A stretch of DNA of 38,805 nucleotides from a virus (Duplodnaviria > Caudoviricetes). Location: IMG/VR virus record IMGVR_UViG_3300047565_000335, positions 1 through 38,805 of that record; one strand, 5' to 3'. The notes beneath the pieces are model-generated. The model searched no databases. It saw nothing but the letters and a program-made list of their open reading frames with translations, and was not told where the DNA came from. Shown here one piece after another: positions 1 to 38,805 of the stretch (positions are counted from its first letter, which is position 1; every line of letters begins with the position of its first letter). Both the position numbers and the translations under genes were made by a program.

Positions 1-2
1 TC

Positions 3-104
3 CCCGTAATCAATTACGGCATCAAAAAGCTGGTCAAATTTGTAGCTACCCAGCGCGGTGGCCGGGCGATCGACTTCCGAGTGTACGATCCGATCTTCGG
101 CTAA
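3..104 (+). CDS. 3' end of an ORF running in from the left edge (...PVINYGIKKLVKFVATQRGGRAIDFRVYDPIFG*)
   Basis: Open frame from the window edge to TAA at 102-104, followed by the left arm of a terminator-like hairpin. Confidence 0.4.
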   Translation, partial: PVINYGIKKLVKFVATQRGGRAIDFRVYDPIFG

Positions 105-204
105 CATAGAAAAAGCCCCAGCTATGGCCAGGGTAGATGAACTGCATCTAAATATCTAGACAAGACTGTACATAACCAGACAAAATATCTGATATAATGT
201 CTGC

Positions 205-807
205 ATGTCTAGTTTAACTCCCCAAGAAGCAGCAACCTTGCTCGGTGTAACGGTTAGAACCTTGCATCGATGGGAACTTGATGGCAAAATTAGATCAACT
301 CGTACAGCTGGTGGTCATCGTCGTTATGACATCACAGAGTTAATTAGCAATAAATCCGATAGTCAACTGACTGTAGGCTATGCCAGAGTTTCTAGTCACG
401 ACCAAAAAAATGATCTAACCAGACAGGTCTTAGTCTTGGAAAGCTATTGCGCTAAACATGGTTGGGGATTTGAAGTAATTCAAGACCTTGGCAGTGGAAT
501 GAACTATAAAAAGAAAGGACTGATTAGGCTAATCAGGCTCATTACATCTTATCAAGTTGAAAGGCTAGTTTTGACTCATAAAGATAGATTATTGAGGTTT
601 GGTTCAGATCTGATTTTTGCACTGTGCGAACAATTCGGAACGGAGGTAATAATAATCAATCGTTCTGATGACAGTACTTTTGAGGAAGATTTAGCATCGG
701 ACGTGTTAGAAATTATCACAGTGTTTTCTGCTCGTCTATATGGTAGTCGTTCTCATAAGAATAAGAAAATAGTAGAAGAGTTAAAGGAGGTAGCCAAAAA
801 GTTATGA
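205..807 (+). CDS. tnpA: IS607 transposase (MerR-type HTH + serine recombinase)
   Basis: N-terminal EAATLLGVTVRTLHRWE...TAGGHRRY; catalytic YARVSS; DLGSG and DRLLRFG motifs. Confidence 0.96.
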   Translation: MSSLTPQEAATLLGVTVRTLHRWELDGKIRSTRTAGGHRRYDITELISNKSDSQLTVGYARVSSHDQKNDLTRQVLVLESYCAKHGWGFEVIQDLGSGMNYKKKGLIRLIRLITSYQVERLVLTHKDRLLRFGSDLIFALCEQFGTEVIIINRSDDSTFEEDLASDVLEIITVFSARLYGSRSHKNKKIVEELKEVAKKL

Positions 808-1916
808 GGATTAGTTTTAAGACTGAACTGAAGCTGAATAACTATCAAAGAACTCAGCTAGCTAAACATGCGGGAGTAGCCCGTCATGCTTGGAACTGGG
901 GCTTAGATTTATGCCAAAAGATTCTTAACTACAACCGTGATAACCCAGAAGAAAAGTTGAAGTTTCCATCAGCTATTGATCTGCACAAATTGCTAGTCAA
1001 GTTGGTGAAGGTTGAAAATCCTTGGTACTATGAAGTATCTAAAACTAGCCCTCAGTATGCACTTAAACACTTGTCAGTAGCTTTTGCAGATTTCTTCAAG
1101 AAGAAAACTGCGAAAGGTCGTCCGGTAGGTTTCCCTAACTTCAAGCGCAAAGGTCAGCATGATAGTTTTACTCTAGAGGGCACCATTAAAGTTGGACATC
1201 GTTCTCTCCAATTACCAAAGCTAGGAATATTGAAAACCTATGAACGACTACCCCAAGGACTTTCACCCAAAACAGCAGTAATTAGTCGTACTGCTGACTG
1301 TTGGTTTGTTTCTTTTAGCTATGAAGTTGAATTAACTGTAAGTGCAAAAATAGTAAGTGTTTGTGGTGTAGATTTGGGAATTAAAACACTTGCCACCTTG
1401 AGCACTGGTGAGACTTTTGCCAATCCTCAACCTTATCGAAAGTCTCAAGCTAGATTAGCTAGACTACAAAAAGCCGCTAGCCGTAAAGTTAAAGGCTCAA
1501 GCAATCGCCATAAGGCAAATATGAAAGTCGCTAAGCAACATGCTAGAACTTCCAATATCCGAAAAGATACACTTAATAAATTGACAACTCACCTGGCCAA
1601 AAACCACGACCAAGTAGTAATTGAAGATTTGAATGTGTCGGGGTTAATGGCTAATCATTGCTTGGCTAAGTCAATTGCAGATTTGGGTATGTATGAATTT
1701 CGCCGCCAGCTAACTTATAAATGTGAGTTGTATGGTAGCGAGTTAATTCTTGCAAATCGTTTTTTCCCTAGTTCTAAAACCTGCTCTAGTTGTGGTCATA
1801 TTCAAGATATGCCACTTAAAGAACGTGTTTTCAACTGCCAAAAATGTAGCATTAGCATCGACCGCGATTTGAATGCTGCATTTAATTTAGCTCATCAAGC
1901 TTTTGTAGTAGCGTGA
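804..1916 (+). CDS. tnpB: RNA-guided endonuclease TnpB
   Basis: RuvC motifs GVDLG, IEDL and DRDLNAA all intact; zinc ribbon CSSC...CQKC; 4-nt overlap with tnpA. Confidence 0.96.
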   Translation: MRISFKTELKLNNYQRTQLAKHAGVARHAWNWGLDLCQKILNYNRDNPEEKLKFPSAIDLHKLLVKLVKVENPWYYEVSKTSPQYALKHLSVAFADFFKKKTAKGRPVGFPNFKRKGQHDSFTLEGTIKVGHRSLQLPKLGILKTYERLPQGLSPKTAVISRTADCWFVSFSYEVELTVSAKIVSVCGVDLGIKTLATLSTGETFANPQPYRKSQARLARLQKAASRKVKGSSNRHKANMKVAKQHARTSNIRKDTLNKLTTHLAKNHDQVVIEDLNVSGLMANHCLAKSIADLGMYEFRRQLTYKCELYGSELILANRFFPSSKTCSSCGHIQDMPLKERVFNCQKCSISIDRDLNAAFNLAHQAFVVA

Positions 1917-2062
1917 ATTCTACACTGGGTGCAGCTTGTGCCTGGAAGCCTACTGAGGGATAGCCGCTCCGATGCCCCCGTTGAAGTAGGAAGTAGACAT
2001 CAATTTGGACTTGTCTAGATTTGTGTAGGTTCTATCGAGCGGCTTTGAAATCAATGTATCCC
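1917..2062 (+). ncRNA. Putative TnpB omegaRNA (right-end scaffold plus guide from flanking DNA, about 2043-2062)
   Basis: Lies between the tnpB stop and the right end; stem-forming CCTAC..GTAGG; known IS605/IS607 organisation; 5' boundary is a guess. Confidence 0.65.
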
Positions 2063-2071
2063 AAAATTACC

Positions 2072-2413
2072 ATGTCTACTATCACCGATACCGACCTCCA
2101 GCAGCTCAAAGATTTAATCACCGCTGGCAATGCTGCCACCCAGAAGCAGATAACCGACCTCACTTTAGAGATGCGGTTGGGGTTTGCGAACGTTGATACT
2201 AAATTTGCCCAAGTAGACACCAAATTTGCCCACCTAGAAGGCAAAATGGATGGCATTGAAGCCAAGCTAGAGGGCAAAATCGACACCATTAACGCTGAAC
2301 TTACCATCATCAAATCGAACCAGAAAGCGCAAGATGCTAAGTTCTGGACGCTGATTTTCTTAATCATCACCACTTCGATCGGGGCGATCGGGAAGCTTGC
2401 CAAATTCTACTAG
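2072..2413 (+). CDS. Coiled-coil repeat protein with C-terminal transmembrane helix (Bdr/DUF1640-like); paralog of 30078..30485
   Basis: VDTKFA heptad repeats; hydrophobic C-terminus; start placed at ATG 2072 because the paralog starts with the same MSTITDTDLQQLKDLI. Confidence 0.75.
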   Translation: MSTITDTDLQQLKDLITAGNAATQKQITDLTLEMRLGFANVDTKFAQVDTKFAHLEGKMDGIEAKLEGKIDTINAELTIIKSNQKAQDAKFWTLIFLIITTSIGAIGKLAKFY

Positions 2414-2449
2414 TGCCGCCAGGAATGTAGAATATTTGCATTCCTTCTG

Positions 2450-2818
2450 GTGCCCCGACCCATGCGCTGCTTTTTAGAAATTCAAACCGGACAAGGCCAC
2501 TACAGCACGATCGAGGACTTTGGATTCTACACCGCCAACATGGCCAGCCTGTGGCAAATTGCCGGACTCTACATCGAGCAGCTCAGCACCACCAGCGCTA
2601 GCGGGGTACAGCCGCAGTTAGAAATTGCGATCGAGAACATGCGCCAACCCGCCTTTAGCTTGGCCGTGCCGCCGCTAGTATATCCGCACTACGAACAAGC
2701 CCACCGCTACCTTTCCAAATTGCGGGACGGCTGCGAACTAAACGAATTTTGCACCTTTCGGGTGATTGCCAGCACCTACAATAACGTTTTCTCGATTCAA
2801 AACAATATTGCTAACTAG
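2450..2818 (+). CDS. Hypothetical protein
   Basis: 122-aa ORF filling the gap, converging on the tail operon with overlapping stops. Confidence 0.55.
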   Translation: MPRPMRCFLEIQTGQGHYSTIEDFGFYTANMASLWQIAGLYIEQLSTTSASGVQPQLEIAIENMRQPAFSLAVPPLVYPHYEQAHRYLSKLRDGCELNEFCTFRVIASTYNNVFSIQNNIAN

Positions 2819-3492
2819 ACCGCTTGCTGGGCACCAAATATCAGAGTAATTTCCCGCACCTGACTCGCCGCAGTAGTCTGGTCGGTGCCTTCAGTAATCA
2901 GGTCAAAACCAGTAATTCCCGCAGTAGATGCGATCGCACTTCCTGCCCCATAAGCTATCAAGACATGGCGGTAGATTATCTCAGTGGTGCCTGTATTATT
3001 CAAAGTCACCACCACGGGCGGCTTCACCGCCTCCAAGCCATCCATGGCGGCAGCCCCCACCGTGATGGGCAGCCTTTGGTAAGCGCCGCTGGGTAGTTCT
3101 TTGTTAATTAGCACCTCGATCGGATCAGTCACCAGCAAGGCTTGTTCGTTCACGGTCACCGTGCCCGTGCCGCCGTCGGTCAGGTTTATGTCGGTACCAG
3201 CCACCGCATTAGCCAAGGTTTCGGCCACCTTGAACTGGTTGGCCGACAGCGCGATCGCATAGTAATCGACTCCCGCCGCCAACCCGCCGGGGACGGTGCC
3301 ATTAGAATTTATTCTGACCCGGCTACCAGTGACCAAGCCGTGGGCAGTGCCCGTAATGGTGTTGGTGAGCGCGTCGGTGGTGATGGTCAGGTTCAGGGTC
3401 GTGCTGCCAGTGAGCAGAATGCACTCTCCGATCGCACCTGCTGGGTAAACGATATCGGCCACCCGCAGTAATTCAGAATTTGATGATGTCAC
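2815..3492 (-). CDS. Tail-associated/fibre-like structural protein (beta-rich module of the HGLxTG..PGGL..G.DYY type)
   Basis: Thr/Gly/Ala-rich; motif HGLVTGSRV...VPGGLAAGVDYY...FKVAET...G.DINLT resembles modules seen in phage tail proteins; last gene of the tail operon. Confidence 0.6.
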   Translation of the reverse strand: MTSSNSELLRVADIVYPAGAIGECILLTGSTTLNLTITTDALTNTITGTAHGLVTGSRVRINSNGTVPGGLAAGVDYYAIALSANQFKVAETLANAVAGTDINLTDGGTGTVTVNEQALLVTDPIEVLINKELPSGAYQRLPITVGAAAMDGLEAVKPPVVVTLNNTGTTEIIYRHVLIAYGAGSAIASTAGITGFDLITEGTDQTTAASQVREITLIFGAQQAV

Positions 3493-3923
3493 AGTTCCTC
3501 TGGAGGGGAATTAATGGTCATGGTTCCGAACCCAAAGTACCAAGAATTACCATTGTAAATTAGCGAATAAATCCCCTTAGCACCACCGATCGGAATCACC
3601 ACAGAAGTGGCATTATCGCCCTCCACAGAAACGTTCTGGGTCAGCAGAGTGATATCGGTGGTGGCCACAATTAGATTGTTAATCATTACCTCAGTACCGA
3701 TCGCCGGGGCGGCTGGTAGAGTGAAATCCCCAGTACCAAAAACCATATATTTGCCGGAACCAGTGATAACCACCGGAACACCATTGTTAGGCACTTGCAC
3801 CCAGGCCGTGCCACCGATCGCTGATAACACCAATTTGGCAGTTTCCCCTGTCGCCGCTTGTACTGGGACAAAGTAGCTGGTATCAACTGGGTCAAGGGTG
3901 GCTAGATCTTTGATTTCGGTCAT
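3489..3923 (-). CDS. Tail fibre-associated protein
   Basis: FTLPAAPAIG.EV and LIYNGNSW motifs typical of tail-fibre beta domains; coupled to both neighbours. Confidence 0.6.
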   Translation of the reverse strand: MTEIKDLATLDPVDTSYFVPVQAATGETAKLVLSAIGGTAWVQVPNNGVPVVITGSGKYMVFGTGDFTLPAAPAIGTEVMINNLIVATTDITLLTQNVSVEGDNATSVVIPIGGAKGIYSLIYNGNSWYFGFGTMTINSPPEEL

Positions 3924-5740
3924 CAGTTTTGCTCAATTAATATGGTGGTTCCGCCTTCCTGGCCTTCGATCGGGATGGTGGTTCCGCCTGCTTGGCCTTC
4001 GATCGGATTGCCTAAACGTAGCAGTGATTGCACTCGCACAAAAGTGCTAGCCCTAATTTTACGGTTAATTACCTCACGGTGGGTGGGAATGCCAGCCCGA
4101 CTGACCCGCGCCGCTGTGAAAGCAAACTTGGCCTCAGTGCCCTGCAAGCTCACAATCAAGCCCTCTGCTAGCCACATCCCATCCCACAGGGCTACCGTGG
4201 GCAATATCGGGCAACCGGCAATCAGCCACTCATCAGGAATTGGCATAGTCACAGCCATGCTATCGCGGCGACGGGCTTCCCGGACAGCAATGTTACTGGC
4301 TAGCTGGGTGGCCACGTCTTTATCAGGCAAAAAGCCCACTTCAATTATTTGGTCGCTGGGTGCGATCGGACTCCACCCCGCTGGCGATACTTGGGCTACT
4401 CCCAATACTGGCTCGGTTTCCATTGGCTGATCAGCGATCGGCTTTTGGCCTTCGATGATGGGCTTCGGCTCTAAGATAGTCGGCTGGCCAGTGCGCGGGT
4501 CAGTGGTGTTACCTTGATTAGACTTATCGGTAGTGGGTGGGGTGGTGAGCTTCTCGTCTTTTTTCAGCACCAGGCTGTAGTCTTCGGGCTGTCCAGCTAC
4601 TGTGGGCACTAATAGCAGTTTTGGCACCCAAGTCCGGCGGCGGTCTTCGGTTTGTACTTCTAACTGGGCGATCGCTAAGGTGCTGTCATCGCCCAAGCTT
4701 TTAATTCTGCCCTTTGGCCACTCCTTCACGGTGACTACCTGAAATGCTTTGTTGTTGTCACCGGGATAAATCCGGTTAGCCCGTGATTGCAGCTCAAATC
4801 CCAGGCTGGGCACCCCACCAAATACCAAAGAGAAAAAATAGAATTCGATCGAATCATCATCTTCATACTGATAATGAATTTGCTTCTTCTCGGACTGCAC
4901 CTGAAAAGTCTGCGGCGTGTTGTAAATAGTGCTGCCGGGATAGACCTCGGTATAAGGTAGATTCTCTTCAGTCTTTTGCAGCTTAGGCTTGGGATTTCCT
5001 GGCACTGGCGTTATCTTCTTCGGCACCTGGCGGCTACCCGTAACTATAATCCGGCTGGCTGCGAAGTTAATGTGGTCAATATCTGGTTCAATCTCAATCT
5101 GGTTCAGAGTGCGGCTAAATAGCGCGTTGTTCAGGCCACAATAATGGCTGCGAGTCACTTCAGCCGTATCCACCGTCAAAGTTCGCCACTGGGTACCCAG
5201 CAACTTTTGGGCATCAGCGATCGGGTTCCGGGTCACAAAGCCACCCAGTAATTGCCCAGCTAAGCCGCCCACCGACCAGCCCGAATTAACCGTACTCTCT
5301 CTAAACGCCACCGCCAGCAGCGAATTCACGATCGCATTTAAGGGCGTGTAATAAATCTCAATCTCGCCCTTAGTAGCTGGCCTGTCGGTGGCGATCGCGT
5401 CAATAATCTGGTGCAGACTGCCTTCCCCAATGCCCGTTTGGGGGTTATAGGCATAGCGATCGATCCGCATTACTGGCAGCGGGTAGCCTTTGATAAACAG
5501 CCGAACGGGTTGCTGGCCTGGTCGCCAGCGGCTGGGGGTTGCGCCCTGGTCAAACTCACCGGCAGTTAGTCCTTGGGCGATCGCCTTGCGGTTAAAACTC
5601 ACCTTAAACCGCCCACTCCAGCTCAGCTTCTGGGTGATTTCGTGCATCGGCAAAGACAGGGCGATTTCATCTAGATAATCGGTGGCGTTGAAGTTGCCGA
5701 TTAGGAGCTGAAATTGCGGAATAGAGTAGTCGAGCTTCAT
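3923..5740 (-). CDS. Tail tip/hub-like protein
   Basis: 605 aa, downstream of the tape measure and Dit-like genes; translationally coupled. Confidence 0.55.
   Translation of the reverse strand: MKLDYSIPQFQLLIGNFNATDYLDEIALSLPMHEITQKLSWSGRFKVSFNRKAIAQGLTAGEFDQGATPSRWRPGQQPVRLFIKGYPLPVMRIDRYAYNPQTGIGEGSLHQIIDAIATDRPATKGEIEIYYTPLNAIVNSLLAVAFRESTVNSGWSVGGLAGQLLGGFVTRNPIADAQKLLGTQWRTLTVDTAEVTRSHYCGLNNALFSRTLNQIEIEPDIDHINFAASRIIVTGSRQVPKKITPVPGNPKPKLQKTEENLPYTEVYPGSTIYNTPQTFQVQSEKKQIHYQYEDDDSIEFYFFSLVFGGVPSLGFELQSRANRIYPGDNNKAFQVVTVKEWPKGRIKSLGDDSTLAIAQLEVQTEDRRRTWVPKLLLVPTVAGQPEDYSLVLKKDEKLTTPPTTDKSNQGNTTDPRTGQPTILEPKPIIEGQKPIADQPMETEPVLGVAQVSPAGWSPIAPSDQIIEVGFLPDKDVATQLASNIAVREARRRDSMAVTMPIPDEWLIAGCPILPTVALWDGMWLAEGLIVSLQGTEAKFAFTAARVSRAGIPTHREVINRKIRASTFVRVQSLLRLGNPIEGQAGGTTIPIEGQEGGTTILIEQN
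3942..4006. repeat. Two-copy 33-bp tandem repeat encoding PIEGQxGGTTI at the C-terminus of the tail protein
   Basis: ATGGTGGTTCCGCCT(TC/GC)(C/T)TGGCCTTCGATCGG at 3942 and 3975. Confidence 0.85.
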
Positions 5741-5979
5741 CTGTTGGTGATAAATCCAGGAACACCGATCGCGCCGCTGGGACTATAAAAGGGCGTTTTA
5801 TCTGGCTCGTTGGTAGACAGATAATTAGCCGTGACAATGCCGCCGTCTGCTGATTTTAGCAGTCGCTGGCCAGTCTGGGGGTCGCGGCTTTGGTAGCTCA
5901 CCACTTGGGGCTGGTGGGAGAGGTTGCGCACGGCTTGGGCTTGGGTGGTTTGTTGGTGGTAGCGGATTTGGTTAATCAA
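5737..5979 (-). CDS. Small tail-module protein
   Basis: 80 aa with 4-nt overlaps to both neighbours. Confidence 0.6.
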   Translation of the reverse strand: MINQIRYHQQTTQAQAVRNLSHQPQVVSYQSRDPQTGQRLLKSADGGIVTANYLSTNEPDKTPFYSPSGAIGVPGFITNR

Positions 5980-6665
5980 GGGGTGCGCGGGATTTGACGA
6001 GTGAGACCAGTTGTAACATCTAGCTCAATTGCTAGCTGTGCTTGAAAAGAGTAATACCACCTATTTGCATAAAAGTGTCCCGGTGGATACTGTAATATTT
6101 GCCAGCCAGCTAAGCTATACCCACCTACTTCAGATATCACACGTTTAAGTTTAAATTTATTCCCCTTTAACTTTTTGTAAAAGGCTAGATTAAATGTCAG
6201 GAATGGATTGTAATCTTCGTTTTCTAGTGGCTGTGGTGAGGTGGGCTGGTTTATGGTTGGGTATGATTCAATGTTGAGCTGTAGGGCATAGACCAGATAA
6301 CGATATCCATAAATACTGAAAACTTCCGAGATCGTTTTTTTTGAGTCTAAAAATTCTGGCAATCGATGATAAACGCCACCATTTCTAAATAATATTTCTA
6401 ATCCGTAGAAATTTTGAGGGGAGAAGGGATTAAATCGATTGAATCCGGGAATTACTTGCATTGGGAGGGAATCCGATGTAGCAGGAATTTGGCTATTAGT
6501 CACATACATTTCAAAATCGCCATCATCGTTTGTCCTATTGATCAGCTTATCGTCCGCCCTGTAGTGCAAATCCTCAACTTCCGGCACCTCCCGATTAAAC
6601 ACCTGCCCTCGCAAATACCCATCCACCCCCGGCTCAGTCCCCGCGCTCGTCCCAAATACACCCAC
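5976..6665 (-). CDS. Hypothetical tail-module protein with AT-rich body
   Basis: 229 aa in operon; aromatic-rich. Confidence 0.6.
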   Translation of the reverse strand: MGVFGTSAGTEPGVDGYLRGQVFNREVPEVEDLHYRADDKLINRTNDDGDFEMYVTNSQIPATSDSLPMQVIPGFNRFNPFSPQNFYGLEILFRNGGVYHRLPEFLDSKKTISEVFSIYGYRYLVYALQLNIESYPTINQPTSPQPLENEDYNPFLTFNLAFYKKLKGNKFKLKRVISEVGGYSLAGWQILQYPPGHFYANRWYYSFQAQLAIELDVTTGLTRQIPRTP

Positions 6666-6667
6666 GG

Positions 6668-7096
6668 TTAAATCTCCTCTAAGGCTTCAAACTGCAACAA
6701 ATGCCAGTTGTGGGCTAGGCGGCTGGCATACCGATCGCCCACGCTAATAAACACTGGCGTAATTAAATTGTTCCCATCCCAGTGATCCAACAAATAACTG
6801 GTATTCCCCGGCTGGAAATTCAGCAAGGTCTCAAACAGCGCCACTTGGGCAGTACTCGCCAGCAGATTACAGCGCCACCGGCGGGGCTTATTTGCTATCA
6901 AAAACTTCCCCTTCACCCGCACCGCACCTACCAAAGACCTGCCATCAGCCTGCACATATTCGTCCCGTTCCGACTGATAAGCGTTGGCACTATCCACAAA
7001 CTCACTTAACACCAGCTGGTCAGTGACAGCGGCGTTACTCAAGATTAGATAGGAGTCTGGCAGTAGGCCGGAGCCGTTACGAGTGATTAATACCAT
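6668..7096 (-). CDS. Putative distal tail (Dit-like) protein
   Basis: Size, position after the tape measure, and ...DGRS.VG...W...L...LEEI pattern. Confidence 0.5.
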   Translation of the reverse strand: MVLITRNGSGLLPDSYLILSNAAVTDQLVLSEFVDSANAYQSERDEYVQADGRSLVGAVRVKGKFLIANKPRRWRCNLLASTAQVALFETLLNFQPGNTSYLLDHWDGNNLITPVFISVGDRYASRLAHNWHLLQFEALEEI

Positions 7097-7123
7097 TAAG
7101 GTTTAATAGGTTAAAGGGTTTTG

Positions 7124-7978
7124 TTAACAAGTTTTTACGCCGTAGCAACGTTTTTTTGACAAAAGTAAACTACTATCCAATGTCTGCGCTGGCGCTATTG
7201 GATACTCGGGCAATGTTAAGTGGGCCATTTGCTTACCTATTTTGTTGTCATAATCATAGCCTGAAACCTTCTTTCTAACTCGGTTGTGGCGGTCGATTAT
7301 TTGTCCGCCGTGCTCTTCAATTTTCCTGTCCCAAAACACATCGACAGTGATAAATCGCAATGATTTCTTGATGTAGTTCGATCGATATAACTCAGTAATA
7401 TTCTCCTCTAATACATATTCCCGGTAGTGCAAAATCCAGGCACAGCGCATCAGGCGTTCCATTTTTTTGTCTCGAACTACTGGGTCAGGGTGCTCTGTCA
7501 GACGTTGCCACTGTTTCACCGTCTCCCACACCATGCCAGGTAGTTGGCTGGGTGCGATCGGATAAACAGCACCTGGCATATGCTCTGATTTTCCGCAATT
7601 CAGGCGATAGCCAGCCCCAATTTGGTGGGACGTTTTGTTAACCATCCCGCCGCAATCGCAAAGACACAACCAATCAGCTTTTTTATTTCTGCGCTGTGGC
7701 AGTAATTTGATTACTGCCAACATCCCGAACCGTTTACCCTTAAGGTTTTTGCACTCTCGTTTGTTAAAACCTGGGGTACGCCTCTTGCAGCCGCAGCTTA
7801 CCTGTTTACCAGCATCAAAATCGCCACGCGCTTTTTGGATTACCTTCCCGCAGCGACATTCCAAAATCCAAAGCCTGCGCCACTTAGTACCCTGGTAGAC
7901 TCTCTCGCCTCTCCCAACAACAGTTAGCCAGCCAAATTCTTGTCCTGTACAGTCTGGTTTTGCCGCTACCATTAACAA
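7124..7978 (-). CDS. Protein with two Cys-rich repeats (G.xFG.L.V...W.xC.CG...xCG) of the type found in phage homing endonuclease-related proteins, plus an unrecognised C-terminal domain
   Basis: GQEFGWLTVV..ECRCG..SCGC and GKRFGMLAVI..CLCDCG..NCG. Confidence 0.65.
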   Translation of the reverse strand: MLMVAAKPDCTGQEFGWLTVVGRGERVYQGTKWRRLWILECRCGKVIQKARGDFDAGKQVSCGCKRRTPGFNKRECKNLKGKRFGMLAVIKLLPQRRNKKADWLCLCDCGGMVNKTSHQIGAGYRLNCGKSEHMPGAVYPIAPSQLPGMVWETVKQWQRLTEHPDPVVRDKKMERLMRCAWILHYREYVLEENITELYRSNYIKKSLRFITVDVFWDRKIEEHGGQIIDRHNRVRKKVSGYDYDNKIGKQMAHLTLPEYPIAPAQTLDSSLLLSKKRCYGVKTC

Positions 7979-8322
7979 TCCTCAAAAACTTTTTCTGCTG
8001 TGAACTGACCACCAGCTGCTGCGTAGTGGTAGCCAAACATTGTTACCCCGTGTGGGCAAAATGCCAAGATAGCGATAATTTCGGTCAGCACCTGAAATAT
8101 TTCAATTCCTTCTGGAATTTTTTTGAGGGTTGGATATAAAAATATTTCAACTTCGGCCTCTCCCAAAAATTCCGCATATTTCCCGCTGATTATTTGCTCA
8201 AACAGAGTTGATGTATCAAGTTCAAAGCAGTGGACGATCTTAAACTCCACCGCTTCTTTAAAAGCGACTAAAAACGGGTTGCCGTAGCAATCGTGCGGCT
8301 TGGGCTGTGGGTTTTCGCTCAT
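7972..8322 (-). CDS. Hypothetical acidic protein
   Basis: 116 aa, coupled to the tape measure stop. Confidence 0.6.
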   Translation of the reverse strand: MSENPQPKPHDCYGNPFLVAFKEAVEFKIVHCFELDTSTLFEQIISGKYAEFLGEAEVEIFLYPTLKKIPEGIEIFQVLTEIIAILAFCPHGVTMFGYHYAAAGGQFTAEKVFEDC

Positions 8323-11300
8323 AGTGTTTGGGCGGTGGTACGGGCTACCGAACGACTACTTTTATAAAATTCATCCAGGCCGGAATCAGTAGCATTCTCA
8401 AACTTAATCTCCTGTATAAACTTCGGCTCCCGGCTTTCCACCACCTGCTGAAGCCGCTGAATGGCTCCCACCACCTCAGTATTCCCAGCACCGCCCAGGC
8501 CATTGGATAGCAAGGGTTGGGGAGTCGGCACATTTTGGATAGTTGGAGTACGGGTCTGGCTAACAGTCGGAGCATTAACGTTAATCCCTTGAGATGCCAG
8601 CTTGGCTCTTTCTAAATTATCCGCAAACTGTCTGGCTGACTCAGCGGCCTGAGCTTGGGCGATCGCACTTTCCTGTTGCACTTTCAGCGTTTCAGTTTGC
8701 AGCCTATTAATTTCAGCCTGCTGAATCTGCGCCGCTTTGGCCTGGTCTACCGTCACCCCGGCATATTTCACTTGCTCTTTAGCCAGGTCAATACCTTGCA
8801 GGGCATTAGCCTGATTGACTGAGGCCGTTTGTTTAGCCAGGTCTAATTTATTTTGGGCATCAGCTACCTGTCGATCGCGGTCTCTACCCGGTGCGGCTGC
8901 TCCGGCTTTGGCTTTTTCAGCTTCAGCCAGGCCGATCGCCCGTTGGTCATTCACCCGGGCTTGCTGTAAGTTACTCTGGGCATCCAGCAAGGCTTGCTTG
9001 GCCTTTAGTTCGCCGATACGGGCTTCAATGATGGCGCGTTGGTTGGCTAGGTCGTTTTTCTGTTGGTCAAGGGTTAGCTGAATGCGAGCTTGCTCCTGTT
9101 CAAACAGCAAGGCCGCTTGTTTACGGCTGGCGTTGTCTTGGTCAATTTGCTGCTGTTTAGCGGTCAGGTCGCCGATGGTCAGGCGGCTGCTGCCGACTAG
9201 TTGATTGAGGCGTTCTTGAATGGCAATGCGTTCGCGATCGGACAGGTTTCCGGCTTGCAGCTGCTTGGTCAGCTCGATCGCACTTTTCACCTTCTCGGCT
9301 TCTAAGTTACCACCAATATCACCCGCACTCTGCACCGCTTTGGCCAGGTTAATTTGGGCTTGATAGAAACTGTTTTGAATTTCTAAGGACTTGGTAACGC
9401 GGTCGATCGCTTTCTGGTTTGATTCAAATCCGGCTTCAGTGGCCTTGGTGGCTCGTTGCTGGTTGCCCGAGATGGTGCTGATATTGGCCAGCTGCCGATC
9501 GGTTGCCCGGTTGCGCGCTGCTTGCTGTTCCTCGATCGCTTTAATGGCTTGGGTGCGGTTAAAGGCAATCTGCTGACCTTCCACCTCCAGCTGCTTGAGG
9601 GTGGCTTGGGCGGTAGTTAGCCGCGCTGCTCGGACTTCTGACTGGTAGGCTCTTTCGGCTTCCGGGCTGCGGGTAATATTGGCCAGCTGCGCCAACTTCG
9701 CTTCATTGCCCTTGGCCGCTGCTAGCTGGGCGGCGGCGGATTGTTTTTGACTGGTGAGTTTGGCTTGTTCGGTTTGTTCTAGGGTACTTAATTGGCGGTT
9801 GGCAGCAGCTTGAGCGAGGGCGGCTCTTTTTACTTCCGATTGCTGGATGACCTGGTTAGCAATGGTTTGGGCACGTTTGATGATTTCTAACTGGGCATTG
9901 TAGAACCCATCAAGGGCGGCGATGCGCTTGGCATCCAGTTCGTTAATCCGGGCATTAATGGCGTTCCGGCCTTCAAAATCAGCGGCTCCCAGTCTAGCTA
10001 GTTTCTGCTGCTGGATGACGATTTCAGCGGCGGTGCTGGCAATCTCGTTTTCAGCCTTGGCCGTGGCAAAGGTGTCTTCGGTAATCAGCCGTTTTTTGTA
10101 GGCAATCTCGATCGCCGTTTGCTGCTGTTGGTAGTACTGGTTGGAAAGCTGAATCGCCGCTTCAAAGTAGGTTTTTTGGGCTTGTTCCTTCTTACTCTCG
10201 ATCGCCGCAATCTTAGCCGCGATCGCTTCACGGCCTTCAGTATCAGTTTTAGCCAGTTTGCCCAAATTCTCTTGGAGCTGGCCAATTTCCAGGTCGGCTT
10301 GCTGGGCATCGTTGATTAGGATTTGGGCGTTAGAGGTGGCTTGGTCTACCTTACCTAAGTCCCGCTGGGCTTTCAGGAGAGTGCGGCGTTCATCAAAGTC
10401 TTCTACCAAGCGCTTCTTCACCCGATCGGCATATTCGGCCTGTTGCTTTTCTTGGTCAGCAAAACTCTTGGCCAGGTCAGCAGTAATTTTCTGGCGCTCG
10501 GTGTCGTTGGTGGCGTTTTGCAGTTGTACTTGCAAAGCTTCTTGGGCTTTGGCCGATTCTTTGAGCTTCAGGGTAGTGGACTCTCGATCGGCTACGGCTT
10601 CCCCAATTCTGGCCTGGGCTTTAGCGGCGGTTATCTTGGCCTCTCCGGCCACAATCTCAGCGGTTTCGGCAGCAATTTGCTCTTTTCTAATGCCGACAAT
10701 TTGCTGGGCGGCTTTTCTGCGGGTAGATAGTTCCAGCCCCGCGTCATCTCGAATCTTAGCCAGCTCATCTAGTCCCGTCCCGGCCTGGGTTTGGCCGATT
10801 TCGATTAGTTCTTTAATCTTAGATATCCGGCCATCATAGAGGCTGTCGATTTCCTTTTTAGCAGCGGTCTGGGATTCAACATCGGCCTTGGTGTTGTTTT
10901 TGATGGCTTCGAGCTGGGCACGGGCAGTTTCTACCGTGATGTCTTTGGCATCTACCCGAGACTTGGCCAAAGATATTTGGTCTTTGATGGCCTTTTGGTA
11001 GTCTTGGCTTTGGCCATCGGCATCGCTTTTGATTTTTCTGGCCAGGTCGGCTTCTTTTTTGGCAAATTGTTCTTTGGTGGTGCCCAGTACTTCCACGGCC
11101 TTGCCTTCCAAGACCAAGCCGCCAGTCACTTCTTGCAGCTTCTTGGCCTGGGCTTCTAGGATTTTTACCTGGTCATCACGGTTGCTGGCTTGCTGGCCAG
11201 TGAGTCCAGTTACTTCCTTGAGGGTTTTAACCTGGGATTCGATCGCCTCTAGCTGAATCTTGGCCGAAGCAGTCAGCTGCTTTTCTCTGGCCAGTTGTTC

Positions 11301-12809
11301 GGCGGTGAGCTGTCCACCACTGGCTCTGATGGCATTGAGTTTTTTCATTTCACTGCTCAAGCCACCGACAGCAGTGATGGTATCTAGTACTTGGTTACTG
11401 TAAGTTTCTAGAGTGTCGTTTACATCTGCTGCCTTGCGCTCGTTAATCAGCTCAGCGACTTTGGCATAGCCATCTAGAGCTAAGCCGATCGTATCCAAGA
11501 CTGGTTTAAATAACAGTTGCAAAGCTTGAGCCGTCAGCACCGAGCCATCTATCAGGGCATTAAACAAAGTGCCGCCGATTGTGGCGAGGTCACCCACCGC
11601 ATTTTCTAGGAACTGGAAAGTAGGGGCAAAGTTCTTCAGCCCGTCGATCGCCCGCGCCCCGCCTTCGGTAAAGATTTTGAAAAAGGCTGTGATGTTGCCT
11701 TCATTGGCTTTTAAGTATTTTTCTACATTGGCCAATTGGTTAATAATCGGAGCTAGCAAGGGTGTTCCAGCTTCCCGGCCAATGCGTTCGATTAAATCTT
11801 GAATATTGGAGCTGATGCCCTCGATCGAACGCGCCGCGATCGCATTCCCTGCTACATAAGTATTCAGCCGCCCATTTAGTTCATCAACTAAACGACCTTG
11901 CGATCGCCAGGTTTCCACCTGCTGGTTGGTGATGTTCAGATTCTTGGCCAGAATACTATCTTGGGTGATTTGGCCTTTGATGATGGAGTTGATTTCTTGT
12001 CTGGCTTGGTTTAGGGGGATGCCCACCACCTTGAGGGATGCTGCCCAGCCCTTGGTGAGAGAAGTAGCCGCTCCGATCGCATCTGGGAATTGTTTACTTT
12101 GGTTGTTCAGCGCTCCGGCGTTGGTGAGGGTGATTTGAAACAGCTCGTTAACCTGAGAGCTGGTCACGCCCACCAAGCTTTGGGTGTCGATTTCAATCTG
12201 CTTTAAGGCTTGGCGCAGGGTGGCTTCACTGGCCTTAATCTTGGCCGTGGGGTCAGTAACTTCTTGGCCACCAACTTTGATGTTAGCGGCGTTGGCTAAG
12301 TTGGTTTGACTGCTCAGTAGTTGGGCGTTTAGTTTCTCATTCGAGCCAATCAGCAGGTCATAGGCTGGCCGAGCAGCAGCAATTACATTTTGCAGGGCAC
12401 CAACGACATTGTTAAACCTAAAAGCCAACTCCGCAGCCCCAGCGGCGGCGCTGCCGAGGCTGGTTTTCTGCTTACCAGCGGCTTTGTCTAAGGCTCCAAA
12501 CTGTTCAGCGCTGATTTTTAGCTGACTGGCCACGGTGGCGAATTTAGTATTGCTATCGGCTCCCACGCCATTCAGTTGCCGCAGAGAGGCGATCGCCCCA
12601 GCAGCTTGGTCAGCGGTTAGCCCCAGGCCATCCGCAAACTTCTTGGCCTCGGCGTAACTGCCACCTAGGGTTTGAGCGAGCCTACTAATTCCCGGTGCTT
12701 CAGCGGCGGTTTTCTCAATCTGTTGCTGAACAGCGGCCAACTGGGCGATCGTCTTGGTATCGCCTTCAGCTCCAATAATTAGTTTTAGTGCTAAATTTTC
12801 CCCAGCCAC
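8319..12809 (-). CDS. Tape measure protein
   Basis: 1496 aa, Ala/Gln/Leu-rich helical; follows the tail tube and chaperone genes. Confidence 0.9.
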   Translation of the reverse strand: MAGENLALKLIIGAEGDTKTIAQLAAVQQQIEKTAAEAPGISRLAQTLGGSYAEAKKFADGLGLTADQAAGAIASLRQLNGVGADSNTKFATVASQLKISAEQFGALDKAAGKQKTSLGSAAAGAAELAFRFNNVVGALQNVIAAARPAYDLLIGSNEKLNAQLLSSQTNLANAANIKVGGQEVTDPTAKIKASEATLRQALKQIEIDTQSLVGVTSSQVNELFQITLTNAGALNNQSKQFPDAIGAATSLTKGWAASLKVVGIPLNQARQEINSIIKGQITQDSILAKNLNITNQQVETWRSQGRLVDELNGRLNTYVAGNAIAARSIEGISSNIQDLIERIGREAGTPLLAPIINQLANVEKYLKANEGNITAFFKIFTEGGARAIDGLKNFAPTFQFLENAVGDLATIGGTLFNALIDGSVLTAQALQLLFKPVLDTIGLALDGYAKVAELINERKAADVNDTLETYSNQVLDTITAVGGLSSEMKKLNAIRASGGQLTAEQLAREKQLTASAKIQLEAIESQVKTLKEVTGLTGQQASNRDDQVKILEAQAKKLQEVTGGLVLEGKAVEVLGTTKEQFAKKEADLARKIKSDADGQSQDYQKAIKDQISLAKSRVDAKDITVETARAQLEAIKNNTKADVESQTAAKKEIDSLYDGRISKIKELIEIGQTQAGTGLDELAKIRDDAGLELSTRRKAAQQIVGIRKEQIAAETAEIVAGEAKITAAKAQARIGEAVADRESTTLKLKESAKAQEALQVQLQNATNDTERQKITADLAKSFADQEKQQAEYADRVKKRLVEDFDERRTLLKAQRDLGKVDQATSNAQILINDAQQADLEIGQLQENLGKLAKTDTEGREAIAAKIAAIESKKEQAQKTYFEAAIQLSNQYYQQQQTAIEIAYKKRLITEDTFATAKAENEIASTAAEIVIQQQKLARLGAADFEGRNAINARINELDAKRIAALDGFYNAQLEIIKRAQTIANQVIQQSEVKRAALAQAAANRQLSTLEQTEQAKLTSQKQSAAAQLAAAKGNEAKLAQLANITRSPEAERAYQSEVRAARLTTAQATLKQLEVEGQQIAFNRTQAIKAIEEQQAARNRATDRQLANISTISGNQQRATKATEAGFESNQKAIDRVTKSLEIQNSFYQAQINLAKAVQSAGDIGGNLEAEKVKSAIELTKQLQAGNLSDRERIAIQERLNQLVGSSRLTIGDLTAKQQQIDQDNASRKQAALLFEQEQARIQLTLDQQKNDLANQRAIIEARIGELKAKQALLDAQSNLQQARVNDQRAIGLAEAEKAKAGAAAPGRDRDRQVADAQNKLDLAKQTASVNQANALQGIDLAKEQVKYAGVTVDQAKAAQIQQAEINRLQTETLKVQQESAIAQAQAAESARQFADNLERAKLASQGINVNAPTVSQTRTPTIQNVPTPQPLLSNGLGGAGNTEVVGAIQRLQQVVESREPKFIQEIKFENATDSGLDEFYKSSRSVARTTAQTL

Positions 12810-13397
12810 TTAATCAGGCTCCCGCAGTGCTGCCATTACATTCAGACTCTTTTTCAATTCCTTCAGCTGCTTGGCCTTAGTGGCGGCTTCTTTTTCTTCT
12901 GGGGTTTTGGCCAGTTCGGCTTTGGCTTGGTTAATGCCGATCGCCATCTGGGCGGGTAATTCGGTGGCGGCGGCGATCGCTTGCTCTAGGTCTTCACCCA
13001 AACAGGCAATTACTTCGGCCAGGGATTGGGGTTCACCTGTTGATTGTGCTTCTGTGGGTGGTGGTGAGTTCAGCCGTACTAACCAACCCGCTTGTATTTG
13101 GCCGTCATCGTCCAAACTGCTAAATAATAATTTCTCAATCTGGTTGGGCGTGAACCAATCGGGGTCGAGAGAGTTTAGGCTTAGTACCTGGTTAATGTTG
13201 TGGGCAAATTCTGGGCTACTAGCGTAGATACCATCCCAGTTGGTCTGGTTTTCAGCATTGGCCAGGATGATTTCATTTAGCCGCTGAATGCGCTGGCCAA
13301 ATTCTTGCCGACCCACGATCGAGCATCCGGCAGTTTTCCGCACCATGCCCGATCGGTCTAAGATTTCAGCCAGCGTTCCCAGTTCCAGCCAGCGCAT
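12810..13397 (-). CDS. Putative tail assembly chaperone
   Basis: Position between tail tube and tape measure. Confidence 0.55.
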   Translation of the reverse strand: MRWLELGTLAEILDRSGMVRKTAGCSIVGRQEFGQRIQRLNEIILANAENQTNWDGIYASSPEFAHNINQVLSLNSLDPDWFTPNQIEKLLFSSLDDDGQIQAGWLVRLNSPPPTEAQSTGEPQSLAEVIACLGEDLEQAIAAATELPAQMAIGINQAKAELAKTPEEKEAATKAKQLKELKKSLNVMAALREPD

Positions 13398-14185
13398 TAG
13401 TGCAGTTTCCGCATGATGAAAGGTAGGCCAGTAGATTGCTCGGTCTGGATGAGGCGGTATTCCAAATCCAGGCTGGTTTGAGAGCCAGACATCGACAAGC
13501 TGGGTACCGATACTAAGCTCATTTCCGGGATGATTACCTTACTGTGTTCGGTGCCGCCGTTGCCATAGCCGATCGCACTAAAAGCCACATTGCTAAGTCT
13601 GCGGAAAATCGCTTCTTTACCAATCGTTTCGGCCAGAGCAATGATTTTAACCACCTGGTAGGCCACCACCTTGCCAGCTTCACTGGGGTTAAAAATTAGT
13701 TTGTTAGCCGTGCGGTCAATCTTAAACTGCTTGGAGGTCAAAGCCGTGTTCAGAGTGGCTGGAGCGGCTTCGGCGTAGCTGAAATCATCACTGGGAGAAG
13801 CAGCCTGTACCGGAACTAAGTAAGCGGGTGGCCCCACTGTGGCCAACACATCCGCATCTAGGATTTCACCAGCAGCGTTAATCCGGGCTTGTTTAACCGT
13901 CGGGTCTTTGAAGTCGATCGAGGTGGCGGCACTCATCCCAAAGGCAATCTGCAAAGTCCGCCAGCTCACAGCTTCTATTTTGACTTTTGCCTTAAAGTTT
14001 TGTTCATTCAAGGCTGCACCCGTAATAGTGGTGACACCACCGCGCTGGGCTTTAGCGACCACCTCATTTGATTCGCCTTCGATCGCAAACTCCAGCGGCT
14101 CAGTAAAGAGCATCTGCACATCCGGATTGCCGTCATTGGTGATAAAGCCGAACTGACCAGCCCCATAAAAAATACCCTTAGCCAT
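13397..14185 (-). CDS. Major tail tube protein
   Basis: 262 aa, beta-rich, N-terminal FYGAGQ; follows the gp37-like terminator. Confidence 0.7.
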   Translation of the reverse strand: MAKGIFYGAGQFGFITNDGNPDVQMLFTEPLEFAIEGESNEVVAKAQRGGVTTITGAALNEQNFKAKVKIEAVSWRTLQIAFGMSAATSIDFKDPTVKQARINAAGEILDADVLATVGPPAYLVPVQAASPSDDFSYAEAAPATLNTALTSKQFKIDRTANKLIFNPSEAGKVVAYQVVKIIALAETIGKEAIFRRLSNVAFSAIGYGNGGTEHSKVIIPEMSLVSVPSLSMSGSQTSLDLEYRLIQTEQSTGLPFIMRKLH

Positions 14186-14636
14186 AATGGTTAGCCTCTA
14201 GAATCGTTGTGTAGTGTGAGTTGATTTGATAAATGGACTGGTACAGCCATAGTCCTTCAGCAAACTGCACTGGGGCGGTGTTGCTGTGGTACAGACCAGC
14301 GGAACTGTCGGCGCTGCCGGAGCCTAAGCCGGAGATGCCATTTCTGATGGCAGTAATTAAGCCCAGATGTTCACCGCCATAAGCCAGGTCAAAGACCCGC
14401 AGGGTTAGGGCAAAGCGCCAGATTTCCGGTTGGTGGTAGGTTCTGCGCCCCACCATGCCGCCGGGTGGGGCATCTGAACTAATACTGTCCAGGGCTACCC
14501 AGATTTGGTTTTCCACTACGGGTGAACCAATAATCTCTGGGTCGATCGGCATCTTCTCAATCACAAAATCTGGCAGAGCTGCCATCAGCCTGTCAATAAT
14601 TTGGCCAGTGAGTTGGTCGATCGTCAGTTGAGACAT
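14178..14636 (-). CDS. Tail terminator, Mu gp37-like
   Basis: I.DRL.AALP...E..P...; C-terminal GLWLYQ..Y; follows gp36. Confidence 0.7.
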   Translation of the reverse strand: MSQLTIDQLTGQIIDRLMAALPDFVIEKMPIDPEIIGSPVVENQIWVALDSISSDAPPGGMVGRRTYHQPEIWRFALTLRVFDLAYGGEHLGLITAIRNGISGLGSGSADSSAGLYHSNTAPVQFAEGLWLYQSIYQINSHYTTILEANHYG

Positions 14637-15076
14637 CAGTAACCTGTTAAGTCGATACCTTCAGCTTTGCAGCCTCTGGCTTTAGCGCGTACCCCAGTGG
14701 TCGAACCAGCTAGGTCGGGTTGTTGGGGTAGTCCGGGCTGACCAAATTGGATTTTGCCCTGTGCCACCGCCTTCAGCCAGTCGTAAGTGCGATCGCAATC
14801 CGCCTGGCATTTTTCCCGAATACTTACGTTGTCCAGTTCACAGCGCATCAGCCGGATACAGTGCAAGCGCAGTGGCTCCAGGGCTTGGGGAATAGCGATC
14901 GGGATTTGGTAGCGTCCCATCAGGTAGCTATCAATTAGGCCGCTGGCGGCTTCGGCGGCAATGGTTAGGCGGTCAGTGTCGGGGGTTAGGGTTGTGGGGG
15001 CATTCCGGTTAGAGAGCTGCGCCGCTTCCTTAACGCCCACCACATTAATAAAATCTTGAGGTGTTGCGTAGGCCAC
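14636..15076 (-). CDS. Head-tail adaptor, Mu gp36/DUF1320-like
   Basis: MAYAT..D...ASGLIDSYL.GRY.IP...WLK.VA.GKI. Confidence 0.9.
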   Translation of the reverse strand: MAYATPQDFINVVGVKEAAQLSNRNAPTTLTPDTDRLTIAAEAASGLIDSYLMGRYQIPIAIPQALEPLRLHCIRLMRCELDNVSIREKCQADCDRTYDWLKAVAQGKIQFGQPGLPQQPDLAGSTTGVRAKARGCKAEGIDLTGY

Positions 15077-15078
15077 GG

Positions 15079-15441
15079 TTATGCCCTCCGGCCTCTGATT
15101 TCATCGCCCTTCACCATCCGGCGGGTTTTTAGTTCATCGGCGCTGGTGGCTTGGGTGTTGATGTCGATTTCACCGTTGGGTAAAGAGGTCACCCGGTGTT
15201 CTTCATCTTTGCCCCGTGCCCGGACTGTATCGCCGTTGTACTCTTGCCCGATCGCAAATAACAGCTGTTTACCAGGTTCGATTAAGTTCCCGCTGCTGTC
15301 ACAGTGCGCCACCAGGCCAAACATCACCCATTGGTCACCCATATCCGCCATTAGGGCATGATGGGAGCCTAGCGGGAGGCCGCAGGATGCATCTAAGACC
15401 TGGTAATAAGCGTGGGTGGCCAGTTGGTTGGTGGTTTGCAT
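15079..15441 (-). CDS. Hypothetical protein in head-neck region
   Basis: 120 aa, coupled in operon. Confidence 0.6.
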   Translation of the reverse strand: MQTTNQLATHAYYQVLDASCGLPLGSHHALMADMGDQWVMFGLVAHCDSSGNLIEPGKQLLFAIGQEYNGDTVRARGKDEEHRVTSLPNGEIDINTQATSADELKTRRMVKGDEIRGRRA

Positions 15442-15692
15442 TAGGTGGCGGGTTCAGAGGGCGGTGTTTTAGCGGCTGTGGTGGTTTTAGCGGCTGTGGT
15501 GGCTGTGGTGGTTTTAGCGGCTGGTTCTGGTTCGGGGGGTGCTGGTTCTGGTTCGGGGGGTGCTGGTTCAGGGTCAGAGCCTATTTCTTCTACCAATCCC
15601 CAGCCAATGTACTGTCTGGCTGTGCCATCATCTAGCACTAGCTCAGTACCGATCGGGAGTCCTAAATCTTCAGTTATGGTGCGGACTTGCAT
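15441..15692 (-). CDS. Small protein after the major capsid gene with a low-complexity Pro/Glu and Ala/Thr/Lys tail
   Basis: G..L.LDD..A..YI..GLVE head followed by PEPAP and AAKTTT repeats, typical of genes just after capsid genes. Confidence 0.65.
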   Translation of the reverse strand: MQVRTITEDLGLPIGTELVLDDGTARQYIGWGLVEEIGSDPEPAPPEPEPAPPEPEPAAKTTTATTAAKTTTAAKTPPSEPAT

Positions 15693-15729
15693 AATTTATT
15701 TCCAGTAGGTGAACAGTAACAAAATCAAA

Positions 15730-16767
15730 TTAACCAGCTAAAGAACTGACATTACTAAACAGATACATAGCTGTAGCCTGAGTGATTACCGCAGTCCGAT
15801 TTGACACGGCTGGGTAATAGTAAGAACGGGTCATTTCGTCGTAATAGACAGGTTCAAACACCTTGATTTCGTCCCTAATTCCAAAGGTGTAAAGACAACT
15901 AGCTTGCCCCATATCCGCTTCGGGGTGGCCGTTAAAGCCGTTGGTCTCGCCATAGCTTTGCTCAGCGTCCAACATGCTGGACTTGTCGCCGAACTCGGCC
16001 ACGTAACCCATCCAAAACATATTGGAATACATCTTTAAGCGCGGGTCAGTCAGCGGCGCACCTTCGGGGCGATAAGCGGCATTCCCCACCATCAATTTGC
16101 CCAGGCCGTAAGCCTCAGCGATCGCCTTTTCACTAGCGAAAAAGTTGTTGGTGCTGTTGGCATTGTTGGTGAAACGGTTACGGGTTTCGGGGTGCCGTTG
16201 CAGTGCCTTAAAAGCATTCAAAGAGCAGACCGTGATGTTTGGATAGAAACCCGTTTTATCAAAGATGGCGGTTCTGGCGATGTCAATATCTAGGGATGGG
16301 GTGGAAGTAGTACCCGCGCTCCACTGGGTACCTGCCAGCAAAGTGGTCTTGTTACCAACCGGAAAGTTCGCTGGGTTAGAAATTAGCTGACTAACCCGAA
16401 ACTCCCGATCAAGGTCTAAGGCATAGTTGGTTTTGCGGGTGGCCTGTTGGTCGAGCGCCACGCCCGTTACACCCACTGCTCTAAGCGCTTCTTTGACCAG
16501 CTTGTAGGCGATCGCTTGCTCGGTGATGGTGGCAAATTCGGTACTAAAGTCCCAGGAGAAATGTTTGATGCGTTCACCAAAAGCCCGATCGACATTGAAC
16601 AGCGTCAAGGCTGAATCATCAAAGCGCGGGTACTTGAAAACGTATTGGTCGGAGGGGACGATCGGGGCATAGTTATCAGCGATTAAGCTGCCGTTGCCCA
16701 GCCGCATAGCGAAATTGTTCAGCACGTAGTCGAACTTAGTGTCCGCTGCGTTCATGGGGATGCCCAT
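15730..16767 (-). CDS. Major capsid protein
   Basis: 345 aa after protease and decoration genes; IAD..AP.V, E.RV..L, W....S.P..DI, G..PN, F.AL..HP pattern. Confidence 0.85.
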   Translation of the reverse strand: MGIPMNAADTKFDYVLNNFAMRLGNGSLIADNYAPIVPSDQYVFKYPRFDDSALTLFNVDRAFGERIKHFSWDFSTEFATITEQAIAYKLVKEALRAVGVTGVALDQQATRKTNYALDLDREFRVSQLISNPANFPVGNKTTLLAGTQWSAGTTSTPSLDIDIARTAIFDKTGFYPNITVCSLNAFKALQRHPETRNRFTNNANSTNNFFASEKAIAEAYGLGKLMVGNAAYRPEGAPLTDPRLKMYSNMFWMGYVAEFGDKSSMLDAEQSYGETNGFNGHPEADMGQASCLYTFGIRDEIKVFEPVYYDEMTRSYYYPAVSNRTAVITQATAMYLFSNVSSLAG

Positions 16768-16814
16768 ATTTTTTTCCTTTAGTAATCGATTTTTTGGGGT
16801 CGGAGAGCGGAAGC

Positions 16815-17222
16815 TTACAGGGTGCCTTCGTTATGTACCAGAGCCAATACATAGGTATTAGGTAGCGCCACTGCTTGGGCACGAGCGTAAACCTTTTGTC
16901 CGGCGGCGGCTGTTGTCCAGCGGTTAGTAGCGTCCAGGGTTAAGGGTGTCCCCTTGTTTGTTCCAGCAGCGGTACCCAATAGCACTTCTACCAAGCCCCG
17001 GTTACAGGCTGGTACCCGTACTTTTTTGATAGCTCCGGTGGTGTTGGCCAGTTGGCTTTCTACGAGTACCCCAAAAAATCCCCCGGCTGGCGCGGTGTTT
17101 ACGTTTGGGTCAGCGACGTTGTTAGCAATCCCAATTCCACGCGGCAAGGCAGCGGCTCCGATCGGCAGCTGAATATCAATTCCGTGGACTTCCATTTCAC
17201 TGGCTGGCAGCGATACAGGCAT
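16815..17222 (-). CDS. Head decoration/cement protein (DUF2190-like)
   Basis: 135 aa, Ala/Gly-rich, between scaffold and capsid genes. Confidence 0.7.
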   Translation of the reverse strand: MPVSLPASEMEVHGIDIQLPIGAAALPRGIGIANNVADPNVNTAPAGGFFGVLVESQLANTTGAIKKVRVPACNRGLVEVLLGTAAGTNKGTPLTLDATNRWTTAAAGQKVYARAQAVALPNTYVLALVHNEGTL

Positions 17223-17266
17223 AATCTCAATTCCCCTTTAGTGATTTTGTTCTAATTGCTGGCACT

Positions 17267-18178
17267 TTAAGCAGCGCAGGCTTTCATAGCAGCGGCATAA
17301 CCAACGCTATTTTTCACCATGTAGGCTTTGATTTTTTTGTCCATGGCCATAGACTCGTCTTCGCCTTCATCACCGTCGCCATCATCAGCCATGGCAAATT
17401 CAGCTTGGGGGTCTTCGCCCAAGGGCACCACCTTTTTAGCGATCGCCTGGGCTAAGAAAGCCACGGCAGCATTGCCACCGCTCTTGGGCTGGGCAAATTC
17501 AGCACTGAAGCTATCAATGGGTACCAGGGCAAGCTTGGTAAATACATCCACCAGGCCAGCTTGGTCAGCGGGAGCGATCGCGCCTTTGGCTACCAAATTC
17601 GAGACGATTGGGAGTACCTGTTTACTGGCCTCAAACTGGGCTTCTCTAGCCGCAAACTCAGCTTCCTTAGCCTTAATTGCCTCTTCTCTGGCTCTCAATT
17701 CTTCTTCGTCCATGCTGGTACCTGTAATTTGGATAAATGAAACTTTTTCGCCTTGGCTGAATTGAGCAGTAGGCAATTTTTCTAAGGCCACCTGGTCGCT
17801 GCCAAAAAAGAAACCGACGTGATCGAATTCGATCCCATCAGTGCTGTTGGCTTTGTTGCCAGGTAAGCGAATCTTGGCGGAGATTTTGGGCTTGGTTTTG
17901 TTTACCAAACTTCGGAACCCGGCCTTAACTCCTTCGTAAGCAGCAGCCGCCACCCGTCCAGATGAGTCGATCGCTAGTTTGGTGACGTGGCCATAGTGTT
18001 CTTCATTGCTGGCAGGGTGGCCAATCACCAGCGGAATCTTGTGGCCAGATTCGTTAAAGTGCGCCACCGTCGCCACCAATTGGGCGCGGCTCACCGGAAC
18101 AACCTGCTGATGATAATCAACATGTCGCCCTGGGTAAAAAATCTGGATGGGTTTTAAGCCGTTCACTGGTTCAATCAC
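17267..18178 (-). CDS. Prohead protease/scaffold (Mu gpI-like); possible internal scaffold start at ATG 17713
   Basis: IQIFYPG.H, PLVIGHP, KISA and HVGFF motifs; coiled-coil acidic C-terminal half ending Y..KN.VGYAAA. Confidence 0.85.
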   Translation of the reverse strand: MIEPVNGLKPIQIFYPGRHVDYHQQVVPVSRAQLVATVAHFNESGHKIPLVIGHPASNEEHYGHVTKLAIDSSGRVAAAAYEGVKAGFRSLVNKTKPKISAKIRLPGNKANSTDGIEFDHVGFFFGSDQVALEKLPTAQFSQGEKVSFIQITGTSMDEEELRAREEAIKAKEAEFAAREAQFEASKQVLPIVSNLVAKGAIAPADQAGLVDVFTKLALVPIDSFSAEFAQPKSGGNAAVAFLAQAIAKKVVPLGEDPQAEFAMADDGDGDEGEDESMAMDKKIKAYMVKNSVGYAAAMKACAA

Positions 18179-18188
18179 AAGACATAAC

Positions 18189-18226
18189 TGTAATGATAAT
18201 CCGAAACGAGAATGAGAATCGTTACT
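18189..18226. promoter_or_regulatory. Tandem Fur-box-like sites upstream of the protease-capsid genes
   Basis: TGTAATGATAATCCGAAAC (13/19) and GAGAATGAGAATCGTTACT (14/19) against GATAATGATAATCATTATC, back to back. Confidence 0.4.
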
Positions 18227-18710
18227 AAGTCAAAAAAAGGTGGTCGGCAAAGATGCGTTTGATTTCCTCTCGATCGGCTGGGTTCACACCTAAGAATTCC
18301 CGCTTTGGGATGTGTTTAGTACCCAGTTGATGAAACTTTGCATAATTGAGGCTGCTCCCGATCGCCAGTTCTGCCCCATCAATTTGGTAAGTGATGGTAT
18401 CGCGCAAAGTAAAGGTGTCTTTTAAGATGTCGGTGGGGTTGGCTCTAGTACGCTTGTACAGTCTGGAGCCACCGCGTTTTTGTTTGCGGTTTTTGCTGCG
18501 TTCTTTGGCGCGGATGGTGGCCGCTGCTAAGGGTGCCCAAGCTGCCCCATTAGGAGTCTGGGAGAGGTCAAATCTACTGCGAGTTTGCAGTAGCATATAT
18601 TCCCCGATCGCCCTTTGAGCTGGTCGGAGGTTTTGGGCTTGTGCAACCAATAAAGAGAGCCGCTTTACAGCGCTTTCACTGCCTGATACCTTGAGGTTAA
18701 ATGCTGCCAA
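18225..18710 (-). CDS. Virion morphogenesis protein (Mu gpG-like)
   Basis: IGE.ML..T..RF....P.G..WAPL...T; L.DT..LR.TI; YA..HQLG....PKREFLG. Confidence 0.9.
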   Translation of the reverse strand: MAAFNLKVSGSESAVKRLSLLVAQAQNLRPAQRAIGEYMLLQTRSRFDLSQTPNGAAWAPLAAATIRAKERSKNRKQKRGGSRLYKRTRANPTDILKDTFTLRDTITYQIDGAELAIGSSLNYAKFHQLGTKHIPKREFLGVNPADREEIKRIFADHLFLT

Positions 18711-19143
18711 CTTGCTACCCTATAGACTGCTAATCGTGCTACTTAAATCTAATGCCCGTTCTAGAGAAATAGCCAAATTCCTGGGAGTGAGCCAAAGTGA
18801 ATTGCTAGATATTTTTAGCGACAGGCTGGGAAATGTACTACTAGAAATAGTACAAAAGGAATGCCGGAATCGGCCAACTAAGTTAGCGATCCGGCAGTGG
18901 CTATTATTTAATATATGCCCCGATCGGCGGCGAGTGTCTCACGCGGTGAAGGCGGCGCGGTACCGGGCGGGTCTGACCCAGAAGGAATTAGCAGCGCGGT
19001 TGGGTGTGAAGGCAGGGCTGGTGGTGAATGTAGAAAGATGTTTGGCAGTGAATGTGGAACGGGTGAGGGCGATCGCGCTTACGCTGCAAGATGTGAAATT
19101 GAATCAGTTGCTGTTTGAAATTGGGTGGATCGATCGCTTTTAG
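18691..19143 (+). CDS. XRE-family HTH transcriptional regulator (true start probably slightly downstream)
   Basis: VKAARYRAGLTQKELAARLGVKAGLVVNVER; possible second HTH (REIAKFLGVSQSEL). Confidence 0.75.
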   Translation: MRLNAANLLPYRLLIVLLKSNARSREIAKFLGVSQSELLDIFSDRLGNVLLEIVQKECRNRPTKLAIRQWLLFNICPDRRRVSHAVKAARYRAGLTQKELAARLGVKAGLVVNVERCLAVNVERVRAIALTLQDVKLNQLLFEIGWIDRF

Positions 19144-19433
19144 TACCTCGCTCCGTCAGGCAATTTTTCGGGCAAAATATCTAAAATTTCACTTCCTTCA
19201 AGAATTTCAAAAAGAATTTTGTTTGTTTTTAATGCGCAGTACAAGTCTAGGGGCGTAGTAGCATCACCAATTATGTGACCGTAGCAGCCACATAATTTTG
19301 AAATCCTGTCCCGCCACAAGTGAGCAGCAGGATAGCCTGTCCCTACTTGCTCAAACTTCAGTGGGGCGTTTTTGTCGGGGTGATCGGAATCAATCGAGAC
19401 AATTATTCCAGCTGGCAAAGCTATCTTAAACAT
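19140..19433 (-). CDS. Small protein downstream of MuF-peptidase, candidate immunity/inhibitor
   Basis: 97 aa, starts 2 nt after the MuF stop; toxin-immunity layout. Confidence 0.6.
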   Translation of the reverse strand: MFKIALPAGIIVSIDSDHPDKNAPLKFEQVGTGYPAAHLWRDRISKLCGCYGHIIGDATTPLDLYCALKTNKILFEILEGSEILDILPEKLPDGARY

Positions 19434-19435
19434 AA

Positions 19436-20944
19436 TTAAGATCTCTGTTTTTTTAGATATTTAATTGTCAATTTAAAATGCTCTTTATCGGCATTCCACA
19501 GATGTAACATATTTTCTGGTGAATCAAAATGCTCAAACCCTACCGAAAGAACCTCTGTGAAAGAATCTTCGTAAATTTTACCCACATATTTATCAACAAA
19601 ATGATCAGGGTAAAATTTTTCCTCATCAGGGTGATCCCAACCATAAATTTCTCTGCCTGTTTGAAGCTCCCCAGTTGCTCTTGATTTCAGCCAATCGTTG
19701 CTTTCCTTTGAACCATATTCTAATTCCGCAAAATGAGCCATTTCATGAAAAATTGAGCTTTTACTAGCATCACCCACATTAATCCTACCTAATTCAAATG
19801 TCGCGGTAGGGCGACGGCCAGAATAAACAAATTCCCTCAAGTGATTAGCACCACCACCATTAGTTAGCTGGAAAAATTCAACAGCACTTTCTCGGATTTT
19901 ATTTCGGGATCTATCAACATTCATGTCAATTTTTCCAACTAATTTCATCGCCTCTTCTTGAGCCATCCCTGTATCAAGCAAGTTTTGGCGCAGTTGCTCC
20001 ATTATTTCTTTTTTTCTTGGCGTTTCCTTTCGTTTTTTATTCCTGGCATAGATCTCATCAATCTGATCTATGATTTCATCGCTGTTAGACCCTGGGGAAT
20101 TTAGCTTAGCCCAAAGCTCTTTAGTCGATTCTATTTCCTGTTTTTCTAATTCTTCGATCAGGTCATCTATGCTATCGGCTGCTCCTGTTCTAAGTTCGTC
20201 CTCTTGCAGATGCCAACGAGAATTATTAAGTACATAAGTTTTTCCATTTAAAATTTTGGTTTTGCCTTCAGGAATTTTGGCAAACTTGGCATCTACATAC
20301 AAACTGCCCCGCATCGCATCCTTCAAAGTCCGATCGACCTTCAACTGGTCAATTTTTTGCTCAATGTCGTCCCGATACAAAAAGCCTTCGTCTGGCTCTA
20401 GGTCAAATACCGAGAGCTTACCGCCGTTGCGTTCAAAGTCTCGCGGGGAAAGGCTGAAATACTGGCAGGTGCAACCAAATCCCGATGGTAGCGGCACCGT
20501 CACATCTTCAATTTTAAATATTTTGCGATCCATGGCTAAATGCTCTGGTCTAGGGTCAGAGCTATTGCCATGTCGCCATTGTAGATATGGGCGATCGGTA
20601 GCAGTTTCTTGCATCTGTTGCCAGCGCCCTAGACCGTAAGCTTGACGGATGTTTTGGTCATAAATTAATTGCGCGCGCCATGCCGATCGACCAGCCCAGC
20701 GATCGGATACTTTGGCAAACCGGGTAATAAAATCTTGGGCAGATTCCCCGGCTTCGATCGCTCTGCCCAAGGTGTCGTGGATGTCTTGGAGCAAAGCACC
20801 CTTAGCAGCGGCTACGGTGAAGTTAGCCAGCTGCTGGGTGCCTTGGCCATCTACCCAAGTGTCGGTATCTAGCCCGGTTTTCTGGGCGAAATAGTCGATC
20901 GCTTCTTGGGGTGTTAGCTGGTCATTTTGGATCTGAATCGGCAT
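19436..20944 (-). CDS. MuF (gp30) head morphogenesis protein fused to a C-terminal zincin metallopeptidase
   Basis: EAIDYF..K, FTVA, IYDQN...AY..GRW, RP.H, GFGC.C; C-terminal HEMAH (19733-19747) and TEVLSVGFE. Confidence 0.88.
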   Translation of the reverse strand: MPIQIQNDQLTPQEAIDYFAQKTGLDTDTWVDGQGTQQLANFTVAAAKGALLQDIHDTLGRAIEAGESAQDFITRFAKVSDRWAGRSAWRAQLIYDQNIRQAYGLGRWQQMQETATDRPYLQWRHGNSSDPRPEHLAMDRKIFKIEDVTVPLPSGFGCTCQYFSLSPRDFERNGGKLSVFDLEPDEGFLYRDDIEQKIDQLKVDRTLKDAMRGSLYVDAKFAKIPEGKTKILNGKTYVLNNSRWHLQEDELRTGAADSIDDLIEELEKQEIESTKELWAKLNSPGSNSDEIIDQIDEIYARNKKRKETPRKKEIMEQLRQNLLDTGMAQEEAMKLVGKIDMNVDRSRNKIRESAVEFFQLTNGGGANHLREFVYSGRRPTATFELGRINVGDASKSSIFHEMAHFAELEYGSKESNDWLKSRATGELQTGREIYGWDHPDEEKFYPDHFVDKYVGKIYEDSFTEVLSVGFEHFDSPENMLHLWNADKEHFKLTIKYLKKQRS

Positions 20945-20976
20945 TTTTCAAAGTGATATCTTCAGTGGTATCCTGA

Positions 20977-21471
20977 CTACTCAAATTCGGCCTCAAAATA
21001 CCCTTGTAAACCAGCTAAGGTCAGGTGTTGATTCACTTCTTGGGCAAATTCAGCACTTTCTAGCTGGGGAAACATTTCAAAGATCGCTTCTTGAGCTGTG
21101 CCCAAATCATCGGCGGTGAATATTACATCCTTAATCTGGTCGAGCCACTTGCTGAACTGAGCATCACCGACGTTTTTGAGGCTGGCAATTACTGTTTCTT
21201 GGCCTTCGGGGTACTTCTCGAATTTGGCCTCTGGCTCTTTCACTTCACCGTAATTGGCCAGCTTAATAGCCACGCCAGTATCGGTGATTTTGATGGCCAA
21301 TACTTTGCCGCCATCTTGCCCGATCGCGATGATGTCACCGTTATCGTCAAATTTGGCGGCGCGAATGGCTTCCATCCCGTCACCATAGGGTGGGGATTCA
21401 CCAGGGGCGGCGGGGTTGTTTAAAAAGTTGAGAATGGCTGGGTAGCGATCGGGCGTGATGGTTTCGGGCAT
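20977..21471 (-). CDS. Head protein whose C-terminal half resembles the C-terminal helical domain of Mu gp29-type portals
   Basis: W.DQI...I..A.DL..A...I...FP.L....FA......L..A.L.G immediately before MuF; five A[KQE]F motifs. Confidence 0.6.
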   Translation of the reverse strand: MPETITPDRYPAILNFLNNPAAPGESPPYGDGMEAIRAAKFDDNGDIIAIGQDGGKVLAIKITDTGVAIKLANYGEVKEPEAKFEKYPEGQETVIASLKNVGDAQFSKWLDQIKDVIFTADDLGTAQEAIFEMFPQLESAEFAQEVNQHLTLAGLQGYFEAEFE

Positions 21472-21476
21472 GGGGT

Positions 21477-21638
21477 TTAGTTGGTTTTTGTCTTGGGCTG
21501 GTCGGTTTTGGTTTCCGGCAGCATTGAAGGATCAGAGTCTGGCGTTGTAGGTATTTTGTAAACACCATCTTTAAAGCTGTCATCTAAAATAAAGCTGCCA
21601 TCCGGCTGAAATCCGGTCTTTGTTTTATTGGTATTCAT
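21477..21638 (-). CDS. 53-aa ORF missing from the track (MNTNKTKTGFQPDGSFILDDSFKDGVYKIP...), candidate partner/immunity of the JAB protein
   Basis: ATG overlaps the end of the JAB gene and the ORF ends 5 nt before the next start, filling the gap exactly. Confidence 0.55.
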   Translation of the reverse strand: MNTNKTKTGFQPDGSFILDDSFKDGVYKIPTTPDSDPSMLPETKTDQPKTKTN

Positions 21639-22839
21639 GTTCTTTCCTGGTGTATTTGGCTCCGATTAAATCGGCATAAGAAGTCGCTAAATCGTGCCAG
21701 TAGTCTGCATTCATTTTATTCTGAAGCTTTTGGAATTCTTCTGGTGAATCCATTTGCTGAGAGTTATAAAGCCTCCGGCCACCTTGATGTTGCTGGGTAG
21801 CTTCAATCGTCGCAATCATTTTCTTAGCTGCCGAAAGGCTAGGCCAGCCATTGGGTGGACGCAAAATCGAATGTATGTATTTCCGGCTAATTGCTCTAAT
21901 TTCACTTAGATCAGCACCCACCGCAATCTCCAAATCATCTCTACTAAAAGAATTGCCACCACTACGAGTGTCAACAGCTTCAAAGTTCCAGCCGTCTGGG
22001 TGATTGTGGCTTAAAATGCCTGATGCCATCTGATTGACTTCTTCACTCGTGAAAGCGACTTGATCACTAGTTCCGTCTTTGGTGAAAGCTTTTTGACCGC
22101 GAAAATCCACCACCATGGCAGATTCAAAAGACTGCTTATATTTTTCTCTCTCAAAGGCATGAATAGCGGCTATTCCTGTCAATTCTTTTGATTGATTTAC
22201 CGATTTTTCAAACTGGGCATACTGACCATGCGGCTTTTTTAAAATCCCCTGATCGGGATGATAGAGAAAATCATGAATTTGCAGCTGGCTACTGCCTGCG
22301 CTGATTTTGATAGGGGAGTGGCTGACTTGGTAAGACTCCGCCGGGGAATCATAATTGGTGGTCACGCCGCCAGATAATACCGCCGAGCTACCAGCGCCAA
22401 TTTGAACCCGGTGGCCGCTGCCATCTGTTGTGATTTTAATGGTCTGGGGCGACCTGGTAATCTTCATGTCCCCCAAATCCAATGTATTTCCAGACTTGGT
22501 GATTTCGTGGCCACCATCTACCATTTTTAATGTGTAGGGTTTGGTTTTGGCAAGAGACTCCATCAGCTCTTTACGGGCTTGGCGATCTTCAGACCTGGTG
22601 ATTTTGTCTTCTGCTGCTGTTTCATCGCGATCGGCTTTTTCTAGGTTATTTTCCAACAGTTCATCTGTTTCAGTCGATCGCCAACGGCTGTCTTTGAGAT
22701 AGTAACTCTTGCCCTTAATTGTTTTGGTGGTACCTTCGGGGATTTTGGCAAATTCGGCCTTTTCTAATTCTGGTAGCAGGGTAGTCGCTGCAAAGTTAGC
22801 CGCCGTTTCTCTCAGGATGATTTCTAAATCTAAGGCCAT
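21625..22839 (-). CDS. Putative virion cargo protein with C-terminal JAB/MPN-like domain
   Basis: E...HNHP.G...SFS..D motif (HNHP at 21997-22008); N-terminal module shared with MuF; coupled to the portal stop. Confidence 0.72.
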   Translation of the reverse strand: MALDLEIILRETAANFAATTLLPELEKAEFAKIPEGTTKTIKGKSYYLKDSRWRSTETDELLENNLEKADRDETAAEDKITRSEDRQARKELMESLAKTKPYTLKMVDGGHEITKSGNTLDLGDMKITRSPQTIKITTDGSGHRVQIGAGSSAVLSGGVTTNYDSPAESYQVSHSPIKISAGSSQLQIHDFLYHPDQGILKKPHGQYAQFEKSVNQSKELTGIAAIHAFEREKYKQSFESAMVVDFRGQKAFTKDGTSDQVAFTSEEVNQMASGILSHNHPDGWNFEAVDTRSGGNSFSRDDLEIAVGADLSEIRAISRKYIHSILRPPNGWPSLSAAKKMIATIEATQQHQGGRRLYNSQQMDSPEEFQKLQNKMNADYWHDLATSYADLIGAKYTRKEHEYQ

Positions 22840-25580
22840 CAGTATTTACCCCCTTTGATAATCTCGGCTACCTGGCTGTATAGCTCTTTTTGTACCGCTG
22901 CCTGTTTCTCACCACCAGCCACCCGCAGAGCGGCGGCGTTCAGTGCTTTAGCGATCGGCCCCGAAGCATTTTTTAAACCATCAAAAACACCCATAGCTAC
23001 AGCGGAATCATCGGCGATCGCCTTAGATGCTGCCGAGTCAATTTGGTTATTGCCCCGCGCCAATTCTTGAGCCGATTTACTCTTAGCCACCAGGCCAAAA
23101 ATCCGCTTGTCTTTGCCCAGCTGGGAGCGGATGCCAGCCGCTAAACCAGCCCGTTCGATCGCGTTGGTTTTGGTTTCAAAGCTACCGCCAAATAAATCGA
23201 ATTGCTCAACTTGCTGGGTACTGCTGGCCTTCACCCCAGCGACTAGTTCCGCCAACACTCCATCATTTAATTTTTTGCCCTTTTTCTCGCTGAGTTTGTA
23301 TAGGTCGCGCTGCTGCTCTGGCTTCAGTCCAGCGTCCCCAATAATGGCGGCGCGTGCTTCGCTGAGGTCGCCCATCACGACTTTTTCAAACAAAGTCGGT
23401 TCCAGTTTCGCGATCGCAATCCCTTTTTGAGCAATCTGTTCGCGCATTGGGATGCCCTTAGCCTTCAGGTCAGCTTCACTTAATCCGGTATCTCGGAAAA
23501 ATTTAGCTGCGTCCAAGCCAGTGCCCCGGCCTTCGGCAATGTTGGTTAAGGCTCCGATCGCTCTGGCGTGGGCAGCGTCAGGGGCATCGATTACCCTGGC
23601 CGTTATCTTCTCAGCTCCGGCTCGGTTAGCCAGTGCTAGCCGGTTGTGGCCATTGATTACATAGAGTTGTTTATCAGCGGGGTCCCGCCAAACCTGTACC
23701 ACCCCGGCTAAGTTTGGATCATAGGTGCTGACACCAGATAAGCTGCCAACTTCCCCAGTTTTGGTATGCTCGCCAATTAGTTTGTATTGGAAACGTTTGG
23801 GATCGGCCTGAATATCTTTGGCATCAATTTCACCCACAAAACCCGGTTCTACTTTCAGCGCTGCTGGGCGCTGCTGGGCTTCGGCTAGGTCGGCTTTTAG
23901 TTTAGCTATCAGCGCTTTTTGCTTTTCACTAGCATCCTTATGGCAGGTTTTGCCACCACTGATACAAACTACCCCACAGCTAATATTTTGAGGTTGGCAT
24001 TTAGCCTTTTTCTTAGTCGCGCTGGTTTTCTTTACTGCTCCACCACGAAATTCTGCACTTTGGAATTTTTCCAGCAGCATTTCAGCCACTGGCAACAAAG
24101 GATCTTCAGCAGCCGCAAACTTAGCATTATCTAGCGCCGACTGTGCCGTCGGCGCGTCTAGTGGCGGCGCTGGCTCACCCGCTGGTTGCCCTAGTGCCCC
24201 TTCCCCACCACCCAAATTCTTAGTAATCGCCTCGATCGACTTATCCGGCCAACTTGGAAAAGCGCCCTTAATCATCCCAAATACTAGTTCTGGCTTCCAG
24301 CTACCCTGCTGGGCATTAGAGACGATCGACACCAGCGCATTGACCTGTTCACCATTTAGCTGAGTGAGCGCGTCATCAGCTTCGGGAATCTCATAGTTAT
24401 CACCATATTTCTGGGCGATCGCATCAGCTTTTAATTTAATCCCCAGGCCAGACAGCACTACATCGGTGTCGGCCTCGGCCTTGATGTCCTTGCTCTCGAA
24501 ATTCCGCCACACTTTGGGAATGGCCGCGCCGGGAAAATTCCATTCGGTGAGGTATCTCGCGATCGACTCATTGAAAGTCTGACACATCACATCGGAAAGC
24601 TGCTTGGCAAAAGCCAGCCCGATGTCTTGGTGTACTTCCGCTTGGGAGCGCGATGACCCATTATCAGTGGTCATGGTTTGACCATTGATGATTTTACTAA
24701 TGGCTGCGTTGCAGATATCCACCATTCCCTGGTAGTCGCTGCCGCCTGCTCGGGCTGCTTCAATCAGCTTAATTTCGGTGCCTTCCGGGCTGGATGTCCA
24801 GTCATCTTCACCAAAGGCTTCTAGCGCTTTTTCCAGGGCTTCAATATCGTCTTCTTGGCTACCTAGTGGGTAAGTGCCATGGCGATGGGGTTTAGCATAT
24901 TTTTCGAGGAACAGCACCCACCAGCGCATTCCTTGCCGCTTAAAAAAGGTTGGCCAGTATAACCAGTAGGCCAAGCCCCGCCCGTTGGGGTCATCTACCG
25001 AGTCACCGCCGATCGAGAATGTCCAGTATTTGTTAGGTAGCAGTTCGCCGCCGTTATAGTTCCGGTTGTTGCGCCAGCGGATTTCATTTTCATAAGTCCA
25101 TAAAAATCTTTTCCGACTTCTGACCAGCAAATCTTTTAAGACCACCCGATCGCCTGATAGCTCATACATGGCTTCAGCTACACTAAAGCCCCAGAACTTA
25201 CCCGCCGCCATCTTGGCACAGCGATCGTCAAAGGGAATATTCGTTAATTGCTGTTTGAGGTCTTCAGCGGCTTGGATATCGATCGGCTGGTCACCACCGG
25301 GCAACACCATGATTTCCCGGCTGATGATTTGGCTAATTAGTTGGCTTAAACCTGCTTCTACCTGGTCGTCTTGACGGACTGGCTCATAGAATTCTAAATT
25401 CCCTTTGCCCTTTCCTTTGAGGATCGGGTCAGTGCTGCCCAGTACATATTTATCAAGATAGGCACCCCAGAAATCAGCTCTTTTGGGGGTCTGCTCTTTG
25501 TTGATGACAGCTCTAGCGATCGCGGGCGGTATCGCTGCTTTCTGCTGTTTTTTGGCTTTAGATTGGGTCTGTGCTGGCAT
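22839..25580 (-). CDS. Portal protein (DUF935/Mu gp29) with C-terminal extension: Cys4 motif and ParB-like domain
   Basis: GFSVAE, P.GRGL...LYW..FFK, FLEKY..P...G.Y, ISKII.GQTMT..GSSRS.AEVH; extension contains DPKRFQY and VINGHNRLA. Confidence 0.9.
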   Translation of the reverse strand: MPAQTQSKAKKQQKAAIPPAIARAVINKEQTPKRADFWGAYLDKYVLGSTDPILKGKGKGNLEFYEPVRQDDQVEAGLSQLISQIISREIMVLPGGDQPIDIQAAEDLKQQLTNIPFDDRCAKMAAGKFWGFSVAEAMYELSGDRVVLKDLLVRSRKRFLWTYENEIRWRNNRNYNGGELLPNKYWTFSIGGDSVDDPNGRGLAYWLYWPTFFKRQGMRWWVLFLEKYAKPHRHGTYPLGSQEDDIEALEKALEAFGEDDWTSSPEGTEIKLIEAARAGGSDYQGMVDICNAAISKIINGQTMTTDNGSSRSQAEVHQDIGLAFAKQLSDVMCQTFNESIARYLTEWNFPGAAIPKVWRNFESKDIKAEADTDVVLSGLGIKLKADAIAQKYGDNYEIPEADDALTQLNGEQVNALVSIVSNAQQGSWKPELVFGMIKGAFPSWPDKSIEAITKNLGGGEGALGQPAGEPAPPLDAPTAQSALDNAKFAAAEDPLLPVAEMLLEKFQSAEFRGGAVKKTSATKKKAKCQPQNISCGVVCISGGKTCHKDASEKQKALIAKLKADLAEAQQRPAALKVEPGFVGEIDAKDIQADPKRFQYKLIGEHTKTGEVGSLSGVSTYDPNLAGVVQVWRDPADKQLYVINGHNRLALANRAGAEKITARVIDAPDAAHARAIGALTNIAEGRGTGLDAAKFFRDTGLSEADLKAKGIPMREQIAQKGIAIAKLEPTLFEKVVMGDLSEARAAIIGDAGLKPEQQRDLYKLSEKKGKKLNDGVLAELVAGVKASSTQQVEQFDLFGGSFETKTNAIERAGLAAGIRSQLGKDKRIFGLVAKSKSAQELARGNNQIDSAASKAIADDSAVAMGVFDGLKNASGPIAKALNAAALRVAGGEKQAAVQKELYSQVAEIIKGGKY

Positions 25581-25628
25581 TGGTGGCGGTGCCCTGGGAT
25601 GGCTTAAGTTTAGCAGGTTGGTTAGTTG

Positions 25629-27029
25629 TTAGTACCCGGCGTACTCGTTTTTTCGCTCTTTCTGGCGGCGACCACTAGCTCGAACTACTGGCAACGCATC
25701 ACCCGCGCCCAGGGCTTTATACACAGCCAGGGTCAAAGCCGAATATTCATCAGCGTGGCCACCATTACGGCGCTCGGCTACAAACCTAATATTCCCGCTG
25801 GCACTGACAACACGCACCACCGATCGCAAGGCTTCTTCTATGCGTTCAATCTGCTGGGCAGCGCGTTGGTCACTGGGCATCGGTGGCAACAATAGCCGCT
25901 TCTGTTCTAGCTCGGCCTTAGTCTGGACGGCCATGGCATTTTTATTATTGAGGTTAAAAATCACGCCTTCTACGCGGGTAGAGCCATATTTTTTAATATA
26001 TTTCTCAGTGCTGGCTTCCCCCATGCCGCCCTGGTCGATCGCCATGCCTTCAAACTTATATTTCTGGTACAGGCTATCAATCACGCCTTCTTGCTCTTCA
26101 AAGTCCGCGCCTTGCAGCGTCACCACCTCCACCGTCCGCATCATCCGGCCATCTTTTTGCAGCACCCAAGCCACCCACCGATCGCCCCTTAAACCAATAT
26201 CATTACCTAAGAAAAATCTGGGCTTCAGGGTAGATATTTGATTGATACTCATCCGGGCTTTGCTGCCATCGATCGAGCATTCTGGCGACCTAGCTTTCAC
26301 CAGTAGTCCACCAGTCAGCCACTGGGTCACACCATCGACCCATTGCAGCATCATTTCTCGTTCCCACTTGTCGGAGTCGGACTGCTCTTTCTCCCGATCG
26401 ACATCATACAGCCGCCCTTCGGCCACAGCATCTAAGATGTTGACGATCGACTTACTCCACAGTGGCCAGCCTTTATAAACTTTCTCGTTGTGCACCAGCT
26501 TGTAAAACTGATTATCCCGATCGCCCCAGGGCGTACCCGAGACAATCATTTTAAATATCCCCCGCGTACAGTGGCGCAGGGCTTCATACATCTCCTTCCC
26601 GTCACTATGATGAGCCGCTTCATCCCACCAGACATTGGCCGTATAGCCCCGCGCGGCGGCTGGGCTGGCAGCCTGTGCCATAATCCGCTGGCGACCAATT
26701 CTAATTAAAAAGCGGGTGAAAATTTCCTTGCCGTCTGGTGTTCTAATTTCTTCTTCAATTACCCCAATCTCTTTCCCCAAAGCAAAAAAGACCTTACACC
26801 ACCTAGCCACCACGTCGATCGCTTCTCTTGCTTGGTCTCTGGTGGCGCTGGCAATTAACCAGCTCTCAGTCTGGCCTTTGGCTTCACTACGAAAGGTTTC
26901 TAAAGCAATCTTGGCGGCAATTACAAAGGTTTTGCCATTGCCCCGCGCCCACTGCACCACAATATCGCGGTTATTATTGGCAATTAATTCCCGCTGGGAG
27001 GGTCGAAAAAACTGAAGGCTAGGGGTCAT
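25629..27029 (-). CDS. terL: Terminase large subunit (Mu gp28-like)
   Basis: Walker A ARGNGKT; ARG....WWDEAA; SGTP; nuclease G.DIG...D, AIDQGGMG, GHADE; start placed at ATG 27029. Confidence 0.93.
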   Translation of the reverse strand: MTPSLQFFRPSQRELIANNNRDIVVQWARGNGKTFVIAAKIALETFRSEAKGQTESWLIASATRDQAREAIDVVARWCKVFFALGKEIGVIEEEIRTPDGKEIFTRFLIRIGRQRIMAQAASPAAARGYTANVWWDEAAHHSDGKEMYEALRHCTRGIFKMIVSGTPWGDRDNQFYKLVHNEKVYKGWPLWSKSIVNILDAVAEGRLYDVDREKEQSDSDKWEREMMLQWVDGVTQWLTGGLLVKARSPECSIDGSKARMSINQISTLKPRFFLGNDIGLRGDRWVAWVLQKDGRMMRTVEVVTLQGADFEEQEGVIDSLYQKYKFEGMAIDQGGMGEASTEKYIKKYGSTRVEGVIFNLNNKNAMAVQTKAELEQKRLLLPPMPSDQRAAQQIERIEEALRSVVRVVSASGNIRFVAERRNGGHADEYSALTLAVYKALGAGDALPVVRASGRRQKERKNEYAGY

Positions 27030-27633
27030 CAACGGTGGTAACGGCCACGGGTTCAAATTCTGGGTCGTAGGGCAGTATTCCTAACATGCCCTCAATTTCT
27101 TTCAGGAATTCTGGGGTGATTTCGTTGCGGGCTTCTTCTTTTTCGCCAGATAACTGAGATTTCCGGTAGGGCAGTTCGATCGCGGCCTTGGCTACCAATA
27201 TCTGGGCACGGACTAGATTCCCAGTGGTGGTGGATAAGGTGTTTTGGGCGTTGTTGCACCAGGAAAGTAACTTTATCTTACTTTCTTGGTCTGCGTCCTG
27301 GGCGGTGCTTTCTAGCTGCTGTGCCATTTCTTTACTTAGGCTAGTCACCGCTGCCCATTGTTGTTCGATCGCACTCATCGCCATGGCCTGGTCGATCGCC
27401 ATGTCCGTGCGGGCACTGGCTAAGATGCTGGCTTCTTCTTGCCCAGCCAAGTAACTATTAACTTTGCTGCGATAAATCAGCCGCGCTTTATCTACTGTTT
27501 CCGGTGCAATTACCTCGCCACATTGTTCCGCCACTGCCGCGCAAATATCGGCGGTGGGCTGACGCTGTGCCATCAACGTACAGATAAGCCGCTGGGCTGC
27601 GATCGAGAGAGATGGGAATAGTGGCTCAGACAT
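27019..27633 (-). CDS. Putative terminase small subunit
   Basis: Helical 204-aa protein with HTH-like N-terminus directly upstream of TerL. Confidence 0.6.
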   Translation of the reverse strand: MSEPLFPSLSIAAQRLICTLMAQRQPTADICAAVAEQCGEVIAPETVDKARLIYRSKVNSYLAGQEEASILASARTDMAIDQAMAMSAIEQQWAAVTSLSKEMAQQLESTAQDADQESKIKLLSWCNNAQNTLSTTTGNLVRAQILVAKAAIELPYRKSQLSGEKEEARNEITPEFLKEIEGMLGILPYDPEFEPVAVTTVDDP

Positions 27634-27676
27634 AATTCTGACCTATTATAGGTTTAACCCTTGAATCCTTTATAGT

Positions 27677-28453
27677 ATGCCCCAGCCTGAACTATTGCTA
27701 AACGCCGCCCGGTTTTATAAGCAGTTGCCCCACCAAGACCAAGCCTTCCAGTGGCTGAGTGCTAATACCTCCGAAGAGTCTTTGAACAGGTTCCGGGCAA
27801 TGTTTAGTCCACCCCAGGCAGCCAACCAAGATGCCACGGTCATTCAAGATACAGCCGCACCCGGCTTGCCCGCGATCGTACTAGACCAACTAACGCGGCT
27901 GAAGAGCTACTGCAAAAATGGCGCTACACCAAAGTTAGATATCGGCACCACCTATTATTCCCAGCGCGATAATTACACCATGGGTGGCCGGACTTGCAAT
28001 AGCAGCAGCTCGGCGATGTATTTGGACTGGCTCAGAAGGTCTACTGGCCAAGCAGCTCTGGGTGGCGATAACGAGTATTTGCGGCAGGTACTGGCGATCG
28101 GGGATACCATATACCACGAAAACCAAACGGCAGTGATTGCTAAATATGGGTTTAAGACCCGCTGGTTAGATGTGGACGCGCCTGGTGAGAAGGATTTCCA
28201 GCGGGTGAATGATTTGGTAGATGCGGGCTTCCCAGTACCAATTAATATTTTGCACCGGGGTTCTATTAACAGTCCCAGAGGTGGTCATATTGTGGTGATT
28301 TGTGCCCGTCGCCAGTCGGAAGGGACTTATATTTTGCAAGACCCTTACGGGACGTTTAGCAGCGGCTATACCAACGAAAACGGTAGATACAGCCTGTTTA
28401 GTCCCAAGGATATGCGGGCGCGGTGGCAGGGTGGCATGAGGGTTTTGGCTTGA
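27677..28453 (+). CDS. Putative endolysin, C39-like cysteine peptidase
   Basis: YYSQRDN...RTCNSSS.AM, GGHIVV, DPYG; N-terminal A.FYK.LPHQ..AF.WL domain of the kind seen in cyanophage lysins. Confidence 0.8.
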   Translation: MPQPELLLNAARFYKQLPHQDQAFQWLSANTSEESLNRFRAMFSPPQAANQDATVIQDTAAPGLPAIVLDQLTRLKSYCKNGATPKLDIGTTYYSQRDNYTMGGRTCNSSSSAMYLDWLRRSTGQAALGGDNEYLRQVLAIGDTIYHENQTAVIAKYGFKTRWLDVDAPGEKDFQRVNDLVDAGFPVPINILHRGSINSPRGGHIVVICARRQSEGTYILQDPYGTFSSGYTNENGRYSLFSPKDMRARWQGGMRVLA

Positions 28454-28569
28454 GAAAGTGCTTTAATGCAATTCCGATTCAGAGTGCAAAACTTTAGTCC
28501 TAACTGCTGAACCGTCGAGCCTTCGTCAAAACATGCTGGGAAAGTGTTTTAATGCAATTCCGATTCAGA
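28454..28569. repeat. 30-bp direct repeat, two copies with one mismatch, 56-bp spacer
   Basis: GAAAGTG(C/T)TTTAATGCAATTCCGATTCAGA at 28454 and 28540. Confidence 0.9.
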
Positions 28570-28595
28570 ATTTGTCTAGATATCAACTAAAAAAA

Positions 28596-28871
28596 ATGAT
28601 TGACCAAGAAATATTGAAAGCGGCGGCGTTGAGTGCGATCGCTCAGTGGAAAACCGACAAAATGCCCGGTGATGCTTGGTTTCGGCTGGGCAAACCTACT
28701 CCGCTTTTAACAGAATTGCCGATGCGGATTACTTTTATCGGAATGCTCGGGAACCACTTTGTGTATGCCTTTCACGCTCAGGACACTTTGGATTTTGTGC
28801 AGGCTTGCGAAGCGCGGGAGCAGCTGGAAAGGTGCCTAGAAAAAACGCCCCAGATGTACCGGAGCGGGTAA
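28596..28871 (+). CDS. Hypothetical protein
   Basis: ORF with likely start at ATG 28596, downstream of the repeat. Confidence 0.5.
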   Translation: MIDQEILKAAALSAIAQWKTDKMPGDAWFRLGKPTPLLTELPMRITFIGMLGNHFVYAFHAQDTLDFVQACEAREQLERCLEKTPQMYRSG

Positions 28872-28890
28872 AGTATTCAGGAGTTTTTTT

Positions 28891-29247
28891 CTAAGCGACT
28901 AATTCTTCAGCTGGAGCCGTTTCGGTGGCTTCTGGGTCTACCATCAAGGCTTCTACATCAACAGGTTCTACATCAACAGGTTCTAGCAAACCGTCGATCG
29001 CACTTACTACCGCTTCAGCGGCGGCAGCTCCTTCGCCAGTTTCTAGCTCGGCTAATTCCGCATCAAGTTTGGCCGCTGCGGCTTCCGCTTCAGCTTGTTC
29101 AGCGCTATTGTCTGCCGCTTCGGCTGCTACCGCGTCAGCGATCTGCTGTTTGAGGGCAGCATTTTCGGCCTTGCAGTTGGCTAATTCCAATTTTTGGGCG
29201 CTGAAGGCCAGCACCAATTTATCAATTTTTTCGTAGAGAGTAGCCAT
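28891..29247 (-). CDS. Acidic Ala/Glu-rich coiled-coil protein
   Basis: 118 aa, ATG start, coiled-coil N-terminus. Confidence 0.65.
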   Translation of the reverse strand: MATLYEKIDKLVLAFSAQKLELANCKAENAALKQQIADAVAAEAADNSAEQAEAEAAAAKLDAELAELETGEGAAAAEAVVSAIDGLLEPVDVEPVDVEALMVDPEATETAPAEELVA

Positions 29248-29302
29248 ACTTGGAGAGCAGATTTAGGGAATAAAATAATTATACTTAAGTCTACCCAAAC
29301 CG

Positions 29303-29548
29303 ATGAACAGAATAAACGCTACAGAATGGCTAGTGGGCTACAACGTAAAGGATAGTGTCACAAATTTAGCGGCGGTGCTGTTTGCGATCGGCTCCATTGT
29401 GGCGGTCTGCACCAGTAATAATGTGATGCCTAAAGAGTGGGAGAAATATGGTCAAAGCGCGATCGGGATTAGCGGCTGTTTGGGCTTGGCAGTATCGGGT
29501 AAGCGGGGCGATTTGCGAGGTGGTCAGGTGGATGAACCTCGGCTTTAG
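29303..29548 (+). CDS. Putative holin with two transmembrane helices
   Basis: 81 aa, two hydrophobic segments, charged C-terminus, near the lysin. Confidence 0.55.
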   Translation: MNRINATEWLVGYNVKDSVTNLAAVLFAIGSIVAVCTSNNVMPKEWEKYGQSAIGISGCLGLAVSGKRGDLRGGQVDEPRL

Positions 29549-29909
29549 ATTTAGCGCCGCCAGCCTGAAACATAGCCACCACGGCCACCGCGATCGCTGC
29601 CCAAAAGCTGGCAGCAATGATGTTCATTCGGCTGGCAGCGGATTCTTGGTTGCGCTTAACCACGGCCAGGTCGGTGAATACTTGGGGTAAGCTGGCCACT
29701 TGGTCACTGATGTTCGATCGCCAGCGCGATTCGCTGTTAACCTGTTGTTCCAGCTTGTTGATTTGCTGCTGGTAAGCTTTCATCTCCGCAGCGAAAGCGG
29801 CCAGTAGATCGTCATGGCGCTCGGTGTAATCAGCTGCCCTGGACAGGGCGATCCTGATTTCGATTAGTTCGTCTCGGCTGAATTCCACCAACACTAGGCA
29901 CCTGCGCAA
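29469..29909 (-). CDS. Coiled-coil protein with one transmembrane helix (lysis-region membrane protein)
   Basis: Heptad region followed by IIAASFWAAIAVAVVAMF; start uncertain. Confidence 0.55.
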   Translation of the reverse strand: MRRCLVLVEFSRDELIEIRIALSRAADYTERHDDLLAAFAAEMKAYQQQINKLEQQVNSESRWRSNISDQVASLPQVFTDLAVVKRNQESAASRMNIIAASFWAAIAVAVVAMFQAGGAKSKAEVHPPDHLANRPAYPILPSPNSR

Positions 29910-30077
29910 GTTTATGGTTAATTATACCCAGGACTTTTGCCAGCTGAGATTCAAAAGCTTGTCGCTCTTTTTTGCACAGGGAGTGATTCAACATAGTAGG
30001 CACCTGGGGTTTTATCTCAGGGTAAATCAAAAAGGCGATCGACTAATGTGTTCGATCGCCTTTCTTTGGTTTTTGGT

Positions 30078-30485
30078 TCAAGGCAGATTGCCAAAAAACA
30101 AGACTTTGCCAAAAGCCAGCAGCAAGCCGCCGACCACTGTTACAGTCAAACCCACGGCCACGCCACGATTCAAGAATTCTTTGGTGGTGATGCGCAGGTC
30201 GAGGTTTTTGGTTTTTTCCTCGAATTTGGTATCTAGGGCTTTAAGTTCCGATCGCAGTTCCCTGATATCGCCTTTCAGGTCTGCTTCTACAGTTTTAAGT
30301 TCCGATCGCAGTTCCCTGATATCACCTTTAACATCAGTAAAACCCACTCTGACTTCTTCTTTGAGGTCAGAAATCTGTTTTTGGGTGTTCAGGGTGAGAT
30401 CGGATATCTGCTTTTGAGTAGCAGCATTGCCAGCAGTGATTAAATCTTTGAGCTGCTGGAGGTCGGTATCGGTGATAGTAGACAT
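30078..30485 (-). CDS. Coiled-coil repeat protein with C-terminal transmembrane helix; paralog of 2072..2413
   Basis: Same first 27 aa as the paralog; KGDIRELRSELK twice; hydrophobic C-terminus. Confidence 0.75.
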   Translation of the reverse strand: MSTITDTDLQQLKDLITAGNAATQKQISDLTLNTQKQISDLKEEVRVGFTDVKGDIRELRSELKTVEADLKGDIRELRSELKALDTKFEEKTKNLDLRITTKEFLNRGVAVGLTVTVVGGLLLAFGKVLFFGNLP

Positions 30486-30562
30486 ATGTTAAGGTTTTGC
30501 TAGGTTGGAATTAGTCGATTTGGTAGTCAGATTCTAGCGTTTAACTTAAATCTTGCTCAATG

Positions 30563-30593
30563 AAGCCCTGGCGGTTAGATGCCAGGGCTTTTT
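30563..30593. terminator. Intrinsic terminator-like hairpin downstream of bet
   Basis: AAGCCCTGGC-N8-GCCAGGGCTT followed by a T run. Confidence 0.7.
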
Positions 30594-30614
30594 AATTTTA
30601 GCGCAGGCCGTATT

Positions 30615-31451
30615 CTAGGCCGCTTGCGATCGCTCGAAAGAATCCACTAGGTCAAACCGAGATTGCAAATCTGCCACCCCAATTTCCCACTGGTCGCGTG
30701 TCCAGTTTGGGCTAGCCACTCCATGCAGGTCGATCGCCCATTGAGTTCGATCGCCTCCGGAGATTTTGCATAGTTTAAACAGTTTTTGCACCTGGGCTTT
30801 GAAGGCAGCAATTTCTTCAGCTCCGGTCTCGGCATATTCCGCTTCTACCAGTTCGGCAATCGGTTCTGATGTGATGTCTACCGCTTCCATGGACGGCTGA
30901 TGGTTGGCATCAGGAGCGGCGGCAAACACGCCGGGGAAGGCCATCCGCAGGGCTAAGGATTCGGCACATTTGGAAATCATTACATCTGGCATCTTCTCCC
31001 AGGTGGAGGTCAGCTTGCCTTCTTTGTTGGTCTGTTTGTAGCTGTTAAATTTAGCCACCGCTACAAATGGCCGATCGCATCCCTTCACCCAGACTTCTGC
31101 TTTGGCCGCTGCTGGGGTGGCTTCGGAGAGCCAAATATCTACCCATTGGCCATCTTGGCCACACCAGCTAATCGCGGTGCAAAGATGCCGACCAGTGCGC
31201 GCCGCCATGACGCGGTGGCCGTCAATGCTAATCTGGATGGTCATTTTAGACTCGTTGGTCTTGGTGGCGGCGTTCCACTGGTTGCGCTTAATGGCATAAA
31301 TCTGGCGGTTAAAGGGGTCGAGTCCGGTCTGTTTGCAGACCAAACCGAACAGGGCTAGTTCATCGTCGGTGCAGTTCTGGGCGATTTGCTGTTTGATGAG
31401 TTCAACTTGGGATTCGTCCCATTGGCTGGTGTATACGGCTAAATTTGTCAT
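30615..31451 (-). CDS. bet: Phage single-strand annealing recombinase (Bet/RecT family)
   Basis: EL.LF..VC...GLDPF.RQIY, IQISIDG.R..A.RTG, W.KMP.VM..KCAES.ALR.AFP. Confidence 0.92.
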   Translation of the reverse strand: MTNLAVYTSQWDESQVELIKQQIAQNCTDDELALFGLVCKQTGLDPFNRQIYAIKRNQWNAATKTNESKMTIQISIDGHRVMAARTGRHLCTAISWCGQDGQWVDIWLSEATPAAAKAEVWVKGCDRPFVAVAKFNSYKQTNKEGKLTSTWEKMPDVMISKCAESLALRMAFPGVFAAAPDANHQPSMEAVDITSEPIAELVEAEYAETGAEEIAAFKAQVQKLFKLCKISGGDRTQWAIDLHGVASPNWTRDQWEIGVADLQSRFDLVDSFERSQAA

Positions 31452-31594
31452 GGTTTTATTTTTAGTAAAGCTGCTGAAATTAGCTCCAGCAGCAAGTTTT
31501 CAGGTTATTTTGAAGTGAGTTTAATAGTATTAGACCATAATAGGATTAAGGTCTAATTGGTTAAGAGGTGGTGCCCGTGCGCTGAGGTTTGGCA

Positions 31595-31852
31595 TTAATC
31601 AACGCCAAGGTCTAAGGATGCGTAGAGAGCGTCGGTGACGGCAATAAAATTTTCTAGCTCGTCGTCGTCAAAGATTAATGACAGGGCGGCACTCGCCAAG
31701 CCCATATTGCAAATCAAGAACATTTCGGATTCGCTGGGTTTGTCTATATCTGTTCTCAAATTAAATTGCAGAAGTCTTTCAGCGATCGCCCGATCGGCCA
31801 GCTTCCTTAAACCAGCTCTTTCGGAATCTGTTAAATCTTGAAATTTTCGCAT
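31595..31852 (-). CDS. Hypothetical protein
   Basis: Likely start at ATG 31852 (MRKFQDL). Confidence 0.55.
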   Translation of the reverse strand: MRKFQDLTDSERAGLRKLADRAIAERLLQFNLRTDIDKPSESEMFLICNMGLASAALSLIFDDDELENFIAVTDALYASLDLGVD

Positions 31853-31871
31853 TTGTTTTGGTTGTTTTTGG

Positions 31872-32852
31872 TTAATAGGTGATCGACTCAATAGCTCTTG
31901 TTGCCACCAGTGGGACAACGCTGTCCCCGATCGCTCGCACGTCATCGGCTGACCTGCCCGACCAGAATAAACCGTCTGGGAAGCCTTGCAGTCTGGCTAG
32001 TGCGGTTGTATTAATTGACCTAGCAATCTGCTCCTGTGGGAACCAGATGTCTAAATATTTGGTGCGACTACCACCGTGGCCATCGTCGGCCAAGTGGGCG
32101 CGAATGGTGCCGATCGGGAAGTCGGCTGGCCAGGTTTTGGGAGCATCGCGATAGCCGATTCGCTCTACTATCACTGGGATTTGGGAGAGTTGCACCGATT
32201 TTTGTTGAGCCGGGGTAAGCATCGATGCTGGGAGGTTGGGAATTAGATCTTTGATTGCCTCAAACCAGCCTAAATATGGTTTAAGTGCTTCACGTTGGCC
32301 TGAGGTCTCCTCAGACCCTTGCGTGGCGCGTAGAAAAAGGCCGTGGGTTTTAGCGATCGGGTGAATGGTCCCATTCTTTACTGCTCTGGCCAAGAATCTG
32401 ACCCGAGAGGTGGCCGCGCCCAGGTCGGCGGCGTTGTGTTTGCTAGCTTGGACGGTGTAGCCGTTGTGCCAAAGATTGGCCAGAATAATCCGCCAGCTTT
32501 CGGAGTTGGCATAAGATTCGACATTCTCTAGGACGATCGCACCGGGCTGTAATTTTTTGATGAATTTGGTGATGTGGTTGGCAATTGAGATGTCGATCGC
32601 ATTCTCAGAACCTTTGGGGTTGGCGATCGAGAAGCTGCGACAGCTGGGTGATAAAAGTAGCAGGTCTGGCCGTTCAAATTTGTGCGGTTTGCAGTCTAAG
32701 ATGTTGGCCACGGTAATTTGGCCTAAGTTCTGGCGGTAGATTTCGGCCACTTTGGGATTTAGCTCGATCGCGCCGATCGGAGTGTAGCCAGCGGCGACGG
32801 CACCGTGAGTATAGCCGCCTGCGCCAGATTGGAGGCTTAAGACTGTTTTCAA
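31872..32852 (-). CDS. C5 cytosine DNA methyltransferase (orphan, variant motifs)
   Basis: SGAGG, SPSC.SFS, LENV, R.R, LARLQGFP, IGDSV. Confidence 0.85.
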   Translation of the reverse strand: MKTVLSLQSGAGGYTHGAVAAGYTPIGAIELNPKVAEIYRQNLGQITVANILDCKPHKFERPDLLLLSPSCRSFSIANPKGSENAIDISIANHITKFIKKLQPGAIVLENVESYANSESWRIILANLWHNGYTVQASKHNAADLGAATSRVRFLARAVKNGTIHPIAKTHGLFLRATQGSEETSGQREALKPYLGWFEAIKDLIPNLPASMLTPAQQKSVQLSQIPVIVERIGYRDAPKTWPADFPIGTIRAHLADDGHGGSRTKYLDIWFPQEQIARSINTTALARLQGFPDGLFWSGRSADDVRAIGDSVVPLVATRAIESITY

Positions 32853-33580
32853 TTGGTGATAAGCTCCAGTATTTTGGCAATCTGTGGGGTTGGTTGGTTG
32901 TGCAGTTCAGGGTTTTCAATCTCGGCAATGATGGCCAGCACTCGATCGCGCTGGGCAGCTGGCCACTGAATAGCAGCATCACCTAGGCCGATTTTCTTAC
33001 TGCCAGAAACAATCATCTTGGCCACTTTGGGGCTGACGGTGCCAGCTACTAGGGTTTTAATCAGGGCGGTGGCTCTAATTTGACCTGTAACATCTACCGG
33101 GTAGAAGTGGTCATCTAGGCTGGTCTTGGGGCGAATGGGCATCAGACTAATTTCTTCATCGGCTGCCGGGAGGCCAGAGCCAGCGGTCTGAAGTCCGGTT
33201 AGCCACTGCTGGTGGAGTTGCCTAGTAGTAATTTCGTTGGCGTTGGCTATGGTTCTTACTCCGCCAATTTGCCGAAGGGATGCGGCAGCGTAGCCGCTGA
33301 TGGTGATTGTTTCGGTTCTGCCTGTGGCTACTGCCATGATTCTTTCCCAGTCGTCGGTGGGGTTAATGCCTGCGACGGCTTGGAGTAAGTCAGAGGGTTT
33401 GGGGAAGCGATCGGTGGCGCAGCTCCAAAATGATTCTTCAAATTGTTTCTCAGAGACCGAGTTTATGCAGCCAATCCACCCTTTTAGTAAAGCTTCAGAG
33501 TAGGGTTTTCCATGTACTTCACAAGCCGATTCTAAGTAGCTTTTCAAAAGTTCTTTATCAATCATTTTAAATATCCTCAT
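32849..33580 (-). CDS. Replication partner (helicase loader/P-like protein)
   Basis: FPKPSDLL motif after a helical N-terminus; directly downstream of the initiator. Confidence 0.55.
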   Translation of the reverse strand: MRIFKMIDKELLKSYLESACEVHGKPYSEALLKGWIGCINSVSEKQFEESFWSCATDRFPKPSDLLQAVAGINPTDDWERIMAVATGRTETITISGYAAASLRQIGGVRTIANANEITTRQLHQQWLTGLQTAGSGLPAADEEISLMPIRPKTSLDDHFYPVDVTGQIRATALIKTLVAGTVSPKVAKMIVSGSKKIGLGDAAIQWPAAQRDRVLAIIAEIENPELHNQPTPQIAKILELITN

Positions 33581-35081
33581 GCTCTAAATAAATGTCGTAT
33601 TCAGGGAAGTAGTAATTAGCCCAATCTTTTTCTACTTGGGTAATCTCTTCGCCAGCTTTTGCTCGGCGTGATAAATCTTTCCAATCCATTCGCGCCCAAG
33701 CTCTTTTTGTGGGTTTTCCATCTAGGCCGCAGTATGTTTTTTCGGCTGAATCTTGGGTGATTTTTATGGCTGTGCCCACCATTTCTTCTTGAGGTTTTGA
33801 CCGCCATTTGTCGGCATATTTCAGCACCCGATCGGGGGAGTCTACCAGCCAAGGCAGGTTTCTATTTCCAAACCCTGGTGTGGTATGCCAGTCCGAGCTA
33901 CTGACCCAGAGGGTGGCGCTGGCGATTACCAGCAAGAATTCTTCTTCAGGATTGGGCACCTCGTCGCTGACTAGCCGCCGGAATATTTTGTCCAAACTCA
34001 TGTACAGAACACTGCTGGGAGACTGCGGGGCGGTACCCCAGCTAGAGTGACGGGCTTGGCTGTAGGCCGCGATCGCTTGGTCTAGTAGCGGTTTACGGCT
34101 TTTCCAGCTGCCAGAAATCTTGAAGCGATCGCCCAGTGGATCTGCTCCGCCGCTAAATCGGGCTGTAAGACCGCTTGAACTTGGGCTAATAGGTTTTGGT
34201 ACTTCGGCAGGGGTGAAGGCGGCTTCTACCCCCGAAATTTTGGCGGCGGCTGGCGGAATATTTGTCTCTTCAAGATTTGAATTGCTTGTAGAGGATTTCT
34301 GGGTTGTTTCTGCTGGGCTGCTTAGATTTTGTTCTGAGTTCCGGAAAGTCTGTGCCTGTGTGCCTATGGGTTGGCTCGGACAGTCCTGTAAGGCTGTTTC
34401 CGGTTCCGGATTCTGGTAGGTCGTTGCTTTGCGAAGCGGCTCTATGTCGGTATCTTGCCCTCTGTCAGTGGCTGTTTCCGGATTTTCCGGTTCAAAAGAT
34501 TTTGAATCACATAAATACCCGCGCGCGCCTTCCGGATTCGTGTTTCGTGGATCTAATTCTTCTTTATATAATTCAGGGGATCTAATTTGTGGATCTGTGT
34601 GATCTACCCCCGGATCTGTGTGATCTACCCCCGGATCTGTGTGATCTACCCCCGGATCTGTGTGATCTACCCCCGGATCTGTGTGATCTATGTTCGGTAG
34701 CTCACGCAGATCTACCTTTTTTGATTCATCCGTACTAAAGACCCATTCGCTGGGCGGAGTCAATGTATAAAGAGCTGTGGTTCCTGGTCGCTTGGTTTTC
34801 TTGATGAGATTTTTTGATAACAAACTCCGAGAAGTTCGCTTGATGGTTCCAGCACTCATCTTGGTTTCGATCGCCATGTGATCAATCGATTCCCAACATT
34901 TTCCATCTACCGATCCCGCTCGTTTCATGATTTGCGCGTACAGCTTAAATTCATGTGGAGTTAATAAATTTACTAACTCGGCATCAATTTGCACAAAAGG
35001 GCGACAAGAATCGTTTCTAACTTCTCTTTTGCGACCTTGATAATTTGGATTGCTTCGATTATTTCTTTCAGGATTAGACAT
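33567..35081 (-). CDS. Phage replication initiator (lambda O-like, N-terminal wHTH, internal iterons)
   Basis: L...EFKLY......G.CW.S...MA....MS..TI.R....L....LI; repeat-containing linker; likely start ATG 35081. Confidence 0.8.
   Translation of the reverse strand: MSNPERNNRSNPNYQGRKREVRNDSCRPFVQIDAELVNLLTPHEFKLYAQIMKRAGSVDGKCWESIDHMAIETKMSAGTIKRTSRSLLSKNLIKKTKRPGTTALYTLTPPSEWVFSTDESKKVDLRELPNIDHTDPGVDHTDPGVDHTDPGVDHTDPGVDHTDPQIRSPELYKEELDPRNTNPEGARGYLCDSKSFEPENPETATDRGQDTDIEPLRKATTYQNPEPETALQDCPSQPIGTQAQTFRNSEQNLSSPAETTQKSSTSNSNLEETNIPPAAAKISGVEAAFTPAEVPKPISPSSSGLTARFSGGADPLGDRFKISGSWKSRKPLLDQAIAAYSQARHSSWGTAPQSPSSVLYMSLDKIFRRLVSDEVPNPEEEFLLVIASATLWVSSSDWHTTPGFGNRNLPWLVDSPDRVLKYADKWRSKPQEEMVGTAIKITQDSAEKTYCGLDGKPTKRAWARMDWKDLSRRAKAGEEITQVEKDWANYYFPEYDIYLEHEDI
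34591..34690. repeat. 21-bp tandem iterons, about 4.8 perfect copies; probable replication origin
   Basis: GGATCTGTGTGATCTACCCCC at 34591, 34612, 34633 and 34654, partial at 34675; adjacent AT-rich patch at about 34553-34590. Confidence 0.85.
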
Positions 35082-35245
35082 TTTCAAAATTCCATCTAAA
35101 TTGATTAATTTCTTGGTCAAACCGAGTTGCTTAAAATCCACACATTTAAAAGTTTTGCAGTGGATTTATTAGCACTCGGCCAAAATACTTAAAGCTGCTG
35201 TTTCAGCCTTATGGCGCAAGACGCGGGGCATCTTGCGCGTTACCG

Positions 35246-35395
35246 TCAGAAAAGAGATTTGTCGATTAGTTTGTTTAGTTGCTCGTCGGGCAACGTTGAC
35301 AGATAATCAATGCGATCGCGGCATTTGGCATCTCTTTCGGCAATCTGTTGCTGTCTTGTAACCTTTGATGTGACTTTTGGTGACTTATCGCGCAT
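35246..35395 (-). CDS. 49-aa ORF (MRDKSPKVTSKVTRQQQIAERDAKCRDRIDYLSTLPDEQLNKLIDKSLF)
   Basis: ATG-TGA frame in the early leftward leader; contains a HIP1 site. Confidence 0.4.
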   Translation of the reverse strand: MRDKSPKVTSKVTRQQQIAERDAKCRDRIDYLSTLPDEQLNKLIDKSLF

Positions 35396-35550
35396 AATGG
35401 GGTTACACCTGCTTTAGCGATACTTGACAGCACAACAGGCCATACCAGTTTTGCGGTGGCACATCACCACTCGCTCTCTCGGTGGTAGGAACCCGGTAAA
35501 AGGCACGAAAAAAGCCCAGCAGGTATACTGCTAGGTAATGAAATTGTTGC

Positions 35551-35592
35551 TTTGTAATCAGCCGGTCGGGAGTTCGAGTCTGTCCACCAGCT
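35551..35592 (+). pseudogene. 3' half of a tRNA-Thr(UGU)-like gene (att-core-like relic)
   Basis: TTTGTAATCAG-CCGGTC-GGGAGTTCGAGTCTGTC-CACCAGCT gives anticodon loop, T arm and acceptor 3' strand; no matching 5' half upstream. Confidence 0.65.
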
Positions 35593-35643
35593 TTGAATGT
35601 TTTGATTTTTATTGGGAGGTTATTGATTTTCATAATTTGAAAT

Positions 35644-35679
35644 AAGAATCCCCCGTTTTAAAGCGGCGGAGTGCGTCAG
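35644..35679 (+). mobile_element. Degenerate IS200/IS605-type right-end hairpin relic
   Basis: AAGAATCCCCCGTTTTAAAGCGGCGGAGTGCGTCAG resembles GAATCCCCG..TTTA.GCGGGGAG..TGTCAA ends. Confidence 0.4.
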
Positions 35680-35735
35680 TTAGAGTGGCCGATCTTTAAG
35701 CTTGCTGGCTATCAGATGATCGGCTTCTTAATATA

Positions 35736-35818
35736 TTTATAACACGGTATGCCCGTGCAGACAAGTACTTGCTAAAAAGTTTACTTTCTTGGCATCTACA
35801 ATATGACCGTGCTAGGCT
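35736..35818. promoter_or_regulatory. Divergent sigma70-type promoters with CCGTG operator elements in their spacers
   Basis: Leftward TTGTCT-17-TATAAA (35764-35736) containing the palindrome CACGG-N5-CCGTG; rightward TTGGCA-18-TAGGCT (35789-35818) containing CCGTGC. Confidence 0.55.
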
Positions 35819-35846
35819 TAAATTAGTTTAATAGATACTGTAACTT

Positions 35847-36110
35847 ATGGAAAGTACAAAAAATAACCCTAGATACAAGGGATTAACATCTTATAAGAAA
35901 CCCTCTGATGCTACTACCGACGAGCCAGCCAGGAAGGTTACAGTGTCTCTTTATCCACTGGCAATCAATCAGTTAGAGGGGCTAAGAACGATGGTAGGAA
36001 TGGAAGGCCGATCGCAACTAGTTCGTGCTGCCCTTGCATTTGCAGATAATCATCAATCAGAATTCATTGAATATTTGGCCGCTGCCAACTCCGAAGTAAA
36101 AGCTGGGTAA
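35847..36110 (+). CDS. Ribbon-helix-helix (CopG-like) regulator
   Basis: KVTVSL....NQLE.L....G...RSQLVRAAL. Confidence 0.7.
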   Translation: MESTKNNPRYKGLTSYKKPSDATTDEPARKVTVSLYPLAINQLEGLRTMVGMEGRSQLVRAALAFADNHQSEFIEYLAAANSEVKAG

Positions 36111-36282
36111 AATTCAGCCAAGAAAATTTAGAAAGCCAAGCTGAAACCGCACCAATCTTGTGATCGTTCGTCAGCCTGTCAAATTCTAAATTCAGCCAAC
36201 TGTCCCAAACAGTTGGTATATAAAGCCTTGAGTAGTTCCAAGGCTTAATTTTTGGCTGAAAACCAGAGTAAATTATCAGCCA
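36109..36282. other. attP-like site: TCAGCCA arm-type repeats flanking inverted-repeat cores
   Basis: AAATTCAGCCA at 36110 and 36188, inverted TGGCTGAA at 36253, TCAGCCA at 36276; AAGCCTTG-N8-CAAGGCTT (36223-36246); CCAACTGT-N5-ACAGTTGG (36196-36216); directly upstream of the integrase. Confidence 0.55.
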
Positions 36283-36346
36283 TTCCTATCTCTACTAAGC
36301 TGTTTCAAACTGCTTTAATGGAGCCTAAAGCAAGAAAGGCGATCGA

Positions 36347-37456
36347 ATGCCCCTAGTTAAAATAAATCTCAAAATATCTAATGGGCGCTGCCAGCTGCAC
36401 TTCACTCACCAGGGCAAACCATATTATTTTTCCCCTGGCTTCCCGGACACGCCAGAAGGCCGCGCTTATACCCAGCTACTGGCCTCCAGAATTCAGGACG
36501 ACATTTTAAAAGATCGGTTTACCGACCTGGCCACTTACCGCCAGACCAAGAAAACCGCCCCGGCCACTGAGCCGCTGCCACCAGCCAGCCTTGCTAAGCT
36601 GTGGCCAGCTTATTTGGATTATTTACGGCCACAAAGGTCGCCCTCCACCATGGGCACCCAGTTCAAATGGCAGACCCAAATTTTAGACAGATGCCCGTTT
36701 GACCTTGACCAAGCGCCCAAGATTAGGGACTGGGCGCTAGAAAACCACACCCCAGACAGCGCTAAGCGGCTAATCGTGGCGTTGGGGGCTTGCTGTCGCT
36801 GGGCAGTATCTAGCCAGCTGCTGGCGGATAACCCGTTTGAGGGCATCAAAATCGAACTACCCAAAAAAGAGCGGGTTCAGATCGACCCTTTTACGGCGGA
36901 AGAGCGCGATCGAATCATTAATGCGATCGGCAGCAGCCCCAAGTGGGATTATTACCAGCGAGTAGTCCAATTCCTGTTTTTTACCGGGTGCCGGATATCA
37001 GAAGCGATCGCCCTGGAGTGGTCGCACATTGCCAATGATGGGCAGTTCTTAATTTTTGAGCAAGCCGCCGTTACCGATGAGCTGGGCAGGATGCGGATTA
37101 AGCCAGGACTCAAGCGGCAGCAAAAACGCAAAATCCCACTTAGCGATCGGGTGCGGAATTGTTTGGGCGATCGACAAGAAGGCTTAGTATTTCCCGCGCC
37201 GCGCACTGATGGCCTGATTGACCTCGGCAGTAATTTCGCCCAAAGAACCTGGCGACCAGCCCTTAGAGCCGCCTCGGTAGAGTACCGCAATCTTTACAAC
37301 TGCCGTCACACATTTATTACCCTGGCCATGCGCGGTGGTGGCGGCAGGTCGGGCTTGTCGGTGCAGGACGTGGCTAAGCTAGTAGGCAATTCCCCGGAGA
37401 TAATTTATCGGCATTACGCTGGGACTATGGTTGATCTGAGCTTGCCGGATTGGTGA
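36347..37456 (+). CDS. int: Tyrosine integrase (cyanobacterial type with N-terminal arm-binding domain)
   Basis: TGCRISE (R), GLK, YNCRHTF, VGNS, RHYA (Y). Confidence 0.93.
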   Translation: MPLVKINLKISNGRCQLHFTHQGKPYYFSPGFPDTPEGRAYTQLLASRIQDDILKDRFTDLATYRQTKKTAPATEPLPPASLAKLWPAYLDYLRPQRSPSTMGTQFKWQTQILDRCPFDLDQAPKIRDWALENHTPDSAKRLIVALGACCRWAVSSQLLADNPFEGIKIELPKKERVQIDPFTAEERDRIINAIGSSPKWDYYQRVVQFLFFTGCRISEAIALEWSHIANDGQFLIFEQAAVTDELGRMRIKPGLKRQQKRKIPLSDRVRNCLGDRQEGLVFPAPRTDGLIDLGSNFAQRTWRPALRAASVEYRNLYNCRHTFITLAMRGGGGRSGLSVQDVAKLVGNSPEIIYRHYAGTMVDLSLPDW

Positions 37457-38042
37457 CATTTATCCAATTCCAGGCAGTCGAGATCGAAATCTGATACTTT
37501 TTGGCCAGCGCCTCATAAGTCCAGCCACCCGCCGCATAGTCGGTTTTCACTCCCAACATCCGCTTAGTATTGGCTCTGGCCACTGGTTGGCCTTGATGGC
37601 GGCAGTGGCAGCAAAAGTAAGTTTTAGTTAGTTTTTGCTCGACAAAAGACCTTTTGCCACAGTTCGGACAGCTGCGATTCTCGCCTTTGATTTTTCTGGG
37701 TTTTGGTGTTAGCCTTGCCCGACTGGCTGACCAACACAAATTATCAGCGCGGCAATTGTTCTGGTCGCCGTCTTTGTGCCGAACATTTGCAAACTTGTTA
37801 GGGTTTGGTACAAATGCCCTGGCTACTAGGACATCAACAGAAAAGGTTTTAGAAGTGCCATCGCAAATTGTCACCGACACTTTGCCACTGGGCAATACGT
37901 TGTTCTTGCGGATGCTTTCCTGAACGAGCCGCCTGCCAGAGCTAGCACCTACCCAACGTTTTAGAGTTTTGATTCGGCCAAAGCTGGAGATTTCGTAAGT
38001 AGATTCCCAGCCCTCGATCGGCTTCCAAATTTCTTCAATCAT
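37425..38042 (-). CDS. NUMOD4-HNH homing endonuclease-like protein with zinc ribbon and C-terminal HTH
   Basis: EIWKPIEGWE..YEISSFGRIK; LVARAFVPNP....VRHKDGD..NC..DNL; CPNC..CCHC; likely start ATG 38042. Confidence 0.85.
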   Translation of the reverse strand: MIEEIWKPIEGWESTYEISSFGRIKTLKRWVGASSGRRLVQESIRKNNVLPSGKVSVTICDGTSKTFSVDVLVARAFVPNPNKFANVRHKDGDQNNCRADNLCWSASRARLTPKPRKIKGENRSCPNCGKRSFVEQKLTKTYFCCHCRHQGQPVARANTKRMLGVKTDYAAGGWTYEALAKKYQISISTAWNWINVTNPASSDQP

Positions 38043-38574
38043 TGGCCTGGTTCCGGTATTTAGCAAAATTGGCAAATATCCGATCGAGTAGTTCATTGCT
38101 CACTCCAGCTTCAAAGCAGCTTCTTTGCAACCAGTTATCGGTTTCAGCCCCTTCAGCCGCAGCAAATAGATTCAAAGCAATGCTTTGAGCTTCATCTAAT
38201 CCAAAACTAAGAGGGCGACCTGGTATCCAGCTAATGCTTACCAATGGGGCCTGAGTTTTTGCCCCAAAAATTGGTGACATCCCATCCAATTCTTCATAGC
38301 CTCTACCCGATCGAATGGATTGCAAGAGTCCATAAAAAGCCGCCGCCGCTTGGTCGGCATCAGCTTCTTCTTTGTCTGTCAAGAGTAGGCTGGTCATGGT
38401 ACTGGCCGCGTTAGCTTCTACCGCCGCAGTTGCCGCCACCAGCATCAGCCGATTAGCCCTATTCCGGGCTTCTTTTGGGATCAGGATTTCTGTCCAATCC
38501 CCAAAGCTGCATTCAACTACGTTGGTGTCACCAGGTTCGAGATAAACCGATCGGCATAAAAACTGGTCACTCAA
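38035..38574 (-). CDS. Hypothetical phage protein with two EA...A..L...A..A.. repeats
   Basis: Likely TTG start at 38574 after an AAGGAG-like sequence, overlapping the upstream stop. Confidence 0.6.
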   Translation of the reverse strand: MSDQFLCRSVYLEPGDTNVVECSFGDWTEILIPKEARNRANRLMLVAATAAVEANAASTMTSLLLTDKEEADADQAAAAFYGLLQSIRSGRGYEELDGMSPIFGAKTQAPLVSISWIPGRPLSFGLDEAQSIALNLFAAAEGAETDNWLQRSCFEAGVSNELLDRIFANFAKYRNQAND

Positions 38575-38803
38575 CGCCTTCTTTCTCCTTAATCCACTGC
38601 TGATGTTCCGCTGGTTCCGCGCGGTGCAATGCCCAGTTAAACAGAGATTCGGAAAAATAGCGATAGGTTCTGAGACCATACCGGACATAATGCACACCTT
38701 CGGTCAAATCGCCCCGATGGCGCAGCCTTGCTAGGTAACTGAGACTCAGAGCGACCGATTCCGCCGCCTCGATCGGGCGCAATAGCTGGCCAAACTTATG
38801 CAT
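38567..38803 (-). CDS. Excisionase-like MerR/HTH DNA-binding protein
   Basis: LLRP.EAA....LS...L..LR..G.L.EGVHY.......RY......W. Confidence 0.7.
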   Translation of the reverse strand: MHKFGQLLRPIEAAESVALSLSYLARLRHRGDLTEGVHYVRYGLRTYRYFSESLFNWALHRAEPAEHQQWIKEKEGVE

Positions 38804-38805
38804 AA

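Follow-up and report, generated by a model that had tools for sequence, protein, structure and literature searches.

A short A-[EQK]-F motif behaves as a likely head-protease site and may release four cargo domains from Mu-type head proteins of a probably cyanobacterial phage

The head genes of the phage studied here repeat a short motif, A-[EQK]-F, which, judging from sequence comparisons, likely behaves as a head-protease site: it is enriched in the scaffold, it sits at the joints between carrier and cargo domains, and it is exchanged for another word together with the protease family. We consider it probable that the motif is indeed the site of the head protease, which would digest the scaffold and free, within the prohead, the cargo standing behind the portal, the MuF core and a short leader. 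By analogy, the arrangement is best read as a T4-like load-and-cut system set on Mu-type carriers, with four cargo pieces. That the chains are cut at A-[EQK]-F, in which register, and that the products are injected is what we infer. The window (the whole stretch of 38,805 nucleotides analysed here) was matched without differences by contigs from two runs, which may themselves be its source. The host is likely cyanobacterial. Encoded proteins include a tyrosine integrase, RecT and a replication initiator; no DDE transposase A/B was seen among the scanned ORFs of this record, which is 54% complete, and a domain search of the tail ORFs gave no match to a tail sheath, the tail being taken as non-contractile. 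The features of the head block are the following.

24048..25580, minus strand: Mu-type portal core (aa 1-488; PF06074, E 2.6e-86) and 23-aa linker helix, the linker being flanked by predicted sites 24117-24125 and 24048-24056
22842..24047, minus strand: cargo 4, Cys4 tag (23946-24002) and ParB-like domain; 42.3 kDa, net charge +16
22750..22839, minus strand: 30-aa leader of the 404-aa protein, with predicted sites 22792-22800 and 22750-22758; candidate procapsid-loading propeptide
22210..22749, minus strand: cargo 3, NSRW tag (22681-22746) and a 150-aa domain without assigned family; 19.9 kDa
21628..22209, minus strand: cargo 2, JAB/MPN-like domain (E...H-N-H...S-x-x-D), untagged here; 21.9 kDa; predicted site 22210-22218
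20977..21471, minus strand: 164-aa cargo-less carrier, with N-terminal domain, predicted linker site 21220-21228, small portal-end domain and predicted terminal site 20983-20991
20282..20944, minus strand: MuF core (carrier; PF04233, E 6e-13) ending in D-A-K-F (20282-20290), a junction in clade relatives
19439..20281, minus strand: cargo 1, NSRW tag (20213-20278), helical region and HExxH zincin metallopeptidase; 32.6 kDa
19140..19433, minus strand: 97-aa protein; putative immunity protein inhibiting the cargo 1 metallopeptidase, by genomic association
17759..18178, minus strand: head-maturation protease domain (aa 1-140) of B3/BcepMu type (phrog_976, E 2.5e-27); candidate catalytic residues H54 and S100
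17270..17758, minus strand: scaffold half; predicted cut sites 17759-17767, 17654-17662, 17633-17641, 17495-17503 and 17396-17404

Occurrences of A[EKQN]F were compared with 2000 composition-keeping shuffles per protein. The five head proteins hold 18 matches against about 2.5 expected (summed over the shuffles), and the other 38 ORFs, a control set that includes ORF 37425-38096 read on the wrong strand, hold 7 against about 7 (6.9) expected; the shuffle check suggested in the initial annotation thus gave an enriched head block and background elsewhere. The pattern was picked after viewing this window, so that the p-values are optimistic for the protease/scaffold (5 copies, 0.55 expected, p 0.001), the 164-aa protein (5, 0.31 expected, p 0.0005), the 404-aa protein (3, 0.25 expected, p 0.0025), MuF (2, 0.42 expected, p 0.06) and the portal (3, 0.97 expected, p 0.07), and tests in other genomes weigh more. 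All the copies listed by the initial annotation are where it had placed them, and the tape measure is free of the motif, as it had said (0 counted, 1.52 expected). Two copies had been overlooked, at aa 40 of MuF and aa 692 of the portal, both within conserved folds; around the latter, the ParB-like alignment has an invariant A118-K119 with F-F next to it. The count of five in the 164-aa protein was right, with only F84 invariant among 8 homologs; the copies at aa 39, 104 and 140 vary in this alignment and look structural. Folded parts contain at least five of the 18 copies in the head block, and we rejected the idea that all 18 are cut sites.

The protease had been called “I-type”, a label that we had to revise: Mu gpI gave no HMM match to it and a profile–profile (hhalign) probability of 0.8%, and phrog_976, of B3/BcepMu type, is its best family. 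H54 and S100 are invariant in 28 homologs. Its structural model finds T4 gp21 as top match (Z 7.4, rmsd 4.0, 115 residues aligned) and the VZV protease as second (Z 6.1), both covering residues 2-156 with moderate Z scores; the predicted fold is thus the prohead/assemblin beta-barrel shared by T4 gp21 and herpes assemblin. Foldseek with the same model returned nothing at E 0.001. The first and last scaffold sites fall in low-confidence segments of the model (128-157 and 250-273), and two others lie inside a long predicted helix (158-197).

When the proteins of the window were used directly to search for loci, only 3 relatives emerged, and one metagenome scan yielded none. A portal profile gave 240 loci, mostly from proteobacterial phages without cargo; a search of the phylum (401 genomes) found 31 with portals and, among the matches listed, no new long-cargo case. 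In the clade of the window's portal, 32 of 33 portals have [AVSTI][EQK]F no more than 55 aa from the core, where 3.7 were expected (core windows: 14 of 236), a pattern that, like those used below for linkers, tags and the CL131 scaffold, was fixed after viewing the data. The motif is therefore conserved at portal–cargo junctions in homologs, and F488 is invariant in 31 aligned clade portals. These portals span about 15 cargo groups, including kinase, ADP-ribosyltransferase and DnaJ domains, and GNAT and zincin are also among the cargo types; homology between carriers breaks at the sites, and cargo is exchanged freely from one carrier to another.

The site changes with the protease. Among 61 non-redundant B3-type loci, FAE is the top de novo 3-mer in scaffold and portal tail alike, the top proteobacterial words being FAE, FSE, FGE and FAD. 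F[AS][ED] is enriched 8.9-fold in scaffolds and 16-fold in portal linkers (0.2-fold in portal cores, 1.1-fold in terminase), and 52 of the 61 linkers have an F site (10.7 expected); the shared word of scaffold and linker is x-x-F-[AS]-E. In nine Mu-gpI-type loci, the scaffolds have 0 F sites and 72 L sites, 8 of the 9 linkers have an L site (3.6 expected), and the shared word is A-x-L-S-A. The relatives are not independent, and within the B3 family the switch to the L type amounts to 3 changes on a quick tree, 2 of them forced; one locus (L200) combines an L-type linker with an F-rich scaffold. Ordinary Mu-like portals carry such a site family-wide, and it is not special to this phage. In Mu itself, A-A-L-S-A lies at aa 427-431 (about 47.6 kDa), whereas the virion model already ends at 388, and the reported 44-kDa gel size of the Mu portal fits this position only loosely. 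The accessible part of the Mu virion study describes a map without the last 124 portal residues and cites cleavage by protease I (PMC11915804). We found no Mu cleavage consensus in the literature, and the accessible part of the JBD30 paper has nothing on portal cleavage.

The placing of cargo domains at the joints stood as annotated, with portal and MuF as carriers; the three effectors counted there become four pieces, the 404-aa protein holding two, and the 164-aa protein is a carrier without cargo. The C-terminal half of the latter matches Mu gpH aa 478-506 in a profile comparison (E 4e-7), which identifies it, at the sequence level, as the domain that ends ordinary Mu-type portals; in its homologs P0187, P0191 and P0207, the terminal site is followed by a tag and cargo. 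The leader of the 404-aa protein also precedes unrelated cargo in P0153, P0159, P0181, P0205 and P0210, and it is a candidate for procapsid loading by analogy with the T4 capsid targeting sequence (CTS). In P0031 the cargo 3 module is joined to the portal (75% over aa 18-214); in P0174, P0179 and P0151 it stands ahead of other cargo.

Searches of Pfam, NCBIfam, PHROGs and PDB sequences gave no name to either tag or to the JAB-like, ParB-like or 150-aa-domain cargo. E...HxH...SxxD defines the JAB/MPN motif, and GxxR is the motif of the ParB/Srx N-terminal domain; both labels come from motif plus model features. The JAB-like motif is kept in the portal-borne homolog P0057 and in CL131 ORF044 (37% to our domain), and the domain gave no Pfam or PDB sequence match; its structure neighbours in the Atlas are joined to MuF, minor capsid or portal proteins, and Prok-JAB is only an Atlas feature lead (0.85, on 13% of a cluster). 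The ParB-like domain, for which neither a Pfam ParB nor a PDB match was obtained, has an invariant G-H-N-R-L and Atlas features at 0.95 to ParB_N clusters (140-156 shared features).

In cargo 1, H-E-x-x-H and a later E are invariant in 10 homologs, and the model (pLDDT 82) has PPEP-3 as best match (Z 10.2, rmsd 3.6, 144 aligned), so that motif, distal Glu and predicted fold are those of a zincin. The 97-aa gene is likely its immunity gene, judging from gene neighbourhoods: the loci hold 16,463 small ORFs, and the only homologs of the 97-aa gene in this set come immediately after the same cargo, which two different carriers bear; 9 of 9 zincin-cargo matches are followed by a gene of 87-109 aa. 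A MuF core, a variable C-terminal enzyme and a portal–terminase cluster, all present here, make up the layout of MuF polymorphic toxins, on which Jamet et al. reportedly published in 2017. The motif at the MuF joint was seen only in the cyanobacterial clade; proteobacterial MuF tails are not enriched in F[AS][ED] (1.4-fold), and we rejected a family-wide MuF site.

Most sites are followed by a small tag, NSRW or Cys4, and tags have their first residue precisely at F+1 or F+2. When NSRW alone served as the query, F lay within 3 residues upstream in 23 of 23 non-query copies within proteins with Mu-type head domains and in 1 of 35 long proteins without them, namely polyvalent proteins including DarB-like (MTase/SNF2) and LPD1/ART ones; the tag can therefore occur without this cut. 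In AlphaFold models, it has a pLDDT below 50, with an alignment that barely covered it. A site lies within 24 aa of 37 of 39 Cys4 tags (chance 0.13). The cultured cyanophage CL131 has a protease of another family (DUF2213), and there all 7 Cys4 tags stand behind R-x-D, the scaffold has 7 R-x-D motifs against 1.5, and the end of MuF reads R-E-D-A in the place of A-K-F-A in the window. Tagged proteins of CL131, with the JAB-like homolog among them, figure in its virion LC-MS/MS table, which lists ORF012, 044, 045, 047 and 048 without peptide positions (PMC6293099 Table S5). The same table gives 90 spectra for the protease/scaffold and 86 for the capsid protein, so that the preparation may include immature heads.

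In the load-and-cut reading, the carriers (portal, MuF, leader helix and the two domains of the 164-aa protein) would bring cargo into the prohead, where the protease would cut x-[EQK]-F / small-or-basic within flexible linkers. Pieces below about 9 kDa would exit via capsid pores and four pieces of 20-42 kDa would remain, the basic tag at the new N-terminus holding each on the packaged DNA or leading it out through the tail. The cargo would then act at the start of infection, the ParB-like piece on the incoming DNA and the JAB-like and zincin pieces on host or defence proteins; the 97-aa product would restrain the zincin in the producing cell.

A first question is whether the motif is cut at all. 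It might be an uncut docking peptide for the scaffold, the portal or the inner capsid wall, comparable to the encapsulin loading peptide: scaffold and passengers could be recruited through the short hydrophobic motifs that they bear, and some copies are in predicted helices. We hold this to be quite improbable, as the motif tracks the protease family rather than the carrier, its first copy is directly behind the protease domain in most of the 28 homologs, the Mu portal tail is removed, and tags begin right after the Phe. If the sites are cut, the register could be T4-like (F-x-E then cut, with Phe at P3), and the B3-type words do fit the T4 L/I-X-E rule as given in the accessible part of PMC9026906. 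This seems very improbable to us, because, of 34 sites in the clade, 20 have A at F-2 and 26 have E at F-1, F+1 (A/K/S) and F+2 (K/R/M/L) vary, and the Mu word ends in S-A, not E. We rejected the reading that the motif merely marks recombination joints for cassette exchange and give it next to no credence: the break of carrier homology at the sites would agree with it, but 20 sites are written in 16 different 9-base strings, with synonymous variety, and the five scaffold copies and the protease-linked swap would be left unexplained.

Injection is a separate matter. The sites could be cut and the cargo packaged without being injected; it would then have its role within the head (condensing of DNA, assembly, clean-up) or inside the producing cell, with the cut mainly clearing portal and MuF. 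Ordinary Mu-like portals have the same site ahead of a small domain that is just discarded, the ParB-like piece carries a basic charge (+16), and folded pieces of 20-42 kDa would have to pass a non-contractile tail. We nevertheless find this unlikely: the cargo is extremely variable and consists of enzymes (kinase, ADP-ribosyltransferase, GNAT, zincin), NSRW recurs in DarB-like and LPD1/ART polyvalent proteins, and the ParB-like domain has a 37% homolog within a 2563-aa protein of the T7-like phage P-SCSP1. In T7-like phages, this large protein lies two genes past the internal virion protein, presumably in the slot of the ejection protein gp16. A broader proposal builds on the load-and-cut reading and is tentative, with the balance against it: a two-part address code that small phages would share over several protease families, composed of a protease-specific site (x-E-F, A-x-L, R-x-D, others ending in M/K) and a portable N-terminal tag (NSRW or Cys4) that, when unmasked by the cut, routes whatever domain it bears out with the DNA.

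The initial annotation knew of no description of the full arrangement. The general load-and-cut scheme is already known from T4 and jumbo phages; motif, tags and arrangement were not found in the literature searched, which was mostly open-access. The closest systems are T4 gp21 with IPI-III/Alt and their capsid targeting sequence, phiKZ gp175 and SPN3US gp245. In these systems, a propeptide loads the internal proteins, the protease frees them and many products are ejected (PMC9026906; PMC10052503); the related protease fold and one short motif on scaffold and internal proteins are common to them and our phage. Here, the predicted P1 is Phe rather than Glu and the L/I-X-E or A-X-E rule does not apply, the genome is a 39-kb one of temperate type, portal, MuF and domains derived from the portal bear the cargo, which would keep a second tag past the cut, and the capsid protein has no N-terminal site. 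With Mu gpH, our phage shares the portal family, the small C-terminal domain and a scaffold word repeated in the portal linker; Mu differs in its A-x-L-S-A word, its distant protease family and the small tail it discards, where here 20-45 kDa of variable cargo is found. For enzymatic domains fused to MuF or portal, packaging and injection have been proposed (PMC5512222; Zhang et al. 2012, PMC3482391; PMC9503650), and the small gene behind a toxin-like domain is common to them and our phage; in their accessible parts, these papers mention neither tags nor a motif for release by the prohead protease. Polyvalent proteins are described as scarce in cyanobacteria in the accessible part of Iyer et al. 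2017 (PMC5512222). As for P1 DarB, the first 30 residues serve to load a large cargo, which is believed to reach the cell interior; the accessible text reports no consensus among Dar N-termini and no removal of the signal (PMC9024508), whereas here the leaders end in a shared site.

With the load-and-cut reading, the cleavage rule of two widespread head-protease families could be written down, as A-x-L / S-A for Mu and as x-[ESD]-F / [AS]-E for the B3 type. Effectors fused to portal or MuF, whose exit from a 12-mer portal lacked an account, would gain a release step. Virion cargo could be listed from sequence; in cyanobacterial phages, such a list would offer candidates for proteins that counter host defence early, and CL131 would serve as a cultured test system. 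If the address code were true, portals of Mu type and MuF would amount to injection carriers that can be programmed, and the repeated word of a scaffold would predict protease specificity from sequence alone. One further copy of the motif, at aa 257 of the capsid protein, recurs in relatives.

The arrangement of carriers, A[EKQN]F motifs and cargo in the window phage is real; the proposed carriers are the portal, MuF, the 164-aa protein and a 30-aa leader of the 404-aa protein, and the cargo pieces are ParB-like (portal), an unknown module and a JAB-like domain (404-aa protein) and a zincin (MuF). The window, one virus record (38.8 kb, 54% complete), encodes an integrase, RecT and a replication initiator, with no transposase seen in this 54%. 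Close homologs of its portal carry the names Chamaesiphon, Chroococcidiopsis and Petrachloros, which makes a cyanobacterial host likely. The features concerned are:

17267-25580, minus strand: head block, in the order Mu-type portal (913 aa), 404-aa protein, 164-aa protein, MuF (502 aa), 97-aa protein, gpG, protease-scaffold (303 aa)
18691-19143, plus strand: HTH gene lying within the head block; relatives L002-L004 have a similar one ahead of the protease
205-1916: IS200/IS605-type element (serine resolvase and TnpB)

In close relatives (L002-L006, L089), the head genes form two blocks, terminase-portal-cargo-MuF and protease-capsid-tail.

The motif copies listed in the initial annotation are all present, and the per-protein count it had proposed gives 18 in five head proteins against about 2.5 expected, and 7 in the remaining 38 ORFs of the window against about 6.9 (sums by hand); the tape measure, which it had described as free of the motif, has 0 against 1.5 expected. 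Not every copy marks a junction: those at aa 40 of MuF and aa 692 of the portal, and three of the five copies in the 164-aa protein, lie within folded parts or vary among homologs. A further A-E-F, at aa 257 of the major capsid protein (15991-15999), recurs in L002-L004 and is a candidate structural copy or extra loop cut. As the motif had been chosen from the window itself, we put the weight on other genomes.

The junctions were compared in the clade, the likely cyanobacterial relatives of the window phage. The motif follows the portal core and a proline-rich linker in 32 of 33 portals (P0030-P0062; 3.7 expected), the remaining one having S-M-F-A there, and occurs in 14/236 control windows from portal cores. 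Downstream lie about 15 unrelated cargo groups, including kinase, ADP-ribosyltransferase and DnaJ domains. Cargo is exchanged among carriers and homology stops at the site: the unknown module of the 404-aa protein is portal-borne in P0031, the JAB-like domain in P0057, and zincin cargo is carried by portals, leaders and the 164-aa type. Eight of ten clade MuF proteins bear cargo; by eye, each of these has an F site where core and cargo meet (at the identical position in six), and the two cargo-less ones end at that point. Elsewhere, the Acb1 anti-CBASS domain (PF23474) is fused to Mu-type portals (P0114, P0124, P0128, P0129 and others).

Motif identity goes with protease family. In 61 non-redundant loci (from 147 complete ones) with the B3-type protease, the window's family, the top de novo word is FAE in scaffold and portal tail alike; F[AS][ED] is enriched 8.9-fold in scaffolds and 16-fold in portal linkers, and the ratio is 0.2 for portal cores, 1.1 for terminase and just 1.4 for MuF tails. 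Of the 61 linkers, 52 contain an F site, where 10.7 would be expected. Mu itself has A-x-L-[SA]-A throughout the scaffold in repeats and once in the portal linker; nine non-redundant Mu-type loci (from 33) have 72 L sites and 0 F sites in their scaffolds, and an L site in 8/9 linkers (3.6 expected). Within the B3 family, seven loci that are L-only by linker score have scaffold L-site fractions of 0.3-0.83 against a mean of 0.23 (p 7e-5), L007 among them being a pattern miss and L200 a counter-example; a quick tree needs three changes. A Mu cryo-EM study (PMC11915804) reports the portal's final 124 residues missing and cites cleavage by protease I.

In its fold the window protease belongs with gp21 and assemblin; its His54 and Ser100 are invariant, and the motif is likely its cut site. 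Most likely, carriers would bring cargo into the prohead, the protease would cut behind the Phe, small pieces would leave, and pieces of 42.3, 32.6, 21.9 and 19.9 kDa would be retained and exit with the DNA, assisted by a basic tag; release of the retained cargo is probable, and its injection about an even bet. A cut in a T4-like F-x-E register is the alternative; both residues behind the Phe vary in the clade, and a cut directly after Phe is therefore preferred. The working scheme resembles T4 gp21 with its internal proteins and targeting sequence, and jumbo-phage head processing, whereas the window motif departs from the Glu rule of both. Cut-and-release and portal- and MuF-fused effectors are already described; we found no paper on the motif, tags or arrangement among openly accessible articles.

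Three of the four cargo pieces start with one of two small modules, the NSRW or the Cys4 tag. An NSRW profile made without upstream residues matched 62 proteins among 1.84 billion. With two repeat artefacts and domains below 16 bits left out, a Phe lies at most three residues upstream in all 23 non-query copies whose protein has a portal, MuF or 164-aa-type domain, in 1/35 in long proteins lacking these (polyvalent proteins bearing ART, LPD1, MTase and SNF2 domains) and in 5/13 others (background 0.087). Met (P0201, P0212, P0216, P0219) or G-R-K (P0215, P0220, P0224, P0226, P0229) ahead of NSRW-type tags suggests additional protease specificities. For the Cys4 tag, a site lies within 24 residues in 37/39 distinct copies (chance 0.13; pattern tuned), Tyr replacing Phe in both exceptions.

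The MuF-borne piece is a zincin. A small gene follows zincin cargo in 9/9 matches and, among 16,463 small ORFs, homologs of the 97-aa protein (19140-19433) occur only there, across carriers, which suggests a candidate inhibitor family of the metallopeptidase cargo. Judged by homology, the 164-aa protein is a carrier without load, since the C-half corresponds to the final part of Mu gpH and its homologs run on into tag and cargo past their last site. JAB and ParB are candidate labels, based on motifs and language-model features without profile matches. In T7-like Prochlorococcus phages, the ParB-like domain is also part of a 2563-aa protein encoded two genes past an internal virion protein, presumably the gp16 slot from gene order; in T7-like marine phages it sits in the largest gene of the internal-protein slot (L302:8983-9975, P-SCSP1; L304:7001-7981, S31-C1).

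The JAB-like cargo matches ORF044 of the cultured Aphanizomenon phage CL131, whose protease is DUF2213. Its seven Cys4 tags (ORF044, 045, 047, 048) all stand immediately behind R-x-D, and in its scaffold [RK]-x-D-[SAKFM] occurs seven times where 1.5 would be expected (p 0.004, for a pattern chosen after the fact) and A[EKQN]F is absent; the window protease-scaffold has no such D word. A 1393-aa portal-InPase-MuF chain (L305:801-4982) has R-E-D-A at the MuF joint. In the virion LC-MS/MS, ORF012, 044, 045, 047 and 048 gave 59, 9, 33, 14 and 105 peptides (PMC6293099, Table S5); this table, in which the protease-scaffold protein is abundant, lists proteins without peptide positions. A third short tag, W-W-N-P-M-Q-H-I-R-N-S-R-G-Q-F, stands behind an R-E-D site after MuF in the chain, and ORF048 (L303:15268-20703) is an 1811-aa virion protein with four Cys4-tagged modules and alpha/beta-hydrolase signals. 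Lastly, a prophage of genome G001 (L250:9940-11521) has two tandem, near-identical 261-aa tail-tube-like genes.

Follow-up and report, generated by a model that had tools for sequence, protein, structure and literature searches.

A ParB-like module fused to a Mu-type phage portal behind a candidate head-protease site

The portals of phages Mu (gpH/gp29) and B3 belong to the same family as the portal described here; a motif repeated in their protease-scaffold stands at a single place in the portal, directly ahead of a C-terminal domain homologous between them. In the Mu virion structure the final 124 residues of gp29 are absent, and the part of that report considered here suggests possible cleavage by protease I (PMC11915804); portal cleavage is unmentioned in the parts of the JBD30 paper considered. 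The Mu/B3 portal tail is a small helical domain, not a cargo. Portal-fused effectors are already published (PMC5512222): enzyme-like PBECR, 2H, Nudix and ART domains on portal or MuF proteins are proposed in the sections considered to be packaged and injected (PMC5512222; PMC9503650). The likeness to the present case is that of a non-structural domain fused to a head protein, but the processing proposed there is by metallopeptidases acting on themselves, not at head-protease sites. The sections considered name no portal-ParB fusion and no Cys4 or KxxEG tag (the architecture files of PMC5512222 lay outside the comparison), and they call cyanobacteria poor in such effector proteins (PMC5512222; PMC9503650).

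Two kinds of ParB-fold protein are also relevant. DdrB of phage P1 (PF18763) is packaged in the head, its peptides being present in P1 virions according to the part of PMC9024508 considered. The ParB CTP clamps (Spo0J, Noc, KorB, PadC) run from a nucleotide fold through a helix-turn-helix (HTH) domain to a C-terminal region. Nucleotide choice in orphan proteins of this kind, which bind ATP, CTP or GTP, is called unpredictable from sequence in the part of PMC12704722 considered.

Here we analyze a locus in a 38,805-nucleotide stretch of a Caudoviricetes virus (IMG/VR record IMGVR_UViG_3300047565_000335), hereafter the window. In the literature covered we found no description of this module on a portal, or of these tags; supplementary material to PMC5512222 and PMC12704722 could affect this point.

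A portal and a ParB-like module in one reading frame

The portal-cargo gene (22839..25580, minus strand, as are all features below) encodes 913 aa and is open throughout, without stop or frameshift. Its Mu-type portal core (aa 63-393; 24402..25394) matches Portal_Mu, PF06074, at E 2.6e-86, and the predicted model of the core matches the portals of JBD30 (E 1.7e-13) and Mu (E 1.5e-11). There follow a three-helix portal extension (aa 410-456; 24213..24353) common to cargo-free relatives, a linker (aa 457-511; 24048..24212), a basic tag (aa 512-548; 23937..24047) and a connecting helix (aa 552-570; 23871..23927) seen in the structure prediction. The linker contains NAKF (24117-24128) and SAEF (24048-24059, aa 508-511), each a candidate protease site in a stretch where pLDDT is below 50. 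The tag, a predicted beta-hairpin with nine K/R and no D/E, holds the motif C-x6-C-x3-C-x6-C exactly where a reading made from sequence alone had placed it (23943-23999, aa 528-546); it may bind zinc. That sequence-only reading had also described a coiled coil after the tag; a helix is indeed there, but just one is predicted.

Is the fusion genuine? The order in this ORF is portal, SAEF, basic Cys4 tag, 339-aa module. Among the 119 other proteins in the matches listed (120 of 315), at least 25 are Mu-portal fusions with the same module, 46-81% identical across the extension and found in both viral and genome contigs. Contigs from two sequencing runs cross the junction with zero differences (X1, covering 22500-25700; X2, covering 22500-25149), although these are assembled contigs rather than raw reads, and either run may be the source of the DNA. 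Contigs from a further run, X5, cover pieces of the region only. Because the comparison involved contigs alone, possibly from the source itself, an assembly or read-through artefact that joined two genes might still be imagined, but the homologous Mu-portal fusions carry the same module and make this hardly credible. The in-frame fusion proposed from the sequence is therefore taken as real.

Fold and family of the module

The module was predicted with a mean pLDDT of 92 (AF2). It begins with a ParB/Srx nucleotide-binding fold (aa 578-684; 23529..23849) containing DPKRFQY (aa 593-599, with FQYK), NGHNR (643-647) and NIAEG (680-684). The "helical tail of about 200 aa" of the sequence-only reading turned out to be two parts: a predicted ParB-type HTH DNA-binding domain (aa 688-785; 23226..23519), which structural alignments to Noc, Spo0J and KorB cross, and a predicted beta-hairpin plus helical bundle (aa 788-913; 22842..23219). 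The best Foldseek matches of the model were Noc, ParB and KorB (about 200 columns, E 3e-5 to 8e-4). With VIA-align the module matched PadC (Z 9.8, rmsd 2.8, 94 aligned), KorB (Z 9.2, rmsd 12.4, 150 aligned), sulfiredoxin (Z 7.5, rmsd 3.1, 82 aligned) and Spo0J (Z 7.1, rmsd 4.4, 158 aligned), in agreement with the ParB/Srx fold anticipated from the sequence. Alignments to Spo0J, to KorB and to the DNA-binding domain of ParB reach model residue 273. Profile comparison gave weak additional support for the HTH domain. The model thus predicts a ParB nucleotide-binding fold joined to a ParB-type HTH domain, and the fold, HTH and helical tail form a single 330-aa unit in almost all matches listed. 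From its position the terminal hairpin and bundle might serve dimerization; it matches generic helical bundles only (Z below 6), and a homodimer prediction of the module scored 0.33 against a mark of 0.42. The GxxR motif picked out from the sequence is near-invariant: G644, H645 and R647 each score 1.0 (rounded) in 233 aligned members, R is present in all 233, and xGHxR is conserved in 124 of 127 locus ORFs.

Searches by name were uninformative. Pfam and NCBIfam scans named no family for the extension, sequence searches against solved structures gave no genuine match, and when 77 module members were compared with Pfam no ParB family appeared among 25 of the 70 matched families. Ribosomal_L9_C recurred in 39 of the 77, but under the cut-off, and was taken as noise. 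A phrog_21 "portal" match over aa 567-901 was set aside: the profile also matches proteins without a portal, so the module has been absorbed into it. A DnaN-binding reading of QFDLF was likewise dropped, its strict form occurring in 34 of 147 members and lying on a predicted hairpin.

With DdrB the module shares the ParB/Srx fold, the conserved Arg and a late-gene location, a head or virion marker being present in 89 of 124 module loci and in 62 of the 81 loci of at least 12 kb. It differs in having an HTH domain and helical tail, and the DdrB-type label given to it from the sequence lacks support on two counts. PF18763 gave no match to P0001 at E 0.01 or to P0002 at E 1, and was absent from the same 25 of 70 families (77 members), whereas P1 DdrB, the positive control, matched at E 2e-39. 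Moreover, between the terminal helix and last strand the model has a 3-residue loop and no Tyr-bearing inserted helix, where P1 DdrB (read by eye) has some 30 extra residues with a Tyr. A direct hhalign comparison with P1 DdrB gave a probability of 0.2%, for one sequence only and by a method that also missed the canonical ParB N-domain.

The CTP clamps have the same domain order and are the best structural matches. The module differs from them by its 13-20% identity, altered Boxes II and III, lack of a ParA-binding motif and virion context. A canonical ParB set has invariant GERR (Box II) and ENLQR (Box III, E-N-x-x-R), whereas the module family has GHNR and T/Q-N-I-A-E, the latter being T-N-I-A-E in this protein (register by eye); the chemistry may therefore differ from that of CTP clamps. 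No ParA-like ORF was found in the window or the 124 loci, and the ParA-binding motif [LFI]G[KR]G[LFI] is absent from the extension. The parS consensus, which may not be this family's site, had no match at up to three mismatches.

Carriers, tags and candidate cleavage sites

The ParB-like module forms 2,806 clusters and is found on four portal families and on MuF, tape-measure-like and T7-like proteins. Near-identical modules occur on portal and non-portal carriers (P0014 and P0013) in what is a quick tree, where carriers labelled as without Pfam may include cut-off or undetected portals. One tape-measure-like protein contains it internally, and in T7-like cyanopodoviruses it is in a gene between the nozzle and fibre genes, a gene whose internal-protein status is read from gene order. 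The cultured phage P-SCSP1u encodes it in a 2,563-aa protein; the part of the P-SCSP1u paper considered does not discuss the gene. Conversely, among the 22 portals closest to this one the C-terminal slot holds a kinase-like cargo in three, an HExxH domain in three and an HNHP domain in two. The module is mobile, then, and the slot accepts many other cargoes; as in portal-fused effectors and polyvalent proteins, a non-structural domain sits on a head protein and is exchanged among relatives.

The Cys4 element is a swappable tag outside the ParB domain, a point missed in the sequence-only reading. Among 233 module-bearing proteins 102 have Cys4, nine have a KxxEG tag and none has both, and each tag stands directly behind the candidate cleavage motif. 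Queried in the Atlas the Cys4 tag gave no usable match, and queried alone it matched no phage record.

A second cargo gene (21625..22839) encodes a short leader, AEF, a KIPEG..SRW tag (22681-22746) and a C-terminal HNHP-motif domain, JAB-like by eye, which relatives carry fused to the portal. The MuF gene (19436..20944) runs from MuF through AKF and a KIPEG..SRW tag (20213-20278) to an HExxH domain, also portal-fused in relatives; the portal extension itself has no HExxH of the kind a self-processing metallopeptidase would need. A 164-aa gene product (20977..21471) contains A[EQK]F five times, and its residues 96-162 match the helical domain found at the C-terminus of ordinary Mu-type portals; the domain forming the Mu/B3 portal tail is here in a separate gene. 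The head-maturation protease-scaffold (phrog_976; 17267..18178) has invariant H54 and S100 and contains A[EQ]F five times, beginning directly after the protease domain. It has no detectable likeness to Mu gpI, and the Mu motif is AALSA-like, unlike A[EQK]F. No telling repeats were found near the head genes.

Five head ORFs, 2,286 aa in all, contain A[EQK]F 16 times; the 36 other ORFs, 9,404 aa, contain it six times, and 16 was reached in 0 of 5,000 shuffles. This pattern and those below were picked after viewing the sequences. In an unbiased scan A-x-F ranked top, with an uncorrected p of 1.7e-4 for about 400 pairs. The 28 aa ahead of the tag were then compared across protease families, with the reservation that the linkers share descent and shuffles overstate their independence. 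[EQD][FY] is present there in 32 of 34 non-redundant Mu-portal linkers (shuffled mean 9.2, 0/1,000), R-x-D in 6/6 at DUF2213-protease loci (1/1,000 shuffles) and R[AG] in 5/5 at S78-protease loci (13/1,000). The DUF2213 proteases themselves (n=7) contain R-x-D 87 times, where 20.8 would be expected. Of four loci with a directly seen phrog_976 protease, three fit the pattern (83/1,000 shuffles). Since 5/6 DUF2213 linkers read R-x-D-F, the linker F may in part be a feature of the tag. In 70 of 90 cargo-free portals F[AS]E immediately precedes a C-terminal domain with homology to Mu gp29 448-511. Cultured phage B3 has one F[AS]E in the portal, seven in the protease-scaffold and none in terminase, MuF or capsid. 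The motif alone does not mean a cut: an A-K-F at aa 692 falls within the ParB fold, in one of its conserved helices. As sequence patterns, the pre-tag motifs track the head-protease family and recur in that protease's scaffold. AEF, overlooked in the sequence-only reading, is most likely a head-protease site.

Predicted fate and role of the cargo

If AEF is such a site the module would not remain at the DNA exit. The sequence-only reading had about twelve copies loaded at the DNA exit; in that version they would stay attached and ring the exit on the portal's inner face. The in-frame fusion across four portal families agrees with that, and cleavage itself is deduced from motifs, but the protease-matched motifs lie exactly at the junction in low-confidence stretches of the model, near-identical modules ride on portal and non-portal carriers, and unrelated cargoes fill the slot, so that permanent attachment seems quite unlikely. 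A motif that tracks the protease, its repetition in the scaffold and the reported loss of the homologous Mu tail indicate that the module is likely clipped. Loading of about 12 copies by the portal still seems right, and a role near incoming DNA was a reasonable guess.

We therefore favor the reading, with a probability of roughly one half, that the head protease frees the module at SAEF, and that up to 12 copies stay loose in the head and enter the cell together with the genome, where they likely bind the arriving DNA and coat it. The fusion, the swappable slot and the matching motifs are observed directly, and the ParB fold with its DNA-binding domain is predicted. During head maturation the chain would, with good probability, be cut between SAEF and the following R, and perhaps between NAKF and A, to give a 402-aa, 42-kDa product of pI 9.5. 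This product is probably retained in the head and then ejected; its tag, which remains on the cargo, would tie it to DNA or route it for exit. In the cell, by a slight balance of likelihood, it would clamp or coat DNA under the control of a nucleotide, shielding the genome or holding it in position before replication, and would do so without a phage ParA.

Might the freed module act solely within the particle, where it would condense or arrange the DNA as this is packaged, or help it out? A basic product with a DNA-binding fold would suit such a task, and a folded protein of 42 kDa can pass the portal only after unfolding. Insertion in tape-measure-like and T7-like late proteins and the company of host-directed enzymes point instead to delivery, and we know of no nucleotide supply in mature heads; action confined to the particle is quite unlikely. 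Alternatively, the module could be clipped and injected as an anti-host enzyme that breaks down or senses a nucleotide, or that nicks DNA; such a role has been put forward for DdrB-like ParB domains (PMC5512222, section 15). The enzymes that occupy the same slot speak for this, as do pocket residues that are near-invariant and differ from those of CTP clamps. The HTH domain and helical tail that travel with the fold would be needless for a free nucleotidase, however, and the family is not DdrB-type, so we consider an enzyme unlikely.

Release, injection and coating could tentatively be extended to the family: this large unannotated ParB group, with its unrelated carriers and protease-matched candidate cut sites, is possibly, though doubtfully, a virion-delivered clamp that closes round the genome before phage expression, and the portal C-terminus a general slot of the form carrier-site-tag-cargo. 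The predicted cut sites are exact, and cultured phages offer the same motif pattern (B3) and the module (P-SCSP1u). If the reading is true, a long-standing loose end, the reason for a removable tail on Mu-type portals, becomes testable. ParB-type proteins would then act in the opening minutes of infection, beyond segregation and gene regulation, and that role would fall to a family that Pfam and NCBIfam scans do not name.

A portal protein with a ParB-like cargo

The portal-cargo ORF (22839-25580, minus strand, 913 aa) joins a Mu-type portal (PF06074) to a linker, a Cys4 tag and a ParB-like module. When the motifs named by the sequence-only reading were re-located in the translation, all lay exactly where it had put them. 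The fusion is real and not an assembly artefact, because 32 of 119 other proteins among the matches listed are portal fusions to the same module (25 with PF06074, 5 with PF05136, and one each with PF06381 and PF04860), and because contigs of two samples, both possibly the window's own source, cross the junction without change.

To which ParB family does the cargo belong? The AlphaFold2 model of aa 512-913 (built from 77 sequences; mean pLDDT 92.4) runs from a Cys-holding hairpin and a helix through a ParB/Srx fold to a helical domain and, last, a helical tail. Noc, ParB and KorB were the highest-ranked Foldseek hits for this model, and VIA-align gave its top ranks to PadC, KorB, Pnob8 ParB, sulfiredoxin and Spo0J, with alignments extending through the HTH domain of the module; these matches support the ParB-like fold proposed earlier. 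An Atlas feature search also indicated ParB_N and HTH_ParB clusters. The pocket motifs FQYK, NGHxR and NIAEG are strongly conserved in the member alignment but differ from canonical ParB, which has GERR and ENLQR in place of NGHxR and NIAEG (register set by eye), and PF02195 was not matched among the families listed. The DdrB-type label first attached to the module did not hold: PF18763 is not matched among the families listed for its members (control P1 DdrB, E 2e-39), and the inserted Tyr helix of DdrB-like ParB is absent from both model and sequence. Fold, HTH domain, pocket and the failed DdrB tests together point to a predicted build that is ParB clamp-like, yet outside both named families. 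A search for ParA in the window and across 124 module-bearing loci found none.

At the tip of a predicted hairpin lies QFDLFG (23187-23204), in which L-F/L-G is conserved and the Gln is not, and which resembles the DnaN clamp-binding motif. Six proteins (P0011, P0012, P0122-P0125) each carry a tandem pair of modules, and the two could dimerise within the one chain. A different ParB domain, of the PF02195 type, is portal cargo in one protein (P0270) and sits beside the module in another (P0133). The phrog_21 portal profile includes the ParB-like module at about positions 1000-1335, so non-portal proteins get labelled portal.

Spread of the module and of the cargo slot

Matches to the module form 2,806 clusters at 50% identity. 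Besides portals, its partners are MuF, helicases, methylases, giant multidomain proteins and one tape-measure-like protein. It also lies within the large gene that separates the nozzle and fibre genes of one uncultured T7-like phage and of 17 Prochlorococcus P-SCSP1 records (2 of these 18 inspected directly); the cultured Prochlorococcus phage P-SCSP1u (L001, 6633-14324) and an uncultured relative (L002, 6450-10904) have it in a giant late protein that is annotated as hypothetical. A quick tree, built on 68 chosen rows, needs at least seven label changes on starred branches to account for the Mu-portal-borne copies, and a head or virion marker is present in 62 of 81 loci of at least 12 kb. By these comparisons the module is mobile.

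The portal C-terminal slot is mobile as well. In 17 of the 22 closest portals no longer than 840 aa (P0237-P0258), the chain runs on through an [EQ]F-type motif to a tag, which in 16 is followed by cargo; the other five lack such a continuation. Slot cargoes include kinase-like domains (3), the domain of the window's second cargo gene, 21625 (2 portals), and the HExxH domain of its MuF, gene 19436 (3 portals). Tags alternate between two kinds, Cys4 and KxxEG..SRW; the window has the former on the portal and the latter in genes 21625 and 19436. Neither stands upstream of the T7-like and tape-measure module copies inspected. Giant module-bearing proteins (L111, L113, L118, L119, L124, L126) have a W-x4-5-HPR-type motif after aromatic or small residues, which may be a further tag.

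The junction as a candidate head-protease site

The portal-cargo junction looks like a head-protease site. Both candidate sites, NAKF (24117-24128) and SAEF (24048-24059), fall within stretches of pLDDT below 50 in the full-length model. A[EQK]F is elevenfold enriched in the window's five head ORFs, and the protease-scaffold gene (17267-18178, minus strand) carries the motif five times, the first copy directly behind the protease domain; one such motif also lies inside the ParB fold, a caveat on taking it as a cut site. Across relatives the linker motif appears to switch with protease family, the patterns being post hoc and the compared linkers related in sequence. Of 46 Mu-portal linkers, 3 had no recognised tag and 9 were redundant, and 32 of the remaining 34 hold [EQD][FY]; R-x-D stands in 6/6 from DUF2213 loci (20 examined, less 2 without tag and 12 redundant; overlap as R-x-D-F qualifies the assignment) and R[AG] in 5/5 from S78 loci (7 examined). 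A phrog_976-type protease was found directly with a Mu-portal fusion on five contigs (the window, L084, L085, L004/L130 and L005/L131), and was assumed from portal type for the remainder.

Of 90 cargo-free relatives, 70 have F[AS]E ahead of a small C-terminal domain, to which window gene 20977 and Mu gp29 448-511 are matches. In Mu another motif, a pattern picked by eye, occurs eight times in gpI and once in gp29, at 427; phage B3 shows a like arrangement. Part of PMC11915804 describes a Mu virion map that lacks the last 124 residues of gp29, for which its authors suggest cleavage by protease I as a possible explanation. Gene 20977 (20977-21471) is itself an ordinary Mu-type portal C-terminal domain split off as a separate gene, and some of its relatives (P0013, P0015-17, P0030) carry the ParB module themselves.

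Genome setting and proposed role

Profile searches of this 38.8-kb virus record identified terminase, Mu-type portal, MuF, neck, protease and capsid genes, together with RecT, a cytosine methylase and a tyrosine integrase. Two observations make a cyanobacterial host likely: GCGATCGC, the HIP1 sequence, occurs 29 times in the window, and among the matches listed, records named Chamaesiphon, Chroococcidiopsis and Leptolyngbyaceae hold close fusions. Five to six 21-bp tandem repeats (34570-34695) within ORF 33567-35141 (minus strand), which has a weak HTH_36 match, look like an iteron origin inside a replication initiator gene. The window also has a 92-nt inverted repeat (2072-2163 and 30394-30485; 93% complementary, copies 28 kb apart) and, at the contig end (205-1916), a resolvase with a MerR-type HTH followed by TnpB, an IS607-like pair.

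Fusing effectors to portals is a known strategy: portal- and MuF-fused effectors and DdrB-like ParB are described in parts of PMC5512222 (sections 8 and 15) and PMC9503650. PF02195 fusions are surveyed in section 7 of PMC12704722, and 'portal', 'MuF' and 'capsid' do not occur in the main text of that paper. The ParB family, its predicted clamp-like build and the apparently protease-matched portal slot did not turn up in the papers searched.

The portal ring initiates head assembly and has its twelve C-termini inside, so the fusion would put twelve modules in the prohead. Once released by the head protease, each would be a basic 42-kDa protein beginning with the tag. Since the cut precedes the tag and unrelated cargoes follow it, the tag likely has its role after maturation, where it would hold cargo on DNA or route it for exit. 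The module likely works in the next cell, given that the same module rides proteins ejected by other phages. It might there be a nucleotide-destroying or nicking enzyme, a reading we rank behind binding and coating because the module retains its HTH domain and tail. Our best guess is that it would bind and coat the incoming genome in the next cell.
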